DNA of 45,850 nucleotides from Promethearchaeota archaeon. GTDB lineage: Archaea; Asgardarchaeota; Lokiarchaeia; Sigyniarchaeales; SOKP01. Below, piece by piece: positions 1 through 45,850 of this stretch; the first letter of the stretch is position 1, and every line of letters starts with the position of its first letter. The notes under the pieces were generated by a model. The model was not told the origin of the DNA. It ran no database searches and saw only the letters and a list, made by a program, of their open reading frames with translations. Position numbers and translations under genes: made by a program. The DNA is taken from positions 1 through 45,850 of the forward strand of contig JBHLMP010000031.1 of NCBI GenBank assembly GCA_048938025.1, read 5' to 3'.

Positions 1-1309
1 AGAGTATAGTTGGTCCGGGAATACCTGCATCCGTACTAGCATCTATAGTTAGGTTATATTTGGCAATGAACGCGTCAGTATAACCCTCCTCCGAACTATT
101 GGTGTACCCAGTAATGTAGAGATTTCCCGCTCCATCTAACGCAATACCGTTTCCAGAATCACCGTTGTTGCCGCCCCAAGTGATATTCAGTAAGGACGTT
201 CCGACACTGTCATATTTGGCAATGAACGCGTCAGAGTAACCCGCCCCAAAGCTAGAGGTGTCACCGGTAATGTAGAGATTTCCCGCTCCATCTAACGCAA
301 TACCGTTTCCAGAATCACCGTTGTTGCCGCCCCAAGTGATATTCAGTAAGGACGTTCCGACACTGTCATATTTGGCAATGAACGCGTCAGAGTAACCCGC
401 CCCAAAGCTAGAGGTGTCACCGGTAATGTAGAGATTTCCCGCTCCATCTAACGCAATACTTCTTGCAACATCCGTGTTGCTGCCGCTCCAAGTGATATTC
501 AGTAAGGACGTTCCGGCACTGTCATATTTGGCAATGAACGCATCATAATCACCCGCCCCAAAGCTGTTGGTGATCCCGGTAATGTAGAGATTTCCCGCTC
601 CATCTAACGCAATACCGTTTCCAGAATCATCGTAGTTGCCACCCCAAGTGATATTCAGTAAGGACGTTCCGGCACTGTCATATTTAGCAATGAACGCATC
701 ATAACCACCCGCCCCAAAGCTAGAGGTAGCTCCGGTAATGTAGAGATTTCCCGCTCCATCTACCGTAATACCGGTTGCAGCATCATAGGTGCCGCCGCCC
801 CAGGTGATATTCAGTAAGGATGTTCCAGTACTGTCATATTTGGCAATGAACGCATCATAATAACCTGCCCCAAAGCTAGAGGTAGCCCCGGTAATGTAGA
901 GATTTCCCGCTCCATCTAACGCAATACCGTTTCCAGAATCATCGTAGTTGCCACCCCAAGTGATATTCAGTAAGGACGTTCCGGCACTGTCATATTTAGC
1001 AATGAACGCATCAGAATTACCTGCCCCAAAACTAGAGGTGTGCCCGGTAATGTAGATATTTCCCGCTCCATCTACCGTAATACCGTTTCCAGAATCATGG
1101 TTGCTGCCGCCCCAGGTGGTATCGAAATCTAGGGTATAATCAGCCGTAGCAGCGATTTTTAGATAATTCTCTCTGAGCACAAAATTATCTCCGTCTTTTC
1201 CCAAGTTTATGTTAAAGGAATTGGAAGGGCTTTGATTATATTCCGTGAAACATATCGTTGCCATTAAGAAGAAGCCAATTCCCACAATTAAAATGTGTTT
1301 TTTATTCAT
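1..1309 (-). CDS. Secreted SBBP-type beta-propeller repeat protein (3' end outside the window)
   Basis: Hand translation from ATG 1309 (alternative in-frame TTG 1327): signal-like MNKKHILIVGIGFFLMATIC, then 7 x 52-aa repeats (WGGxxxDSGNGIALDGAGNLYITGxTSSFGAGxxDAFIAKYDSxGTSLLNIT), then TIDASTDAGIPGPTIL at the window edge. No stop seen; absent from the ORF track. Confidence 0.9.
   Translation of the reverse strand, partial: MNKKHILIVGIGFFLMATICFTEYNQSPSNSFNINLGKDGDNFVLRENYLKIAATADYTLDFDTTWGGSNHDSGNGITVDGAGNIYITGHTSSFGAGNSDAFIAKYDSAGTSLLNITWGGNYDDSGNGIALDGAGNLYITGATSSFGAGYYDAFIAKYDSTGTSLLNITWGGGTYDAATGITVDGAGNLYITGATSSFGAGGYDAFIAKYDSAGTSLLNITWGGNYDDSGNGIALDGAGNLYITGITNSFGAGDYDAFIAKYDSAGTSLLNITWSGSNTDVARSIALDGAGNLYITGDTSSFGAGYSDAFIAKYDSVGTSLLNITWGGNNGDSGNGIALDGAGNLYITGDTSSFGAGYSDAFIAKYDSVGTSLLNITWGGNNGDSGNGIALDGAGNLYITGYTNSSEEGYTDAFIAKYNLTIDASTDAGIPGPTIL
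56..1120 (-). repeat. Seven tandem 156-nt coding repeats (propeller blades)
   Basis: Motif t(g/a)gcaatgaacgc recurs at 61, 217, 373, 529, 685, 841 and 997. Trp codons fall at 1114, 958, 802, 646, 490, 334 and 178. Confidence 0.97.
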
Positions 1310-1327
1310 TAATCTATACTTTGTCAA

Positions 1328-1371
1328 ATTTATTTCACTTTTTGGTTATATTTATTTCACTTTTTGGTCAT
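1328..1371. repeat. 22-bp tandem duplication immediately upstream of the propeller gene
   Basis: atttatttcactttttggttat followed by atttatttcactttttggtcat (1 mismatch), with a partial third copy ttttgggtcat at 1381-1391. Confidence 0.9.
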
Positions 1372-1589
1372 AATATACTATTTTGGGTCATTCATATTTA
1401 ACTTTATCTATATGTTTGAGCAACTCTTTCAATTCTCCTCCCGAAGAAAAAATTTTTATTATTTAAGAATTTGTGTCATCTTAGTTAAGATAATTCAAAT
1501 AGACTTTAATCATAATATTAATAAATCTTTTAACATATTTGTAATAGTACTTATTATAATTTAAAAATAAACAACTAGAGGGAGAATTA

Positions 1590-2225
1590 ATGGTTAAAAA
1601 GCATTTAGAAGTTGAGAATGCTGCAATAAAATTAGGGTTTATGAACTTTCCTTTAACGGTTTTATATGGGAAATGTAAATCATGGAGTCCTAGAACATTG
1701 GGCTTTGATAAGACTTTATCAGTTCTGTCATCAGGATTTTTTCAGTCTACTTCAGGATCTATTACAGATACTGCAAGGCTTATAATTTGGATGTTAGAAA
1801 TAAAGTATCAACTTAAGCCCGAAAAACTTAAAAATATCAATAAACCTTCTGAAAAACCTCGGTTTTTCTTTGGGTATGGTTTTGAGAAGAAATTACATAA
1901 GTATTATATTCTTGCTCCTACAGAAAAATTATACATTGAACTCAATAATAAAACGGGAACCATGAAAAAGCAAGGATTTCAGTTAAAAATCTATTCTTCA
2001 GAAGAAGAGCATAAGTATAACATTGCGAAATGGATTAATGAATTCTATGGTGGAATTCTTAATCATGTTGATAATTGGGAACATATAGAAGAATATTTTA
2101 ATGTGAGCTCTGAGGAATGTATTAGAAATTGGAATTCAATCTTAGAAAAGTCTGATCAGGCTGATATTAGCCTTACTAAAGAACAAATCTCAAAACTTAG
2201 ACTTTCTGGTTGGTGGAATTCTTAA
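1590..2225 (+). CDS. Hypothetical protein
   Basis: 211-aa ORF with a gagggag RBS-like motif upstream; no motif recognised. Confidence 0.7.
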   Translation: MVKKHLEVENAAIKLGFMNFPLTVLYGKCKSWSPRTLGFDKTLSVLSSGFFQSTSGSITDTARLIIWMLEIKYQLKPEKLKNINKPSEKPRFFFGYGFEKKLHKYYILAPTEKLYIELNNKTGTMKKQGFQLKIYSSEEEHKYNIAKWINEFYGGILNHVDNWEHIEEYFNVSSEECIRNWNSILEKSDQADISLTKEQISKLRLSGWWNS

Positions 2226-2253
2226 TCATATTGATAATTGGGAACATATAGAA
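2048..2253 (+). repeat. 43-bp direct repeat pair (2048-2090 and 2211-2253)
   Basis: tggtggaattcttaatcat(g/a)ttgataattgggaacatatagaa, 1 mismatch, offset 163 nt. Confidence 0.95.
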
Positions 2254-2265
2254 TATATATAAAAA

Positions 2266-3174
2266 TTATTCACCTTTACTTTGTCTTCTTCTGTATATTA
2301 TATATGAAAGGGATAAGAAGATTATAATGTAGATTATCATCCCTATAGCAGCTGTAAATTCATTTGGGGTAAGCCAATAAGAGTATTCCATTTCAGCTCC
2401 TGGAGGTCCTTCCATTGATGTAATATAACGTTCTGTAGGCATTTCTAAGCTCTCACTTATTATATATCCAAAATAATTAAACAGAAAAAACATTGGAATT
2501 TCATTGTTTTTAGTTACACCAGAATAATTCAAAATGAATGGGATCATTTCCATAACTATTAATAACAGAAAAATACTGGTAATTATCGTAAACGAAGTGC
2601 TTTTCATGAAACTACTTAGGAATGTTATGAAAGATAATAAAACAAAAGCATACAATAATGACCATCCTATAGAGTAAAATATGGTAATGCTTACTTCTCC
2701 ATATTTAATGAAAGCAGTTATAGATACTAAAGTATAAAAGAACGTTATGCATACGCCATTTAATATATAATTGGAAATTAACCTTCCTATAAGTAAGCGA
2801 GTTTTACTTGTTTTTGGAAATAACAAATTACCTGTTTGCCTATAGAAATCTTCTGCTATTATAGAACCACCAAAAGCAGCAGTACTTATCAGAAGTGACA
2901 TTGAAAACCATCCACCAATATAATTTTTCATGAGAGTAGCTGAATTATTAGGTGCCACTTCACCCATTAAATCCGATAAAAATTCATTTAATAGAAACGA
3001 CAAGAAAAATATGCCAAAATACACAAACAACATCAAATATAATTTTTTCACATTCTTCTTTAGTTCAAATTTAACTGTGTCTCCTATTTGTATTAAGTCT
3101 CTTCTAAGACCAGCTTTTTGTCTATCGATTTCTAATTCTTGTAATCTAAATTTTTGTTTTGTAACTAATCCCAT
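2266..3174 (-). CDS. ABC-2 type transporter permease
   Basis: About six hydrophobic segments, EDFYRQTGNLLFPKTSKTRLLIGR ABC-2 motif, 3 nt downstream of an ABC ATPase. Confidence 0.85.
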   Translation of the reverse strand: MGLVTKQKFRLQELEIDRQKAGLRRDLIQIGDTVKFELKKNVKKLYLMLFVYFGIFFLSFLLNEFLSDLMGEVAPNNSATLMKNYIGGWFSMSLLISTAAFGGSIIAEDFYRQTGNLLFPKTSKTRLLIGRLISNYILNGVCITFFYTLVSITAFIKYGEVSITIFYSIGWSLLYAFVLLSFITFLSSFMKSTSFTIITSIFLLLIVMEMIPFILNYSGVTKNNEIPMFFLFNYFGYIISESLEMPTERYITSMEGPPGAEMEYSYWLTPNEFTAAIGMIIYIIIFLSLSYIIYRRRQSKGE

Positions 3175-3177
3175 TTT

Positions 3178-4254
3178 TTATACCTCCATTATAATTCGTT
3201 TTTGTTTCAGATTTGGATCAGTATTGTTAATAGGTAGATTACTTGTTCTGGGATTAATAAGATCTATAAAGAGGTCTTCAAGTAAACCTGCTTTTGGTAC
3301 AGAAAATTCAATTACCTTATAATCATGTCTTAGGAGAACCTTTAGTATTTTTAATTGATTTTTAGGATTTCCATCAAATAATATCTGGAATATTTTGGCA
3401 TCTTTTTTATAATTTAACCAATTTATCTTATTGGAAACTCCTGTATATGGAGTAATTATTTCTTTTAAATGATTTAATACACTCTCCAAATTATCTTCTT
3501 CAGGATGATCAAGTAATTCAATATTAATAATACTCTTTTTAGCTTTAGATTCTAAATTATCAATAGTGTCAAAAGCAATGATTTTTCCTTTATTTATTAT
3601 TGCGATCCTGTCGGCAACTTCACTAATCTCATAAAGTAAATGACTACTAAGAAATATTGTTTTACCCATTTTTTTTAAATCTAAAATAAAATCTCTTACT
3701 TCTCTTCTTGCTTGAGGATCTAATCCTGTTTGCGGTTCATCTAAAACAACAATATCAGGATTATGAATTATTGCAGAAGCTATACCTATTTTTTGACGCA
3801 TCCCTTTTGAAAAAGTTTTAATTTTCTTATCTATCCAATTGATCATTCCAAACATTTCGATAACATCCTCAATTCGTTGATTAACTTTATTTTTAGGATA
3901 TCCCTTAAGCTTAGCAAAATATTTCAAAATCTGGCGTGGTGTTACATTCCCATAGAAAGCAGGATTTTCTATTAAAAATCCAATATTATCCAATAAAAAG
4001 TCTTTATTATGGCTTGATAATTTTTGTAATTTTCCATTACCACGAATCCAAATTTCTCCTTTTGTAGGTTTTAGAAGGTAAGCCATCATCTTCATAGTAG
4101 TGGATTTACCAGCACCGTTTGGACCAAGAAATCCGACTATTTCACCCCTTTTTATATCAATATTGATATTAGAAACAGCATGGAAATCCTCGAATTTTTT
4201 TGTAAGGTTTTTAAAACGAATAATTACATCATTCTTGTCTGAGTTCATTTTCAT
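3178..4254 (-). CDS. ABC transporter ATP-binding protein
   Basis: Walker A GPNGAGKST, signature FSKGMRQK, Walker B VVLDEP, H-loop SSH. Confidence 0.95.
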   Translation of the reverse strand: MKMNSDKNDVIIRFKNLTKKFEDFHAVSNINIDIKRGEIVGFLGPNGAGKSTTMKMMAYLLKPTKGEIWIRGNGKLQKLSSHNKDFLLDNIGFLIENPAFYGNVTPRQILKYFAKLKGYPKNKVNQRIEDVIEMFGMINWIDKKIKTFSKGMRQKIGIASAIIHNPDIVVLDEPQTGLDPQARREVRDFILDLKKMGKTIFLSSHLLYEISEVADRIAIINKGKIIAFDTIDNLESKAKKSIINIELLDHPEEDNLESVLNHLKEIITPYTGVSNKINWLNYKKDAKIFQILFDGNPKNQLKILKVLLRHDYKVIEFSVPKAGLLEDLFIDLINPRTSNLPINNTDPNLKQKRIIMEV

Positions 4255-4585
4255 TGTTTCTTTTACTTTGACTTTTAAAAAACAAAAAAAATGAATTGAA
4301 TTTTAAATTTTTATAGACCAATTTTTAAGAAGAATAATAAAAGGAAAAAAATGTTAAACACTTAAACCTTAATTTTTGATTCAAATAATATTAAAATCTT
4401 GAGAAATTTTTTGTTATAATTATCATGTCTTATCCTAAGAGATATGAAAAATGATAATAATTGGATTTTAATAATATAGACTATTTACAAGATCATAAAT
4501 ATATTTTTTGATTAGCAATTCTTGATATAGGAAAGTAGAAAAGAAGAAACCTATGGAGGAAAGAATTAAACACAAGGTGTATAAA

Positions 4586-6562
4586 TTGTCTGGAAAACAG
4601 ACCAAGGATAATAATGAACCAGAATTGCCAATTGTTGGCGTTTTCGTGTGTCGCTGAGGAATAAATATTGCTGGTATCTTAGATGTCCCGAGAATTGTTG
4701 AAGAGCTTAATAGATTAGAAGGTGTAAAAGCTTTTGAATATCTTAGTATGTGTACTGAAGGAGGATCATCTTATATAAAGGAGCAAATTGAAGAAAGTAA
4801 AATTGAGAGAATTGTTGTAGCTGCTTGTACTCCTAGAACTCATCAACCAGTTTTTCATGCTATACTTGCTGAAGCTGGTTTACCTCCTAGATATTTGGAA
4901 TTTGTTAATATAAGAGAACATTGTAGCTTTGTTCATCAAGCTCCAGAAGTACGTGAAAAAGCAATTCAGAAAGCAATTGAACTCATAAAAGCAGGAATAG
5001 CACGTTCTAGATTATTAGAAGATGTTCCAATAAGAGTAGTACCTGTTAAGCCGGTGGCTCTTGTTGTCGGAGGAGGAATTGCTGGATTATCTGCTGCTGT
5101 CGATTTAGGTGATGCTGGATTTAAAGTCTATCTCGTTGAAAAGAATACAACGATTGGGGGTAGGATGAGTCAATTAGACCGAACATTCCCAACAGATGAT
5201 TGTTCAATATGAATTCTCGGTCCTAAGATGTTAGAGGCAAATCGTCATCCAAATATTGAGATTTTATCATATAGTGAAGTTATTGAAGTCGATGGATATA
5301 TTGGAAATTTTAAGGTTAAAGTTAAAAAGAAGTCAAGATTTGTAGATGATATTAAATGTACAGGTTGTGGAGCATGTCCAGAAGTATGCCCTATTTATGT
5401 ACCTAATTATTTTGATGAAAATCTTTCAGCAAGAAAATGCATTGATATCGCTTTTGCTCAAGCTGTTCCTGCAATTTTTGATATTGCAAGAGAATCTTGT
5501 GTAGAATGTTTTGCTTGTGTTGATTCATGTGAAGAAGATGCTATTGATTTTAGTATTCAAGATAAAGAAGTTGAACTTGAAGTTGGTACTATAATTGTTG
5601 CTACAGGGTGGGATCTCTATCAAGGATCAGATTATGGATATGGTACTTTCGATAATGTTATAAATCAAATCGAGTTGGAGCGGATTCTTGCACCTAATGG
5701 TCCCACTTATGGACATTTAAAACGGCCGTCTGATGGGAAACGTCCTACCAAAGTATTATTCATTAATTGCGTAGGATCGAGAGACATAAATAAAAATGCT
5801 CATTGCAGTGTGATATGTTGTAATTTATCTCTTAAAAACTCAAAACTCATCAAATCAGAATATCCTGATTCCCAAATAGTTTGTTGTTATATAGATATGA
5901 GATGTGCAGGAAAAGATTATGAAGAGTACTATAGACGTTCACGAGAAAAAGGAATTATCTTCTTAAAAGGAATGGTTGGTAAAATTGAAGAAGATCCATT
6001 AACTAAAAATCTAAAAGTACAGTTTGAACCTGTTGGTACAGATACAATTGTCGAGATGGAGTTTCATATGGTTATATTATCATCAGCATCACTCCCATCT
6101 AAAGGTACTGTAGAGATCGCGAGAGTTTTAAATATGGAAAAAAGTCCAGATGGGTTCCTAAAAGAATTTCATGCTCGACTTGATCCAATCAGTACAAAGG
6201 TCCCTGGAATATATATATGCGGTTCAGCTCAAGGGCAAAAAGAAATTGATAAAGCAGTCAGCCAAGCAAAGGGGGCTGCATCTACAGCAAGTATCCCAAT
6301 GAGTAAAAAAGAATACGTTATGGAGTTAATTCGGGCTACACCTTTAGATGAACGTTGTGCCAAATGTTACAAATGTATAGAGTCATGTCCATATAGTGCG
6401 ATTTCAGTAAATGAGAAAGGAAATCTAGTAGTGGATATTATTTTATGCCGAGGATGTGGAACTTGTGAATCTGTTTGTCCTTCTAAAGCAATTGAGTTAA
6501 CATATTTTAGAGATGATCAATATATGGCATTAATTGATGCATTACTTCCTATTGGGGATTAA
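4586..6562 (+). CDS. hdrA: Heterodisulfide reductase subunit A, selenoprotein (Sec at codons 24 and 209; 658 aa)
   Basis: TTG 4586 after aggtgt. ORF-track pieces 4748-5212 and 5228-6562 are in the same frame. TGA 4655-4657 reads VGVFVCR-U-GINIAG (CxCG motif) and TGA 5210-5212 reads FPTDDCSI-U-ILGPKM. Also GGGIAG FAD motif, HCSVICC and ferredoxin CxxCxxCxxxCP motifs. Confidence 0.93.
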
Positions 6563-6575
6563 AGAGGTTAATAAT

Positions 6576-7031
6576 ATGACAGAAAAAGAAGATATTAAAA
6601 TTATAGCATTTTTATGCTGGAAATGAGGATATGGATCAGCGGACATGGCAGGAACTATTCGAGCTCAATATCCATCATCTATTAGAACAGTTTTAGTTCC
6701 TTGTACAGGAAGAATTGGATCAGATTTAGTGATGCGTGCGTTTGGAAGAGGTGCAGATGGCGTCATGATTATTGGATGATACCCTAAAGAATGTGATTAT
6801 GAAACAGGAAATTATTTTGCATATCGTCTAGTTGAATACTTAAAAGAGGTTTTAAAAGCTATAGGGATTAATCAAGAGCGGTTATATTTCGGATATTGTA
6901 CTGCGGCTGAAGGTCAAAAATTTCAAATCAAAGCAACAGATTTCGACAAAGTAATACGTAATTTAGGTCCAAGTCCTTTACATACTAAAGGCGGCACACC
7001 AGAAAAAGCGAAAGCGAAAGCTGAAGCTTAA
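6576..7031 (+). CDS. mvhD: MvhD/VhuD [2Fe-2S] hydrogenase delta subunit, selenoprotein (Sec at codons 17 and 68; 151 aa)
   Basis: ATG 6576 after gagg. Reads AFLCWK-U-GYGSADMAG (TGA 6624-6626), VPCTGRI, ADGVMIIG-U-YPKECDYETGN (TGA 6777-6779), AAEGQKF, ending at TAA 7029-7031. Missed entirely by the ORF track. Confidence 0.93.
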
Positions 7032-7037
7032 AAATTA

Positions 7038-7109
7038 ATGTGTTAACTAATGATTCTGAGTTAGAAAAATGAGAACTCAGTTGAAGAAATGGTTGCACCA
7101 TTGACACAT
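7038..7109 (+). promoter_or_regulatory. Eukaryote-type (Lokiarchaeal) SECIS element
   Basis: Basal helix atgtgtta(a)/(t)tgacacat. Core A-UGAU (7050-7054) opposite UGAA (7082-7085) gives tandem G.A/A.G. Upper helix ctgagtt/aactcag with A-rich apical loop agaaaaatgag. Starts 7 nt after the mvhD stop. Confidence 0.88.
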
Positions 7110-7220
7110 AAAATTGTAATATTAATAATTATAAAATTGGAAAAAAAAATTATAGATAGGAATATTTAAGAAAATTTTTTTAAGAAAAAGTTAAATTTAA
7201 GAATATAGAGTTGGAATTAC

Positions 7221-8360
7221 ATGGATGCAATGGCAGAATATCTAATAAAAATAGAAGATTTTCCCAAGATTTTAGAAACATTATTAAAAGAAAAAGTAGT
7301 AGATAAGATAATTGGAGCCGAAACTAGAATAGATAAAAAAACTGAAAAAGAAGATAGGTTTACTGTACAACCTAAATTATATGAAAAACCGGAAGATGTC
7401 AAGGCTTTCCCATTAACAAATCTAATTACATATGGGTATGCTAGAACCGATTCAGCTTCAAAATATTTACATAAATCAGTAGAAGGAGCAATGAAAGAAA
7501 AAGTAGCACTCATTGCTCGACCTTGCGATACAAGAGCTTTAATCGAATTAGCAAAAATAAGACAAGTCAATTTAGAAAATTTATTTATCATCGCTTTTGA
7601 AGATAGAGGAATGGTAATTAATGTATCACGGCAAATGAGAAGTTATAAAGACATCGATCCTACAAAAGTAGTTAAAGAAAAGATTGGAGATAAAGGATTA
7701 ATCCTTCAATTTGATGATGGAAAAACCAAAGAAATTGATTTACATATTGCAGAAAATTGTTCAAGATGTACAAGAAAAATCCCTGTTGTAGCAGATTTAG
7801 GAATTAGTGATTTAGGAATTCCAATAGATTCAGATGAAATTATTTTAAAAGTGTATTCTGACAAAGGGAATGAAGTATTAGAAAAGTCAAAAATAAAAAC
7901 AAAACCCATTCCAGATGATGTTAAAAAGTCCCATATGGATAAGATAAAGGAAATTAAAGAGAATGCAATAGCTAAAAGAGCAAAAGATTTAGAAGAATGG
8001 GGAAAACTTTCACAAGAAGAAAAAATGGCTAAGCTTCAAGACTGTACTATGTGTAATACATGTATTCGTGGATGCCCAGTTTGTTATTGTGTTGATTGTA
8101 TATTACAAAAGAAACGAAAAGAGAAAATAATTAATAAAGAAACGTATCAATTAACTCGGATTGCTCATGTTGCAGACCGTTGTATTGAATGTGGTAATTG
8201 TGATAATAACTGTCCACAGCACTTACCATTATCTCTATACTTTCAATCATTAAATGAAGCATTTAAAGAAAAATTTAAATATTCATCCGGAGAAAGTGTA
8301 GATGATATACCTTTCCGTTCTGGAAAGGCAATTGCTGAGATGGAATTAGAAAAAAGTTAA
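7221..8360 (+). CDS. FdhB/FrhB-family (F420-dependent dehydrogenase beta) subunit with 4Fe-4S clusters
   Basis: KVALIARPCDTRALIELAK, CSRC, CTMCNTCIRGCPVCYC, CIECGNCDNNCP. Confidence 0.85.
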   Translation: MDAMAEYLIKIEDFPKILETLLKEKVVDKIIGAETRIDKKTEKEDRFTVQPKLYEKPEDVKAFPLTNLITYGYARTDSASKYLHKSVEGAMKEKVALIARPCDTRALIELAKIRQVNLENLFIIAFEDRGMVINVSRQMRSYKDIDPTKVVKEKIGDKGLILQFDDGKTKEIDLHIAENCSRCTRKIPVVADLGISDLGIPIDSDEIILKVYSDKGNEVLEKSKIKTKPIPDDVKKSHMDKIKEIKENAIAKRAKDLEEWGKLSQEEKMAKLQDCTMCNTCIRGCPVCYCVDCILQKKRKEKIINKETYQLTRIAHVADRCIECGNCDNNCPQHLPLSLYFQSLNEAFKEKFKYSSGESVDDIPFRSGKAIAEMELEKS

Positions 8361-8366
8361 TTGTAA

Positions 8367-8388
8367 TTTTTTTAAATTTTAATTTTTT
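8367..8388 (+). terminator. Oligo-T archaeal terminator candidate
   Basis: T-tracts directly after the stop, between convergent genes. Confidence 0.4.
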
Positions 8389-8414
8389 AATACTACTTTT
8401 TAGCTTAGAGTTTT

Positions 8415-9998
8415 TTATTGACCATTAGCAATTTCTGCTGTTTTTCTTGGTTCTTGAGCTACTATAATATTCGCTGTTTTCTCTTCAGTTATTTTAGGTT
8501 TGATTTTTAATTGGTCTTCAATTTTAGCTTGGGTCATAATATCATTTAATTCATCTGAAATCATTGAACTCGTCATTCCCATATTGTGAAGCATTTCTAA
8601 TCCACTCATCACTACTGTTTTAAAGAATCTCGGAAGATTTTTAGTCATCCATCCAAATTTACCAAATGGATTCATATATCTTTTTGCTTGAGATTTCATC
8701 CACCCTTTAAGGTAGTAAGCAGAATACGCTTCACCAACTAATCGGTACATTTCATTGGCTGTAAGCTGTTCAGTTCGCATCATTGCATGGAATAAATCGT
8801 AATGCTTATAATTATTGGTTGTAATCATGCCTTTTTCTTTCATTTCATCATAGAACGGAGTTCCTGGAAAGGCGGTAATTGGAGTAAATTGTATACAAGA
8901 TAGATTAAGTGATTTTGCAAATTGGATGGTTTGCCGGACCATCGTCTTGGTTTCTCCTGGAAAACCTATTATAACACCTCCAAAAATCGATATTCCACGA
9001 TCTTGTAACATCGCGACAACTTTTCTCACCATCTCAGGAGTTGTATTCTTTTTATTCATGGCGTCAAGACTTTGTTGATGAACAGATTCGATTCCAAGGA
9101 AGACTTGCCTCATCCCTGCCTTATGCATAAGATCAATTAACCATTGATCTCGATATAAGGTATCTACTCGAGATTGACATGAGAAATACATTTTATTAGA
9201 GACTCCAGATTTAATTAAAGTTTCGAGAATTTTTTTCGTTCTCTTGACTTTAATTGTGAAATTATCTTCACAGAAAAAGATGAAATCATTTTTCCAGTCA
9301 ATATCGTAAACTTCCTGCATGACTCGATTCAAACTCTTTGTCCTATAGCTTATATAGTGAGAAGGATCTTTCCACATTTTAGTGATACAACAAAATCTAC
9401 ATGAATGTGGGCAACCACGTGAAGTTTCCATTTGTACTACTCTTGTTCCTAAATAAATATATTTTTTATCTTGGAGAAGATCCCTACGTGGTAATGGAAA
9501 ATTATCCAAATTTGGTTCTAATCTACGATCCTTATTATGCTTTACTTTACCTTCTTTATTTTTGTAAGAAACTCCATCTATATCCTTTAAGGAAATTTGT
9601 TTTCTATTTCCATCAATGAAGTCTATTAATTCTTTAAATGTATGTTCGCCTTCTCCTCTTATTGTATAATCAACAGATGGCTGTTTAGCTACATATTCAG
9701 GAGCTAACGTTGGATGGTATCCCCCTAGAACTGTGATACATCCTTGTTTTTTAGCCATTTCGGCTACTTCAAGGGCATGAGAGATCTGGGGTGTCATTGA
9801 AGTTATAGCAACCACATCACTTTTATTCAATTCTTTCCGAAATTGCTGTTCATGATATTTATGAACTTTAAAGTCGAATAGTGTAGCTCCATGTTCAGGA
9901 ACCATTGCAGCTATTGAAATCAGAGCTAAAGGAGCGCCTTTAATAATAGCATCCAATCCAGATTGAATACGAGCAGGATTTACATATAATATTTGCAT
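8415..9998 (-). CDS. B12-binding radical SAM protein
   Basis: N-terminal cobalamin domain (VLGGYHPT, IRGEGE); ETSRGCPHSCRFC CxxxCxxC motif; GIES; IGFPGET. Confidence 0.92.
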   Translation of the reverse strand: MQILYVNPARIQSGLDAIIKGAPLALISIAAMVPEHGATLFDFKVHKYHEQQFRKELNKSDVVAITSMTPQISHALEVAEMAKKQGCITVLGGYHPTLAPEYVAKQPSVDYTIRGEGEHTFKELIDFIDGNRKQISLKDIDGVSYKNKEGKVKHNKDRRLEPNLDNFPLPRRDLLQDKKYIYLGTRVVQMETSRGCPHSCRFCCITKMWKDPSHYISYRTKSLNRVMQEVYDIDWKNDFIFFCEDNFTIKVKRTKKILETLIKSGVSNKMYFSCQSRVDTLYRDQWLIDLMHKAGMRQVFLGIESVHQQSLDAMNKKNTTPEMVRKVVAMLQDRGISIFGGVIIGFPGETKTMVRQTIQFAKSLNLSCIQFTPITAFPGTPFYDEMKEKGMITTNNYKHYDLFHAMMRTEQLTANEMYRLVGEAYSAYYLKGWMKSQAKRYMNPFGKFGWMTKNLPRFFKTVVMSGLEMLHNMGMTSSMISDELNDIMTQAKIEDQLKIKPKITEEKTANIIVAQEPRKTAEIANGQ

Positions 9999-10260
9999 TA
10001 TTAATCATCAATTTTCTCCTCAAAATTATGCCTAATTAGAACTATCATCAAAGAATTATTAGCTAATTTTAAGAAATAGTTTTATAGCATAAATTTGAAT
10101 AACATGATATAGAATAATAAAAATAAATAAAATATTTAAATCTTATTGTTAGATCTACATTGTATTTGTTTAAACTATGTAGTTAAAAAAGACTTAAATT
10201 TTATATTAAAATCAATAAAATGATTTATTTTTTATTTTATTCAAAAAAATTGAAAAATGT

Positions 10261-10950
10261 ATGGTTAATTATTATAGAGAGAAACTTACTGCGTTAAGGT
10301 TAAAAAAATGCTATGATATCGCTCCACCTAGAGTTCAAAAATATTTAAAAGCAGAAGTCGATCATATTTTAACAAAGATTAGAGTAAATGATATTGTTTT
10401 AGAATTAGGATGTGGGTATGGGCGCATTCTTTCTCAAATTGCTTCTAAAGCAGCTCTGGTAATAGGTATTGATAATGCATATTCTAATCTGATTTTAGCA
10501 AAAAAAATGCTTAAACCTTATTCAAATTTTTATTTATTAACGATGGATGCGATTGATTTATCATTTCGCAGTCATATGTTTGATATAGTTGTTTGTATTC
10601 AAAATGGAATATCTGCATTTCATGTAGATAAAATTAGGTTGATAGCAGAGAGTATTCGAGTTACTAAAGCTAATGGATACATTATTTTTTCTAGTTATTC
10701 CGATAAATTTTGGGAAGATAGATTAGAATGGTTTCAATTACAATCTAAAAATGGCTTAATTGGAGAAATTGATTATGAGAAAACTCAGAATGGGATTATT
10801 GTATGTAAGGATGGTTTCACAGCAACAACAATAAGCCCAGAAGAATTTTTATCTCTAACTTCTTATTTTCATATTGAGCCCAAAATAGTTGAAGTTGATA
10901 ATTCAAGCCTGTTTTGTGAAATTAAAATTCCGAAAAACAATAAAAACTAA
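10261..10950 (+). CDS. Class I SAM-dependent methyltransferase
   Basis: VLELGCGYGR motif I, VIGIDN, FDIVV. Confidence 0.88.
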   Translation: MVNYYREKLTALRLKKCYDIAPPRVQKYLKAEVDHILTKIRVNDIVLELGCGYGRILSQIASKAALVIGIDNAYSNLILAKKMLKPYSNFYLLTMDAIDLSFRSHMFDIVVCIQNGISAFHVDKIRLIAESIRVTKANGYIIFSSYSDKFWEDRLEWFQLQSKNGLIGEIDYEKTQNGIIVCKDGFTATTISPEEFLSLTSYFHIEPKIVEVDNSSLFCEIKIPKNNKN

Positions 10951-11043
10951 AATATCTGCTGAAACATTCCGAAAAGACTTATAATATTTTCTTCAAATAT
11001 TACAGCTCAAAAAGTTTATATTTTTTGAGAGAAAATTCTAGGT

Positions 11044-12237
11044 ATGGTATTAGAGGAATTTGGTAAAAATTATTTACTTCTTGGGCTCCGAATAGGGAAA
11101 TTAATAGAGGGGTATATTGATGCTTATTTTGGACCACCAGAATTGAAATATACTGTTGATAAAGAGAAACCACAATCACCTAAAGAGTTACTTCATAAAT
11201 GTAAAACTCTTCAAAAAGAATTACCTAATCAAGGTTTTATTGAAGAACGTATTAGGTTCCTAGGAAAAATGCTTGGCGCCATGGAAACTTCATTAGAGAT
11301 ACTTAATGGACATGAAATTCCATATTTAGAGAAAGTTAATAGATTATACAATATTAAACCAGAGTTAATTGATGATTCAGTATTTTATAATGTAGCTAAA
11401 GAGTTAGATAGCATATATGAAGGATCTGGTAATCTAGCTGAACGTATGGATATAATTCAAAAACGACGGGCTATACCCGAAGATAAAATTGAAGGAACCT
11501 TTAGAAAGGCTTGTGAAATTGTGCGGGAACGTACACTAAGATTATTTCCTGGCTTATTACCCAATGAAGAAGAATTTACCATCAGAATAGTCAAAAATGA
11601 GCCTTGGGGGGCATATAACTGGTATTTAGGTAACTTTAAATCTAAAATAGATGTAAATACTGATGTTCCCAATGCTTGGACTAGAGTTTTATTAGCTGCT
11701 GCTCATGAAGGATACCCTGGTCATCATACTGAGCATGTTGTTAAAGAAAAATTACTTTATATTGAAGAGCATCGGTTTGAACATAGTATAATATTGATCC
11801 AAACACCTGAATGTGTAATTGCAGAGGGTATCGGAAATACAGGACTCGATGTCTTATTTTCTCAACGTGAAAAAGTAAAAATAGGTCTTGAAGAATTATG
11901 TCCATATCCAGAAAAGGAATATTCTTTAAATGCATTGGTGGCTGAAAACGAGGCTACAAAGGATCTTAGGGCTTTAACGAATAATTTGGCAATTCACGCT
12001 CACGTAGACGGTTGGTCTGATGATCAGTTAATGAAATATGGTTTAGATTTTGGTTTTATTATGAAAGAGCGTCTTAGACAAAACCTTATGTTCATTCGCA
12101 ATCCTTTATGGTCAACCTATGTCTTTAATTATTTTATAGGTGAAATGTTGATTAAAAAGAAATTTGGAGAACGTCCTTCTCCTTCTGATTTTAAAAAACT
12201 CCTAACTCAGCCAATATTACCCTCGGATCTTATATAA
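11044..12237 (+). CDS. DUF885-like putative metallopeptidase-fold protein
   Basis: AAHEGYPGHH motif plus downstream IAEG. Confidence 0.6.
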   Translation: MVLEEFGKNYLLLGLRIGKLIEGYIDAYFGPPELKYTVDKEKPQSPKELLHKCKTLQKELPNQGFIEERIRFLGKMLGAMETSLEILNGHEIPYLEKVNRLYNIKPELIDDSVFYNVAKELDSIYEGSGNLAERMDIIQKRRAIPEDKIEGTFRKACEIVRERTLRLFPGLLPNEEEFTIRIVKNEPWGAYNWYLGNFKSKIDVNTDVPNAWTRVLLAAAHEGYPGHHTEHVVKEKLLYIEEHRFEHSIILIQTPECVIAEGIGNTGLDVLFSQREKVKIGLEELCPYPEKEYSLNALVAENEATKDLRALTNNLAIHAHVDGWSDDQLMKYGLDFGFIMKERLRQNLMFIRNPLWSTYVFNYFIGEMLIKKKFGERPSPSDFKKLLTQPILPSDLI

Positions 12238-12340
12238 GTTTCATAACATAGATAGAAGGTTTGATTGAAAGATAAACCTTTATTATATTTTTTAAATTAT
12301 AAATTATTAATTACTAAATTTGATATGAAATTGAAGAAAT

Positions 12341-13111
12341 ATGTCGTTACCGGCTAAAAAAGCAATTGAGATTGATGAGAACATCACTCATTATATTCAT
12401 AAAATGCTAAACATGGAAATGATTCTTAAATATGACGAATCAAAATGTATAGAGTGTGGTTTTTGCCATAGGGTTTGCCCCATTACTATATCTATCTATG
12501 ATGAGCCTCTCAAGAAGACCGCTATTGGTACTCCAAAAGAGATGGGGATTGATTCGAACAAGAAGATCGTCGTTGATCCAGAAAAGTGTGTCCATTGTGG
12601 TTCCTGTACTTGGATCTGCCCATCTTATACACTAGAACTCTTTATAAATGGAGAGAAAAAGATTTTATTGGTAGAAAACGGTTCTCTTCCAGAATTTGAG
12701 GAAGAAGTTCGAACTTTAGAGAATGGAAATAAGGTTCGAAAGGTGGTTGAAGGGAGCATAACGATTACGTGTAATGAAGGGGATACAAAAGTCATAGATC
12801 AATTTGCAGATGAGTGTTCTGTAGGAGCTATGACCCGAAAAGACAAAGATATTGACATAGATAGAGATAAATGCATTTTATGCTTTAAATGTACAGAAGC
12901 ATCAAAAAATTATGAAAACATAAGTGTTGAAGTACATCGAGACCGATTCAAACAAGTTAAAGGAGAACCTTCTTCAGTATGGAATGGGATTATGCTACGT
13001 GTTCTAGGGAAAGAAGGAAAAATAAAAGGAATTATGAGCCGTAGCCAGAATAAACTTGCTGACGCTGTAATTCGATTAATGGGTAAAGAAGAAACTGAAG
13101 AAGAAGGTTAA
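12341..13111 (+). CDS. 4Fe-4S polyferredoxin (FwdF-like)
   Basis: CIECGFCHRVCP, CVHCGSCTWICP, plus degenerate DECSVG and CILCFKC motifs. Confidence 0.8.
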   Translation: MSLPAKKAIEIDENITHYIHKMLNMEMILKYDESKCIECGFCHRVCPITISIYDEPLKKTAIGTPKEMGIDSNKKIVVDPEKCVHCGSCTWICPSYTLELFINGEKKILLVENGSLPEFEEEVRTLENGNKVRKVVEGSITITCNEGDTKVIDQFADECSVGAMTRKDKDIDIDRDKCILCFKCTEASKNYENISVEVHRDRFKQVKGEPSSVWNGIMLRVLGKEGKIKGIMSRSQNKLADAVIRLMGKEETEEEG

Positions 13112-13173
13112 TCTAATTAACTAATATTTTCACATATTTTTAAAAAAAAGGTTTTAGTTATAATCTTCCTTAT

Positions 13174-13965
13174 TCAAGGGTATTTTTGATGTAAGTTCTT
13201 TATAAAATCATCTAGCTCCTTCATGGATTTTTTTTCTGTAGCATAAGCAGCCTTCCCACATTCGTCTTCTAAATCAAGGCATGATTTAATATAGGCTTTA
13301 TTCATAATTGTTAACATGGATTTCGTAAAGAATATAAATTCTGTTTGATATTTTACTATTTTTTTTGCAAAATCAAAAGTTTCAGCATCAAGTTGATCGG
13401 GAGGAAAAACTCTTGTTGGAAAATTGATATTTTTTAACTCTCTTACACCAACTTTATCTGCAGTAAAAAGTAGTTGTTTTGCATATGATAATCCGAAGCC
13501 CAATAATGGTAAAAGGGTTGCCCCAGTCTGCGGAAAAGCAGAAATAGCGAGCTCTGGTAATTTTATATATAACTCATCCTTAGGTCTATCCGCAAAGATC
13601 CTTAAATCAGAAGCAAGTATCAGTAAAACACCAAATCCAACAGCAATGCCTTGAACTTGAGTTATCACTAGTTTCTTCATGAGAAGTATAGTTTCATTAA
13701 CTTTTCTACCCCACTCCGTTATTTTAACTGCGTTTTCAGGAGATCCTTGTATTTCTTTAAGATCATAACCCGCAGAAAAGAATCTCTGCCCGATACTTTT
13801 AATTATAATACATTTAACTTTTTCATGTTTATCTGCTTCAACAAGCTTCTCATGTATTGATTTTAACATAGATACACTACACGCATTTGCCTTATCAGGT
13901 CTATTTATTGTGATTATAGCGATACGTCCTTTTATTTCATATATTATATTTTCTTGAATACTCAT
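13174..13965 (-). CDS. Enoyl-CoA hydratase/isomerase (crotonase) family
   Basis: ITINRPDKANA, FFSAGYDL, LPEL; the first catalytic Glu is absent (GFGVLL). Confidence 0.88.
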   Translation of the reverse strand: MSIQENIIYEIKGRIAIITINRPDKANACSVSMLKSIHEKLVEADKHEKVKCIIIKSIGQRFFSAGYDLKEIQGSPENAVKITEWGRKVNETILLMKKLVITQVQGIAVGFGVLLILASDLRIFADRPKDELYIKLPELAISAFPQTGATLLPLLGFGLSYAKQLLFTADKVGVRELKNINFPTRVFPPDQLDAETFDFAKKIVKYQTEFIFFTKSMLTIMNKAYIKSCLDLEDECGKAAYATEKKSMKELDDFIKNLHQKYP

Positions 13966-14239
13966 AAGATCTTTAACTTAAATTCTAATTTAAAGTATAT
14001 TGAACCTAATGATATCGAAATAAATTAGCAATAATGGAAGTGGTAATTTTTATTTCAAATTTGGAATTAATCTTATTAAGTTAGATATCTAATTTTTCAT
14101 CCCTTTTCTCCATAAGAATTTCTATAAAGTGAAAATTATTACATTTCTTAATCTTGAAAAATGTAAAACTAAAAAATTAAAAAACTATCTACCACATATT
14201 TAGATTGTTATTTCTAATATTTAGAATTAAATTAAAAAA

Positions 14240-15256
14240 ATGATAAAAATGGCGAAAAGAGTCGCAATTAATGGTTTTGGTAGAATTGGAAGATTGTTTT
14301 TTAGAGCGGTATACGATAATTACTGGAATGATATTGATATTGTGTCCATCAACGATCTTTTCGAAGCAAAATATTTGGCTTATGCTTTAAAGTATGACTC
14401 TGTCTTTGGAAGATTTAAAGGAACAGTTGAAGCTAGAGATTCGGCATTGGTTATTGATAATAAAGAAATTCCTATTACTGCTGAAAGAGATCCTGCGAAT
14501 TTACCACACGCTAGTAAAAATGTAGATGTTGCTGTAGAATCAACTGGCAGATTTGTCGATAGAAATGGTGCTTCAAAACATCTAACAGCAGGAGCAAAAA
14601 GAGTACTAATCAGTGCTCCAGCTACAGATCCAGATATTACAGTTGTATTAGGATGTAATGATGATAAATTAACTAGTGATCATAAAATAATTTCAAATGC
14701 ATCATGCACTACCAACTGTTTAGCTCCAGTTGTTAAAGTTGTGCATGATAATTTTAAGATTAAATACGGTCTTATGACGACTATCCATTCCTACACTAAC
14801 GATCAAACTATAGCAGATATCGCAAGGTCAGGAACTCCTGAAAAAATGATCCGTGGACGAGCGGCAGCTCAAAACATGATTCCTACATCTACGGGTGCTG
14901 CTAAAGCAATTGGATTAGTTTTTCCAGATCTTAAAGGAAAATTAGATGGTATTGCTATAAGAGTACCTACACTTGATGGTAGCGTGGTTGATTTAAAAGT
15001 TGTAGTAGAAAATAGATGTACTGCTGACGATGTAAACTCTAAGATGAAAGAAGCTTCTAATAGTAGTCTGAAGGGCATCTTAGAATATACGGAAGACCCT
15101 ATTGTAAGTAGTGATATCATTGGTAATTCTCATAGCTCAATATTCAACAGTCTTTGGACTAAAATTGTTGAAGATGAGGTTTTTGTTTTGAGCTGGTATG
15201 ATAATGAATGGGGCTTTTCAAACCGGATGGCTGAATTAATAGTTAAAAAGTTATAG
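14240..15256 (+). CDS. gap: Class I glyceraldehyde-3-phosphate dehydrogenase
   Basis: AINGFGRIGR, SNASCTTNCLAP, IPTSTGAAKA, SWYDNEWGFS. Confidence 0.96.
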   Translation: MIKMAKRVAINGFGRIGRLFFRAVYDNYWNDIDIVSINDLFEAKYLAYALKYDSVFGRFKGTVEARDSALVIDNKEIPITAERDPANLPHASKNVDVAVESTGRFVDRNGASKHLTAGAKRVLISAPATDPDITVVLGCNDDKLTSDHKIISNASCTTNCLAPVVKVVHDNFKIKYGLMTTIHSYTNDQTIADIARSGTPEKMIRGRAAAQNMIPTSTGAAKAIGLVFPDLKGKLDGIAIRVPTLDGSVVDLKVVVENRCTADDVNSKMKEASNSSLKGILEYTEDPIVSSDIIGNSHSSIFNSLWTKIVEDEVFVLSWYDNEWGFSNRMAELIVKKL

Positions 15257-15265
15257 AAATTTAAC

Positions 15266-15293
15266 TTTTATTTTTTTTTATTTTACTTTTTTT
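15266..15293 (+). terminator. Oligo-T terminator candidate after gap
   Basis: Consecutive T-runs starting about 10 nt after the stop. Confidence 0.5.
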
Positions 15294-15382
15294 GGTGTAA
15301 ATTCTTGAAATTCTATTAAGTTGATTTAATTAATTGAATAAAAGAATAATCCTTTTAAAGATCTTTAAATAATAAATTAACC

Positions 15383-16312
15383 ATGGATCTTAGCACTGGA
15401 AAACCTATTGAAATAACAGATAAAAAACTTTTTGATGAGTATTTCCAAAAGTATCCACCAGAAACATCTGAATTTACATTTACAAACCTCTTTATGTGGA
15501 GGATTTATTATAATTTCTTATTCATGGAGTTTAAGGAGCATCTAATCTTATTTTCTAATGATTATTTGAAAAAAAGGAAAAAGCCAATTAATGGTGGATC
15601 TAGAGATTATATTTACTTTTTTCCTCCAATTGGCCCACATCCAGATGAAATCATTATTGAATTATTTGAGAATATTCGTAATATAGAGATTCATAGAATT
15701 CCAGAAGAAATTTGCGCAAAAGTAACTCAAAATGAGAAATATACTAAATTAAATTTAGATTATCTTGAAGATCGGAATAATTGGGATTATATTTATAACA
15801 AAGAAGAGATTCTTAATTTAGCGGGAAATAAGTTCCGACAAAATAGAAGATGGCTACAAAAATTCCTTAACAATTATGATTATGATTTCCAATTGTTAAC
15901 AAACAATCTTGTTGAGAAATGTAAAGAGCTCCAATTGGAATGGTGTGTAATGAGAGCTTGTACTGAAGATGAAAGTTTAGAAGCAGAACAAGAAGCAATA
16001 TATGAAGCACTAAACAATTTTGAAGCGCTTGGTTTTAGTGGGGGGATATTATGTGTAAATGATAAATGTGCTGCTTATACATTTGGTGAAATGTTAAATA
16101 AAAGAACTTTAGTGATTCATATTGAGAAAGCTCATAGGGAATATGAGGGTTCTTATCAAGCAATCAATAATTTATTTTTAAAAAATAGCAGTGAAGATAC
16201 GCTTTATGTTAATAGAGAACAAGATTTGGGAATAGAAGGGGTAAGAAGAGCAAAAGAGTCTTATAAACCTACTTATATGGTAAAGAAAAGCATAATTTAC
16301 CGAAAAGACTAA
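15383..16312 (+). CDS. DUF2156 / aminoacyl-phosphatidylglycerol synthase-like domain protein
   Basis: SEFTFTNLFMW, DYIY, LAGNK, VIHIEKA, YVNREQDLGIEGVRRAKESYKP. Confidence 0.85.
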   Translation: MDLSTGKPIEITDKKLFDEYFQKYPPETSEFTFTNLFMWRIYYNFLFMEFKEHLILFSNDYLKKRKKPINGGSRDYIYFFPPIGPHPDEIIIELFENIRNIEIHRIPEEICAKVTQNEKYTKLNLDYLEDRNNWDYIYNKEEILNLAGNKFRQNRRWLQKFLNNYDYDFQLLTNNLVEKCKELQLEWCVMRACTEDESLEAEQEAIYEALNNFEALGFSGGILCVNDKCAAYTFGEMLNKRTLVIHIEKAHREYEGSYQAINNLFLKNSSEDTLYVNREQDLGIEGVRRAKESYKPTYMVKKSIIYRKD

Positions 16313-16437
16313 ACAAAATCAGATTAAAATTTCTTAAAAAAAGAAAAATCGCTTAGATTTAAATTCTTAAAATTTCTAGTATCAATATAACTTATATATT
16401 TTTTAACTTCCGATAATTCTAGAACATTAAATTTTGA

Positions 16438-18105
16438 GTGATTATTATGTCAGATGAAGATTTACTAGAAGAAAAACCGGTAGGTCGTTTAACTGGTAAG
16501 ACAACAACTCATACAGTTACAGCTGTATTTGAGGGTCCTTCAGTTGAAAGGAATAATTATTTAGTGGTTTATGGTGAAAAAGGTGAAGCAGGGAAAAAGT
16601 CATATTATGTATTATACATTACCGAAATGTGGACTGATGAGAAAGGTCGTATGGCAAAATTATCTGTATTAGGAGAAAGACCAACGCGTCCTTTTGAAAT
16701 TGGCTCGGATGTCTTCATGGCAAAAGAAGAACAAATTTCAAAGATTTTAGGAATCTTCAACCCACCGGAAGAATCTCTCTCTTTAGGAAAGCTTATTGGT
16801 TATCCTTATGAAGTTTATTTATTAATCAAAAATTTTGGTAGAATTTTCATTACCGGAAAATCTGGATCGGGTAAATCCTACACTATGGGAGTTCTCTGTG
16901 AAGAATTCCTAAAGAAAGGAATTCCTGTAGTAATATTAGATAGACATGGAGAATATGGGAGTTTAAAGGTCGCAGGTGAAGATCTTCCAGAAGGGGAAAG
17001 CGAATTTGTAGATAGTATTATTGAATTTTCTGATTTAAAGAAAAACAAAGGTGGAGATGTTGATATAGAGTACTTATTTTCATTAAAGCCTACAGATATT
17101 ATTGCACCTAATCTTTGTACCGTAGTTAATTTGAATGGAATGGCTTTGGAGGTACAAGAGGCTATAGCTGGCAAACTTCTAAAAAAACTTTATGATGCTA
17201 GCACAACAAGAACCATTCCTCCGTTTTACTTATTTTTAGATGAGGCTCACTTATTTGCTGGAAAGAAACAAACGGAAACTTGCGAAGTAGTTAAGCTCTT
17301 TGCACAGGAGGGTCGAAAATTTGGAGCAAATATAGTAATTGGAACACAGCGACCACAATTATTAGATACAACTATTAGAGCTCAAGCAGGAACATGGGTT
17401 GTTCACAATCTTTCTGATATCCGGGATATTGGAATAACTATATCAAGTGCCGAAGATTTAAGTAATGAAAACAAATCAGATATCTCTGGATTAGGTAAAG
17501 GAGAAGCAATAATCTGTGGAGAAGCCGTCAAAGGAATTCCTCTCTTTGTGAAAATAAGAAAAAGAAGAACAAAACATGGTGGTGTAAGTTTTAATCCATT
17601 AGATTTTCTATCAAAACAAACTGTAGAAGAATTACAAAAACGAAAGGAGAGACTTCTAGGCGGAAAATCTGCTGATGAATTAGAAACGGGAAAATCAGTT
17701 TATCAAGAAATGATGGAACCCAAAACTTCAGCAGATTATTTAGAAGAGATTGCTGAATTAAAAGTTAGAATAAGAGAATTAGAGGATGAAGTATCTCGAT
17801 TAAAACAAAAGGTAGCTGATGTAAAAGAAGGAAAGGAACTACCACTCGAAGCAACCGATGATGTAATACAAGAATTACAAACAGAAATTGATGTATGGAA
17901 AGAGAAATATAATTATCTAAAGGAAATGGCAGAGAAAGGAGAGGGGGAAATTGTTCAATTAACAGAAGATAGTGGAGCACTGCTAGATTTAAATAATAAG
18001 ATCATTGAATTAGAAGCCCAAGTTAAAAAATTTAAATCAAAGTACGACGATGCTTTAATCTTGGCAGAGAAATCAATAGCAGAATTGAAAAAAAGAAAAA
18101 AGTAA
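16438..18105 (+). CDS. HerA/DUF87-family P-loop ATPase with C-terminal coiled coil
   Basis: GKSGSGKS, ILDRHGEY, LDEAH, EGRKFG, TQRP; the last ~130 aa are heptad-rich. Confidence 0.88.
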   Translation: MIIMSDEDLLEEKPVGRLTGKTTTHTVTAVFEGPSVERNNYLVVYGEKGEAGKKSYYVLYITEMWTDEKGRMAKLSVLGERPTRPFEIGSDVFMAKEEQISKILGIFNPPEESLSLGKLIGYPYEVYLLIKNFGRIFITGKSGSGKSYTMGVLCEEFLKKGIPVVILDRHGEYGSLKVAGEDLPEGESEFVDSIIEFSDLKKNKGGDVDIEYLFSLKPTDIIAPNLCTVVNLNGMALEVQEAIAGKLLKKLYDASTTRTIPPFYLFLDEAHLFAGKKQTETCEVVKLFAQEGRKFGANIVIGTQRPQLLDTTIRAQAGTWVVHNLSDIRDIGITISSAEDLSNENKSDISGLGKGEAIICGEAVKGIPLFVKIRKRRTKHGGVSFNPLDFLSKQTVEELQKRKERLLGGKSADELETGKSVYQEMMEPKTSADYLEEIAELKVRIRELEDEVSRLKQKVADVKEGKELPLEATDDVIQELQTEIDVWKEKYNYLKEMAEKGEGEIVQLTEDSGALLDLNNKIIELEAQVKKFKSKYDDALILAEKSIAELKKRKK

Positions 18106-18235
18106 ATAGTACGTAAGAAGATCCTTATAAGTCATTTTTTTTTAATATTATTTTTCCCTATTTCTAAAATTTGATTAATTAGTTTTAATTATCTCAAATT
18201 ATTTAAGTTCTTAATAAACTCAATTTCTTTTAATC

Positions 18236-19324
18236 ATGAAAAGTGAAATATTAAATATTGAAAGTATTAAAAACTTACAGCGTAAATTATCCTCCTTATT
18301 TGGTGTTTCGGGATTTGAAGAAGATGTAAGTAGCTTTATCCTTAGTGAAATTGAGAGTAAAGGATTAGCTGATAAAGCCTGGGTTGATCCATTAGGGAAT
18401 GTTCTTGCTGTAAAAAAAGGAAATGATGGTCAGAAAAAAATCTTGTTAGATGCTCATACTGATGAAATAGGGTTCATGGTTTCTCATATTGAAAAAACTG
18501 GTTTCCTAAGATTTGTTCCAATCGGTGGCTGGGATACTAGAATATTATTAGGACAAGCAGTTATCATAAGATCTGAATCTGGAGAAGTTTTTCACGGAAT
18601 CATTGGTTCTAAGCCTCCACATCTAACTTCAGTAAATGAACGAAAAAAGATTGTAGAAATTAATGATTTGTATATTGATATAGGAATGGGCTCCAAAGAG
18701 GAAGTATTAAACGGTAACCTTAATATTGGTACTGTAGGTACCCTTTATTCACCCTTTGAAGAATTTCCAAATAATATGGTTCGAGGAAAAGCATTTGACG
18801 ATAGAACGGGGTGTAATGTACTTCTCCATATAATGATGCTATTAAAGGAGAAATCTGAAATTAAAATTAAAGATACTGTACTATTTAATTTTGCTGTACA
18901 AGAAGAAAGAGGAAGAGTTGGAGCGATAACAGGCGCTTTTAATCTGAATCCCACCATGGGACTAGCGATTGAAAATACTACGGCTGCAGATGTGCCTGGT
19001 ATTAGAGAATCTGAAATCCCTGTATACATCGGAAAAGGTCCAGCCATTACAGTTGCTGATAAATCAATTATCTCAAGTCCTAAGGTAAATAAAAGACTTA
19101 TCAAAAATGCTGAGCATGAAAAAATTCCATTCCAAATAAAAAAACCGATGTATGGTTATACTGACGCTGGAAGAATTCAAGTTACTCGGGAAGGTGTACC
19201 AAGTTCAGTAGTTTCCGTACCTTGTCGATATATTCATTCACCTACTTCCTTATTAAAGCTCGAAGATATATATGAAACAATTCGGTTGATTGATGTATTC
19301 ATTAGAAACCCCGTGAATTTTTAA
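18236..19324 (+). CDS. M42 family (TET-like) aminopeptidase
   Basis: DAHTDEIG, GKAFDDRTG, VQEERG, TDAG, PCRYIHSP. Confidence 0.92.
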   Translation: MKSEILNIESIKNLQRKLSSLFGVSGFEEDVSSFILSEIESKGLADKAWVDPLGNVLAVKKGNDGQKKILLDAHTDEIGFMVSHIEKTGFLRFVPIGGWDTRILLGQAVIIRSESGEVFHGIIGSKPPHLTSVNERKKIVEINDLYIDIGMGSKEEVLNGNLNIGTVGTLYSPFEEFPNNMVRGKAFDDRTGCNVLLHIMMLLKEKSEIKIKDTVLFNFAVQEERGRVGAITGAFNLNPTMGLAIENTTAADVPGIRESEIPVYIGKGPAITVADKSIISSPKVNKRLIKNAEHEKIPFQIKKPMYGYTDAGRIQVTREGVPSSVVSVPCRYIHSPTSLLKLEDIYETIRLIDVFIRNPVNF

Positions 19325-19382
19325 CTATTAAAAAGGTATTACGAGAAACATATAGATAAAATGCAATTTCATTCTTCAAATT

Positions 19383-20657
19383 TTACTTGTAGAGATCTTT
19401 TTCTAAAGAATAAGTTATTAAGATGAACATCCCTGAAATTCCAAATAATACAACTGAAGTCAATATTAGAAATTCTATCACTACAAAAGAATAGACTAAA
19501 TAGCTTATTGGAACAAATACAATTTGAGCCAAAGAGGTATAGGTCTGAAGAAATTGAAATTTACATGTTTTAAACTTCTCATTTTTAGAAATATCAGTAA
19601 TAAAAGAAGTATATGAGAAAATTGCCAAGCTTGCTGAAAAAGAAAGCCCAAAATTTATAATCAAAATCAACACGAAATTAGAAACTGTTAAGGAGCCCAT
19701 CAAAAGCATATATGAAATTATACCAATAAACATTAATTTTCTCTTATCATACTCCTTTCCATTATTACTTTTTTTAAGATCTAATTTATAGGCAAGAATA
19801 TTGCCTAAAAGTTGCCCGATTGGAAAAATCAATAATAAAAAACTATAGACTCTAAATGATGATTCTCCAAATTTATTTAAAATCCATGAACTAAAAAGAT
19901 AAAGGAATAATAAATCGGAACTTCCAAGAAAAAATGCAATATATATAATTAACATAATAGGATTTTTATTATTCATAGAATGCCTTTTACTAGATTCTTT
20001 TATACTAGAAGTATGGGAGAGTAGTTGTATTTTACTATTTAAAGCAACGCTTATTACAATAAAGATAATCATTACTGAAAAACACAGAAAAAAGAAAATA
20101 TGCCATAACGTCAACAATGATATTTTAACTATAATAACTTGAAAAAGTATTGATGTTGTTAGATAAGCTGTAATTGTAGTGATTCTGAGAATTAAAATAA
20201 TAGTTTGTTTAACAGAGGAAAATTCTTGAGAAATCCGTAAATAAAGATTACTCATTACGGTTCTGATTAAGAAAATTGAAAAAAGTGAAAGAAAAGTAAA
20301 TAATCCGAATAAATATAGTGATTCCTTATAAAAAATAAATATTAAAATACTTCCACACAAAATTAGACAACAAATATTGAATAAAAGTTTACTTTGAACT
20401 TCCTTTGTAAAATATCTATCATAAAAATAGCCAAATAAAGGAGATATGAATAAGGGTAAGTATGGGAATATTTGTACTAAAGCTAATTCTTTAGGATCTA
20501 CTTTTAAAACATCTAAATAAAATAAAGGGATAAAATAGAGAAAAATTACTTGAAACATGGTAATAACAAAATATATAAGAAAGAAGCTAAGAAAGATTTT
20601 CTTTTTGTGTAAATTCATACTATTTCCCTTTCCCTTATTATTAATTTTAATTTTCAA
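19383..20657 (-). CDS. MFS-like membrane transporter
   Basis: About 12 hydrophobic segments and a PLFGYFYDRY motif-A-like sequence; start may be the downstream ATG (MNLHK). Confidence 0.7.
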   Translation of the reverse strand: MKIKINNKGKGNSMNLHKKKIFLSFFLIYFVITMFQVIFLYFIPLFYLDVLKVDPKELALVQIFPYLPLFISPLFGYFYDRYFTKEVQSKLLFNICCLILCGSILIFIFYKESLYLFGLFTFLSLFSIFLIRTVMSNLYLRISQEFSSVKQTIILILRITTITAYLTTSILFQVIIVKISLLTLWHIFFFLCFSVMIIFIVISVALNSKIQLLSHTSSIKESSKRHSMNNKNPIMLIIYIAFFLGSSDLLFLYLFSSWILNKFGESSFRVYSFLLLIFPIGQLLGNILAYKLDLKKSNNGKEYDKRKLMFIGIISYMLLMGSLTVSNFVLILIINFGLSFSASLAIFSYTSFITDISKNEKFKTCKFQFLQTYTSLAQIVFVPISYLVYSFVVIEFLILTSVVLFGISGMFILITYSLEKDLYK

Positions 20658-20836
20658 CTGACTATTATAAAGCTCAATTTTTATTTAGAATTGAATATTG
20701 CTTTATATTATAGAAAATTATAAACACCATTATAAAATATAAGATATAAAATTCGAGAACGAATCTTATAGTCAATTTAGGGAACTGTTTCTCCTTGAAA
20801 ATTCATTATAGTAAACCTCCTCACCGTTAACCGATG

Positions 20837-20856
20837 TGTAGATAACCTTATCTACA
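20837..20856. promoter_or_regulatory. Perfect palindrome (candidate operator or hairpin)
   Basis: tgtagataa-cc-ttatctaca in the intergenic region. Confidence 0.5.
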
Positions 20857-20967
20857 ATAACATATTTCTAGATTTATTTTTAAAGTGAACGAAAAAAAAG
20901 TACTTTAACCAATTTGTGCTTATATATAAATGTAAAAAATAGAAAAAAGGAATTAACTTAGATTTAA

Positions 20968-22260
20968 TTAATTACGTTTGCTTCTAGGGGGCTTAATAAG
21001 AAATGCTAAAATTGCTGCACCAATAGACATCATTCCCATGAGAATAAAAAGAATCAAATAGCTTCCGAATACTGATACAAACGCATTCACCATAGTTGCT
21101 CCTATAAATCCAGCAATTCCATAGGCAGTAAATACTATTCCATAGTTAGGCCCTAAATTTTTAGTGCCAAATAAATCAGCAGTTGCCGTTGGAAACAATG
21201 AAAAATTACCTCCAAAGCAAAAATAAATAGCACATGTCATTATTAGAAAATATACAACATTCTCGTTTGTTGTAAAATATAAAGACATTAAAATCGCTTG
21301 AGTTGTAAACATAATGAACATTGCTTTCTTATAGGTAATTAAATCAGCTAATTGTCCCCATATGATTCTCCCAGCTCCATTAAATAAGGCAGCTAAACTG
21401 CCAATTAATACAAAATCAGCAGTTCCAATAACATAAATTAGATCCCCTCCCGAATTTTCTGATTTAGCAAAAGCAGCATATGATCCAATAACCATTAACC
21501 CTGATATTGCACTCAATACAAATGTTGCCCATAACATCCAAAATTGAGGTAATTTAACTGTTTTGCTCCTTTCAAACTCAATTCCAGAAATTCCACTTTC
21601 TTCTGAAGGCGCAGGAGGGTCCCAACCTTCTGGTTTCCAACCTTCAGGAGGGTTACTTAAATTCATTGCGCCACCTATAATTAATACTAAATAAATTATT
21701 CCTAATACAATAAACATAATTGGAATATTTTTTGATATTTCAGAAACGAAATCTAAATCAGTTGTTTCCAAATTCTTAGGATTTGCCAAAGCTTTAATAA
21801 CGTAATTAAATATAAAGGAACCAGCTCCAAATCCCGCAACAGCAATTCCATTAATTAATCCTTTTTTATCTGGAAACCATTTATTTGCTGATGCAATTGG
21901 ACAAACATATCCAAATCCTATACCTGCTCCAAATATAATACCATAAGTAATAAATAATCCAATAAATGTATTCATTGCCGCTGATGTTATAACACCAATT
22001 CCAATTAAAATACCTCCAAGGATTGCTATTTTTTTAGGACCATATTTCTGTTGTAACTGTCCAGCAAAAATCATAGTAATTGCAAAAGATAATAAACCAA
22101 TTCCGAAAACAAAGACAGTTAATTCCCTTGCTTCATGTAAGTAAGGGCTAACAAAGATAGTAAGAGTACCCCATGAGTAGATCGTCCCCAGAGCTAATTG
22201 GATAAGGATAGCACCTAGTACAATAATCCATCGATTCCTGACTTTTTCTTCTGTAATCAT
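20968..22260 (-). CDS. OFA (oxalate/formate antiporter) family MFS transporter
   Basis: GTIYSW, KWFPDKKGLINGIAVAGFGAG, NGAGRIIWG, FGTKNLGPNYG. Confidence 0.9.
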   Translation of the reverse strand: MITEEKVRNRWIIVLGAILIQLALGTIYSWGTLTIFVSPYLHEARELTVFVFGIGLLSFAITMIFAGQLQQKYGPKKIAILGGILIGIGVITSAAMNTFIGLFITYGIIFGAGIGFGYVCPIASANKWFPDKKGLINGIAVAGFGAGSFIFNYVIKALANPKNLETTDLDFVSEISKNIPIMFIVLGIIYLVLIIGGAMNLSNPPEGWKPEGWDPPAPSEESGISGIEFERSKTVKLPQFWMLWATFVLSAISGLMVIGSYAAFAKSENSGGDLIYVIGTADFVLIGSLAALFNGAGRIIWGQLADLITYKKAMFIMFTTQAILMSLYFTTNENVVYFLIMTCAIYFCFGGNFSLFPTATADLFGTKNLGPNYGIVFTAYGIAGFIGATMVNAFVSVFGSYLILFILMGMMSIGAAILAFLIKPPRSKRN

Positions 22261-22468
22261 TGTTTTATACCTAAATAATTTGTGTGTGAAAATTCTTTGA
22301 AGATTAAAAATTTTTTATTAATATTTTATTAATACTGAAACAAAGACTTTTTCAAAATTAAAGACAATTACTTTTTACTCTTTTGTATGATTAATCCAAA
22401 AAAAATTAATATTAATTAATGCTAAAATCTAATAATTTAACAACCAAACTATTGTTTATGGAACTAAA

Positions 22469-24160
22469 ATGAATCGCTTTGAAATTTCGAAAAAATATTT
22501 AATTTTGATTTCCCTTTTTTTATTAATATTCATTGTAGGAACAATATTAATCCTTATAATTCCGATAGGTATAAAAACTACTTATGGGCGAACCGTGAAG
22601 ACATCTGATGGTGAAATAATTTCATTTAATGTATTTGAGCCAAAAAAAGGTGGAACCAACAAGAAGGCTGTGATTATAGGACATGGTGTTATGTCGAATA
22701 AAGAGATGATGAAGGGTTATGCAATAGAATTAGCTGCTGCAGGATTTGTGGCTATACCTTTCGATTTCAGAGGACATGGGCAAAGTTCAGGTGAACTTAA
22801 GAGGGATAGGTTAATATATGATATACAAGCAATCATATCTTACGTAAATTCTAGAGTTGATATCAATTCAAGTGCTCTTGGGTATTTAGGATTCTCTATG
22901 GGTGGATTTCCAGGAATAGAGATTGTGAATCAATCAGCAAATTTTAAATGCTTTGTTGGAGCTGGAACAAGACTTCCAACTAATGTGAGAATAGGAAATT
23001 CTTCTGATCCATTGAATATTTTGATGATTGTAGGACGATATGATGAAGCGATTACGGTTAGAGAACTGAAAGAAGGGTTATCAGATCGAGTGGGTCTACC
23101 CTCTGCGGATATTGATGTAAATAAATTATACGGGAGTTTTCAAGATGGAAACGCTTCAATGATATATTTAGATGATACCAGTAATCACGTTTTAGGAATT
23201 TGGGATCCAGATTTCATTAGAGAAGCAAGAAATTTTGTAATGAATACATTTCCTGATGTAAAAGCAGTTGATGAGAACTTTTTTGTAAACATTAGATTTC
23301 TAATCCTTGGTCTCCAAATTATCGGAGGAGTTGGCTTTTTCTTTCTTATAATTCCCCCTCTATCTAAGTTCATATTAAATTCTAAACAAAAAGATAGAGT
23401 GATTATAGAAATAGAAAATGAATCAGTAAATAGCACCATTATAAAAACGATATTTTATAGTATTGTCCTTGGTATACCAGGTGTAATCATTTTCATTCCA
23501 ATCTTTATAATTTTACCTTTAGCTATAGCTGGATTTGTTTCAACACTTTTATTTGGTCAAATGTTTGGAATATTAATCTTACTATATAAACTGGGGAAAA
23601 AAGAAAATTTAACCTTATTAACTATCATTAAAAAGCCATTTATTTCTTCAAAAGAACAATTAGTTAAACAAATTTTATTAGGAGCAATTTTAGCGGTGAT
23701 TTTTTATTTAATCTTATATCTATCAATTGGATTAAATTATTTAGGTATGGTTCCAGCTCCTATGAAAACGTTTTGGGTGCCAATATACTTCATGATGTTC
23801 TTCTTCATAAATATTATATTTGGATTGTTATTTCACGGTGTCATACAAAATAAAGTCGGATCAGGTCGTCGAAACCTTATTAAAGTATCACTAATGATTT
23901 TTGGATTTCTCTTTTTAAATATATTTAGTTATTTATTTATCCTAGCTATTATTATGAAGAATTTCTTTTATTTTGGAACCTTTTTACCAGTTGCTATTCC
24001 AATTCTTTTATCAATTGCTTTCAGCTCAACGCTCATATACCAGAAATCAGGGAATGTTATTGCAGGTGCTATTGTAAGTTCTTTTTTCTTAACGCTAGTG
24101 ATTTGTACATTATCACCATACCAAAATGGATTAAGCTTTGTATTGGGATTTTTTCATTAA
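22469..24160 (+). CDS. Membrane-anchored alpha/beta hydrolase with multi-TM C-terminus
   Basis: GHG, DFRGHGQS, nucleophile elbow GFSMGG, C-terminal hydrophobic helices. Confidence 0.82.
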   Translation: MNRFEISKKYLILISLFLLIFIVGTILILIIPIGIKTTYGRTVKTSDGEIISFNVFEPKKGGTNKKAVIIGHGVMSNKEMMKGYAIELAAAGFVAIPFDFRGHGQSSGELKRDRLIYDIQAIISYVNSRVDINSSALGYLGFSMGGFPGIEIVNQSANFKCFVGAGTRLPTNVRIGNSSDPLNILMIVGRYDEAITVRELKEGLSDRVGLPSADIDVNKLYGSFQDGNASMIYLDDTSNHVLGIWDPDFIREARNFVMNTFPDVKAVDENFFVNIRFLILGLQIIGGVGFFFLIIPPLSKFILNSKQKDRVIIEIENESVNSTIIKTIFYSIVLGIPGVIIFIPIFIILPLAIAGFVSTLLFGQMFGILILLYKLGKKENLTLLTIIKKPFISSKEQLVKQILLGAILAVIFYLILYLSIGLNYLGMVPAPMKTFWVPIYFMMFFFINIIFGLLFHGVIQNKVGSGRRNLIKVSLMIFGFLFLNIFSYLFILAIIMKNFFYFGTFLPVAIPILLSIAFSSTLIYQKSGNVIAGAIVSSFFLTLVICTLSPYQNGLSFVLGFFH

Positions 24161-24312
24161 TTAATGAAAAAAAAAATGTTTTTTTTTTAAACTCTTTTTT
24201 TTTCATTTTAGGCTTAAAAATATAATAATCACTTTCTTACTAAATTATGTATTAATAAAATTTAAAATAATAACCGATAAAATTATTGACAAAAATTTAG
24301 ACCTTAATAAAA

Positions 24313-25350
24313 ATGTCTCAAGATCAAATATTATGTATTTCATATTTTGACAATGTAATAGGACCAAATACATTATATTGTAGCGAACCTCTATTAAAGT
24401 CAATAGAAACACCTGATTTAGGCAGAATTCTTGAATTTAATGAAGAACCAGGAACATTTATATTTGCTTATCGAAAATATCAGACTGTAAATCATATCTT
24501 TTATATTAATTCTAAATTGGCTCGAGGAGGTAAGGATCTTATGATGATCTCATACCTAGTTAAGACTGCTATTTTTAAAGATGAAATAGTGGATGTTTTC
24601 AAATATCTAGATTCGAAAGCACCTATATTGGAAGAATTTGCTTCTGAAATTAAAAAACTGAAAGAAATTTCTACATTATTACATTCTGAAAAAAGTGCAA
24701 TTTCAAGTGCGACTATCCTTGATCTAGCCAATGATACACTGAAAAAAGAATTTTTAAGAATTTTTAATAAATATTATAGTAAATTAACTCCAAGATTCCA
24801 ATTTGAACCTCCGTTAAAGGGTAAGCGAAAAATTAAAAAAATCTTTATATTTGGGGCTCCTAAAGTGGGAAAAACCACTTTTTTGAAAAATATTGAACTA
24901 ATTCAATTTTTGAATATAAAAAACGATGATATAATCACACGGATTCTTGAAGTTTTAATAGAGAATTTGGAAATTTTACATTACGATGAGGATAAAAAGG
25001 AATTTAAATGTAAACTTTTTGATAATTTTGATGACTGTATTAAAAATGCTCAAGGATTTATTGGATTAACAAATATTTCAGATAAAAAATCAATAGGAAA
25101 AACAAATAAGCTCTTTAATATCATTAAAGATAAGTGTATAGAATTAGAAAATGAAATGGCACCTGTTTTAATAATCGGAAATAAATTTGACAACCGAGAA
25201 AAGTACAATATGGAATATATTTTCCAAAAGTTTAATTTAGAAGATTTGAAACAAAAAGGTGTGAAAGTTAAATACCAACCACTAAATATAATGACCGATG
25301 ATGAGGAGGTCATGAAATCACTACGATGGCTAATAAAAAGTTTATTATAA
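24313..25350 (+). CDS. Longin/uDENN-like domain fused to a degenerate Ras-like small GTPase domain
   Basis: N-terminal ISYFDNVIGP (uDENN-like FDxxxGP); G1 GAPKVGKTT; G4 IGNKFD; no clear G3 DxxG. Confidence 0.7.
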   Translation: MSQDQILCISYFDNVIGPNTLYCSEPLLKSIETPDLGRILEFNEEPGTFIFAYRKYQTVNHIFYINSKLARGGKDLMMISYLVKTAIFKDEIVDVFKYLDSKAPILEEFASEIKKLKEISTLLHSEKSAISSATILDLANDTLKKEFLRIFNKYYSKLTPRFQFEPPLKGKRKIKKIFIFGAPKVGKTTFLKNIELIQFLNIKNDDIITRILEVLIENLEILHYDEDKKEFKCKLFDNFDDCIKNAQGFIGLTNISDKKSIGKTNKLFNIIKDKCIELENEMAPVLIIGNKFDNREKYNMEYIFQKFNLEDLKQKGVKVKYQPLNIMTDDEEVMKSLRWLIKSLL

Positions 25351-25483
25351 AATCTTATTCTAACAGTAATGAATTTTTCTATTTTAAAATCCAGAAATAA
25401 AGCCCTAACAAATCTTATAAATCATTAAGAATATAATAAATAAAAATAGATCGTTATTCATCGAATGAATAATAGTTAGAAAA

Positions 25484-25834
25484 ATGGCACTTAAAGGAAT
25501 TTTATGGAGTATCGTTTTTTTCCTTACAGCAGTTATATATAGTGCAATCCCTACATACTTAATTGTTAGATTCTGGGCATGGTTAAATACATTTCCAATA
25601 TATACCCTATCCCTACTGATGTTATTTTTATGGATTGTCAGTTTAATAGTAGTATTAATTTATATTGTTGCCATGATTCGAGCAATTATTCAGAGAAAGA
25701 ACGAAGAGGGTTTAGGTATTCCTAAAGGTGTAAAAGGTTTTGGATTAGTTTCCACAGCAATAGCACTGTTGTTTATGTTAGTTTGGTTTATCATTTTTAA
25801 TCAATTTGCTTTTTTTGTAATGACTCCTCCTTAA
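25484..25834 (+). CDS. Small 3-TM membrane protein
   Basis: Three hydrophobic segments. Confidence 0.75.
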   Translation: MALKGILWSIVFFLTAVIYSAIPTYLIVRFWAWLNTFPIYTLSLLMLFLWIVSLIVVLIYIVAMIRAIIQRKNEEGLGIPKGVKGFGLVSTAIALLFMLVWFIIFNQFAFFVMTPP

Positions 25835-25950
25835 TTTATTCTTTATATATAAAATCAGATTTTTATATAGCTTAAAAATTTAGAGGGTATTGCCCAAATT
25901 CACGAGTAGCTTCGACCATCCATCTTAAATTTTAAAATTATAAAAAATTT

Positions 25951-27165
25951 TCAATTCGTTAATATTTTTAGAAATCTGACAAAAATGGTAGGTCTTTTTA
26001 ATATAAATTTCATAAAGAAAGAAAAAAATGATGGATTTTTTATTAGTTTAATCAATAAGACTTTTGGAAAATCCATATCACCATATATGGAGATTAAATG
26101 TTCAATTTTACTAGTTTTAATAATTTGAAACAATTTTTCATAATCATAATTTGTAAATAATTCTAATACAGTTCTTATAAGATAATGAATCTTTAACTGT
26201 TTTCCTATAATAGATCGACAAGGTCTTTCATAAAACCTTTTAATAAAACTCCTTGAAAAGATCTTTGTTTTAAAACATTTTATGATACAATTTGCAGCAT
26301 ATTTAGCAGAGGTTAATAACATTATAATACCTCCCCCAGTAGTTGCTTTGACTTGACAAGCTGAATCTCCTAAGAGTAAGACATTGTCGAATGCTAATTT
26401 ATTCAATATACCATAAGGAATAATTCCACCTTGATGCTCAATTGCCTTTAAGAGGTCAATTTTTAACTTTTTCAAAAAGATATGAAAATTTTTAGCAACA
26501 TTTCTAGCAGACGCAACGCCTATACGGCAAATATTATTGAAACCCTCAGGAATAATCCATCCAAATAATTCTTTCCATCGAGGGTCAAAATACATTACAA
26601 CCTCATCAACTCTAAAATTTCCTTGAATCCGAATTTGAGTAGCATACAGTTTATTGTGCTTAAGGCCCATCAATTTTGAAATAGAAGATAGAGGTCCATC
26701 ACATCCAACTAAAATTTTAGCTGTTAATCTTCGTTTTGATGTTTCTACTAATATAAACTGTTTTTTTTCTTGGACTAAATATCTGTATTTAAATGATTTA
26801 AATTTCTCTTCAAGATAGTAAGTAATATTTGGATTATCTTTAACTTTCGAATAAAATAATAAGTCTAAAGCATGGCGATCTATGATATATGGTCTTTCAT
26901 TCCCTGATAGCCTTATAAATTTTCCAGAAGGAGCAACTAATTTAACTTTATCTACACGATTTAGTACAATTTCTTGAGGAAGCTCAATTAATTGAGATAA
27001 TTTTTGAGAAACTATACCAGCGCATTGGACAGGCAATCCAATTTCTTTATGTTCTTCAATAACAACTATTTTTAACTTTGTTTTAGATAATAGATAACAT
27101 AAATAATTACCTGCAATACTTCCTCCTATAATACAGACATCATAATTCTCGATATATCTATCCAT
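25951..27165 (-). CDS. Geranylgeranyl reductase family FAD oxidoreductase
   Basis: GGSIAG, PVQCAG, VGCDG, FGWIIP, LGDSACQVKATTGGGI. Confidence 0.88.
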   Translation of the reverse strand: MDRYIENYDVCIIGGSIAGNYLCYLLSKTKLKIVVIEEHKEIGLPVQCAGIVSQKLSQLIELPQEIVLNRVDKVKLVAPSGKFIRLSGNERPYIIDRHALDLLFYSKVKDNPNITYYLEEKFKSFKYRYLVQEKKQFILVETSKRRLTAKILVGCDGPLSSISKLMGLKHNKLYATQIRIQGNFRVDEVVMYFDPRWKELFGWIIPEGFNNICRIGVASARNVAKNFHIFLKKLKIDLLKAIEHQGGIIPYGILNKLAFDNVLLLGDSACQVKATTGGGIIMLLTSAKYAANCIIKCFKTKIFSRSFIKRFYERPCRSIIGKQLKIHYLIRTVLELFTNYDYEKLFQIIKTSKIEHLISIYGDMDFPKVLLIKLIKNPSFFSFFMKFILKRPTIFVRFLKILTN

Positions 27166-27218
27166 TATGAAAGATGAAAGTAAGTTAGCAATTAGAAGTT
27201 TTTGGGAAAAATATTTAA

Positions 27219-28214
27219 TTACTCTTTCCTATAACCTAGGTTCATCATCATGCCATAAACTATACCTAATACAATGCTATTAAAAACAGAGTTATGATCA
27301 GTAGTTAGATCTGTTCTTTCAGTTAAAATTGGCACTATTTTATTAACAATATATTTAGTATCGGGTTTTTCTTCATAGAATTCCATTATTAATTTTCTAA
27401 ATTTTTTCATAAAGGATTCATGTTCTAATACTATTTCTCTTATATTTTTTTCTCCATTAACGATTCCAAAATGACCAAAACCTGCTATTAAGGGTCGAAG
27501 TTTCTTAAGATTTTCAATTGAGTTCATATAGTCTTTATGATTGTAATATACTGGCATTGATACTGGCATCGTTACTAATTTCGTAGTGTGATACAATGTC
27601 CCTACAGCTTCTCCTAAAAATAGAAATTCAATTATATTATTCCTTATTAACATAGAAGATTGGTGGTCAGGAGTATGTCCTGGTGTTTTTAAAATTGCTA
27701 ATTTTATTTCTGATCCATTTTTATAAAATGTATCAACAATATCAAAATTAATTGGATCAGCATAAAAAATTGGATTTGGTTCTATGATTTTGAAAGCTTT
27801 ATCCTCGATTGGTTTCATATCACCAACAAGATTTCCATAAGTACGCCTTGCTCGATCTAAATGACTCTCATAGTTATTTAATAATTCTTTAGTCTGTTGA
27901 TTTGTAATAATTTTTATATCTTGATTATGTTTTTTTATCTCTTCATATAATTTCCATAAGCCACCATTATGATCAAAATGATGATGAGATGTAACAAGAT
28001 ACTTCATTGAAATTAAGGGAATTTTATGATTTTTAAGGTATCTTAGAGTTTTTTTAACATCTAATGATGAACCACAATCAAATAAGATTGAACTGTCATC
28101 GAATTCTCCAAGATACAGAGACAGCATTCGAGTTGTTCCATATGCTCTCACATCAATTTGATGAAGATAATCATTTACCTTTCCGGATGTGGTAGTGATT
28201 AATTCTTGAACCAT
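27219..28214 (-). CDS. Metallo-beta-lactamase fold hydrolase
   Basis: SHHHFDHNGG, TPGHTPDH, GHFG. Confidence 0.88.
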   Translation of the reverse strand: MVQELITTTSGKVNDYLHQIDVRAYGTTRMLSLYLGEFDDSSILFDCGSSLDVKKTLRYLKNHKIPLISMKYLVTSHHHFDHNGGLWKLYEEIKKHNQDIKIITNQQTKELLNNYESHLDRARRTYGNLVGDMKPIEDKAFKIIEPNPIFYADPINFDIVDTFYKNGSEIKLAILKTPGHTPDHQSSMLIRNNIIEFLFLGEAVGTLYHTTKLVTMPVSMPVYYNHKDYMNSIENLKKLRPLIAGFGHFGIVNGEKNIREIVLEHESFMKKFRKLIMEFYEEKPDTKYIVNKIVPILTERTDLTTDHNSVFNSIVLGIVYGMMMNLGYRKE

Positions 28215-28316
28215 AGAAAGTGTAATTAAAAATAGAATAAGAATGATTTTGTTATAAGCTAAAATTATATATTGACTAAGATAATAATAGTAAAAAAATT
28301 TTTTTAAAATATAGAT

Positions 28317-30506
28317 TTAAAGATTAAGCTTTTCTTTCCATGACTTCATTGATAACTTCAATTCTTCTCTTTCAGGACGACTTAGTAGTTCAGCTTTTTT
28401 GTTGAGATCAGTACTAGCACCGTGTATACTTTTTAAAATACTATTATATCCTTCTATCTTAACATATTCACTTTGAAATCTTTCTAGAGTAGATGAAATT
28501 TCAATTCCTGTCATTTTATCTATATTATTTATAATATCGTTAAACTGCTTTGAAAGAAAGGATGGTTTTTTCTCCTCTGTTTCTCTTTTTGCTGGAAGAG
28601 GTGCCTCTTTAACTGGTTTAGGCACAATTTGAGGTTCAGGAATAACTGGTTCTAATTTAGCTTCCTCTTTTGAAAGAGAACTTTTAATAGATCTCATAAT
28701 TTCTTTTCTTGCAGAAACCCAAGCATCTTCAAGTACAGGTACAAAAATTTTAATATGTTCCTCAATAATACTTCCTATTCCTGCAATCTCAGTTATGGTC
28801 TCTCCTCGAAACTCAGTTTTTGAAAGTACACATAGGACTACTTCTTCATAATCCCTGTTTATACCCCATAAATTTTGTAGTGAACGATTTCTATAATCAA
28901 CATTATCCATATTATCAAATTCTCGTAAGATCGCTTCATGCACTGGTGATGTAGGATCGATATATGCAGCGATTCTAAAATTTATTCTTGAAGGTCGTTC
29001 TTTTAAAGCATCAATATCAACATCTGTAATTTGAGGTGCAACTACTAAAACTCGCATTTTAGCTTTTGCAATTTCATCATTAATATGAGCCTTAGCACTT
29101 TCCATAGACCGAATAAACCATATATCTTTCATAGTAAATAGCTTGCCCCTTTTTGCTTGATCCCAGAACTCCTTGGTAGTTATCTCGCTGATCTCCAACC
29201 TTTTTAATATATCCTCTAAGGTGTTGTTTAAGGTATCTACAATTTCTCTTGAAAAAACGTCTTTAATATTACCAAAAGATTGAAAAATTCCGCCAGAAAT
29301 GCCATCTATTTTTTCTTCTGCCATTTTTACAGCTTTATCGAAATTTTTACTCATTTCTGCAAATATCTTCTCTGTATCTTCACCAGACTTAGCAGTAATC
29401 CCCTTAATATTTTTTACTGCATCCTCAATTGTTTTTTTTAAGTTTGAAATAATTTCAGTGTCTAATCCTTGAGTTGCTTTTTTCAATTCATCTACAAACA
29501 CAGTTTGACTTACACTTAATTGTATATTAATATTATTTGTTATTTCTTTTAATCGATTTGCTATTATTTTTTCAATTACATCAACCACAGTTTGCTGGAG
29601 TACACCTAAACGTAATTTTCGTAAATTTTCAGCTATGGTTTCTTTTAGTTCTTCGAATTGATCTCTTAATGCATCAAGTTGATTATTAATAATTTGAGAC
29701 GTTTTTGTATTAAGATTTTCAAATTGTTTAGTTAGATCTCCAATTTGTTCTTCTGAAATAGTTTTTGCAAAATCACCAAGACTACTTATATCCACTGAAA
29801 TATTTCTAATGTTATCTATTGCTGCAATAGTATCATCAAATTCTTGTTTTTGGGCATGGATTTGATCTATCATTTTTTGTTTTAAATTACCTATGAGCTC
29901 ACTAGAGTCTTTAAGTTTCTCCATATCTTTAGCTTCAGACTCTAGCTGAGTGAAAGCTTTATCTAATTGAGTTGGTAATTTAGATTTTATATTTGAAATG
30001 TAGTCATAAAAGCTTCTTAACTGAGCAACTAAAGCAGCATAAGGTGGTAACGCAGCATAATGTGGTGTAGCACCAATAATTTCTTTAAATAATCCCTTTT
30101 CAACAAATTTATCGGCAATTGTTTTACATTCGTCTTTAGGTTTACCTATTAAAAGTGACATTTCACCAAGAGAAACCGCTTCTCGTCCAGTTGTTCGAAA
30201 GTATAATTCTATTTCTTCATCATTTAAATCAATCTCACTTAATACTTGTCTTGTTAATTCTTCTGAATATGCAACTTCTTCTTCTTTTTTAACAACATCT
30301 TTAATTTCGAAATTTTCTATCTCCAAATACTGATTAATGAAGACTATTAACTTATGAGACGGTTCACCGTGAACATATTCCTTCTTAATAGGGAATTTTT
30401 TGACCTCCTTATATTCATCTTTAGATACTTTGAACTTAATCTCTCTTAAACATATTTTACAACTAACAGGAATCTCAATTTCATCTTTTTCCTTAAATAG
30501 ATACAT
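28317..30506 (-). CDS. Hypothetical multidomain protein: putative Zn finger, TrmB-like HTH, long coiled coil, TrmB/PLD-like domain
   Basis: CKIC...HGEPSH; DLNDEEIELY...VEKGLF...YAALPP; ~280-aa helical region; INDEIAKAKMRVLVVAP. Confidence 0.6.
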   Translation of the reverse strand: MYLFKEKDEIEIPVSCKICLREIKFKVSKDEYKEVKKFPIKKEYVHGEPSHKLIVFINQYLEIENFEIKDVVKKEEEVAYSEELTRQVLSEIDLNDEEIELYFRTTGREAVSLGEMSLLIGKPKDECKTIADKFVEKGLFKEIIGATPHYAALPPYAALVAQLRSFYDYISNIKSKLPTQLDKAFTQLESEAKDMEKLKDSSELIGNLKQKMIDQIHAQKQEFDDTIAAIDNIRNISVDISSLGDFAKTISEEQIGDLTKQFENLNTKTSQIINNQLDALRDQFEELKETIAENLRKLRLGVLQQTVVDVIEKIIANRLKEITNNINIQLSVSQTVFVDELKKATQGLDTEIISNLKKTIEDAVKNIKGITAKSGEDTEKIFAEMSKNFDKAVKMAEEKIDGISGGIFQSFGNIKDVFSREIVDTLNNTLEDILKRLEISEITTKEFWDQAKRGKLFTMKDIWFIRSMESAKAHINDEIAKAKMRVLVVAPQITDVDIDALKERPSRINFRIAAYIDPTSPVHEAILREFDNMDNVDYRNRSLQNLWGINRDYEEVVLCVLSKTEFRGETITEIAGIGSIIEEHIKIFVPVLEDAWVSARKEIMRSIKSSLSKEEAKLEPVIPEPQIVPKPVKEAPLPAKRETEEKKPSFLSKQFNDIINNIDKMTGIEISSTLERFQSEYVKIEGYNSILKSIHGASTDLNKKAELLSRPEREELKLSMKSWKEKLNL

Positions 30507-30537
30507 TTTTTTATATCATCTCTTTTATTAAATTAAT

Positions 30538-31791
30538 CTAAAAAGTGACCTTCTCTGGATATGTTATCTCTAATAAAGTAAGGGCTTTTTTAGCTATTTC
30601 ATAGGTAATTGCTCCATCAGTATCTTGGTTTTTAAAAGCTTCTCTAATTTTTGGTAATAGATATTCTGGAAAAATAATTAATGGTTTAATATCTGTAAGT
30701 AAAAGTATCCAACTTCGCTTTTTGTCATCTTTTATCTCAGTAATAATATTCAAATTCTTTAAATCATCAAGGAGAATCTCTGTTACAGCAAATTCACTAA
30801 ATATCTTAGGGATTTTATCAAGTGGATAATGGTTATGTCGCATAAGCACAAAAAAATCATATACATCAGGATTTAGCATGATAGATGCTAATTTTTTTGT
30901 TTCTTCAACTGGTTGCGTATACGGATCGTAATTTGAAAAAAAATCCATAACTTTTTGTTTATATTCTGGTAACAATTCATTTTTTGTTTCTTTGAAATGA
31001 TTTAATAGATTTTCATTTGGGATTCTTGCCATAAGAATATCTTTTACTAAGAATAAATATTCTCCTTGGTATTTAATCTCGCCAGTTTTTTTATCTTTTT
31101 CTCCTTTAATCCAGTCACGTCTAATTAAATTTAGTTCTAAAAAAGGTCGTAGTAATATATCTACATTGGGGGTAGTTTTAAATTTTTCAAGTATATCCTT
31201 CATTTCTCTTTTAGATATCGGACGATCACGTAAAACTTCCAAGATTTTCATCCTTTCAACACTATTAAATATTAAAGAAACTTTCTGAAGTTTATCCAAA
31301 TTAGATAACCTATCAACTTGAAATATTGTAAACTTTACTTCATTTTTTAATCTTATATTTATATTAGAGATTAATGAAACCTGTTTTGAACTTTTTGCCC
31401 GTGTAAGTTTATCAAATATTTTATCAAGTCGATTCCCCATTTCTTTAATTAGATCCTCAAAAAGCTCAATTTCATCATCTAATTCGAATATTGATATTGC
31501 TAAGAATTGTGAACCATCAGCAGATTGCTTAAAATATGAAATAATCTGATAAGGAGTTTCTTTTAACCTTCCTGTATAAAAATTACTGTAGCTATACTTT
31601 ACTCCGAAGAGTCCAGTTGTATGTTGATAAAATGTAGCAAATATATCGTTTTCAGCAATCAATATTGCATAATTATCCTCATTATATGTTTCGTCCCTAA
31701 ATTCTAAATGTATAGGTTCGAATTCTGGCTCTATTTCACCTGTTTGTTTTAGGTTAATTTTAAATTGGAATGTCAAAATACCTTGAATCAA
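30538..31791 (-). CDS. Hypothetical protein (longin-like N-terminus, winged-helix-like C-terminal part)
   Basis: RMKILEVLRDRPISKREM...LELNLI HTH-like segment; TTG start after gagg. Confidence 0.6.
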   Translation of the reverse strand: MIQGILTFQFKINLKQTGEIEPEFEPIHLEFRDETYNEDNYAILIAENDIFATFYQHTTGLFGVKYSYSNFYTGRLKETPYQIISYFKQSADGSQFLAISIFELDDEIELFEDLIKEMGNRLDKIFDKLTRAKSSKQVSLISNINIRLKNEVKFTIFQVDRLSNLDKLQKVSLIFNSVERMKILEVLRDRPISKREMKDILEKFKTTPNVDILLRPFLELNLIRRDWIKGEKDKKTGEIKYQGEYLFLVKDILMARIPNENLLNHFKETKNELLPEYKQKVMDFFSNYDPYTQPVEETKKLASIMLNPDVYDFFVLMRHNHYPLDKIPKIFSEFAVTEILLDDLKNLNIITEIKDDKKRSWILLLTDIKPLIIFPEYLLPKIREAFKNQDTDGAITYEIAKKALTLLEITYPEKVTF

Positions 31792-32281
31792 AATTATATC
31801 CCTCGAAAAATGTTATTATTTAAATTATATATAATTATTTCTTAAGCAATTTACTTAATTAAAGTTTATCTAATAATCTTTTAAAAGTTTAATTTTCTTT
31901 GCTTTAATTAATCTGACTTTTAAACAAAATTTAATTCATAATCATGATAAAGATTACAAAATAATCTAATTTATTATGAAGACCTTTTAATTATAGGATT
32001 TTTCCTTGATACAGTCTTTAACAAAAATATCAAATTTTCTAATATAAGATCAGCTTATAACAATTTAAATTATAAATAATCCATTCTTATTAGTTATTTA
32101 TATTATAGAAGGTAATTCTCTAGAATATATGAATAGTTAATGATGATAATAATAGTTAATTTATATTATGAATAAAAAACAAAATCACAATTCAACAAAT
32201 TAAATTATATATCATAAATTCTTACTAATAATTTATATTTTTTAATTTACTTGCAAATATTAATTCAATACTCCAAGATAT

Positions 32282-33922
32282 ATGAAGGAAAATAAGATCA
32301 TGAAATTTACAATTAATAAAAAAATTAGTGCCATTTTAATACTTCTTATATTATTAATTATAATCATAGTTATACCTGGATTAAACTCACCTTTTATCCA
32401 AACAGAAACTGATAATAAAATAATAGATATTAATAATATCCATACCTCAGATTCAATTCGAATCGAATCTGACTTTTCCTCTCAAGGTTCGTGGTTTTCA
32501 GAGTTAGAAGGAGATGAGAGTGATATTGATGCTTCCATAAGTCAAGGTTATGCAAATTATATTGTTATAGGAGATTCAGGTGTCGAAAGCATCGATAATC
32601 CGCTTAGTGATACTGATTGGACTTTATTTAATAATCCAGACTTACCTATATTGCCAGATATTTATGAAATTAACTCATCAGGATGTTATGTTTCTCATTT
32701 GTGGGATGAAGATGTAAACCAAACTCGAAATAGACCTAGTATATATTGGAAAAGAACAATTACCATGCCAGTTAATATGTCAGATTATGTTATTACAGCT
32801 GCTTCTCTTGAAGCCATTTTTAATGCGACGGTAACAGTTTCTCCTCATGGCGAACCTACAGGTGGATATGGTATAGATAGATTAGGAGATGGAAATCCTG
32901 GTGATATTGATGATTATTCAATAGGAGATTATGCCGAATTTTATGTGCTTTTTTCTGATGTTGAGGAGACATTTGAACCGATTCAGGCAGCTTACAATAA
33001 TACCGCATTAGGGGATCTAGGGCAAGATGATCCTGCAGTAGGCAATTTTTCGGATACTCCAATGGATTCAGTTCCTGAAAATATTTTGATTAGCATATTA
33101 AACTCTGTGTTGAAAACAGATGGTTATAATTTTACAATTATATTAGGAATAAACATTTATTGTGAAGATAACGAATCTGGGGAAGATAGAGATAGATGGG
33201 ATTCATTGATAATTCGATCCTTCAATTTAACGTTTAGTTATGAAAAAAAGATTGATAAAAATACAGCTGCATCTTGGAATGGAGTAAGAGAGGGTTTGGA
33301 AAATAGCACAGATATTGTTATTGATGACGCTAACCTTAATTTTGAATATAAAGTTGATCGGCTGTGGCCTGATTTGGCATCGCCCAATTCTGAAATAAGA
33401 TTTTATATTAATGATAAGTTTTACAGTGAGGAGGAACCAATTAAATTGAAAACAGCTCTTATAACTCCTCAGGACGCAAAATCCGGGGGATTTGACGTAA
33501 CTTCATTAATTACAAAAGGTATAAATATAAGTTTATCAATTGAAGTTTTACTAAAAGATACATTTGAATTAGCAGATAACATTACCATATCAATTGATAA
33601 TGTACTTCTTAGAATTAGTTACACTGTACTTTCAGAAAAAAAAAGTACTGAAGAACCAATCATATTTCTAATATTATTTATTGTTGCCTTGGTAGTTACT
33701 GCTGGATTAGGTGGTTATTTATATCTCTATCAAAAAATATTGAAGTATCCAAAACCAGTCCGAAAAGTGAGAAAATATCGATTTTCTTTGAAAAAGAAAA
33801 AAGGTCCGGATGTAACCATTACAGGTCGTGAAAGCGCATTTCATGCTATTTATGGGAGTGAAATGGGTAAAATTTCTGGTTCTTTAAAAGTAAAGCCTAA
33901 AGAAACCATAGAAAAATCATAA
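32282..33922 (+). CDS. Acidic cell-surface glycoprotein, paralog A
   Basis: N-terminal signal/TM, many NxS/T sequons, C-terminal TM followed by KYPKPVRKVRKYR. Confidence 0.8.
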   Translation: MKENKIMKFTINKKISAILILLILLIIIIVIPGLNSPFIQTETDNKIIDINNIHTSDSIRIESDFSSQGSWFSELEGDESDIDASISQGYANYIVIGDSGVESIDNPLSDTDWTLFNNPDLPILPDIYEINSSGCYVSHLWDEDVNQTRNRPSIYWKRTITMPVNMSDYVITAASLEAIFNATVTVSPHGEPTGGYGIDRLGDGNPGDIDDYSIGDYAEFYVLFSDVEETFEPIQAAYNNTALGDLGQDDPAVGNFSDTPMDSVPENILISILNSVLKTDGYNFTIILGINIYCEDNESGEDRDRWDSLIIRSFNLTFSYEKKIDKNTAASWNGVREGLENSTDIVIDDANLNFEYKVDRLWPDLASPNSEIRFYINDKFYSEEEPIKLKTALITPQDAKSGGFDVTSLITKGINISLSIEVLLKDTFELADNITISIDNVLLRISYTVLSEKKSTEEPIIFLILFIVALVVTAGLGGYLYLYQKILKYPKPVRKVRKYRFSLKKKKGPDVTITGRESAFHAIYGSEMGKISGSLKVKPKETIEKS

Positions 33923-33934
33923 TTTTGGAGGAAA

Positions 33935-35719
33935 ATGTTAATTATGAATATTAAAAGATATAAAATAAGTAGAACGTTGCTATTAGCCATTGTTTTATTC
34001 AATATAGCATTTAGTATGGCAATTCTAAATACTGATCAAAATTCAAAAATAGAGATTACAAATCAAAAAAATATTCATACATCTGGAGTAGAGTCATATA
34101 CAAAACAATGGCTTAAAAATTCTGATTTTTCCTCTCAAGAATCATGGGAATCACAGATAATAGGAGATAACAGAGATGCCGTGACTTATATTGGTGAGGA
34201 GCATGGTAATTATGAAATTATTGGAGATTCTGGTGTGAAAAGTATTGATAAGCCTCTCAATGATGGAAGTTGGACTAATAATACTAATCCAAAATTTCCA
34301 ATTGAGCCGGATACTTATGGTATTAATTCTGATGGTTGCTATGTTAGCCATACGTGGAATGAATGGGAGGATCAAACACGTAATACTCCTAGTATGCAAT
34401 GGAAACAAAATGTTACAATGCCAGTAAACATGTCAGATTATATAATTACTTCTGCATTTCTTGAAGTAATATTTAATGCAACTGTAACAGCTGAAGGACC
34501 AAATCCTTCCCAACGTCATATTAATGGTATTGAACGCCCTGGAGATTATACAGAAAGTAATCCCCCTTCTGTACCACAATTTGGAATTGGCGACTCAGCA
34601 AGGTTCTATGTTTTGATTTCAGATGTAGAAAACAATAATGAATATCAAATAGCAGTAAATCAAACAACTGACTTAGGTCAAGACGGACTCCCATACCATA
34701 GTGTTATGGTAAATAATTATACAGATACTCCACTTAATATTGTGCCAGAAGATCTTTTAATTTCTTATTTAACTTCCATTTTAGAACATGATAATTATAA
34801 TTTCACGATTACTTTGGGAATTGATATTTATTGTGAAGATAATGAATATAATGTAGATATTGATGTTTGGGATTTATTAATAATAAGATCTTTTAATTTA
34901 ACTTTCACATTCGAAAAAAGAATTGATAAATTTACTACTGTCTCTTGGAGTCAAACTGGAAATGCCATTCTAGGTACTCAAGTTACAGATGCTAGTCTGA
35001 ATTTTACTTATTCTATTAATGAAACTTGGCCTGAAGCTTTATCACCAAATACTGAGATGAGAATTCTAATAAATGATAATGCATATAAAAGACCAATTAA
35101 GCTAAGTAAATTTACATCAACTTTCAAAGAAGAAAGAATAAATGGAACCGATTTTATTTCTCTTTTTCAGAGGAAGGTAAATATTACTCTTTCTCTTCAA
35201 TTGTTTTTATTAGATACCTTTGCATTAGATCATAATTTAACGATTTCAATCGATGATGTTTATCTTAAAATTACCTATATAGTGGTTACTCTGGAATTTT
35301 ATCAAGAACCTTGGTTCTTTGCGTTACTCTTAATAATTGCTAGTATTATAGGAGCATGTATAGGTGGTTATCTTATTGCGTATTATAAGGTCTTAAGGTA
35401 TCCAAGACCCGTGAGAAAAGTAAGAAAGTACCGAAAAACTTTGAGAAGGACAAATGCTCCGAGTACACCCATTATAGGCAGTGAAAAGGCTTTTAAGGGA
35501 GCATACTTACGCGAGCTCGCAGCTGTTGCCGCTATAGCTAAGGTGAGTCCTGCTGTGCAGAAAACTATATCAGGAAAGGCGACTGAACCCAAACAAGCAC
35601 CCCCAGCAGAAGTTAAAACTAAAACATTGGAAGAAAAAATAGAACAAGATAAGCTTATTGAAAAATCATTAGAAAAAAAAGAAGAGCTAGATAAATTAGT
35701 CGAGAAAGCTAAAAAATAG
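33935..35719 (+). CDS. Acidic cell-surface glycoprotein, paralog B
   Basis: Colinear with paralog A (GCYVSH, TMPVNMSDY, YCEDNE, RYPRPVRKVRKYR). Confidence 0.8.
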   Translation: MLIMNIKRYKISRTLLLAIVLFNIAFSMAILNTDQNSKIEITNQKNIHTSGVESYTKQWLKNSDFSSQESWESQIIGDNRDAVTYIGEEHGNYEIIGDSGVKSIDKPLNDGSWTNNTNPKFPIEPDTYGINSDGCYVSHTWNEWEDQTRNTPSMQWKQNVTMPVNMSDYIITSAFLEVIFNATVTAEGPNPSQRHINGIERPGDYTESNPPSVPQFGIGDSARFYVLISDVENNNEYQIAVNQTTDLGQDGLPYHSVMVNNYTDTPLNIVPEDLLISYLTSILEHDNYNFTITLGIDIYCEDNEYNVDIDVWDLLIIRSFNLTFTFEKRIDKFTTVSWSQTGNAILGTQVTDASLNFTYSINETWPEALSPNTEMRILINDNAYKRPIKLSKFTSTFKEERINGTDFISLFQRKVNITLSLQLFLLDTFALDHNLTISIDDVYLKITYIVVTLEFYQEPWFFALLLIIASIIGACIGGYLIAYYKVLRYPRPVRKVRKYRKTLRRTNAPSTPIIGSEKAFKGAYLRELAAVAAIAKVSPAVQKTISGKATEPKQAPPAEVKTKTLEEKIEQDKLIEKSLEKKEELDKLVEKAKK

Positions 35720-35750
35720 AATTAATACAATTTCCTTTTTTATTTATTCT

Positions 35751-36308
35751 TTATTTTTTTATGTTCAAACAAGCCAAAATTAAGGCATCATGATAAATTC
35801 CGTTGAAATTCAAATATTGCTTGAGTATTCCTTCTTTTATAAACTCACATTTTTGAAAAAGATTTATTGATCTAATATTATCAACCGCAACATGAGCTTC
35901 AAGACGATTTAATTTAAGATGATTAAAGGCGATTATTTTAATTAAGTTTATTACTTTTTCTCCTATTCCTTGTTTCCAATAATCAGGCACTAGCCAAATA
36001 CCTATTTCTGCTCTCATATGCAGCCAGCTTATATTCCAAAGACTAATCGAGCCAGCTTTATTAATCATATTCCCTTCTTTTATTTCTATTATATAATTAT
36101 ATTGACTAAAATCGTTCCAGTATTTAAGATAATTACCAATCAATCTTTTAGAGCTATCAAGTGTCTTTAAAGGTCCTAAGGACATGTAATTAGTAACTTC
36201 TCTCTTTTTTAAGCTATTAAAGAGAAATCTAGCGTCATTTTTAGAAATTTTTCTAAGAAATATATTATTATCATTAATTTCTTCAATAATTTCGATATCT
36301 TGAAACAT
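35751..36308 (-). CDS. GNAT acetyltransferase, RimJ/RimL family
   Basis: AEIGIWL, YWKQGIG, LNRLEA, NIRSINL, EGILK. Confidence 0.88.
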   Translation of the reverse strand: MFQDIEIIEEINDNNIFLRKISKNDARFLFNSLKKREVTNYMSLGPLKTLDSSKRLIGNYLKYWNDFSQYNYIIEIKEGNMINKAGSISLWNISWLHMRAEIGIWLVPDYWKQGIGEKVINLIKIIAFNHLKLNRLEAHVAVDNIRSINLFQKCEFIKEGILKQYLNFNGIYHDALILACLNIKK

Positions 36309-36425
36309 TATTTTCGAAAATTAAAATTCTTCGCACTTTTTAATTTTCAATAGTATAAATTCTATAAGAATAATATAAGTTAAGAATACTTTAAATTTTA
36401 GAAAAAAATAGAAAAAAAAAATAAA

Positions 36426-37379
36426 TTAGATTCCCTTGAAGTGTGGAGTATCTTTTATCCTTTTAGCTCCTTTACAATTTTCACATAGACTTCCATCTTC
36501 CATTTTACCCTTACCGTTACACACAGGACATCTAACTTTTCTATTAAAGGCTGCTATACCCTCTTTAGAATCAAAACTTGAACTATTGACACCAAAACCA
36601 AGTTGCTCCATCATAATTCCTAATTGTGGATATCGAGTTCCAAACTTAACACATTTCTTTATAATAAATAAAGCAGTTGTTGGAGCTTCACCAAGCCATT
36701 TTGCCTTTTCATGGACTAACTTTTCGAATTCTTCTCCGGCAGGAGCCATCCAAGTCACCAAACCCCAATCAAGCATAGTTTTTGCATCAAATTGTTCTCC
36801 AAAATAACCTACACGTAAGGCTCTATTGAGTCCAATTCTTTCAGCTAATCTTGTAACTCCTCCATTTGATGAAAAGATTCCACGATGGATCTCTGGTGTC
36901 CCAAAAATTGCTCTATCACTTGCAATAACAATATCGCAAGTTAAAACTAATTCAAACCCTCCACCCAAAGCAAATCCATCAACTGCAGCAATTAAGGGTT
37001 TGGAAAATTGTGCCATTTCGTCATAATCTCGATGTCTTATTCTCATCGCAATACTCATATGCATAGGAACGTTCATTTTTAATCTTGGATCCACCATAGC
37101 TGCAAGATCTGCACCTGCAGAAAAAGCAGGTTTTTTCGTAAAGTCTTTTGTACCTCTTAAGACTACCGCTCTAATTGAATGATCCATTTCCATAATTCTA
37201 AGAGCTTTTGAAATTTCTGCGACTGTTTGCTCTGTTAAAGCATTTAATCTGTCTGGTCTATTAATTGAAATCACTCCATAATTTCCATCGATTGTTCCTT
37301 CACGAATTACATTTCCATCATCATCTTTTAATGTTGGCCAATCAATCTTTATGTGCTCAAATTTAGTTTCTTCTGCCAT
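36426..37379 (-). CDS. Enoyl-CoA hydratase with DnaJ-type Zn-finger insertion
   Basis: INRPDRLNAL, FSAGADL, GGGFEL, FGTPEI (both Glu present); CPVCNGKG...CENCKG near the C-terminus. Confidence 0.9.
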   Translation of the reverse strand: MAEETKFEHIKIDWPTLKDDDGNVIREGTIDGNYGVISINRPDRLNALTEQTVAEISKALRIMEMDHSIRAVVLRGTKDFTKKPAFSAGADLAAMVDPRLKMNVPMHMSIAMRIRHRDYDEMAQFSKPLIAAVDGFALGGGFELVLTCDIVIASDRAIFGTPEIHRGIFSSNGGVTRLAERIGLNRALRVGYFGEQFDAKTMLDWGLVTWMAPAGEEFEKLVHEKAKWLGEAPTTALFIIKKCVKFGTRYPQLGIMMEQLGFGVNSSSFDSKEGIAAFNRKVRCPVCNGKGKMEDGSLCENCKGAKRIKDTPHFKGI

Positions 37380-37629
37380 TCTTAATACCTTTTTATAATC
37401 TTATCTTTTGTTGTTTTTATTTAATTTTAATAAATTTTAAACAAGTAGTTAAATAATTTTTAAAATTAAAAACTTTCAAATTTTAGGAATTGTTGTAAAA
37501 ATTTTAGAAACTATACTTTAATTAAGTTTAAACTAAATTTATAGAGAAGGCAATGAAAAAAATTATAGAATTAATATTTAAGAATAATTTTTACTCTAAA
37601 TAAGAAAAAAAAGAAAGAATTTTATTAAA

Positions 37630-38829
37630 TTATTTTCTCATTTTTGCAAAATCTCCCGATTTCATCAAATCAATAGGTCTAAAATAATCTTTTCCTGTTT
37701 TGTCAGCTAAATCGTTTAAAACTTTTGCCCATGCTTCATAATTCTTTTTTCCTGCACCAAAAGGGCCTGGAGCATTCATGCCTGCCATGTTTGCATCATC
37801 AATAACTTTAAATCCGCTGGCAATACCCTCATCCAAAATCCGACAGCCTTCATTTAACATTATGGCAAAAATCGTATTTAAATCAAATATACCTGCTGGT
37901 TCAGCTTTTTTAATTTTTTCCATAATTGCATCTCTTCCTTGGCTCCAATCGTAAAATCCCTTTCCGGTTTTTGGACCTAAATCTCCTTTTTCATTTAATT
38001 CTTTTATAACTTTTCCAGGTTCAAAATCAGGAGAAAGAGTTTCTTTATAATAATTCATAATATGAAAGTTTGTGTCAATACCAGTAAAATCTGACAAAAC
38101 GCAAGGTGGCATTGGCATTTTACCCCCCGCATCAGCATCTAAACGTTCCCATGGGATACCTCGTTTGTCTGCTTCATCAAAAGCCCAATGCAAATAGATA
38201 ATAACAGGCGCATTCAATCGATTCACAATAAATCCTGGTCGATCCTTTAATACTGGAGCAATATATCTTTGGCCCCTTAGACATGGTAATTTTCCAGCAA
38301 AATCCATCGCTGTTTCAAATGTTTCATCAGAAGTAAAAGCTCCTTTTATTACTTCAATACATCTCATTAATGGCACAGGATTAAAGAAATGCATTCCACA
38401 AACTTTCTCAGGTGCACCTGAATCTTTTCCAATCTCAGTAATACTCATTGTAGATGTATTCGAAGCAAATATAACATGCGAAGATCCATTATCCATTGTT
38501 GTTTTGCACACTTGCTTCTTTACATCCATTTTTTCAATAACTGCTTCAATAACCATGTCAACATCCTTAACAGCTGATGCTAAATCAATTGATTTTGTGC
38601 ATTTTGCCATTATATCTGCGGCAGTAACTCCTTCACCTAATGCACCTTTTGATTCAAGTTTTTCCATGCCTTCCTTAATTTTCTTATATCCACCATCAAC
38701 AAATTCATCTTTAATATCAACTAAAACAACTTCATATCCTGCCATCAAAGCAACTTGAGCAATTCCAGAACCCATTAATCCCGCTCCTAAGACCAAAATC
38801 TTCTTTACTTCAACCATTTTTAACCTCAA
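37630..38829 (-). CDS. 3-hydroxyacyl-CoA dehydrogenase
   Basis: GAGLMGSG, IEAVIE, ASNTST, GMHFFNP, PGFIVNR, KTGKGFY; start probably MVEVKK. Confidence 0.93.
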   Translation of the reverse strand: MRLKMVEVKKILVLGAGLMGSGIAQVALMAGYEVVLVDIKDEFVDGGYKKIKEGMEKLESKGALGEGVTAADIMAKCTKSIDLASAVKDVDMVIEAVIEKMDVKKQVCKTTMDNGSSHVIFASNTSTMSITEIGKDSGAPEKVCGMHFFNPVPLMRCIEVIKGAFTSDETFETAMDFAGKLPCLRGQRYIAPVLKDRPGFIVNRLNAPVIIYLHWAFDEADKRGIPWERLDADAGGKMPMPPCVLSDFTGIDTNFHIMNYYKETLSPDFEPGKVIKELNEKGDLGPKTGKGFYDWSQGRDAIMEKIKKAEPAGIFDLNTIFAIMLNEGCRILDEGIASGFKVIDDANMAGMNAPGPFGAGKKNYEAWAKVLNDLADKTGKDYFRPIDLMKSGDFAKMRK

Positions 38830-39171
38830 ATCTTCTTTACTTTAATTTTTTGAAAAAATTTCAACATTTAATTAAATCTTATTTTTATTATAACCTTTAA
38901 CATTTTATTTATCTGAAAAGTAAAAATTAATGATCTAAATCTTTACTTTAATTAATGATTATTAACAATTTGTAAAATTTATCGATCTTTCATTTAAAAT
39001 CTCTTCATTTGTTTAAATTTTATTTTTATAATGCAGAATCAGAAATTATTTACTAAATATAAAAAGAATGAATATATAACTAGATTTCTATATTATGATC
39101 GAGTATGGCTTTAAAACCTAAATTTTTATAAATTTCCATGATATATTCAAAATTAAATTTGAGGAAATAAT

Positions 39172-40293
39172 ATGAAATTAGCAAAAATTTATGGGATTGA
39201 AATAAAGTTACATCTTAGTACCTTGTTAATCATAGGATTAATTGGTTTCTACGCTGCCAATTTTTATTCTTTAATATTTCCTAGTGCTTCATTGATCGAG
39301 TTGTTTGTTGTAGGAATAATTAGTGGTTTAATCATTTTGGTTTCAATTTTGATTCATGAATTAGCACACTCGATTGTAGCACAAAAATATGGGTTAAAAG
39401 TATCAGAAATTGAACTATATTTATTTGGAGGTGTTTCTAAAATTGAAGAGGAACCAAATACTCCTAAGAGTGAGATGATTATCGCTGCTGTTGGTCCATT
39501 GTCAAGTTTAATAATAGGAGCAATGTTTTTAACTTTCATTTATTCGATACCAATAGCTTTGCCAGCTTTTGTTTTTATTATTTTACTCTACACAGGGATT
39601 TCAAATATTAGTTTAGGTGTCTTTAATTTAATACCAGCTTTTCCAATTGATGGTGGAAGAATTCTTAGGGCTTATCTATGGTCTAAAAGAGATAACATAG
39701 TTTCAGCAACTAAAACAGCATCTAAGATCGGAACTTATTTTGCATACGGTCTTATAGCATACGGTATTTTCCAAATCTTTCTATATGGGTTTTTAAATGG
39801 TCTTTGGTTAATTATAATCGGGTTTTTTTTGAGTAATCAAACTAAAGCTTCATATTTTCAAATTCTAAATGAAATGACGTTGTCAAAAATAAATGCTCGA
39901 GATATGGTAAGTATGCCTAGATTAGCAATTCCTTTTAATATGATGATTAATGATGCAATAAGAGAATATTTCATGCTATATAAGAAATCTTATTTCCCGG
40001 TAATTCAGGGAGATAAAATAGTGGGCATAATTCATATAGAAGATATAAAAAAGACTCCAATTGAACTTAGAGCAAATTATATTGTAGGTTATGCTATGAG
40101 AAATATTTCTGATTTTCCTACTATTAATGAACTTGATAATGGAAAAGAAGCACTAAAAAAAATAAGACTATTAAAAACCAAACCAAACTTAGTGGTAGTA
40201 AAAAATGATAGTGGTTATGTCTTAGGCTTGATTGGAAAAGATGAATTATCTTCATCCTTAAGATTTTGCAAGTTAAATCCTGAAAATTGTTAA
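39172..40293 (+). CDS. Site-2 protease (M50) with CBS domains
   Basis: HELAH, FNLIPAFPIDGG, C-terminal CBS pair. Confidence 0.93.
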   Translation: MKLAKIYGIEIKLHLSTLLIIGLIGFYAANFYSLIFPSASLIELFVVGIISGLIILVSILIHELAHSIVAQKYGLKVSEIELYLFGGVSKIEEEPNTPKSEMIIAAVGPLSSLIIGAMFLTFIYSIPIALPAFVFIILLYTGISNISLGVFNLIPAFPIDGGRILRAYLWSKRDNIVSATKTASKIGTYFAYGLIAYGIFQIFLYGFLNGLWLIIIGFFLSNQTKASYFQILNEMTLSKINARDMVSMPRLAIPFNMMINDAIREYFMLYKKSYFPVIQGDKIVGIIHIEDIKKTPIELRANYIVGYAMRNISDFPTINELDNGKEALKKIRLLKTKPNLVVVKNDSGYVLGLIGKDELSSSLRFCKLNPENC

Positions 40294-40353
40294 TATATTT
40301 TATTTTTTTTAATCATTACTTTATAGAAAGTTAATAATCTTTAAAGTATTAAA

Positions 40354-40899
40354 TTATTTGAGATAAAAATTAAGCTCCTCTATACAAATGTCCTTTTGTG
40401 GATCATTTTCAAGAAAGTTTATCTCAATTTTTTTTATCTTCTCTCCCAAGAGATTTTTAAAGGCAGTTTCAAAATAACCTTTATTTACTCTACAAAAAGA
40501 CTTTCCATATTTTAGTTTATCCCTATGTTTTATCGGTTCCCGTAAGAAACAATGGTTTTCAATCTCAATCCGAACTAAATCATCATGATATTCGATTTCT
40601 CTAACTTTTATTGAATAAAATTCTTTTAATTCACCAGCTAATATTTTGAGTGCTTCTATTATCTCAAACTCATTTTTCTTATATTTCTTTTTTAACCTTT
40701 TTGATATTACTTCACCGGGACCTACTCCTATTTGGTATAACATAGAAAGGAGACTATTTCTTCCAAAAAGATCTAAAATTTTATAAACCAAAGCCTCAGA
40801 TATAATTTCAAATCCTTTTAGTGAATTAATATTTTCTATAGGATTGAATATTTTTTTGTTTAATTCTTCTTTAAAATCATCCAATATGTAAATCCCCAA
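40354..40899 (-). CDS. Hypothetical V4R/HNOB-like domain protein
   Basis: LYQIGVGPG, HCFLRE, FCRVNKGYF and ICIE cysteine pattern. Confidence 0.55.
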   Translation of the reverse strand: MGIYILDDFKEELNKKIFNPIENINSLKGFEIISEALVYKILDLFGRNSLLSMLYQIGVGPGEVISKRLKKKYKKNEFEIIEALKILAGELKEFYSIKVREIEYHDDLVRIEIENHCFLREPIKHRDKLKYGKSFCRVNKGYFETAFKNLLGEKIKKIEINFLENDPQKDICIEELNFYLK

Positions 40900-41022
40900 T
40901 AACTAAGAATTTATAGAACTAAAAGCATAACATTAACTAATAAAAAGAACAAACTTATTTATTAAAAATTTATTTCTTTTTCAAATTTTTGTGAATTTAT
41001 TAAAAAAAAAATTGAATTTAAA

Positions 41023-42177
41023 TTAAAGTATTGCTGTTCGTCGCTGGAATAAAATAATTCCAAGGATAGTTAATACAAAACCAAAACCCAACATAACTAG
41101 TATATCTGTACCAAGAGCTTCCCATGTGGTGACACCAGACACCATTATAAGCCGCATAGCATGATTAGCATATGTTGTGGGTATATAATCTGATACTGGA
41201 TTGTCAATAAGAAAAAATACGCCACCTAAAAATTGGAGTGGGAGAATAATAAACCATGCTAGTCCCCCCGCAGATGATTGAGATTTAGTAAGTGATGCCA
41301 AAAGTAATCCAAATCCTAAACAAGTAAAAGCGAATAGCATAGGAACTAAAATCAGAAGAAAAATATTAACTCCAGGAGAAAAATATGCTCCAAAGAGAAA
41401 AAGCAGAAGTATTAAAATTACTATTTGGACTAATATAACAAGAAGTTGCGAGATCATTCCAGAGAATAAAATATTACGTCTAGCGACTGGTGTTGTATTT
41501 AACCTTTTTAGTGTTCCTGTTTCTTTTTCTTCTGCAAAATGTAATGCTAATTGGCTAATACAAACTGTAATACCAGCAATAATGAAACCAGGAGCCGTAT
41601 AGTCGAATGATGTTAATTGAACTGTATTTGAATAACGATTTATATCAATTTCAGAGGGGGTACCGTTATTATAATATATGATAATATTGTCCACAATTTG
41701 TTTAATAATTGAGCTAATAACACCTTCAGCTACTGGATCTGGGATTGTTGTTATAGAAATTTTAGCTGTTTCGTTATTAAGTATTGCCTCAGTAAAATTA
41801 ACGGGAATATATATAATTGCATCAATTTCTTCAAATTTTAACTCCTTCTCCGCTTCTTTTTGAGTATAGCTAGTTTTATTTAGGTTGATAAAGTCAGACA
41901 AATTAGTTTCAATTATTCCAATAAGAAGTAGTGAATAATCATCAGGTGGTTGTTGACTATCCTCATTAAAAACAATAACATCATATTTTGGACGAGCTGC
42001 CGTAAAACCGAATGCCAATGAAAATACAACAATTAAAATAAAGGGATATCCAATTATCCATAGCATTTGAGTTCTATCTCGAAACATAGTCTTTATATTC
42101 TTAATGGATAAAGATAGAATATGTCCTTTATACTTTTTCTTCTTTTTAGTTTTTCGCGTTCTATTTACCATATTCAT
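41023..42177 (-). CDS. ABC-2 transporter permease
   Basis: EEKETGTLKRLNTTP, large extracellular loop, ~6 TM; overlaps the ATPase stop (ATGA). Confidence 0.9.
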   Translation of the reverse strand: MNMVNRTRKTKKKKKYKGHILSLSIKNIKTMFRDRTQMLWIIGYPFILIVVFSLAFGFTAARPKYDVIVFNEDSQQPPDDYSLLLIGIIETNLSDFINLNKTSYTQKEAEKELKFEEIDAIIYIPVNFTEAILNNETAKISITTIPDPVAEGVISSIIKQIVDNIIIYYNNGTPSEIDINRYSNTVQLTSFDYTAPGFIIAGITVCISQLALHFAEEKETGTLKRLNTTPVARRNILFSGMISQLLVILVQIVILILLLFLFGAYFSPGVNIFLLILVPMLFAFTCLGFGLLLASLTKSQSSAGGLAWFIILPLQFLGGVFFLIDNPVSDYIPTTYANHAMRLIMVSGVTTWEALGTDILVMLGFGFVLTILGIILFQRRTAIL

Positions 42178-43124
42178 ACATCTCTCAACCTCCTACCTGT
42201 TAAATCAATAAAAACATCCTCCAAAGTATTGTTTCTAATTGAAATATCGAGCATTTTTACTTCTACGGTATCTAAAATCTCGTTAATTCGACGCAGCCCA
42301 TCTAAAGCATTCAAAATAATTCGATGCTTTCCTACTGCTTTACTCCACTTAATAAAATCGAGTTTATCAACACGTTGAATAACATCTTCTCTGTTAACAT
42401 TATCTTTTACTTTAAATTCTATTACATCACCCTTTCCAATCCGTCCTTTTAATTCTTTTGGGGTTCCCTGAGCAATTATTTTTCCATGATCAATAATTAC
42501 TAATTCATCTGAGAGATCATCAGCTTCCTCCATATTATGTGTTGTTAATATTATAGTTGACTCTTTTTTTTGAAAATCTCTTATAAAGTCCCAAACTACA
42601 CGTCTACTCTGTGGATCGAGCCCTGCGGTTGGTTCATCAAAAATAACGATTTCTGGATCATGAATCACTGCCATTAATACATTAACTCGCCGTTTCATCC
42701 CGCCTGAATATGTTTTTACAAGAGAATCAGCTCTTTCTAGTAATCCCATACGGTCTAATAGTTCATCTGTTTTTTTTTTATATTCTGTTTTATTCATACC
42801 ATGCATTTTAGCAATTAAGTTAATATTTTCTCTTGCTGTTAATCGTTCATAAAGAACAATCTCTTGAGGACATACTCCTATGATTTGTCTTATTTTTTTA
42901 GCATCTTTATGAATATCATATCCTAATATCTTAGCGGTACCACTGGTAGGTGGAAGAATAGTACTTAGCATTGATATTGTGGTTGTTTTACCAGCCCCAT
43001 TTGGACCTAAAAGTCCATACAATGAGCCTTTTTGAATTTGTAAATCAATACCATCAACAGCATGTATATCACCAAAATGCTTTTTTAAATTTATAGTTTC
43101 GATAGCTATTTCCATAATCATCAC
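42174..43124 (-). CDS. ABC transporter ATP-binding protein (DrrA-like)
   Basis: GPNGAGKTT, YSGGMKRR, FDEPTAGLDP, TTH. Confidence 0.95.
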   Translation of the reverse strand: MMIMEIAIETINLKKHFGDIHAVDGIDLQIQKGSLYGLLGPNGAGKTTTISMLSTILPPTSGTAKILGYDIHKDAKKIRQIIGVCPQEIVLYERLTARENINLIAKMHGMNKTEYKKKTDELLDRMGLLERADSLVKTYSGGMKRRVNVLMAVIHDPEIVIFDEPTAGLDPQSRRVVWDFIRDFQKKESTIILTTHNMEEADDLSDELVIIDHGKIIAQGTPKELKGRIGKGDVIEFKVKDNVNREDVIQRVDKLDFIKWSKAVGKHRIILNALDGLRRINEILDTVEVKMLDISIRNNTLEDVFIDLTGRRLRDV

Positions 43125-43277
43125 ATTTTTATTGTTAAATTTTCGATATACTTATTTTAATTTTCTCATATTAAAAATTATCCTATATTGATAAGCTAAA
43201 AAAAATGATTTTAATTTAAGAAAACTATTAGCATATGAAATTAGAAAAGAAATTGAAGATATTAAAAAATAACGAGA

Positions 43278-43820
43278 TTAAATTGCGATTGTATCAAGTA
43301 CATTTTCAAATTCTTTATAATCAGGTAAAGTTTCAAGGCAAATTGAAACATTCTTTAAATTTTGATTTTTTTCTAAAACATATTTTTTAATTGTAGGAAG
43401 CATCACTTCAGCACATAATTTGGCTGTGAAACCTAACATATTTTTAGAAATAGGAGGCATTACGAGAGAAGTTAAACCAGCTTCATCTGCGATTTTTAAC
43501 GAGTTCCACGTAGACAACATTAATTTTTTTGCTTCGTTCCCTTGACCTAATTTGGGCCCATTTATGTGAATAATATAATTTTTTAAATTGCCACCTGAAG
43601 TTATTACTGCGCTCCCTACAGCAACTTTTATGATCTTATTAATAATTCTATTACATTCAACTTGTACTGTTACGCCTGCTTTTCTTAAAACCTTACAACG
43701 TAATTCTCCACTTGGTAAAAGGCGACTGTTTGTAGGGATTACTAATCCATCATATTCTGTATTGGTTAAGTCTCCTACAAAAATCTCTATAATAGAATTC
43801 TTAATGGTTAATTGGTTCAT
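43278..43820 (-). CDS. Macrodomain protein (degenerate)
   Basis: VGDLT, PTNSRL, GSAVITSGGNL, IIHINGP; the Gly-rich loops are altered. Confidence 0.85.
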   Translation of the reverse strand: MNQLTIKNSIIEIFVGDLTNTEYDGLVIPTNSRLLPSGELRCKVLRKAGVTVQVECNRIINKIIKVAVGSAVITSGGNLKNYIIHINGPKLGQGNEAKKLMLSTWNSLKIADEAGLTSLVMPPISKNMLGFTAKLCAEVMLPTIKKYVLEKNQNLKNVSICLETLPDYKEFENVLDTIAI

Positions 43821-43871
43821 TACAAAAATAGCCTAAAAGATCATATTTATATTTTTTTTATTACAAAGAAT

Positions 43872-44372
43872 TTAGGAATTCTTATTGGATTCATTTATTT
43901 TAATTATTTTTTTTACAAGTTTTTCTACGTTCTCGTCCACAATATCAAGAATTTTGTTATAATTTTCAACTCCAGTTTTGTATGGATCAGGAATGTTTAA
44001 ATCATGTTTATCTGCTCCATTGAATTGTTTTAAAGTAAATAATTTACCCTTAAGATTTTCTTTTAGATCTTTAAATTTTTTTCTAAGTTTAATTAGATGG
44101 TATCTTTCCATTCCAATGATAAGATCTTGGTTTTCAATTAGTTCTCTTGTAATAAGCTTTGGATGGAACGCTTGAATATTAATCCCTTTCTTTTTTATAT
44201 AATTAATTGTTTCAGGTTGAGCGTTTGAAAAAGCATCATGCCATCCTGCAGAGTCAAATATGACATCCTTTAACCCATATTGGTTAGTATAAAAGCGTGC
44301 AAGATGCTCTGCTGCAGGAGTTCTACACGTATTTGCATAACATATGAACAAAATTCTCTTAACTTTAGGCAT
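43872..44372 (-). CDS. Low-molecular-weight protein phosphatase, paralog 3
   Basis: P-loop CYANTCRT, DSAG, IPDPY. Confidence 0.9.
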   Translation of the reverse strand: MPKVKRILFICYANTCRTPAAEHLARFYTNQYGLKDVIFDSAGWHDAFSNAQPETINYIKKKGINIQAFHPKLITRELIENQDLIIGMERYHLIKLRKKFKDLKENLKGKLFTLKQFNGADKHDLNIPDPYKTGVENYNKILDIVDENVEKLVKKIIKINESNKNS

Positions 44373-44388
44373 TATTCGAATTTTTTGA

Positions 44389-44871
44389 TTATTTATCCTT
44401 TTGATTAATTATTATTACTTTTTTAACCAATTCTTCAATATTTTCATCAATTTGTATTAAAACCTTATAATAAGTTTCTTTATTTGTATAATAAGGATCT
44501 AGAATATCTAAGTCAGTTATTTCTCCATTAAATTCTCTTAATGTAAAAGTTTTATTATCTATATCTTTTATATTATTAAAATTACTTTTTATCTGATTTG
44601 CATGATGTCGTTCCATTGTTATAATTAAATCTTGTTTTTCTAGTAATTTTTTATTAATTATTTTTGGTTTGAAATCAGAATAATTAATTCCTTTAGAATC
44701 TAGAAAAACTTGTGATTCAGGCAAAATGGTCGAAAATGCGTTTATAAAGCCAGCGCTGTCAAAAACTAAATTAGCATTATACTTTTCAGAATAAAATTGT
44801 CCTAAGTAGGAACCAACTGGACTTCTTGCTGCGTTTCCAGTACACACTATGAGAATTTTACGGATTTTCAT
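44389..44871 (-). CDS. Low-molecular-weight protein phosphatase, paralog 2
   Basis: P-loop CTGNAARS, DSAG, ILDPY. Confidence 0.9.
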   Translation of the reverse strand: MKIRKILIVCTGNAARSPVGSYLGQFYSEKYNANLVFDSAGFINAFSTILPESQVFLDSKGINYSDFKPKIINKKLLEKQDLIITMERHHANQIKSNFNNIKDIDNKTFTLREFNGEITDLDILDPYYTNKETYYKVLIQIDENIEELVKKVIIINQKDK

Positions 44872-44873
44872 TG

Positions 44874-45371
44874 CTATTCCTTATTCCTCATCCCTATTAT
44901 TTTTTCAATTGCCTTAATTACTCCTCCTTCAATTCTTTCAAGAACTTTATTATATTCATTTTGAGGTAAATAAAATGGATCTTTAATTTCTAAATTATCC
45001 TTTTCACCAGCAAAATCTAATAATAAAAAAAGCTTATTATCCAAATCTCTTAAATTTTTGAACCTTCTTTTCAATTTATTGATATGCCACTTTTCTTCAA
45101 AACCAAGAATTAAGTTCTGTTTCTGTATTAATTCTTCATCAATTCTTTTTGCAACAAAATCATTTACTTCAATTCCCTTCGATTTTAAATATTTTAATGT
45201 ACCTTCCTGGGGTGTCTCATAATAGCGATAGAGACCAGCAGAATCGAAGTAAACATCCTTTAATTCTTCTCTATACTTATTATTTTTATACCATTTTGCC
45301 AAATATTCTGCTGCGACTGATCTACATGTATTTCCGCTACATAAAAACAATATGTGATATTTTTCAGGCAT
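44874..45371 (-). CDS. Low-molecular-weight protein phosphatase, paralog 1
   Basis: P-loop CSGNTCRS, DSAG, IKDPF. Confidence 0.9.
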   Translation of the reverse strand: MPEKYHILFLCSGNTCRSVAAEYLAKWYKNNKYREELKDVYFDSAGLYRYYETPQEGTLKYLKSKGIEVNDFVAKRIDEELIQKQNLILGFEEKWHINKLKRRFKNLRDLDNKLFLLLDFAGEKDNLEIKDPFYLPQNEYNKVLERIEGGVIKAIEKIIGMRNKE

Positions 45372-45553
45372 TTTTTATTTAAACTTAAACACTTTTTATT
45401 ATTTTCGTCATAAATTGCTCAGAATAGGAGAACAAGATATCTTTAATTTATTCCATACCTTAATTTACTAAAAATTAATTAATTCAAAAAAGAATTATTA
45501 TTTACTTTAATAAGTATTAAATTAATAGCATTCTAGTTTGTAGAGAATAGAAA

Positions 45554-45850
45554 ATGGACAACGAGATAACCTTTAAAGAATATAAAGAAAGCATTGAATC
45601 CTTATTTTCTCCCAAATCGAGTTATACTTTTTTGGTGGGAGCAGGAATTTCTATGGATCCTCCAACTAGCATGCCCTCTGCTTGGGAAATCGTAAGAGGT
45701 TTGTTGGAACTATTTGCACCATCAGAGGAAATAGATAATTTACTTTCTCTTAACATGTTAAGATTCGAATTAACTGTAGAAAAGATTAAAAACGAATTTG
45801 ATGAAGATTTAAGGTTTCTAGACTATTTGGAGTATGTTACAGAACCAAAT
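45554..45850 (+). CDS. SIR2-like domain protein, N-terminal part (runs off the window)
   Basis: Hand translation MDNEITFKEY...TFLVGAGISMDPPTSMPSAWEIV...VTEPN contains the GAGxS sirtuin motif; not in the ORF track. Confidence 0.8.
   Translation, partial: MDNEITFKEYKESIESLFSPKSSYTFLVGAGISMDPPTSMPSAWEIVRGLLELFAPSEEIDNLLSLNMLRFELTVEKIKNEFDEDLRFLDYLEYVTEPN

Follow-up and report, generated by a model that had tools for sequence, protein, structure and literature searches.

How should one read a gene built from seven nearly identical repeats, in which the differences are gathered in a few codons of each? Such a gene lies at one end of the window, by which we mean the whole stretch of 45,850 nt analysed here (G000:C26:1-45850), from a Promethearchaeota archaeon. 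An initial annotation, made from the letters alone, proposed an archaeal surface beta-propeller with variable residues on one face. The contig begins (base 1) inside the gene, and since the reading frame is open to the contig start, the C-terminal membrane anchor falls outside the window.

The protein belongs to the Pfam family SBBP (PF06739), which it matches in 7 stretches with 135.8 bits against a cut-off of 20.5 (E 4.4e-40), and the Pfam search of the protein returned propeller families only. The AlphaFold2 model (pLDDT 87.8, pTM 0.81; 337 of 436 residues with pLDDT of at least 90) predicts a seven-bladed propeller, with 28 strands in 7 groups of four, the N-terminal closing strand included. 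Among solved structures, Foldseek ranks the CylK propeller 7ron first, with TMq 0.76, an rmsd of 2.6 A, E 1.5e-25 and about 30% identity. The protein falls outside the LipL53 family, scoring 135.2 bits with model NF047494 against an equivalog cut-off of 400.

The N-terminal hydrophobic helix, whose sequence is almost unchanged in homologs P0001-3, P0008 and P0014, is probably a signal peptide or signal anchor. Repeat 7 departs from the repeat at column 43, ahead of strand D, and in the model the N-terminal strand would stand in for its missing outer strand and so close the ring, a 'velcro' closure. Both clades keep this ring-closing strand and have seven blades. In the paralog on contig C14 and in homologs the stalk continues as LIGIISALSIGMILKRL.QTNKLRRI and leads into a C-terminal transmembrane anchor and basic tail; the C-terminus of that paralog and of P0001-3 reads ...AGIPGPTILLIGIISALSIGMILKRL.QTNKLRRI. 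The surface location and archaeal origin proposed at first agree with what is known of the relatives, the one with the N-terminal helix and this anchor, the other with the named sources of the homologs, which are Promethearchaeota and Lokiarchaeota MAGs. The Loki-CTERM model (NCBIfam NF033507, cut-off 19.9 bits) is passed by P0022 (22.0), while P0005 (18.6) and P0006 (13.9) fall short of it; in the window gene's own clade, neither the C14 paralog nor P0001 matched it at E up to 1.

Upstream of the ATG, the 22-nt tandem direct repeats are a possible regulatory site. Next to the gene are an ABC-2 permease/ATPase pair and a 211-aa ORF that matches no Pfam family, and neither offers a functional link.

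Table 1. Features of the propeller gene and its surroundings, in window coordinates.
Feature	Position	Strand	Remarks
SBBP propeller CDS	2..1309	-	From the ORF list; ATG at 1309, in-frame TTG upstream at 1327; open at contig start
N-terminal hydrophobic helix	1238..1309	-	Residues 1-24, MNKKHILIVGIGFFLMATICF...; AlphaFold2 helix 3-24
Linker, low confidence	1145..1237	-	Residues 25-55, pLDDT below 50
N-terminal beta-strand, ends in TW	1112..1141	-	Residues 57-66, DSSP strand in the model
Blade repeat 1	962..1117	-	
Blade repeat 2	806..961	-	
Blade repeat 3	650..805	-	
Blade repeat 4	494..649	-	
Blade repeat 5	338..493	-	
Blade repeat 6	182..337	-	
Blade repeat 7	26..181	-	Columns 43-52 replaced by stalk NLTIDASTDA
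C-terminal stalk/anchor start, GIPGPTIL	2..25	-	
Perfect 156-nt periodicity	111..459	.	193-nt exact repeat, 111-303 = 267-459
Two tandem 22-nt direct repeats	1320..1363	.	Just 5' of start codon

Blades that evolve in concert

The repeat array is well past chance expectation. Tandem Repeats Finder reports a single indel-free array at 56-1122, with 6.8 copies of a 156-nt period, 88% matches and a score of 1586, which corresponds to seven in-frame 156-nt repeats of 52 codons each at 26-1117 on the minus strand, and so bears out the seven near-identical units first described. Pairwise DNA identity is 0.85-0.93 for blades 1-6 and 0.67-0.78 for blade 7, whose final 10 codons diverge from the repeat. 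The median blade identity over the 7 blades is 0.79 in protein and 0.87 in DNA, above the 60% cut-off of PMC9218822 for highly repetitive propellers; the measure is taken in a fixed register and reads too low for arrays with indels, such as L006. In the remaining three SBBP paralogs of the genome, blade protein identity is just 23-35%. That the repeats are near-identical at most synonymous sites was roughly right, if not exact (in blades 1-6, pS is 0.138 for the scaffold and 0.163 overall).

In scaffold DNA, blades of one gene lie 0.067-0.134 apart, as against 0.18-0.24 from one clade to the other, and about 20 synonymous third positions are fixed in all blades of one clade and different in the other. 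Synonymous variants that are fixed across a clade's blades imply concerted evolution or repeated amplification, so the blades evolve in concert, whether by intragenic recombination between the 156-nt units or by repeated amplification. The 193-nt exact repeat (Table 1) may have arisen very recently by duplication or conversion, or it may be an assembly loop. A second exact internal repeat, of 127 nt, pairs 575-701 with 887-1013, and because the assembly is from short reads, these two repeats leave the order and number of blades insecure.

Perhaps this is simply a young propeller, with blades recently amplified from one, as in the amplification-differentiation cycle of Pereira and Lupas, and with its least-constrained loop positions drifting neutrally and having no special role. 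Of the 65 propeller families in ECOD, 32 include highly repetitive members, which are known from every kingdom and which the text of PMC9218822 interprets as recent amplifications. Moreover, blade DNA identity is continuous across the scored ORFs of the SBBP family, from 0.33 to 0.88, and clade-fixed synonymous variants common to all blades are what independent amplification predicts. On the other hand, a closing strand and seven blades in both clades fit a maintained design better than fresh amplifications.

Hypervariable columns and the face they occupy

The residue strings of the initial annotation are exact when the Trp of TWGG is taken as position 1: positions 4-6 read SNH/NYD/GTY/NYD/SNT/NNG/NNG, position 25 reads H/A/A/I/D/D/Y, and positions 33-34 read NS/YY/GY/DY/YS/YS/YT. 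Further codons that it did not list vary as well; with the T as position 1, these are codons 9-12 (blades 3 and 5), 14-15, 21, 28 and 45. For the analysis of selection, the hypervariable columns were set from relatives alone (L003a, L003b, L007 and L009), among which the most variable columns coincide, and were then applied to the window gene. They number eight per blade (6, 7, 9, 11, 26, 28, 34 and 35).

In the window gene, the minimum changes are 18 nonsynonymous to 1 synonymous at hypervariable columns and 10 to 9 in the scaffold (Fisher p 0.008). The ratio of dN at hypervariable columns to dS over all columns, dN(HV)/dS(all), is 3.28 for this gene (bootstrap 1.90-6.33) and 2.17-3.93 across genes, above 1 in 6/6 and with a bootstrap lower bound >1 in 5/6, with the proviso that, if conversion homogenised the scaffold and was blocked at diverged loops, scaffold dS would understate the age of the loops and inflate the ratio. 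Within the hypervariable columns, omega of the window gene alone is only 1.44; scaffold omega is 0.17-0.37. Differences in hypervariable codons amount to 0.25-0.63 at the first position, 0.39-0.54 at the second and 0.24-0.40 at the third, the third being lowest in 5/6 genes and equal to the first in L008. In 46 proteins, these columns consist of 18.7% Y (5.9% in whole proteins), 15.2% S, 11.7% N and 10.6% D.

How does this bear on the young propeller? SBBP proteins generally vary at the same columns, judging from the family consensus, which is what that account would expect. Neutral drift, however, predicts dN no greater than dS, and the check on per-site dN/dS that the initial annotation had called for came out the other way in every gene scored. 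The roughly 3-fold enrichment of Tyr at hypervariable columns likewise argues against drift, and we consider the neutral account rather unlikely.

Strands A and C have hypervariable columns where they begin and strand B where it ends, and the B-C loop holds others. From strand topology and the sequence alignment with CylK, rather than from measured coordinates, all eight are assigned to the top-face ends of strands A, B and C. In CylK the top face is formed by blade-connecting and internal loops, according to the structural account in PMC8916777. Four CylK residues (S318, E374, D440 and F499) fall on column 9 of the repeat, and L438, N334 and Y473 fall on columns 7, 26 and 35 respectively, such that 7/7 of the propeller residues named for the top-face cleft or bromide sites align to hypervariable columns. 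The variable residues are thus on the top-face side, by topology and by this alignment, and not scattered over the fold.

The same alignment raises the idea that the propeller is an enzyme, as CylK and virginiamycin B lyase are, with the variable face serving as an active site tuned to differing small substrates. Indeed, CylK is the closest solved structure, and its catalytic cleft lies on the equivalent columns. CylK requires, however, an N-terminal Ca-binding domain that supplies Arg105 (PMC8916777, in its account of the enzyme), whereas only 64 residues precede the propeller here and residues 25-55 are disordered. In addition, Asp440 and Tyr473 align to columns that here are not conserved but hypervariable, differing from one blade to the next, and the signal helix and membrane anchor indicate a tethered surface protein. 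Considering these points together, we regard a catalytic role as highly improbable.

A diversity-generating retroelement (DGR) that hypermutates the blades would offer another source of variation. Many variable codons of the window gene are NNY codons derivable from AAY (AAC, AGC, GGC, TAC, ACC, GAT, CAT, TAT). However, the genome (96.7% complete) gave 0 matches to reverse transcriptase PF00078, in a search whose control was positive in 3/14 known genomes, and it holds no template-like extra copy, array-like DNA being present only in contigs C26 and C14. Homologs also have K, Q, E, W, M and R at hypervariable columns, residues not obtainable by AAY mutagenesis. To our knowledge, no DGR is laid out with seven separate targets in one gene, which counts further against a proposal that we find scarcely credible.

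Alleles, paralogs and short-read assembly

Do closely related alleles differ where the receptor reading expects them to? In an ungapped codon comparison, contig L005 differs from the window at 2 positions over the flank, the N-terminus and blade 1 (2448 nt together), and at 51 positions in the following 375 nt (28 nonsynonymous and 8 synonymous codons); this divergence could be an assembly jump into a paralog. Among alleles P0001-3, the varying columns are 20/56 hypervariable, 37/298 scaffold, 5/64 N-terminal and 1/44 C-terminal. Thus closely related alleles differ mostly at variable columns or blades, as the initial annotation had anticipated for strains.

All of the close relatives come from short-read metagenome assemblies, and the window gene, the C14 paralog, L005, L008 and L009 end at contig ends. 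Considering that the 193-nt and 127-nt exact repeats exceed or approach the read length, the order and number of blades, and some of the 'alleles', may be chimeras of paralogs or strains. In the extreme case, the array would be largely a product of assembly, with short reads of several strains and paralogs threaded into one gene that mixes molecules. A contig end cuts the gene where the window begins, C14 stops within the paralog, and these two contigs have the window's first 38 nt in common. Forms with 3 or 4 blades (P0014, P0008, L011) are all on short contigs from short-read assemblies, where assembly collapse is possible, and L011 fuses the front of L003a with the tail of another gene. Logan contigs of the four runs examined out of 22 (X1, X3, X4 and X5) contain only short pieces within the array; 63 of them in X1 and 115 in X4 cover the stretch at 90-100% likeness, and in X1, X3 and X4 a second 5' end departs from the window at 1413. 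A 13-nt motif from this loose end is absent from the genome and from 82 loci, which implies that the paralog's upstream flank is missing from the MAG. Short-read assemblies are also described in PMC12222747 as dropping or inventing highly conserved fungal repeats.

The column pattern, however, recurs across many independent assemblies, among them some in which a complete seven-blade gene lies within its contig (L003a, L003b and P0005-7), and is also present in a single-contig genome (G023, L112), where three blades that are 84-94% identical in DNA carry amino-acid changes at equivalent columns. Hypervariable clusters are linked to their neighbours in <70 nt, inside one read, and mis-assembly cannot produce a nonsynonymous excess at fixed columns. 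While individual arrays may be damaged, we therefore think it improbable that the pattern itself is an artefact.

A candidate receptor and its known counterparts

The reading that we favour, and to which we give somewhat better than even chances, is that the gene encodes an extracellular, membrane-tethered seven-bladed SBBP propeller of a Lokiarchaeia-type Asgard archaeon, with a binding face diversified by selection for a variable external ligand. A few fast-changing Tyr- and Ser-rich positions on one face suggest, at the sequence level, a candidate binding protein of changeable specificity. The layout runs from signal helix, linker and closing strand through 7 x 52-residue blades to a stalk, which in the paralog and in homologs carries a C-terminal anchor. 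The scaffold, synonymous sites included, is near-uniform within gene and clade, while eight positions per blade outpace synonymous sites. About 56 positions may jointly form a single Tyr/Ser/Asn/Asp-rich binding face. Selection, together with an exchange of loop cassettes by way of the invariant stretches that separate them, would diversify its specificity. The putative ligand would be variable and external, for example the surface of a partner cell or virus, or a glycan, and the propeller would be one of a family of such proteins in each genome. The mosaic of loop cassettes and the 193-nt duplication suggest that specificity is reshuffled blade by blade, as first proposed, although short-read mis-assembly could mimic both.

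A broader proposal is tentative, and we hold it with distinctly less than even confidence. In Asgard archaea at large, multigene families of surface-tethered SBBP propellers may serve as variable recognition receptors, each with a recombination-homogenised scaffold and about 56 Tyr/Ser/Asn/Asp-rich positions diversified by selection and by cassette shuffling among blades, paralogs and strains, and may recognise syntrophic partners, kin or viruses. Contact with and recognition of partners by Asgard archaea bear on models of eukaryote origins, yet hardly any work has been done on Asgard surface proteins. A family of anchored propellers whose face evolves fast and resembles a paratope would offer concrete candidates for the recognition of partners, kin or viruses. 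In practice, genes of this class are broken up or wrongly assembled in short-read MAGs. Literature searches of open-access main texts on SBBP in Asgard archaea, Loki-CTERM and archaeal or Lokiarchaeal surface beta-propellers found nothing on this family.

Both highly repetitive propellers and sensors whose repeats are highly conserved have been described before, and the present gene adds a member. The propellers surveyed in PMC9218822 likewise have blades that are closer within a gene than between genes, and forms with odd blade numbers among close relatives; the clade-specific nucleotides in all blades here correspond to what that text takes as its sign of independent amplification. The main archaeal source of such propellers, by the same text, is Euryarchaeota rather than Asgard archaea. 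The word SBBP does not occur in the main text, although the supplements could still list SBBP-type members, and the main text gives no per-site dN/dS on a binding face, a test applied here to the present propeller.

Leptospira SBBP lipoproteins of the LipL53 type (NF047494) provide an example of a surface-exposed SBBP propeller, as proposed here, and LipL53 has been reported to bind matrix proteins. They are, however, bacterial lipoproteins with differentiated blades, whereas the present protein is predicted to be an archaeal type I membrane protein. The C-terminal propeller of CylK (PDB 7ron, 7fh6-8) is the closest solved fold and, like the present one, has seven SBBP-type blades, but CylK is described in PMC8916777 as an enzyme of the cytoplasm that has two domains; its blades are differentiated, its internal loops are long, and Ca sites lie where blades meet. 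The protein encoded here lacks both the N-terminal Ca-binding beta-roll domain and conserved catalytic residues, and so falls outside the CylK-type alkylating enzymes.

A close parallel in mode of evolution is found in the WD40 arrays of fungal HNWD/het-e NLR proteins. As described in PMC12222747, repeats of one gene share 80-100% identity, diversifying selection acts on a few codon positions of the interaction surface, and the concerted evolution is ascribed to unequal crossing-over. The two systems are thus alike in near-identical repeats, diversified codons, concerted evolution and unreliable short-read assembly, and the propeller has hypervariable codons of the fungal kind (dN(HV)/dS of 2.2-3.9, at columns of the CylK cleft). 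They differ in the repeat itself, which in the fungal proteins is a WD40 unit of 42 residues present in 10-11 copies and here an SBBP unit of 52 residues, in seven blades plus an N-terminal closing strand. Moreover, the propeller has neither the NACHT/NOD/NB-ARC nor the effector domain of the fungal NLRs, which are cytoplasmic, whereas the archaeal protein is predicted to be extracellular and membrane-anchored. A homogenised scaffold combined with hypervariable sites is known from fungal and bacterial sensors of the cytoplasm; the present case would bring this combination to an archaeal cell surface, and the Asgard receptors, if they are such, would be an extracellular prokaryotic counterpart of the fungal NLR sensors with highly conserved repeats.

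The repeat array and its surroundings

The propeller gene lies at a contig end in an assembly of 3.52 Mb in 88 contigs (completeness 96.7%, contamination 5.1%), base 1 of the window being base 1 of its contig, C26. Tandem Repeats Finder reports a single array with a period of 156, 6.8 copies, 88% matches and 0 indels. Blades 1-6 share 85-93% DNA identity, and blade 7 departs from the repeat beyond column 42 (columns are codon positions in the repeat, T of TWGG = 1). The initial annotation described near-identical 156-nt repeats with change concentrated in a few codons, which the array and the in-frame units bear out; its residue strings for the variable positions match the in-frame blades exactly. 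Further variable codons, absent from that annotation, are at columns 9-12, 14-15, 21, 28 and 45.

Between 11 and 54 nt upstream of the propeller ATG, a 22-nt unit is directly repeated in tandem (two copies, 86% alike), a candidate operator or promoter element. A direct repeat of 43 nt (98% identity, spacing 163) flanks the 3' end of a 211-aa ORF without a Pfam family, and looks like a small duplication that shifted the stop codon. The propeller region adjoins genes for an ABC-2 type permease, matched by Pfam below threshold, and for an ABC ATPase, with no evident link to the propeller gene. Two other ORFs, adjacent to each other, would fuse to a 604-residue HdrA-like protein if an in-frame TGA, codon 155, were read through as a putative selenocysteine (...FPTDDCSI-U-ILGPKM...); selenoproteins are known in Lokiarchaeota.

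Coordinates of the propeller gene, its neighbours and related loci
Feature	Location	Strand	Source
Propeller ORF	window, ATG 1309 to contig start	minus	ORF list
Repeat array	window 56-1122		Tandem Repeats Finder
Blade repeats 1-7, 52 codons each	962-1117, 806-961, 650-805, 494-649, 338-493, 182-337, 26-181	minus	in-frame reading
193-nt exact repeat	111-303 = 267-459		
Strands in repeat frame	A, columns 7-15; B, 21-27; C, 35-42; D, 48 to column 2 of next unit		AlphaFold2 model
22-nt direct repeats	window 1320-1363		
211-aa ORF	window 1590-2225		
43-nt direct repeat	window 2048-2090 and 2211-2253		
ABC-2 permease and ATPase	window 2266-4254	minus	
HdrA-like ORFs	4748-5212 + 5228-6562 (window 4748-6562)	plus	
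In-frame TGA	window 5210-5212		
Cut paralog (L002)	C14 54889-55464		
Three SBBP genes in a row	L003 670-1962, 2288-3928, 3932-5293		
Short form	L011 2176-3003		
758-aa paralog	C51 (same genome) 14213-16486		

Fold, anchor and probable variable face

Pfam assigns the protein to SBBP (PF06739; 135.8 bits, 7 stretches), and in NCBIfam it reaches just the LipL53 model of SBBP lipoproteins, below threshold (135 vs 400 bits required). Homologs match the delta-60 repeat model, the proteins P0001 and P0022 above its cut-off. Of the 8000 candidates that were scored, 2999 match at E <= 0.001; the named close matches are 'SBBP repeat-containing protein' of Promethearchaeota, Lokiarchaeota, Heimdallarchaeota and Helarchaeota MAGs, which makes the host an Asgard archaeon.

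The AlphaFold2 model (alignment of 56 sequences; pLDDT 87.8, pTM 0.81) predicts a helix at the N-terminus (3-24), followed by a disordered linker (25-55) and a propeller with seven four-stranded blades, in which an N-terminal strand (57-66) occupies the place of the D strand absent from repeat 7, probably the usual propeller ring closure. The top solved match in Foldseek is the CylK propeller 7ron (E 1.5e-25, TMq 0.76, rmsd 2.6 A). A CylK-type enzyme is unlikely, the protein having neither the CylK-type N-terminal domain nor the conserved catalytic residues.

The C-terminus falls beyond the contig. The motif ...AGIPGPTIL is common to the window gene, the cut paralog on contig C14 and the alleles P0001-3, and in the paralog and alleles it leads into a hydrophobic helix with a basic tail behind it; in relatives further removed, the ending is ISGYN/IPGYD, a helix and KK. 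P0022 passes the Loki-CTERM model, which has no match in the window gene's clade. The N-terminal helix, the propeller and the C-terminal anchor of the paralog and homologs therefore point to a type I surface-tethered architecture, and the window protein is probably located at the surface.

Where do the variable residues lie? To avoid circularity, hypervariable (HV) columns were set from four relatives only (L003a, L003b, L007 and L009), leaving out the window gene; the rule, pN >= 0.3 in at least three of the four, gives columns 6, 7, 9, 11, 26, 28, 34 and 35. Among 120 proteins listed, 99 have at least three ungapped blades, and 46 of these a median blade identity of at least 0.6; within-protein entropy in these 46 is 1.2-1.7 bits at the eight HV columns, 1.0 at column 5, 0.9 at column 12 and at most 0.8 at all others. 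On the model strands, the HV positions lie where strands A and C begin, where strand B ends and on both sides of the B-C loop, and the conserved turns A-B (DGAGN) and C-D (DSAGT) are at the opposite end. The available text on CylK describes a top face made of blade-connecting and internal loops, with S318, N334, E374, L438, D440, Y473 and F499 on the top-face cleft or bromide sites (PMC8916777). A HMMER alignment to 7fh8_A, in which chain numbering reproduces all seven residue letters, places S318, E374, D440 and F499 at column 9, L438 at 7, N334 at 26 and Y473 at 35, so that 7/7 fall on HV columns, themselves 8 of the 52. The suggestion that the variable residues lie on one propeller face is thus supported, for a predicted structure, by strand topology and the CylK alignment. 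The HV columns contain 18.7% Y, 15.2% S, 11.7% N and 10.6% D, a composition like that of binding paratopes.

Selection and possible exchange among blades

In blades 1-6 of the window gene, the HV columns hold at least 18 nonsynonymous changes and 1 synonymous, vs 10 and 9 in the 44 scaffold columns (Fisher p 0.008), and this contrast is significant (p <= 0.008) in five of six genes. Scaffold omega is 0.17-0.37 over the six. The expected rise in dN/dS at the variable sites is found, with dN(HV)/dS(all) at 3.28 in the window gene (column bootstrap 1.90-6.33) and 2.17-3.93 both in the other five and over all six; the lower bound exceeds 1 in 5/6, the exception being the three-blade L008 (0.86-5.20). 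Omega within HV codons is 1.44 in the window gene and 1.8-8.0 elsewhere. Could the HV loops be old, saturated and merely shielded from conversion? This seems less likely, since HV codons differ less at third positions (0.24-0.40) than at first (0.25-0.63) and second (0.39-0.54) in 5/6 genes, third equalling first in L008.

Between the window clade (the window gene, C14, L005 and L008) and the L003/L007/L009 clade, the scaffold DNA distance is 0.18-0.24, against 0.067-0.134 within a gene. At about 20 third positions, all blades of one clade share a synonymous variant that differs from the other clade's; column 21 is Leu (CTC) in 6/7 window-gene blades and Ile in every relative. Shared clade-specific nucleotides are, in the available text of Pereira and Lupas, their signature of independent amplification (PMC9218822); the clade-fixed variants fit this and gene conversion or unequal crossing-over equally. 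Loop cassettes appear in new combinations, NYD...IAL and NNG each with two different B-C loops and D..YS with two different D-A loops. Because the 193-nt duplication ends between HV clusters, it suggests exchange through invariant stretches, provided the assembly is correct, and cassettes may be shuffled between blades. A DGR is unlikely: no reverse transcriptase was found in the genome, and the HV columns include residues beyond the reach of AAY mutagenesis.

How far can the assembly be trusted? Contigs C26 (start) and C14 (end) break within two similar genes, both contigs containing the window's first 38 nt, and the array contains exact repeats of 193 and 127 nt. For highly conserved repeats in fungi, short-read assemblers drop or invent such repeats, according to the available text of PMC12222747; the order and count of the window's blades must therefore be treated as provisional. 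Logan contigs of the sequencing runs, too short for blade phasing, match the flank 1384-2600 with 0 differences in run X1. In X1, X3 and X4 they include a second copy like 1053-1413 that diverges from the window at 1413, so there is another gene whose 5' end is similar; its flank beyond 1413 was not found in the MAG. Tandem paralogs are plausible, given the three SBBP genes in a row at L003. The repeat phenomenon itself is no artefact, because complete seven-blade genes occur inside contigs (L003a, L003b; P0005-7) and the single-contig genome G023 has three blades with 84-94% DNA identity (L112), where 11 columns vary nonsynonymously, at equivalent loop positions, and 7 synonymously only.

Strain variation, relatives and known systems

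Apparent allelic variation between strains, anticipated in the initial annotation, is seen in the blades of both L005, a contig from another metagenome, and the alleles P0001-3. L005 differs from the window by 2 in 2448 nt over the flank, N-terminus and blade 1, and by 51 over the 375 nt that follow (codons: 28 nonsynonymous, 8 synonymous), with Ile at column 21 in all later blades. P0001-3, compared as proteins only, conserve blade order and vary at 20/56 HV and 37/298 scaffold columns, 5/64 N-terminal and 1/44 C-terminal. The window query has a match at E <= 1e-30 in 31 of 41 related genomes, its own counted. That genome has five SBBP genes, three with ordinary diverged blades. Across the ORFs scored in the family, blade symmetry grades continuously between 0.33 and 0.88.

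The relatives differ in layout. The C14 paralog, cut by the contig end, retains three blades, stalk and C-terminal anchor; the blades show less uniformity (0.76 in DNA) and include the unusual B-C loops NLWVMG and NMYGAG. On the single metagenome contig L003, blade DNA identity is 86% in the outer two genes and 63% in the middle one, which has a longer C-terminal part. P0014 (254 aa), P0008 (306 aa) and L011 keep the same N-terminus and anchor, with only 3 or 4 blades in between, and L011 consists of the first three and a half L003a blades and the tail of another gene; such forms arose either by true deletion or recombination, or through assembly collapse. The 758-aa paralog combines seven diverged SBBP blades, three repeated modules of ~90 residues and a C-terminal anchor.

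The feature is real and well-defined: a surface-anchored Asgard propeller of the SBBP type in which the blades evolve in concert and the top face is under positive selection. Its function is probably binding. The literature searched, supplements aside, holds no description of such a propeller for SBBP or Asgard proteins. The window protein nevertheless belongs to a known kind, that of the highly repetitive propellers and highly conserved repeat sensors.

Follow-up and report, generated by a model that had tools for sequence, protein, structure and literature searches.

The window, i.e. the whole 45,850-nucleotide stretch of DNA analysed here, carries a tandem of two genes, hdrA and mvhD (or vhuD), which contain four in-frame UGA codons and are followed by a predicted SECIS element (Table 1). 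Pfam assigned FAD and 4Fe-4S domains to the product of the first gene, which PDB searches identified as HdrA (E=3.8e-206). Its translation probably starts at the TTG codon at position 4586; the corresponding alignment column holds an NTG codon (TTG, ATG or GTG) preceded by an invariant GGTG in all 25 orthologues (alignment A3), and the in-frame ATG at 4553 is present only in the window and in one orthologous locus, L024. The product of the second gene belongs to the FlpD/MvhD family (PF02662, E=4.9e-42; MvhD in the PDB, E=3.7e-34). The initial annotation had placed a gap of only 13 nt between the two genes, which direct reading of the sequence bears out. The Shine-Dalgarno-like AGAGGT motif of this spacer, or a one-base variant of it, directly follows the hdrA stop codon in 25/25 orthologues, with spacers of 4 to 16 nt. 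Among the wider Asgard loci, in which mvhD was located by tblastn after a regular expression for the MvhD motif had missed most loci, the spacer was estimated at -5 to 25 nt in 67 cases out of 69. An iron-sulfur protein gene lies farther downstream, and the spacer that precedes it in the orthologues is 64 to 115 nt long, with partly conserved motifs.

Table 1. Features of the hdrA-mvhD locus (positions in the window)
Feature	Position	Strand	Basis or remarks
Promoter-like block, A/T-rich, TATA-like	4454..4497	+	Nearly invariant in 25/25 orthologues, flanks diverge (A3)
hdrA (heterodisulfide reductase subunit A) coding region	4586..6562	+	Pfam, PDB HdrA; stop TAA 6560-6562
UGA 1 (putative Sec), hdrA	4655..4657	+	Codon 24 from TTG 4586, codon 35 from ATG 4553; aligns with Cys of 9sfi_A
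UGA 2 (putative Sec), hdrA	5210..5212	+	Canonical HdrA Sec position; aligns with X (Sec) of 9sfi_A
hdrA-mvhD spacer, 13 nt	6563..6575	+	AGAGGT ribosome-binding (Shine-Dalgarno-like) motif abuts hdrA stop
mvhD/vhuD (FlpD family) coding region	6576..7031	+	ATG 6576, stop TAA 7029-7031
UGA 3 (putative Sec), mvhD	6624..6626	+	Codon 17; aligns with Cys of 9sw2_D and 5odc_D
UGA 4 (putative Sec), mvhD	6777..6779	+	Codon 68; aligns with Cys of solved MvhD
SECIS, predicted three-way junction	7038..7109	+	R1 model, MFE fold, RNAalifold, block conservation
SECIS lower helix (predicted)	7038-7044 with 7103-7109		
SECIS kink-turn arm	7050-7084		AUGA 7050-7053, stem 7054-7062/7074-7082, loop 7063-7073, GA 7083-7084
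SECIS second hairpin (predicted)	7089-7092 with 7098-7101		
FrhB/FdhB-like iron-sulfur gene, TGA-free	7221..8360	+	PF04432, E=1e-10 (Pfam); syntenic in orthologues

All four UGAs are TGA codons in each of the 25 orthologues. The second and third are equally invariant in the wider Asgard loci (67/67 loci covering the position and 70/70, respectively), the fourth is TGA in 69 of 70, and the first in 56 of 64, the remaining 8 loci having Cys codons. Two further Cys columns switch to TGA in 3/25 orthologues each. Judged by these alignments, the UGAs are under selection. TGA terminates 280 of the 2,028 long ORFs of the source genome (13.8%), where it is thus an ordinary stop codon. The two genes differ in their own termination: hdrA ends with TAA or TAG in 69/69 loci and never with TGA, and mvhD ends with TGA in 18 of 68. 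No excess of synonymous conservation was found downstream of any of the UGAs in the orthologue alignment (z from -1.6 to +0.8), and because synonymous conservation is not raised there, local recoding structures are not suggested.

We built a covariance model, R1, from ten Loki-type SECIS elements of the source genome. With filters off and over the whole window, R1 matched positions 7038-7096 with 43.1 bits (E=3.6e-6), a match beyond chance although it is the lowest-scoring of the ten elements in that genome. The initial annotation had reported an AUGA/GA element after mvhD, approximately 2.4 kb from the first UGA; it lies 18 nt past the mvhD stop codon, and its AUGA, at 7050, lies 2395 and 1840 nt from the hdrA UGAs and 426 and 273 nt from those of mvhD. 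The MFE fold has an energy of -15.9 kcal/mol (z=-2.4), RNAalifold analysis of 25 orthologues recovered the same 20 pairs with 98% of cells paired, and the conservation of the block is far above that of the neighbouring non-coding DNA.

The element displays features of the lokiSECIS (eSECIS-like type I) class. The AUGA sits directly 5' of the main stem and is invariant in alignments A1, A2 and A4, and the GA directly follows the stem on its 3' side. The geometry is 9+11+9, with standard pairs at seven stem positions and U-U at the two basal ones. All nine stem pairs form in 16 of the 19 orthologous loci positive in a pattern scan of 24 loci. A separate pairing count on alignment A1 is partly circular, the pattern filter having demanded the inner seven pairs, and is not used as evidence for the stem. 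Eight of the 11 apical loop positions are A; the second is G, and the loop closes with AG. Relatives represented in DNA sequencing runs mostly have A at 7064. The element also stands close behind a gene whose UGAs occupy Cys/Sec positions, and the source genome encodes Sec machinery. A search of Rfam yielded no matching family over the whole window at the gathering score and no SECIS family between 4200 and 7300 at E<=10, where the sole match was a chance sRNA (E=6.1); even at that threshold the element matched no Rfam family, including that of eukaryotic SECIS (SECIS_1, RF00031).

The Sec machinery includes SepSecS (385.7 bits) and, adjoining its gene, a tRNA-Sec-like gene that encodes a UCA anticodon and has an insertion of 31 nt. 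The latter scored below threshold with the Rfam tRNA-Sec model, which gave sub-threshold matches only, and ARAGORN found no tRNA-Sec.

We then considered whether hdrA might have a SECIS of its own, which the initial annotation had named as an observation that would overturn its proposal of a shared element; it had also suggested a covariance-model scan of the locus. R1 detects only the element class of its training set; within that class, with filters off, it found one SECIS in the whole window, the next best match having an E value of 0.62, and nothing at E<=10 on the coding strand between 4255 and 7037. The same was observed in the 24 same-genus orthologous loci, each of which has exactly one R1 match, at the homologous site, and none in hdrA, its leader or the spacer. 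No SECIS of this class beyond that at 7038-7109 thus came to light in the window, and none specific to hdrA in the 5' UTR or coding sequence of any of these loci. A weak R1 match at 8242-8294 (15.6 bits, E=0.83) was rejected as a second SECIS, as it is located inside the TGA-free frhB-like coding sequence and lacks a 3' GA; its counterparts recur in loci L024 and L037. As a positive control, R1 picked up a separate hdrA SECIS (26.5 bits) in locus L143 of the Helarchaeota genome Hel_GB_B. This locus has the same gene pair, the same UGA positions and the same SECIS class with its lower helix and second hairpin, but two SECIS, one in a spacer of approximately 114 nt and one after mvhD, an arrangement that looks like the unmerged state.

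An element of another class was sought with a loose pattern for the GAA_A bulge, which had no match in the hdrA leader and junction; over the 2,675-nt unit it gave three matches, against 2.2 +/- 2.2 in shuffled sequences, none with two or more G-C pairs. The R1 model and this pattern cover known classes only, and the hdrA leader of most of the 25 orthologues contains a hairpin that covaries while its sequence varies. Both points leave some room for hdrA to be served by a recoding signal of an unrecognised class, in its leader or coding sequence, with the 3' element acting on mvhD alone. We regard this as quite unlikely. Neither the window nor L024 shows the leader hairpin clearly, no AUGA/GA or GAA_A motif occurs in it, and the synonymous sites that follow the hdrA UGAs are not unusually conserved, as noted above. 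At locus C87 mvhD is almost wholly missing, and a direct fusion joins the UGA-bearing hdrA to the mvhD tail and the SECIS; the element has stayed beside hdrA despite the loss of mvhD. The avoidance of TGA as the hdrA stop is also what would be expected if the downstream SECIS reaches hdrA.

Decoding of the hdrA UGAs without any SECIS in cis, either through SECIS elements of other mRNAs acting in trans or by readthrough as Cys or Trp, appears very improbable. Nothing speaks for it directly; some latitude as to the mechanism comes from the text of Huang et al. (2024, PMC11227280), by which Asgard archaea have no known SECIS-binding protein and SBP2 was not found in Asgard genomes. Against it stand the use of TGA as an ordinary stop and the distribution of the SECIS elements of the source genome, which adjoin Sec genes and not their Cys paralogues: 4/4 Sec-type hdrA-mvhD pairs have one SECIS after mvhD, and 0/7 Cys-type FlpD genes are near an R1 match. 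In addition, the Helarchaeota locus with its long spacer retains a cis SECIS for hdrA.

The gene upstream of hdrA (3178-4254) is on the other strand, and hdrA therefore needs a promoter of its own, which is presumably the TATA-like block at 4454-4497, the likely start of the transcription unit. Co-transcription of hdrA, mvhD and the SECIS is suggested by the 13-nt spacer with its ribosome-binding motif. A sigma-70 promoter and bacterial terminator scan was discarded as inapplicable to an archaeon. RNA sequence came from one RNA run of the 22 runs listed, with a 0.05 share of sampled words. The listed RNA contigs cover parts of hdrA and mvhD and are roughly 84-94% identical to the window (estimated from counts of other letters), and therefore stem from relatives; among these contigs, none bridges 6563-6575 or covers 7004-7211, and the depth is 0 over the SECIS bins.

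The 3' end of hdrA shows raised synonymous conservation over its last ~20 codons (z of about 3), including an invariant TAT-ATG, and may thus harbour an internal mvhD promoter. This possible TATA-like stretch is what could be invoked for separate transcription of the two genes, with hdrA transcripts ending before the SECIS and its UGAs acting as stops in a broken gene or one that yields fragments. Such a scenario is hard to credit: the hdrA frame of 658-669 codons is open save for TGAs at Cys/Sec positions in 25/25 orthologues and in the wider loci, the 13-nt spacer contains no oligo-T terminator, and the arrangement has been kept across many lineages.

The reading that we favour, with a probability of about 0.82, treats hdrA and mvhD as a bicistronic unit with translational coupling, in which the single Loki-type SECIS at the 3' end, a eukaryote-like kink-turn element, licenses all four UGAs. 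The ribosome-binding motif that abuts the hdrA stop in 25/25 orthologues is a sign of such coupling. One 3' element for four UGAs in two cistrons was the proposal of the initial annotation, and every sequence test that we ran supports it. Transcription would start near 4454-4497 and produce one mRNA running through hdrA and mvhD, with the SECIS in its 3' UTR. Tethered to the same RNA, the SECIS would recruit the Sec-specific elongation factor charged with Sec-tRNA(Sec), and selenocysteine would be inserted at the two UGAs of hdrA and the two of mvhD. The hdrA stop and re-initiation at mvhD would be no interruption, because the signal would require proximity on the mRNA and no scanning. A ribosome that loads ahead of SECIS transcription would probably stop at codon 24; since the peptide released there is very short, failed rounds would be cheap. 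The conflict with coupled transcription and translation to which the initial annotation drew attention is stronger here, but it is not peculiar to this locus, being common to every archaeal SECIS in a 3' UTR.

The shared arrangement itself is already known. All Loki HdrA-VhuD pairs were described in 2016 as sharing a single lokiSECIS downstream of VhuD in the text of Mariotti et al. (2016, PMC4989117), and the text of Huang et al. (2024, PMC11227280) extends the arrangement across Asgard archaea. The initial annotation had rightly treated the SECIS class as known from the former study, but the sharing that it offered as its own deduction was in print there as well. As far as the published descriptions go, nothing essential differs: they report hdrA and then vhuD/mvhD in tandem, barely separated and each with several UGAs, an hdrA stop that is never UGA, and, just after the second gene, a single element composed of AUGA, a 9-position stem, an A-rich loop of 11 nt with a final G, and GA. 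All of these features recur here. Minor distinctions of the window are the two basal U-U mismatches, the G in the second position of the loop and the predicted three-way junction around the arm.

According to the texts of both studies (PMC4989117, PMC11227280), eukaryotic SECIS such as that of selenoprotein P resemble the element in their 3'-UTR location, AUGA/GA kink-turn core and unpaired apical adenines, and serve several UGAs over kilobase distances. They differ by acting on monocistronic messages and by needing SBP2, and the stem in the window is shorter than theirs. The GAA_A element of euryarchaea (Methanococcales/Methanopyrus) is likewise an archaeal 3'-UTR element, but it has another motif and fold, and in the window unit its pattern is not above chance. 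To our knowledge, each euryarchaeal selenoprotein gene has its own SECIS. Distances of 88 to 679 nt are tolerated there in vivo, and over 520-679 nt a 3'-UTR SECIS of Methanococcus maripaludis worked in living cells with apparent efficiencies that were alike (PMC9622424); the UGA-SECIS distance in the window is about 3.5 to 4.6 times larger.

No known case of long-range recoding would be more extreme than a single 3' RNA element acting on stop codons 2.4 kb away, in a different cistron. The element occurs in the archaeal lineage closest to eukaryotes, and it bears on the origin of the eukaryotic SECIS system as well as on the coexistence of recoding with coupled gene expression of the prokaryotic kind. 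This significance lies with the published work, to which the window adds a further, well-controlled instance from a related genome; also added here are a larger tally of hdrA stops (UGA 0/69), an outgroup locus with two SECIS, and the three-way junction as a candidate refinement of the structure.

The three-way fold was predicted, with the arm kept paired, for 10/10 elements of the source genome compared with 19 of 79 decoys, and for 28 of 29 elements of other genomes. Covariation is present in both the lower helix and the second hairpin. An earlier version of the test, in which the SECIS arm was forced to be unpaired, distorted the loop energies (2/10 vs 5/79 decoys, Fisher p=0.18) and was replaced; the flank energy was already lower in it (p=0.0024). 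These predictions indicate that Loki-type SECIS elements probably adopt a three-way structure resembling a k-junction, in which a second hairpin is conserved, a context unmentioned in the text consulted of Mariotti et al. (2016) and Huang et al. (2024), figures and supplements aside. In a k-junction, the non-bulged strand of a kink-turn is interrupted by a third helix (Wang et al. 2014, PMC4005666). At the level of secondary structure, which is what was predicted here, the second hairpin of the window element matches this description: it belongs to the non-bulged (3') strand and is flanked by the GA of the non-canonical helix on one side and by the lower (canonical) helix on the other, with the difference that 2 to 5 unpaired bases separate the GA from the hairpin in the SECIS elements.

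We tentatively propose, as a rather doubtful extension of the model, that the shared element is a k-junction, rather than a simple kink-turn hairpin, whose conserved third helix serves as an Asgard-specific determinant. In the absence of SBP2, this helix might attract the elongation factor for Sec, or else an L7Ae-like adaptor, and might give the element the strength to license UGAs throughout the mRNA, at a range of 2.4 kb and past both a stop codon and a re-initiation event, with the codon-24 UGA as a cheap abort point. The literature text consulted contained no experimental test of an Asgard SECIS. In culture, Promethearchaeum syntrophicum MK-D1 offers the same arrangement (locus L144), with UGA in hdrA, a 13-nt spacer and two UGAs in mvhD, which makes the question amenable to bench work, and the candidate three-way junction is a concrete target for mutations.

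The genome behind contig C26, which is the window, amounts to 3.5 Mb at 30% G+C, and the nearest public relatives of the locus (77-81% MvhD identity) are MAGs labelled Promethearchaeota or Promethearchaeia, the present name of the Loki-type Asgard archaea. Positions 4553-7031 hold two plus-strand genes, hdrA (heterodisulfide reductase subunit A) followed by mvhD (vhuD, FlpD family), and direct reading of the sequence gives the 13-nt spacer between them that the initial annotation had reported. Cys residues of solved homologues stand opposite all four in-frame TGA codons, and the second hdrA TGA faces the Sec-marking X of 9sfi_A. Comparison of upstream regions indicates that hdrA probably starts at TTG 4586, as this column is TTG, ATG or GTG in 25/25 orthologues, with an invariant GGTG just before it. 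ATG 4553 overlaps a conserved GGAGG and is found only in the window and L024, one of the same-genus loci, among the 25 sequences.

Coordinates of the features of the hdrA-mvhD locus
Feature	Position	Strand	Evidence or description
hdrA	From 4553 (ATG) or probable TTG 4586 to TAA 6560-6562	+	Pfam FAD and 4Fe-4S domains; solved HdrA 9sfi_A, E 3.8e-206
hdrA in-frame TGAs	4655-4657, 5210-5212	+	Read from sequence
mvhD/VhuD	ATG 6576 to TAA 7029-7031	+	PF02662, E 4.9e-42; solved 9sw2_D, E 3.7e-34
mvhD in-frame TGAs	6624-6626, 6777-6779	+	Read from sequence
SECIS core	AUGA 7050-7053, GA 7083-7084	+	9-position stem, 11-nt adenine-rich loop with terminal G; sequence read
frhB-like gene	7221-8360		Downstream of SECIS; TGA-free

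The AUGA begins 18 nt past mvhD and 2395 nt from the first UGA, in line with the annotated distance of about 2.4 kb, and the annotated coordinates were also correct. As Rfam contains no family matching this SECIS, we built our own covariance model. A genome-wide pattern ([AG]UGA, a 9-nt arm, a 10-12-nt loop, a second 9-nt arm and [GA]A, in which the inner seven pairs had to form) gave 91 matches, of which 89 distinct places were usable for later tests. Ten of these matches have an A-run loop with terminal G and similar flanks, and they constituted the training set of the model, R1. The genes before them are four hdrA-mvhD pairs, one hdrA alone, a VhuU-like ORF, a peroxiredoxin-like ORF (AhpC/TSA, E 3.8e-23) and three others; seven elements lie directly 3' of an identifiable UGA-containing ORF, and for those of contigs C66, C72 and C77 the upstream gene could not be identified or has no Pfam match.

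Run on its own genome, R1 returned the ten training elements and one weak additional match (E 0.5). On the whole window with filters off, it placed the element at 7038-7096 (43.1 bits, E 3.6e-6); none of the 26 other window matches at E<=10 lies on the plus strand of 4255-7037, which upholds the view that the locus has no further SECIS. The minus strand carries a weak match at 5191-5260 (E 6.5). A permissive search for euryarchaeal GAA_A-type elements gave none in the hdrA leader or at the gene junction, and its three matches over the whole unit correspond to chance (2.2 +/- 2.2 in shuffles). Homologous weak R1 matches (15-19 bits, E 0.5-0.8) recur at window 8242-8294 and in two related loci (L024 5286-5338 and L037 5294-5355). 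This sequence lacks a 3' GA and lies towards the 3' end of the frhB-like gene, itself devoid of TGA, and it is probably merely conserved coding sequence. The G at window 7064, the second loop position of the SECIS, is A in most contigs at >=85% likeness from three DNA runs, so that the adenine run of the consensus is restored.

A DNA search of 61 related genomes revealed 28 full-length same-genus orthologous loci at 74-78% identity, 24 of which were fetched. Each gave exactly one R1 match, located at the homologous position; E was below 0.01 in 22 loci and 0.14 and 0.16 in the remaining two. Neither hdrA nor its leader nor the spacer contained a match. All four sites are TGA in the window and the 24 orthologues (25/25), and the hdrA stop is invariably followed by AGAGGT, or a one-base variant, and a 4-16-nt spacer (25/25). 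Two other hdrA Cys columns (50 and 75 of the codon alignment; Cys in the window) are TGA in 3/25 sequences each, indicating that Sec and Cys interchange within one genus. Synonymous-site conservation after each UGA is not raised among the 25 sequences (z -1.6 to +0.8), which argues against local structures of the bacterial or SRE type; in each gene, the start and the 3' end do show synonymous conservation.

We also analysed 71 Asgard loci from the related-locus search. An R1 match is found just behind mvhD in 64 of them and is absent from seven, one of which is cut by the contig end. mvhD codon 17 is TGA in 70/70 loci and codon 68 in 69/70; the canonical hdrA site is TGA in 67/67, the N-terminal one in 56/64, and the estimated hdrA-mvhD spacer ranges from -5 to 25 nt in 67/69. 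A second coding-strand match between the genes was found in one wider locus only, that of Helarchaeota Hel_GB_B (L143), where the spacer is ~114 nt (region 2125-2245) and a complete second SECIS can be read in it, another being located after mvhD. This locus serves as a positive control, showing that the method detects an hdrA-specific SECIS where present, and it looks like an unmerged state. In the cultured Promethearchaeum syntrophicum MK-D1 (L144 2960-3570), the order hdrA, 13-nt spacer, mvhD is the same, with TGAs in both genes; R1 found no SECIS there at E<=1, and AUGA motifs with a flanking 8-bp helix are present 3' of mvhD.

Over 69 loci, hdrA stops at TAA (38) or TAG (31) and never at TGA, whereas the first mvhD stop is TGA in 18/68 and TGA ends 13.8% of long ORFs in the window's own genome; the loci are related to one another, and the contrast is thus not a formal probability. 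Mariotti et al. 2016 (PMC4989117) reported that HdrA always ends with UAA or UAG, and our tally repeats, with more data, the published argument that a terminal hdrA UGA would be recoded by the distant SECIS.

In the window's own genome, all four Sec-type hdrA-mvhD pairs have one SECIS after mvhD, and none of the seven Cys-type FlpD genes is near an R1 match. At C87:40150-42244 (L017 about 1950-4050), nearly all of mvhD is gone, and a two-UGA hdrA is joined in frame to the final ~15 mvhD codons and the SECIS, the stop being the UGA of the AUGA core. The SECIS was thus kept with hdrA despite the loss of mvhD, as the shared-SECIS model predicts. The stop of the paralogous C85 mvhD is likewise the UGA of the AUGA core.

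The initial observation of four UGAs in two cistrons with one SECIS after mvhD is therefore confirmed by the sequence, R1 and the orthologues. Its interpretation as a shared element is supported as far as sequence analysis reaches, but it was already published in 2016 (PMC4989117): that study described one lokiSECIS only, downstream of VhuD, and proposed that up to six UGAs across about 2 kb may depend on a single element. Huang et al. 2024 (PMC11227280) describe hdrA and frhD as invariably adjacent in Asgard genomes, with nearly every pair sharing a single eSECIS-like structure. The relevant text of a 2026 review (PMC13188914) adds no experimental test. The shared-SECIS arrangement at hdrA-mvhD is thus real but already known, and the Helarchaeota two-SECIS locus and a three-way-junction refinement are modest additions to the published picture.

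In the shared-SECIS reading, hdrA and mvhD would be co-transcribed. The upstream neighbour of hdrA is divergent and a TATA-like block at 4454-4497 is strongly conserved, so the transcription unit probably starts there. An internal promoter in the last hdrA codons is conceivable; in the one RNA run with related sequence, contigs neither bridge the hdrA-mvhD junction nor cover the SECIS. It had also been argued that decoding of the first UGA would have to await transcription of the SECIS, at odds with tight coupling of transcription and translation. The point is conceptually fair, but any archaeal 3'-UTR SECIS raises it, not this locus alone. In M. maripaludis, a 3'-UTR SECIS works in vivo at 520-679 nt (PMC9622424). 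With the first UGA as early as codon 24, counted from the probable TTG 4586, abortive first rounds would cost little here. Just 3' of the promoter-like block (window 4498-4550; columns about 140-190 of A3, the upstream alignment), a leader hairpin that varies in sequence and carries no SECIS-like motifs occurs in most orthologues; there is no clear one in the window or L024.

When folded with the SECIS arm constrained to pair, each of the ten own-genome elements is predicted to form a three-way junction: a lower helix closes the structure, the kink-turn arm follows, and a small second hairpin lies on the 3' strand directly against the lower helix. The elements analysed were window 7038-7109, those of contigs C15, C29, C54, C66, C72, C76, C77, C85 and C87, and those of loci L048-L077. 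This topology characterizes 10/10 true elements against 19/79 decoy pattern matches (Fisher p 3.9e-6), with flank folding energies of -9.9 and -5.9 kcal/mol, respectively (p 8e-5), and it was found in 28/29 best R1 matches from 29 other same-genus genomes. In a MAFFT alignment of 38 elements fitted to no structure (L059, with bases withheld, and L053, an own-genome duplicate, were left out), the lower helix is 82.5% paired with both sides changed at 5/6 pairs, one of which is C-G in 19 elements, U-A in 12 and U-G in 3. The second hairpin is 91.7% paired, with both sides changed at 3/4 pairs. None of 500 shuffles reached the observed values, and slid pairings gave <=60%. RNAalifold on the 25 orthologues of the window's element predicted the same three helices with both sides changed at 2/20 pairs, as their high conservation leaves little room for covariation.

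In a k-junction, by definition, the non-bulged strand of a kink-turn carries an inserted third helix (PMC4005666). As modelled, the Loki-type SECIS would resemble one, with a conserved second hairpin on the 3' strand and a lower helix closing the whole. Section 11 of Mariotti 2016 (PMC4989117) does not mention this hairpin, and neither it nor a three-way junction was found in term searches of Huang 2024 (PMC11227280), though figures or supplements of both papers may depict it; the Discussion of the latter cites k-junction work only for GA_AA pairing. A literature search for SECIS and three-way junction gave no title on Asgard.

At E<=0.001, R1 matches were present in 36/36 same-genus genomes among the 61 (1-10 per genome), in 0/19 from other genera of the same order and in 1/5 of the same class, reflecting either divergent SECIS elements outside the genus or patchy Sec use. 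The window's genome encodes Sec machinery, with SepSecS (385.7 bits) adjoining a tRNA-Sec-like gene with a UCA anticodon (C48:22637-22753, minus strand). The latter scores 34.6 bits, under the Rfam threshold of 47, because of a 31-nt insertion in the T-arm region. On the minus strand of C77 (4364-4699; L015 313-648), a 112-codon ORF with no Pfam match at E<=0.01 contains two adjacent in-frame TGAs (Sec-Sec), with a SECIS 8 nt downstream, and may be an undescribed selenoprotein.
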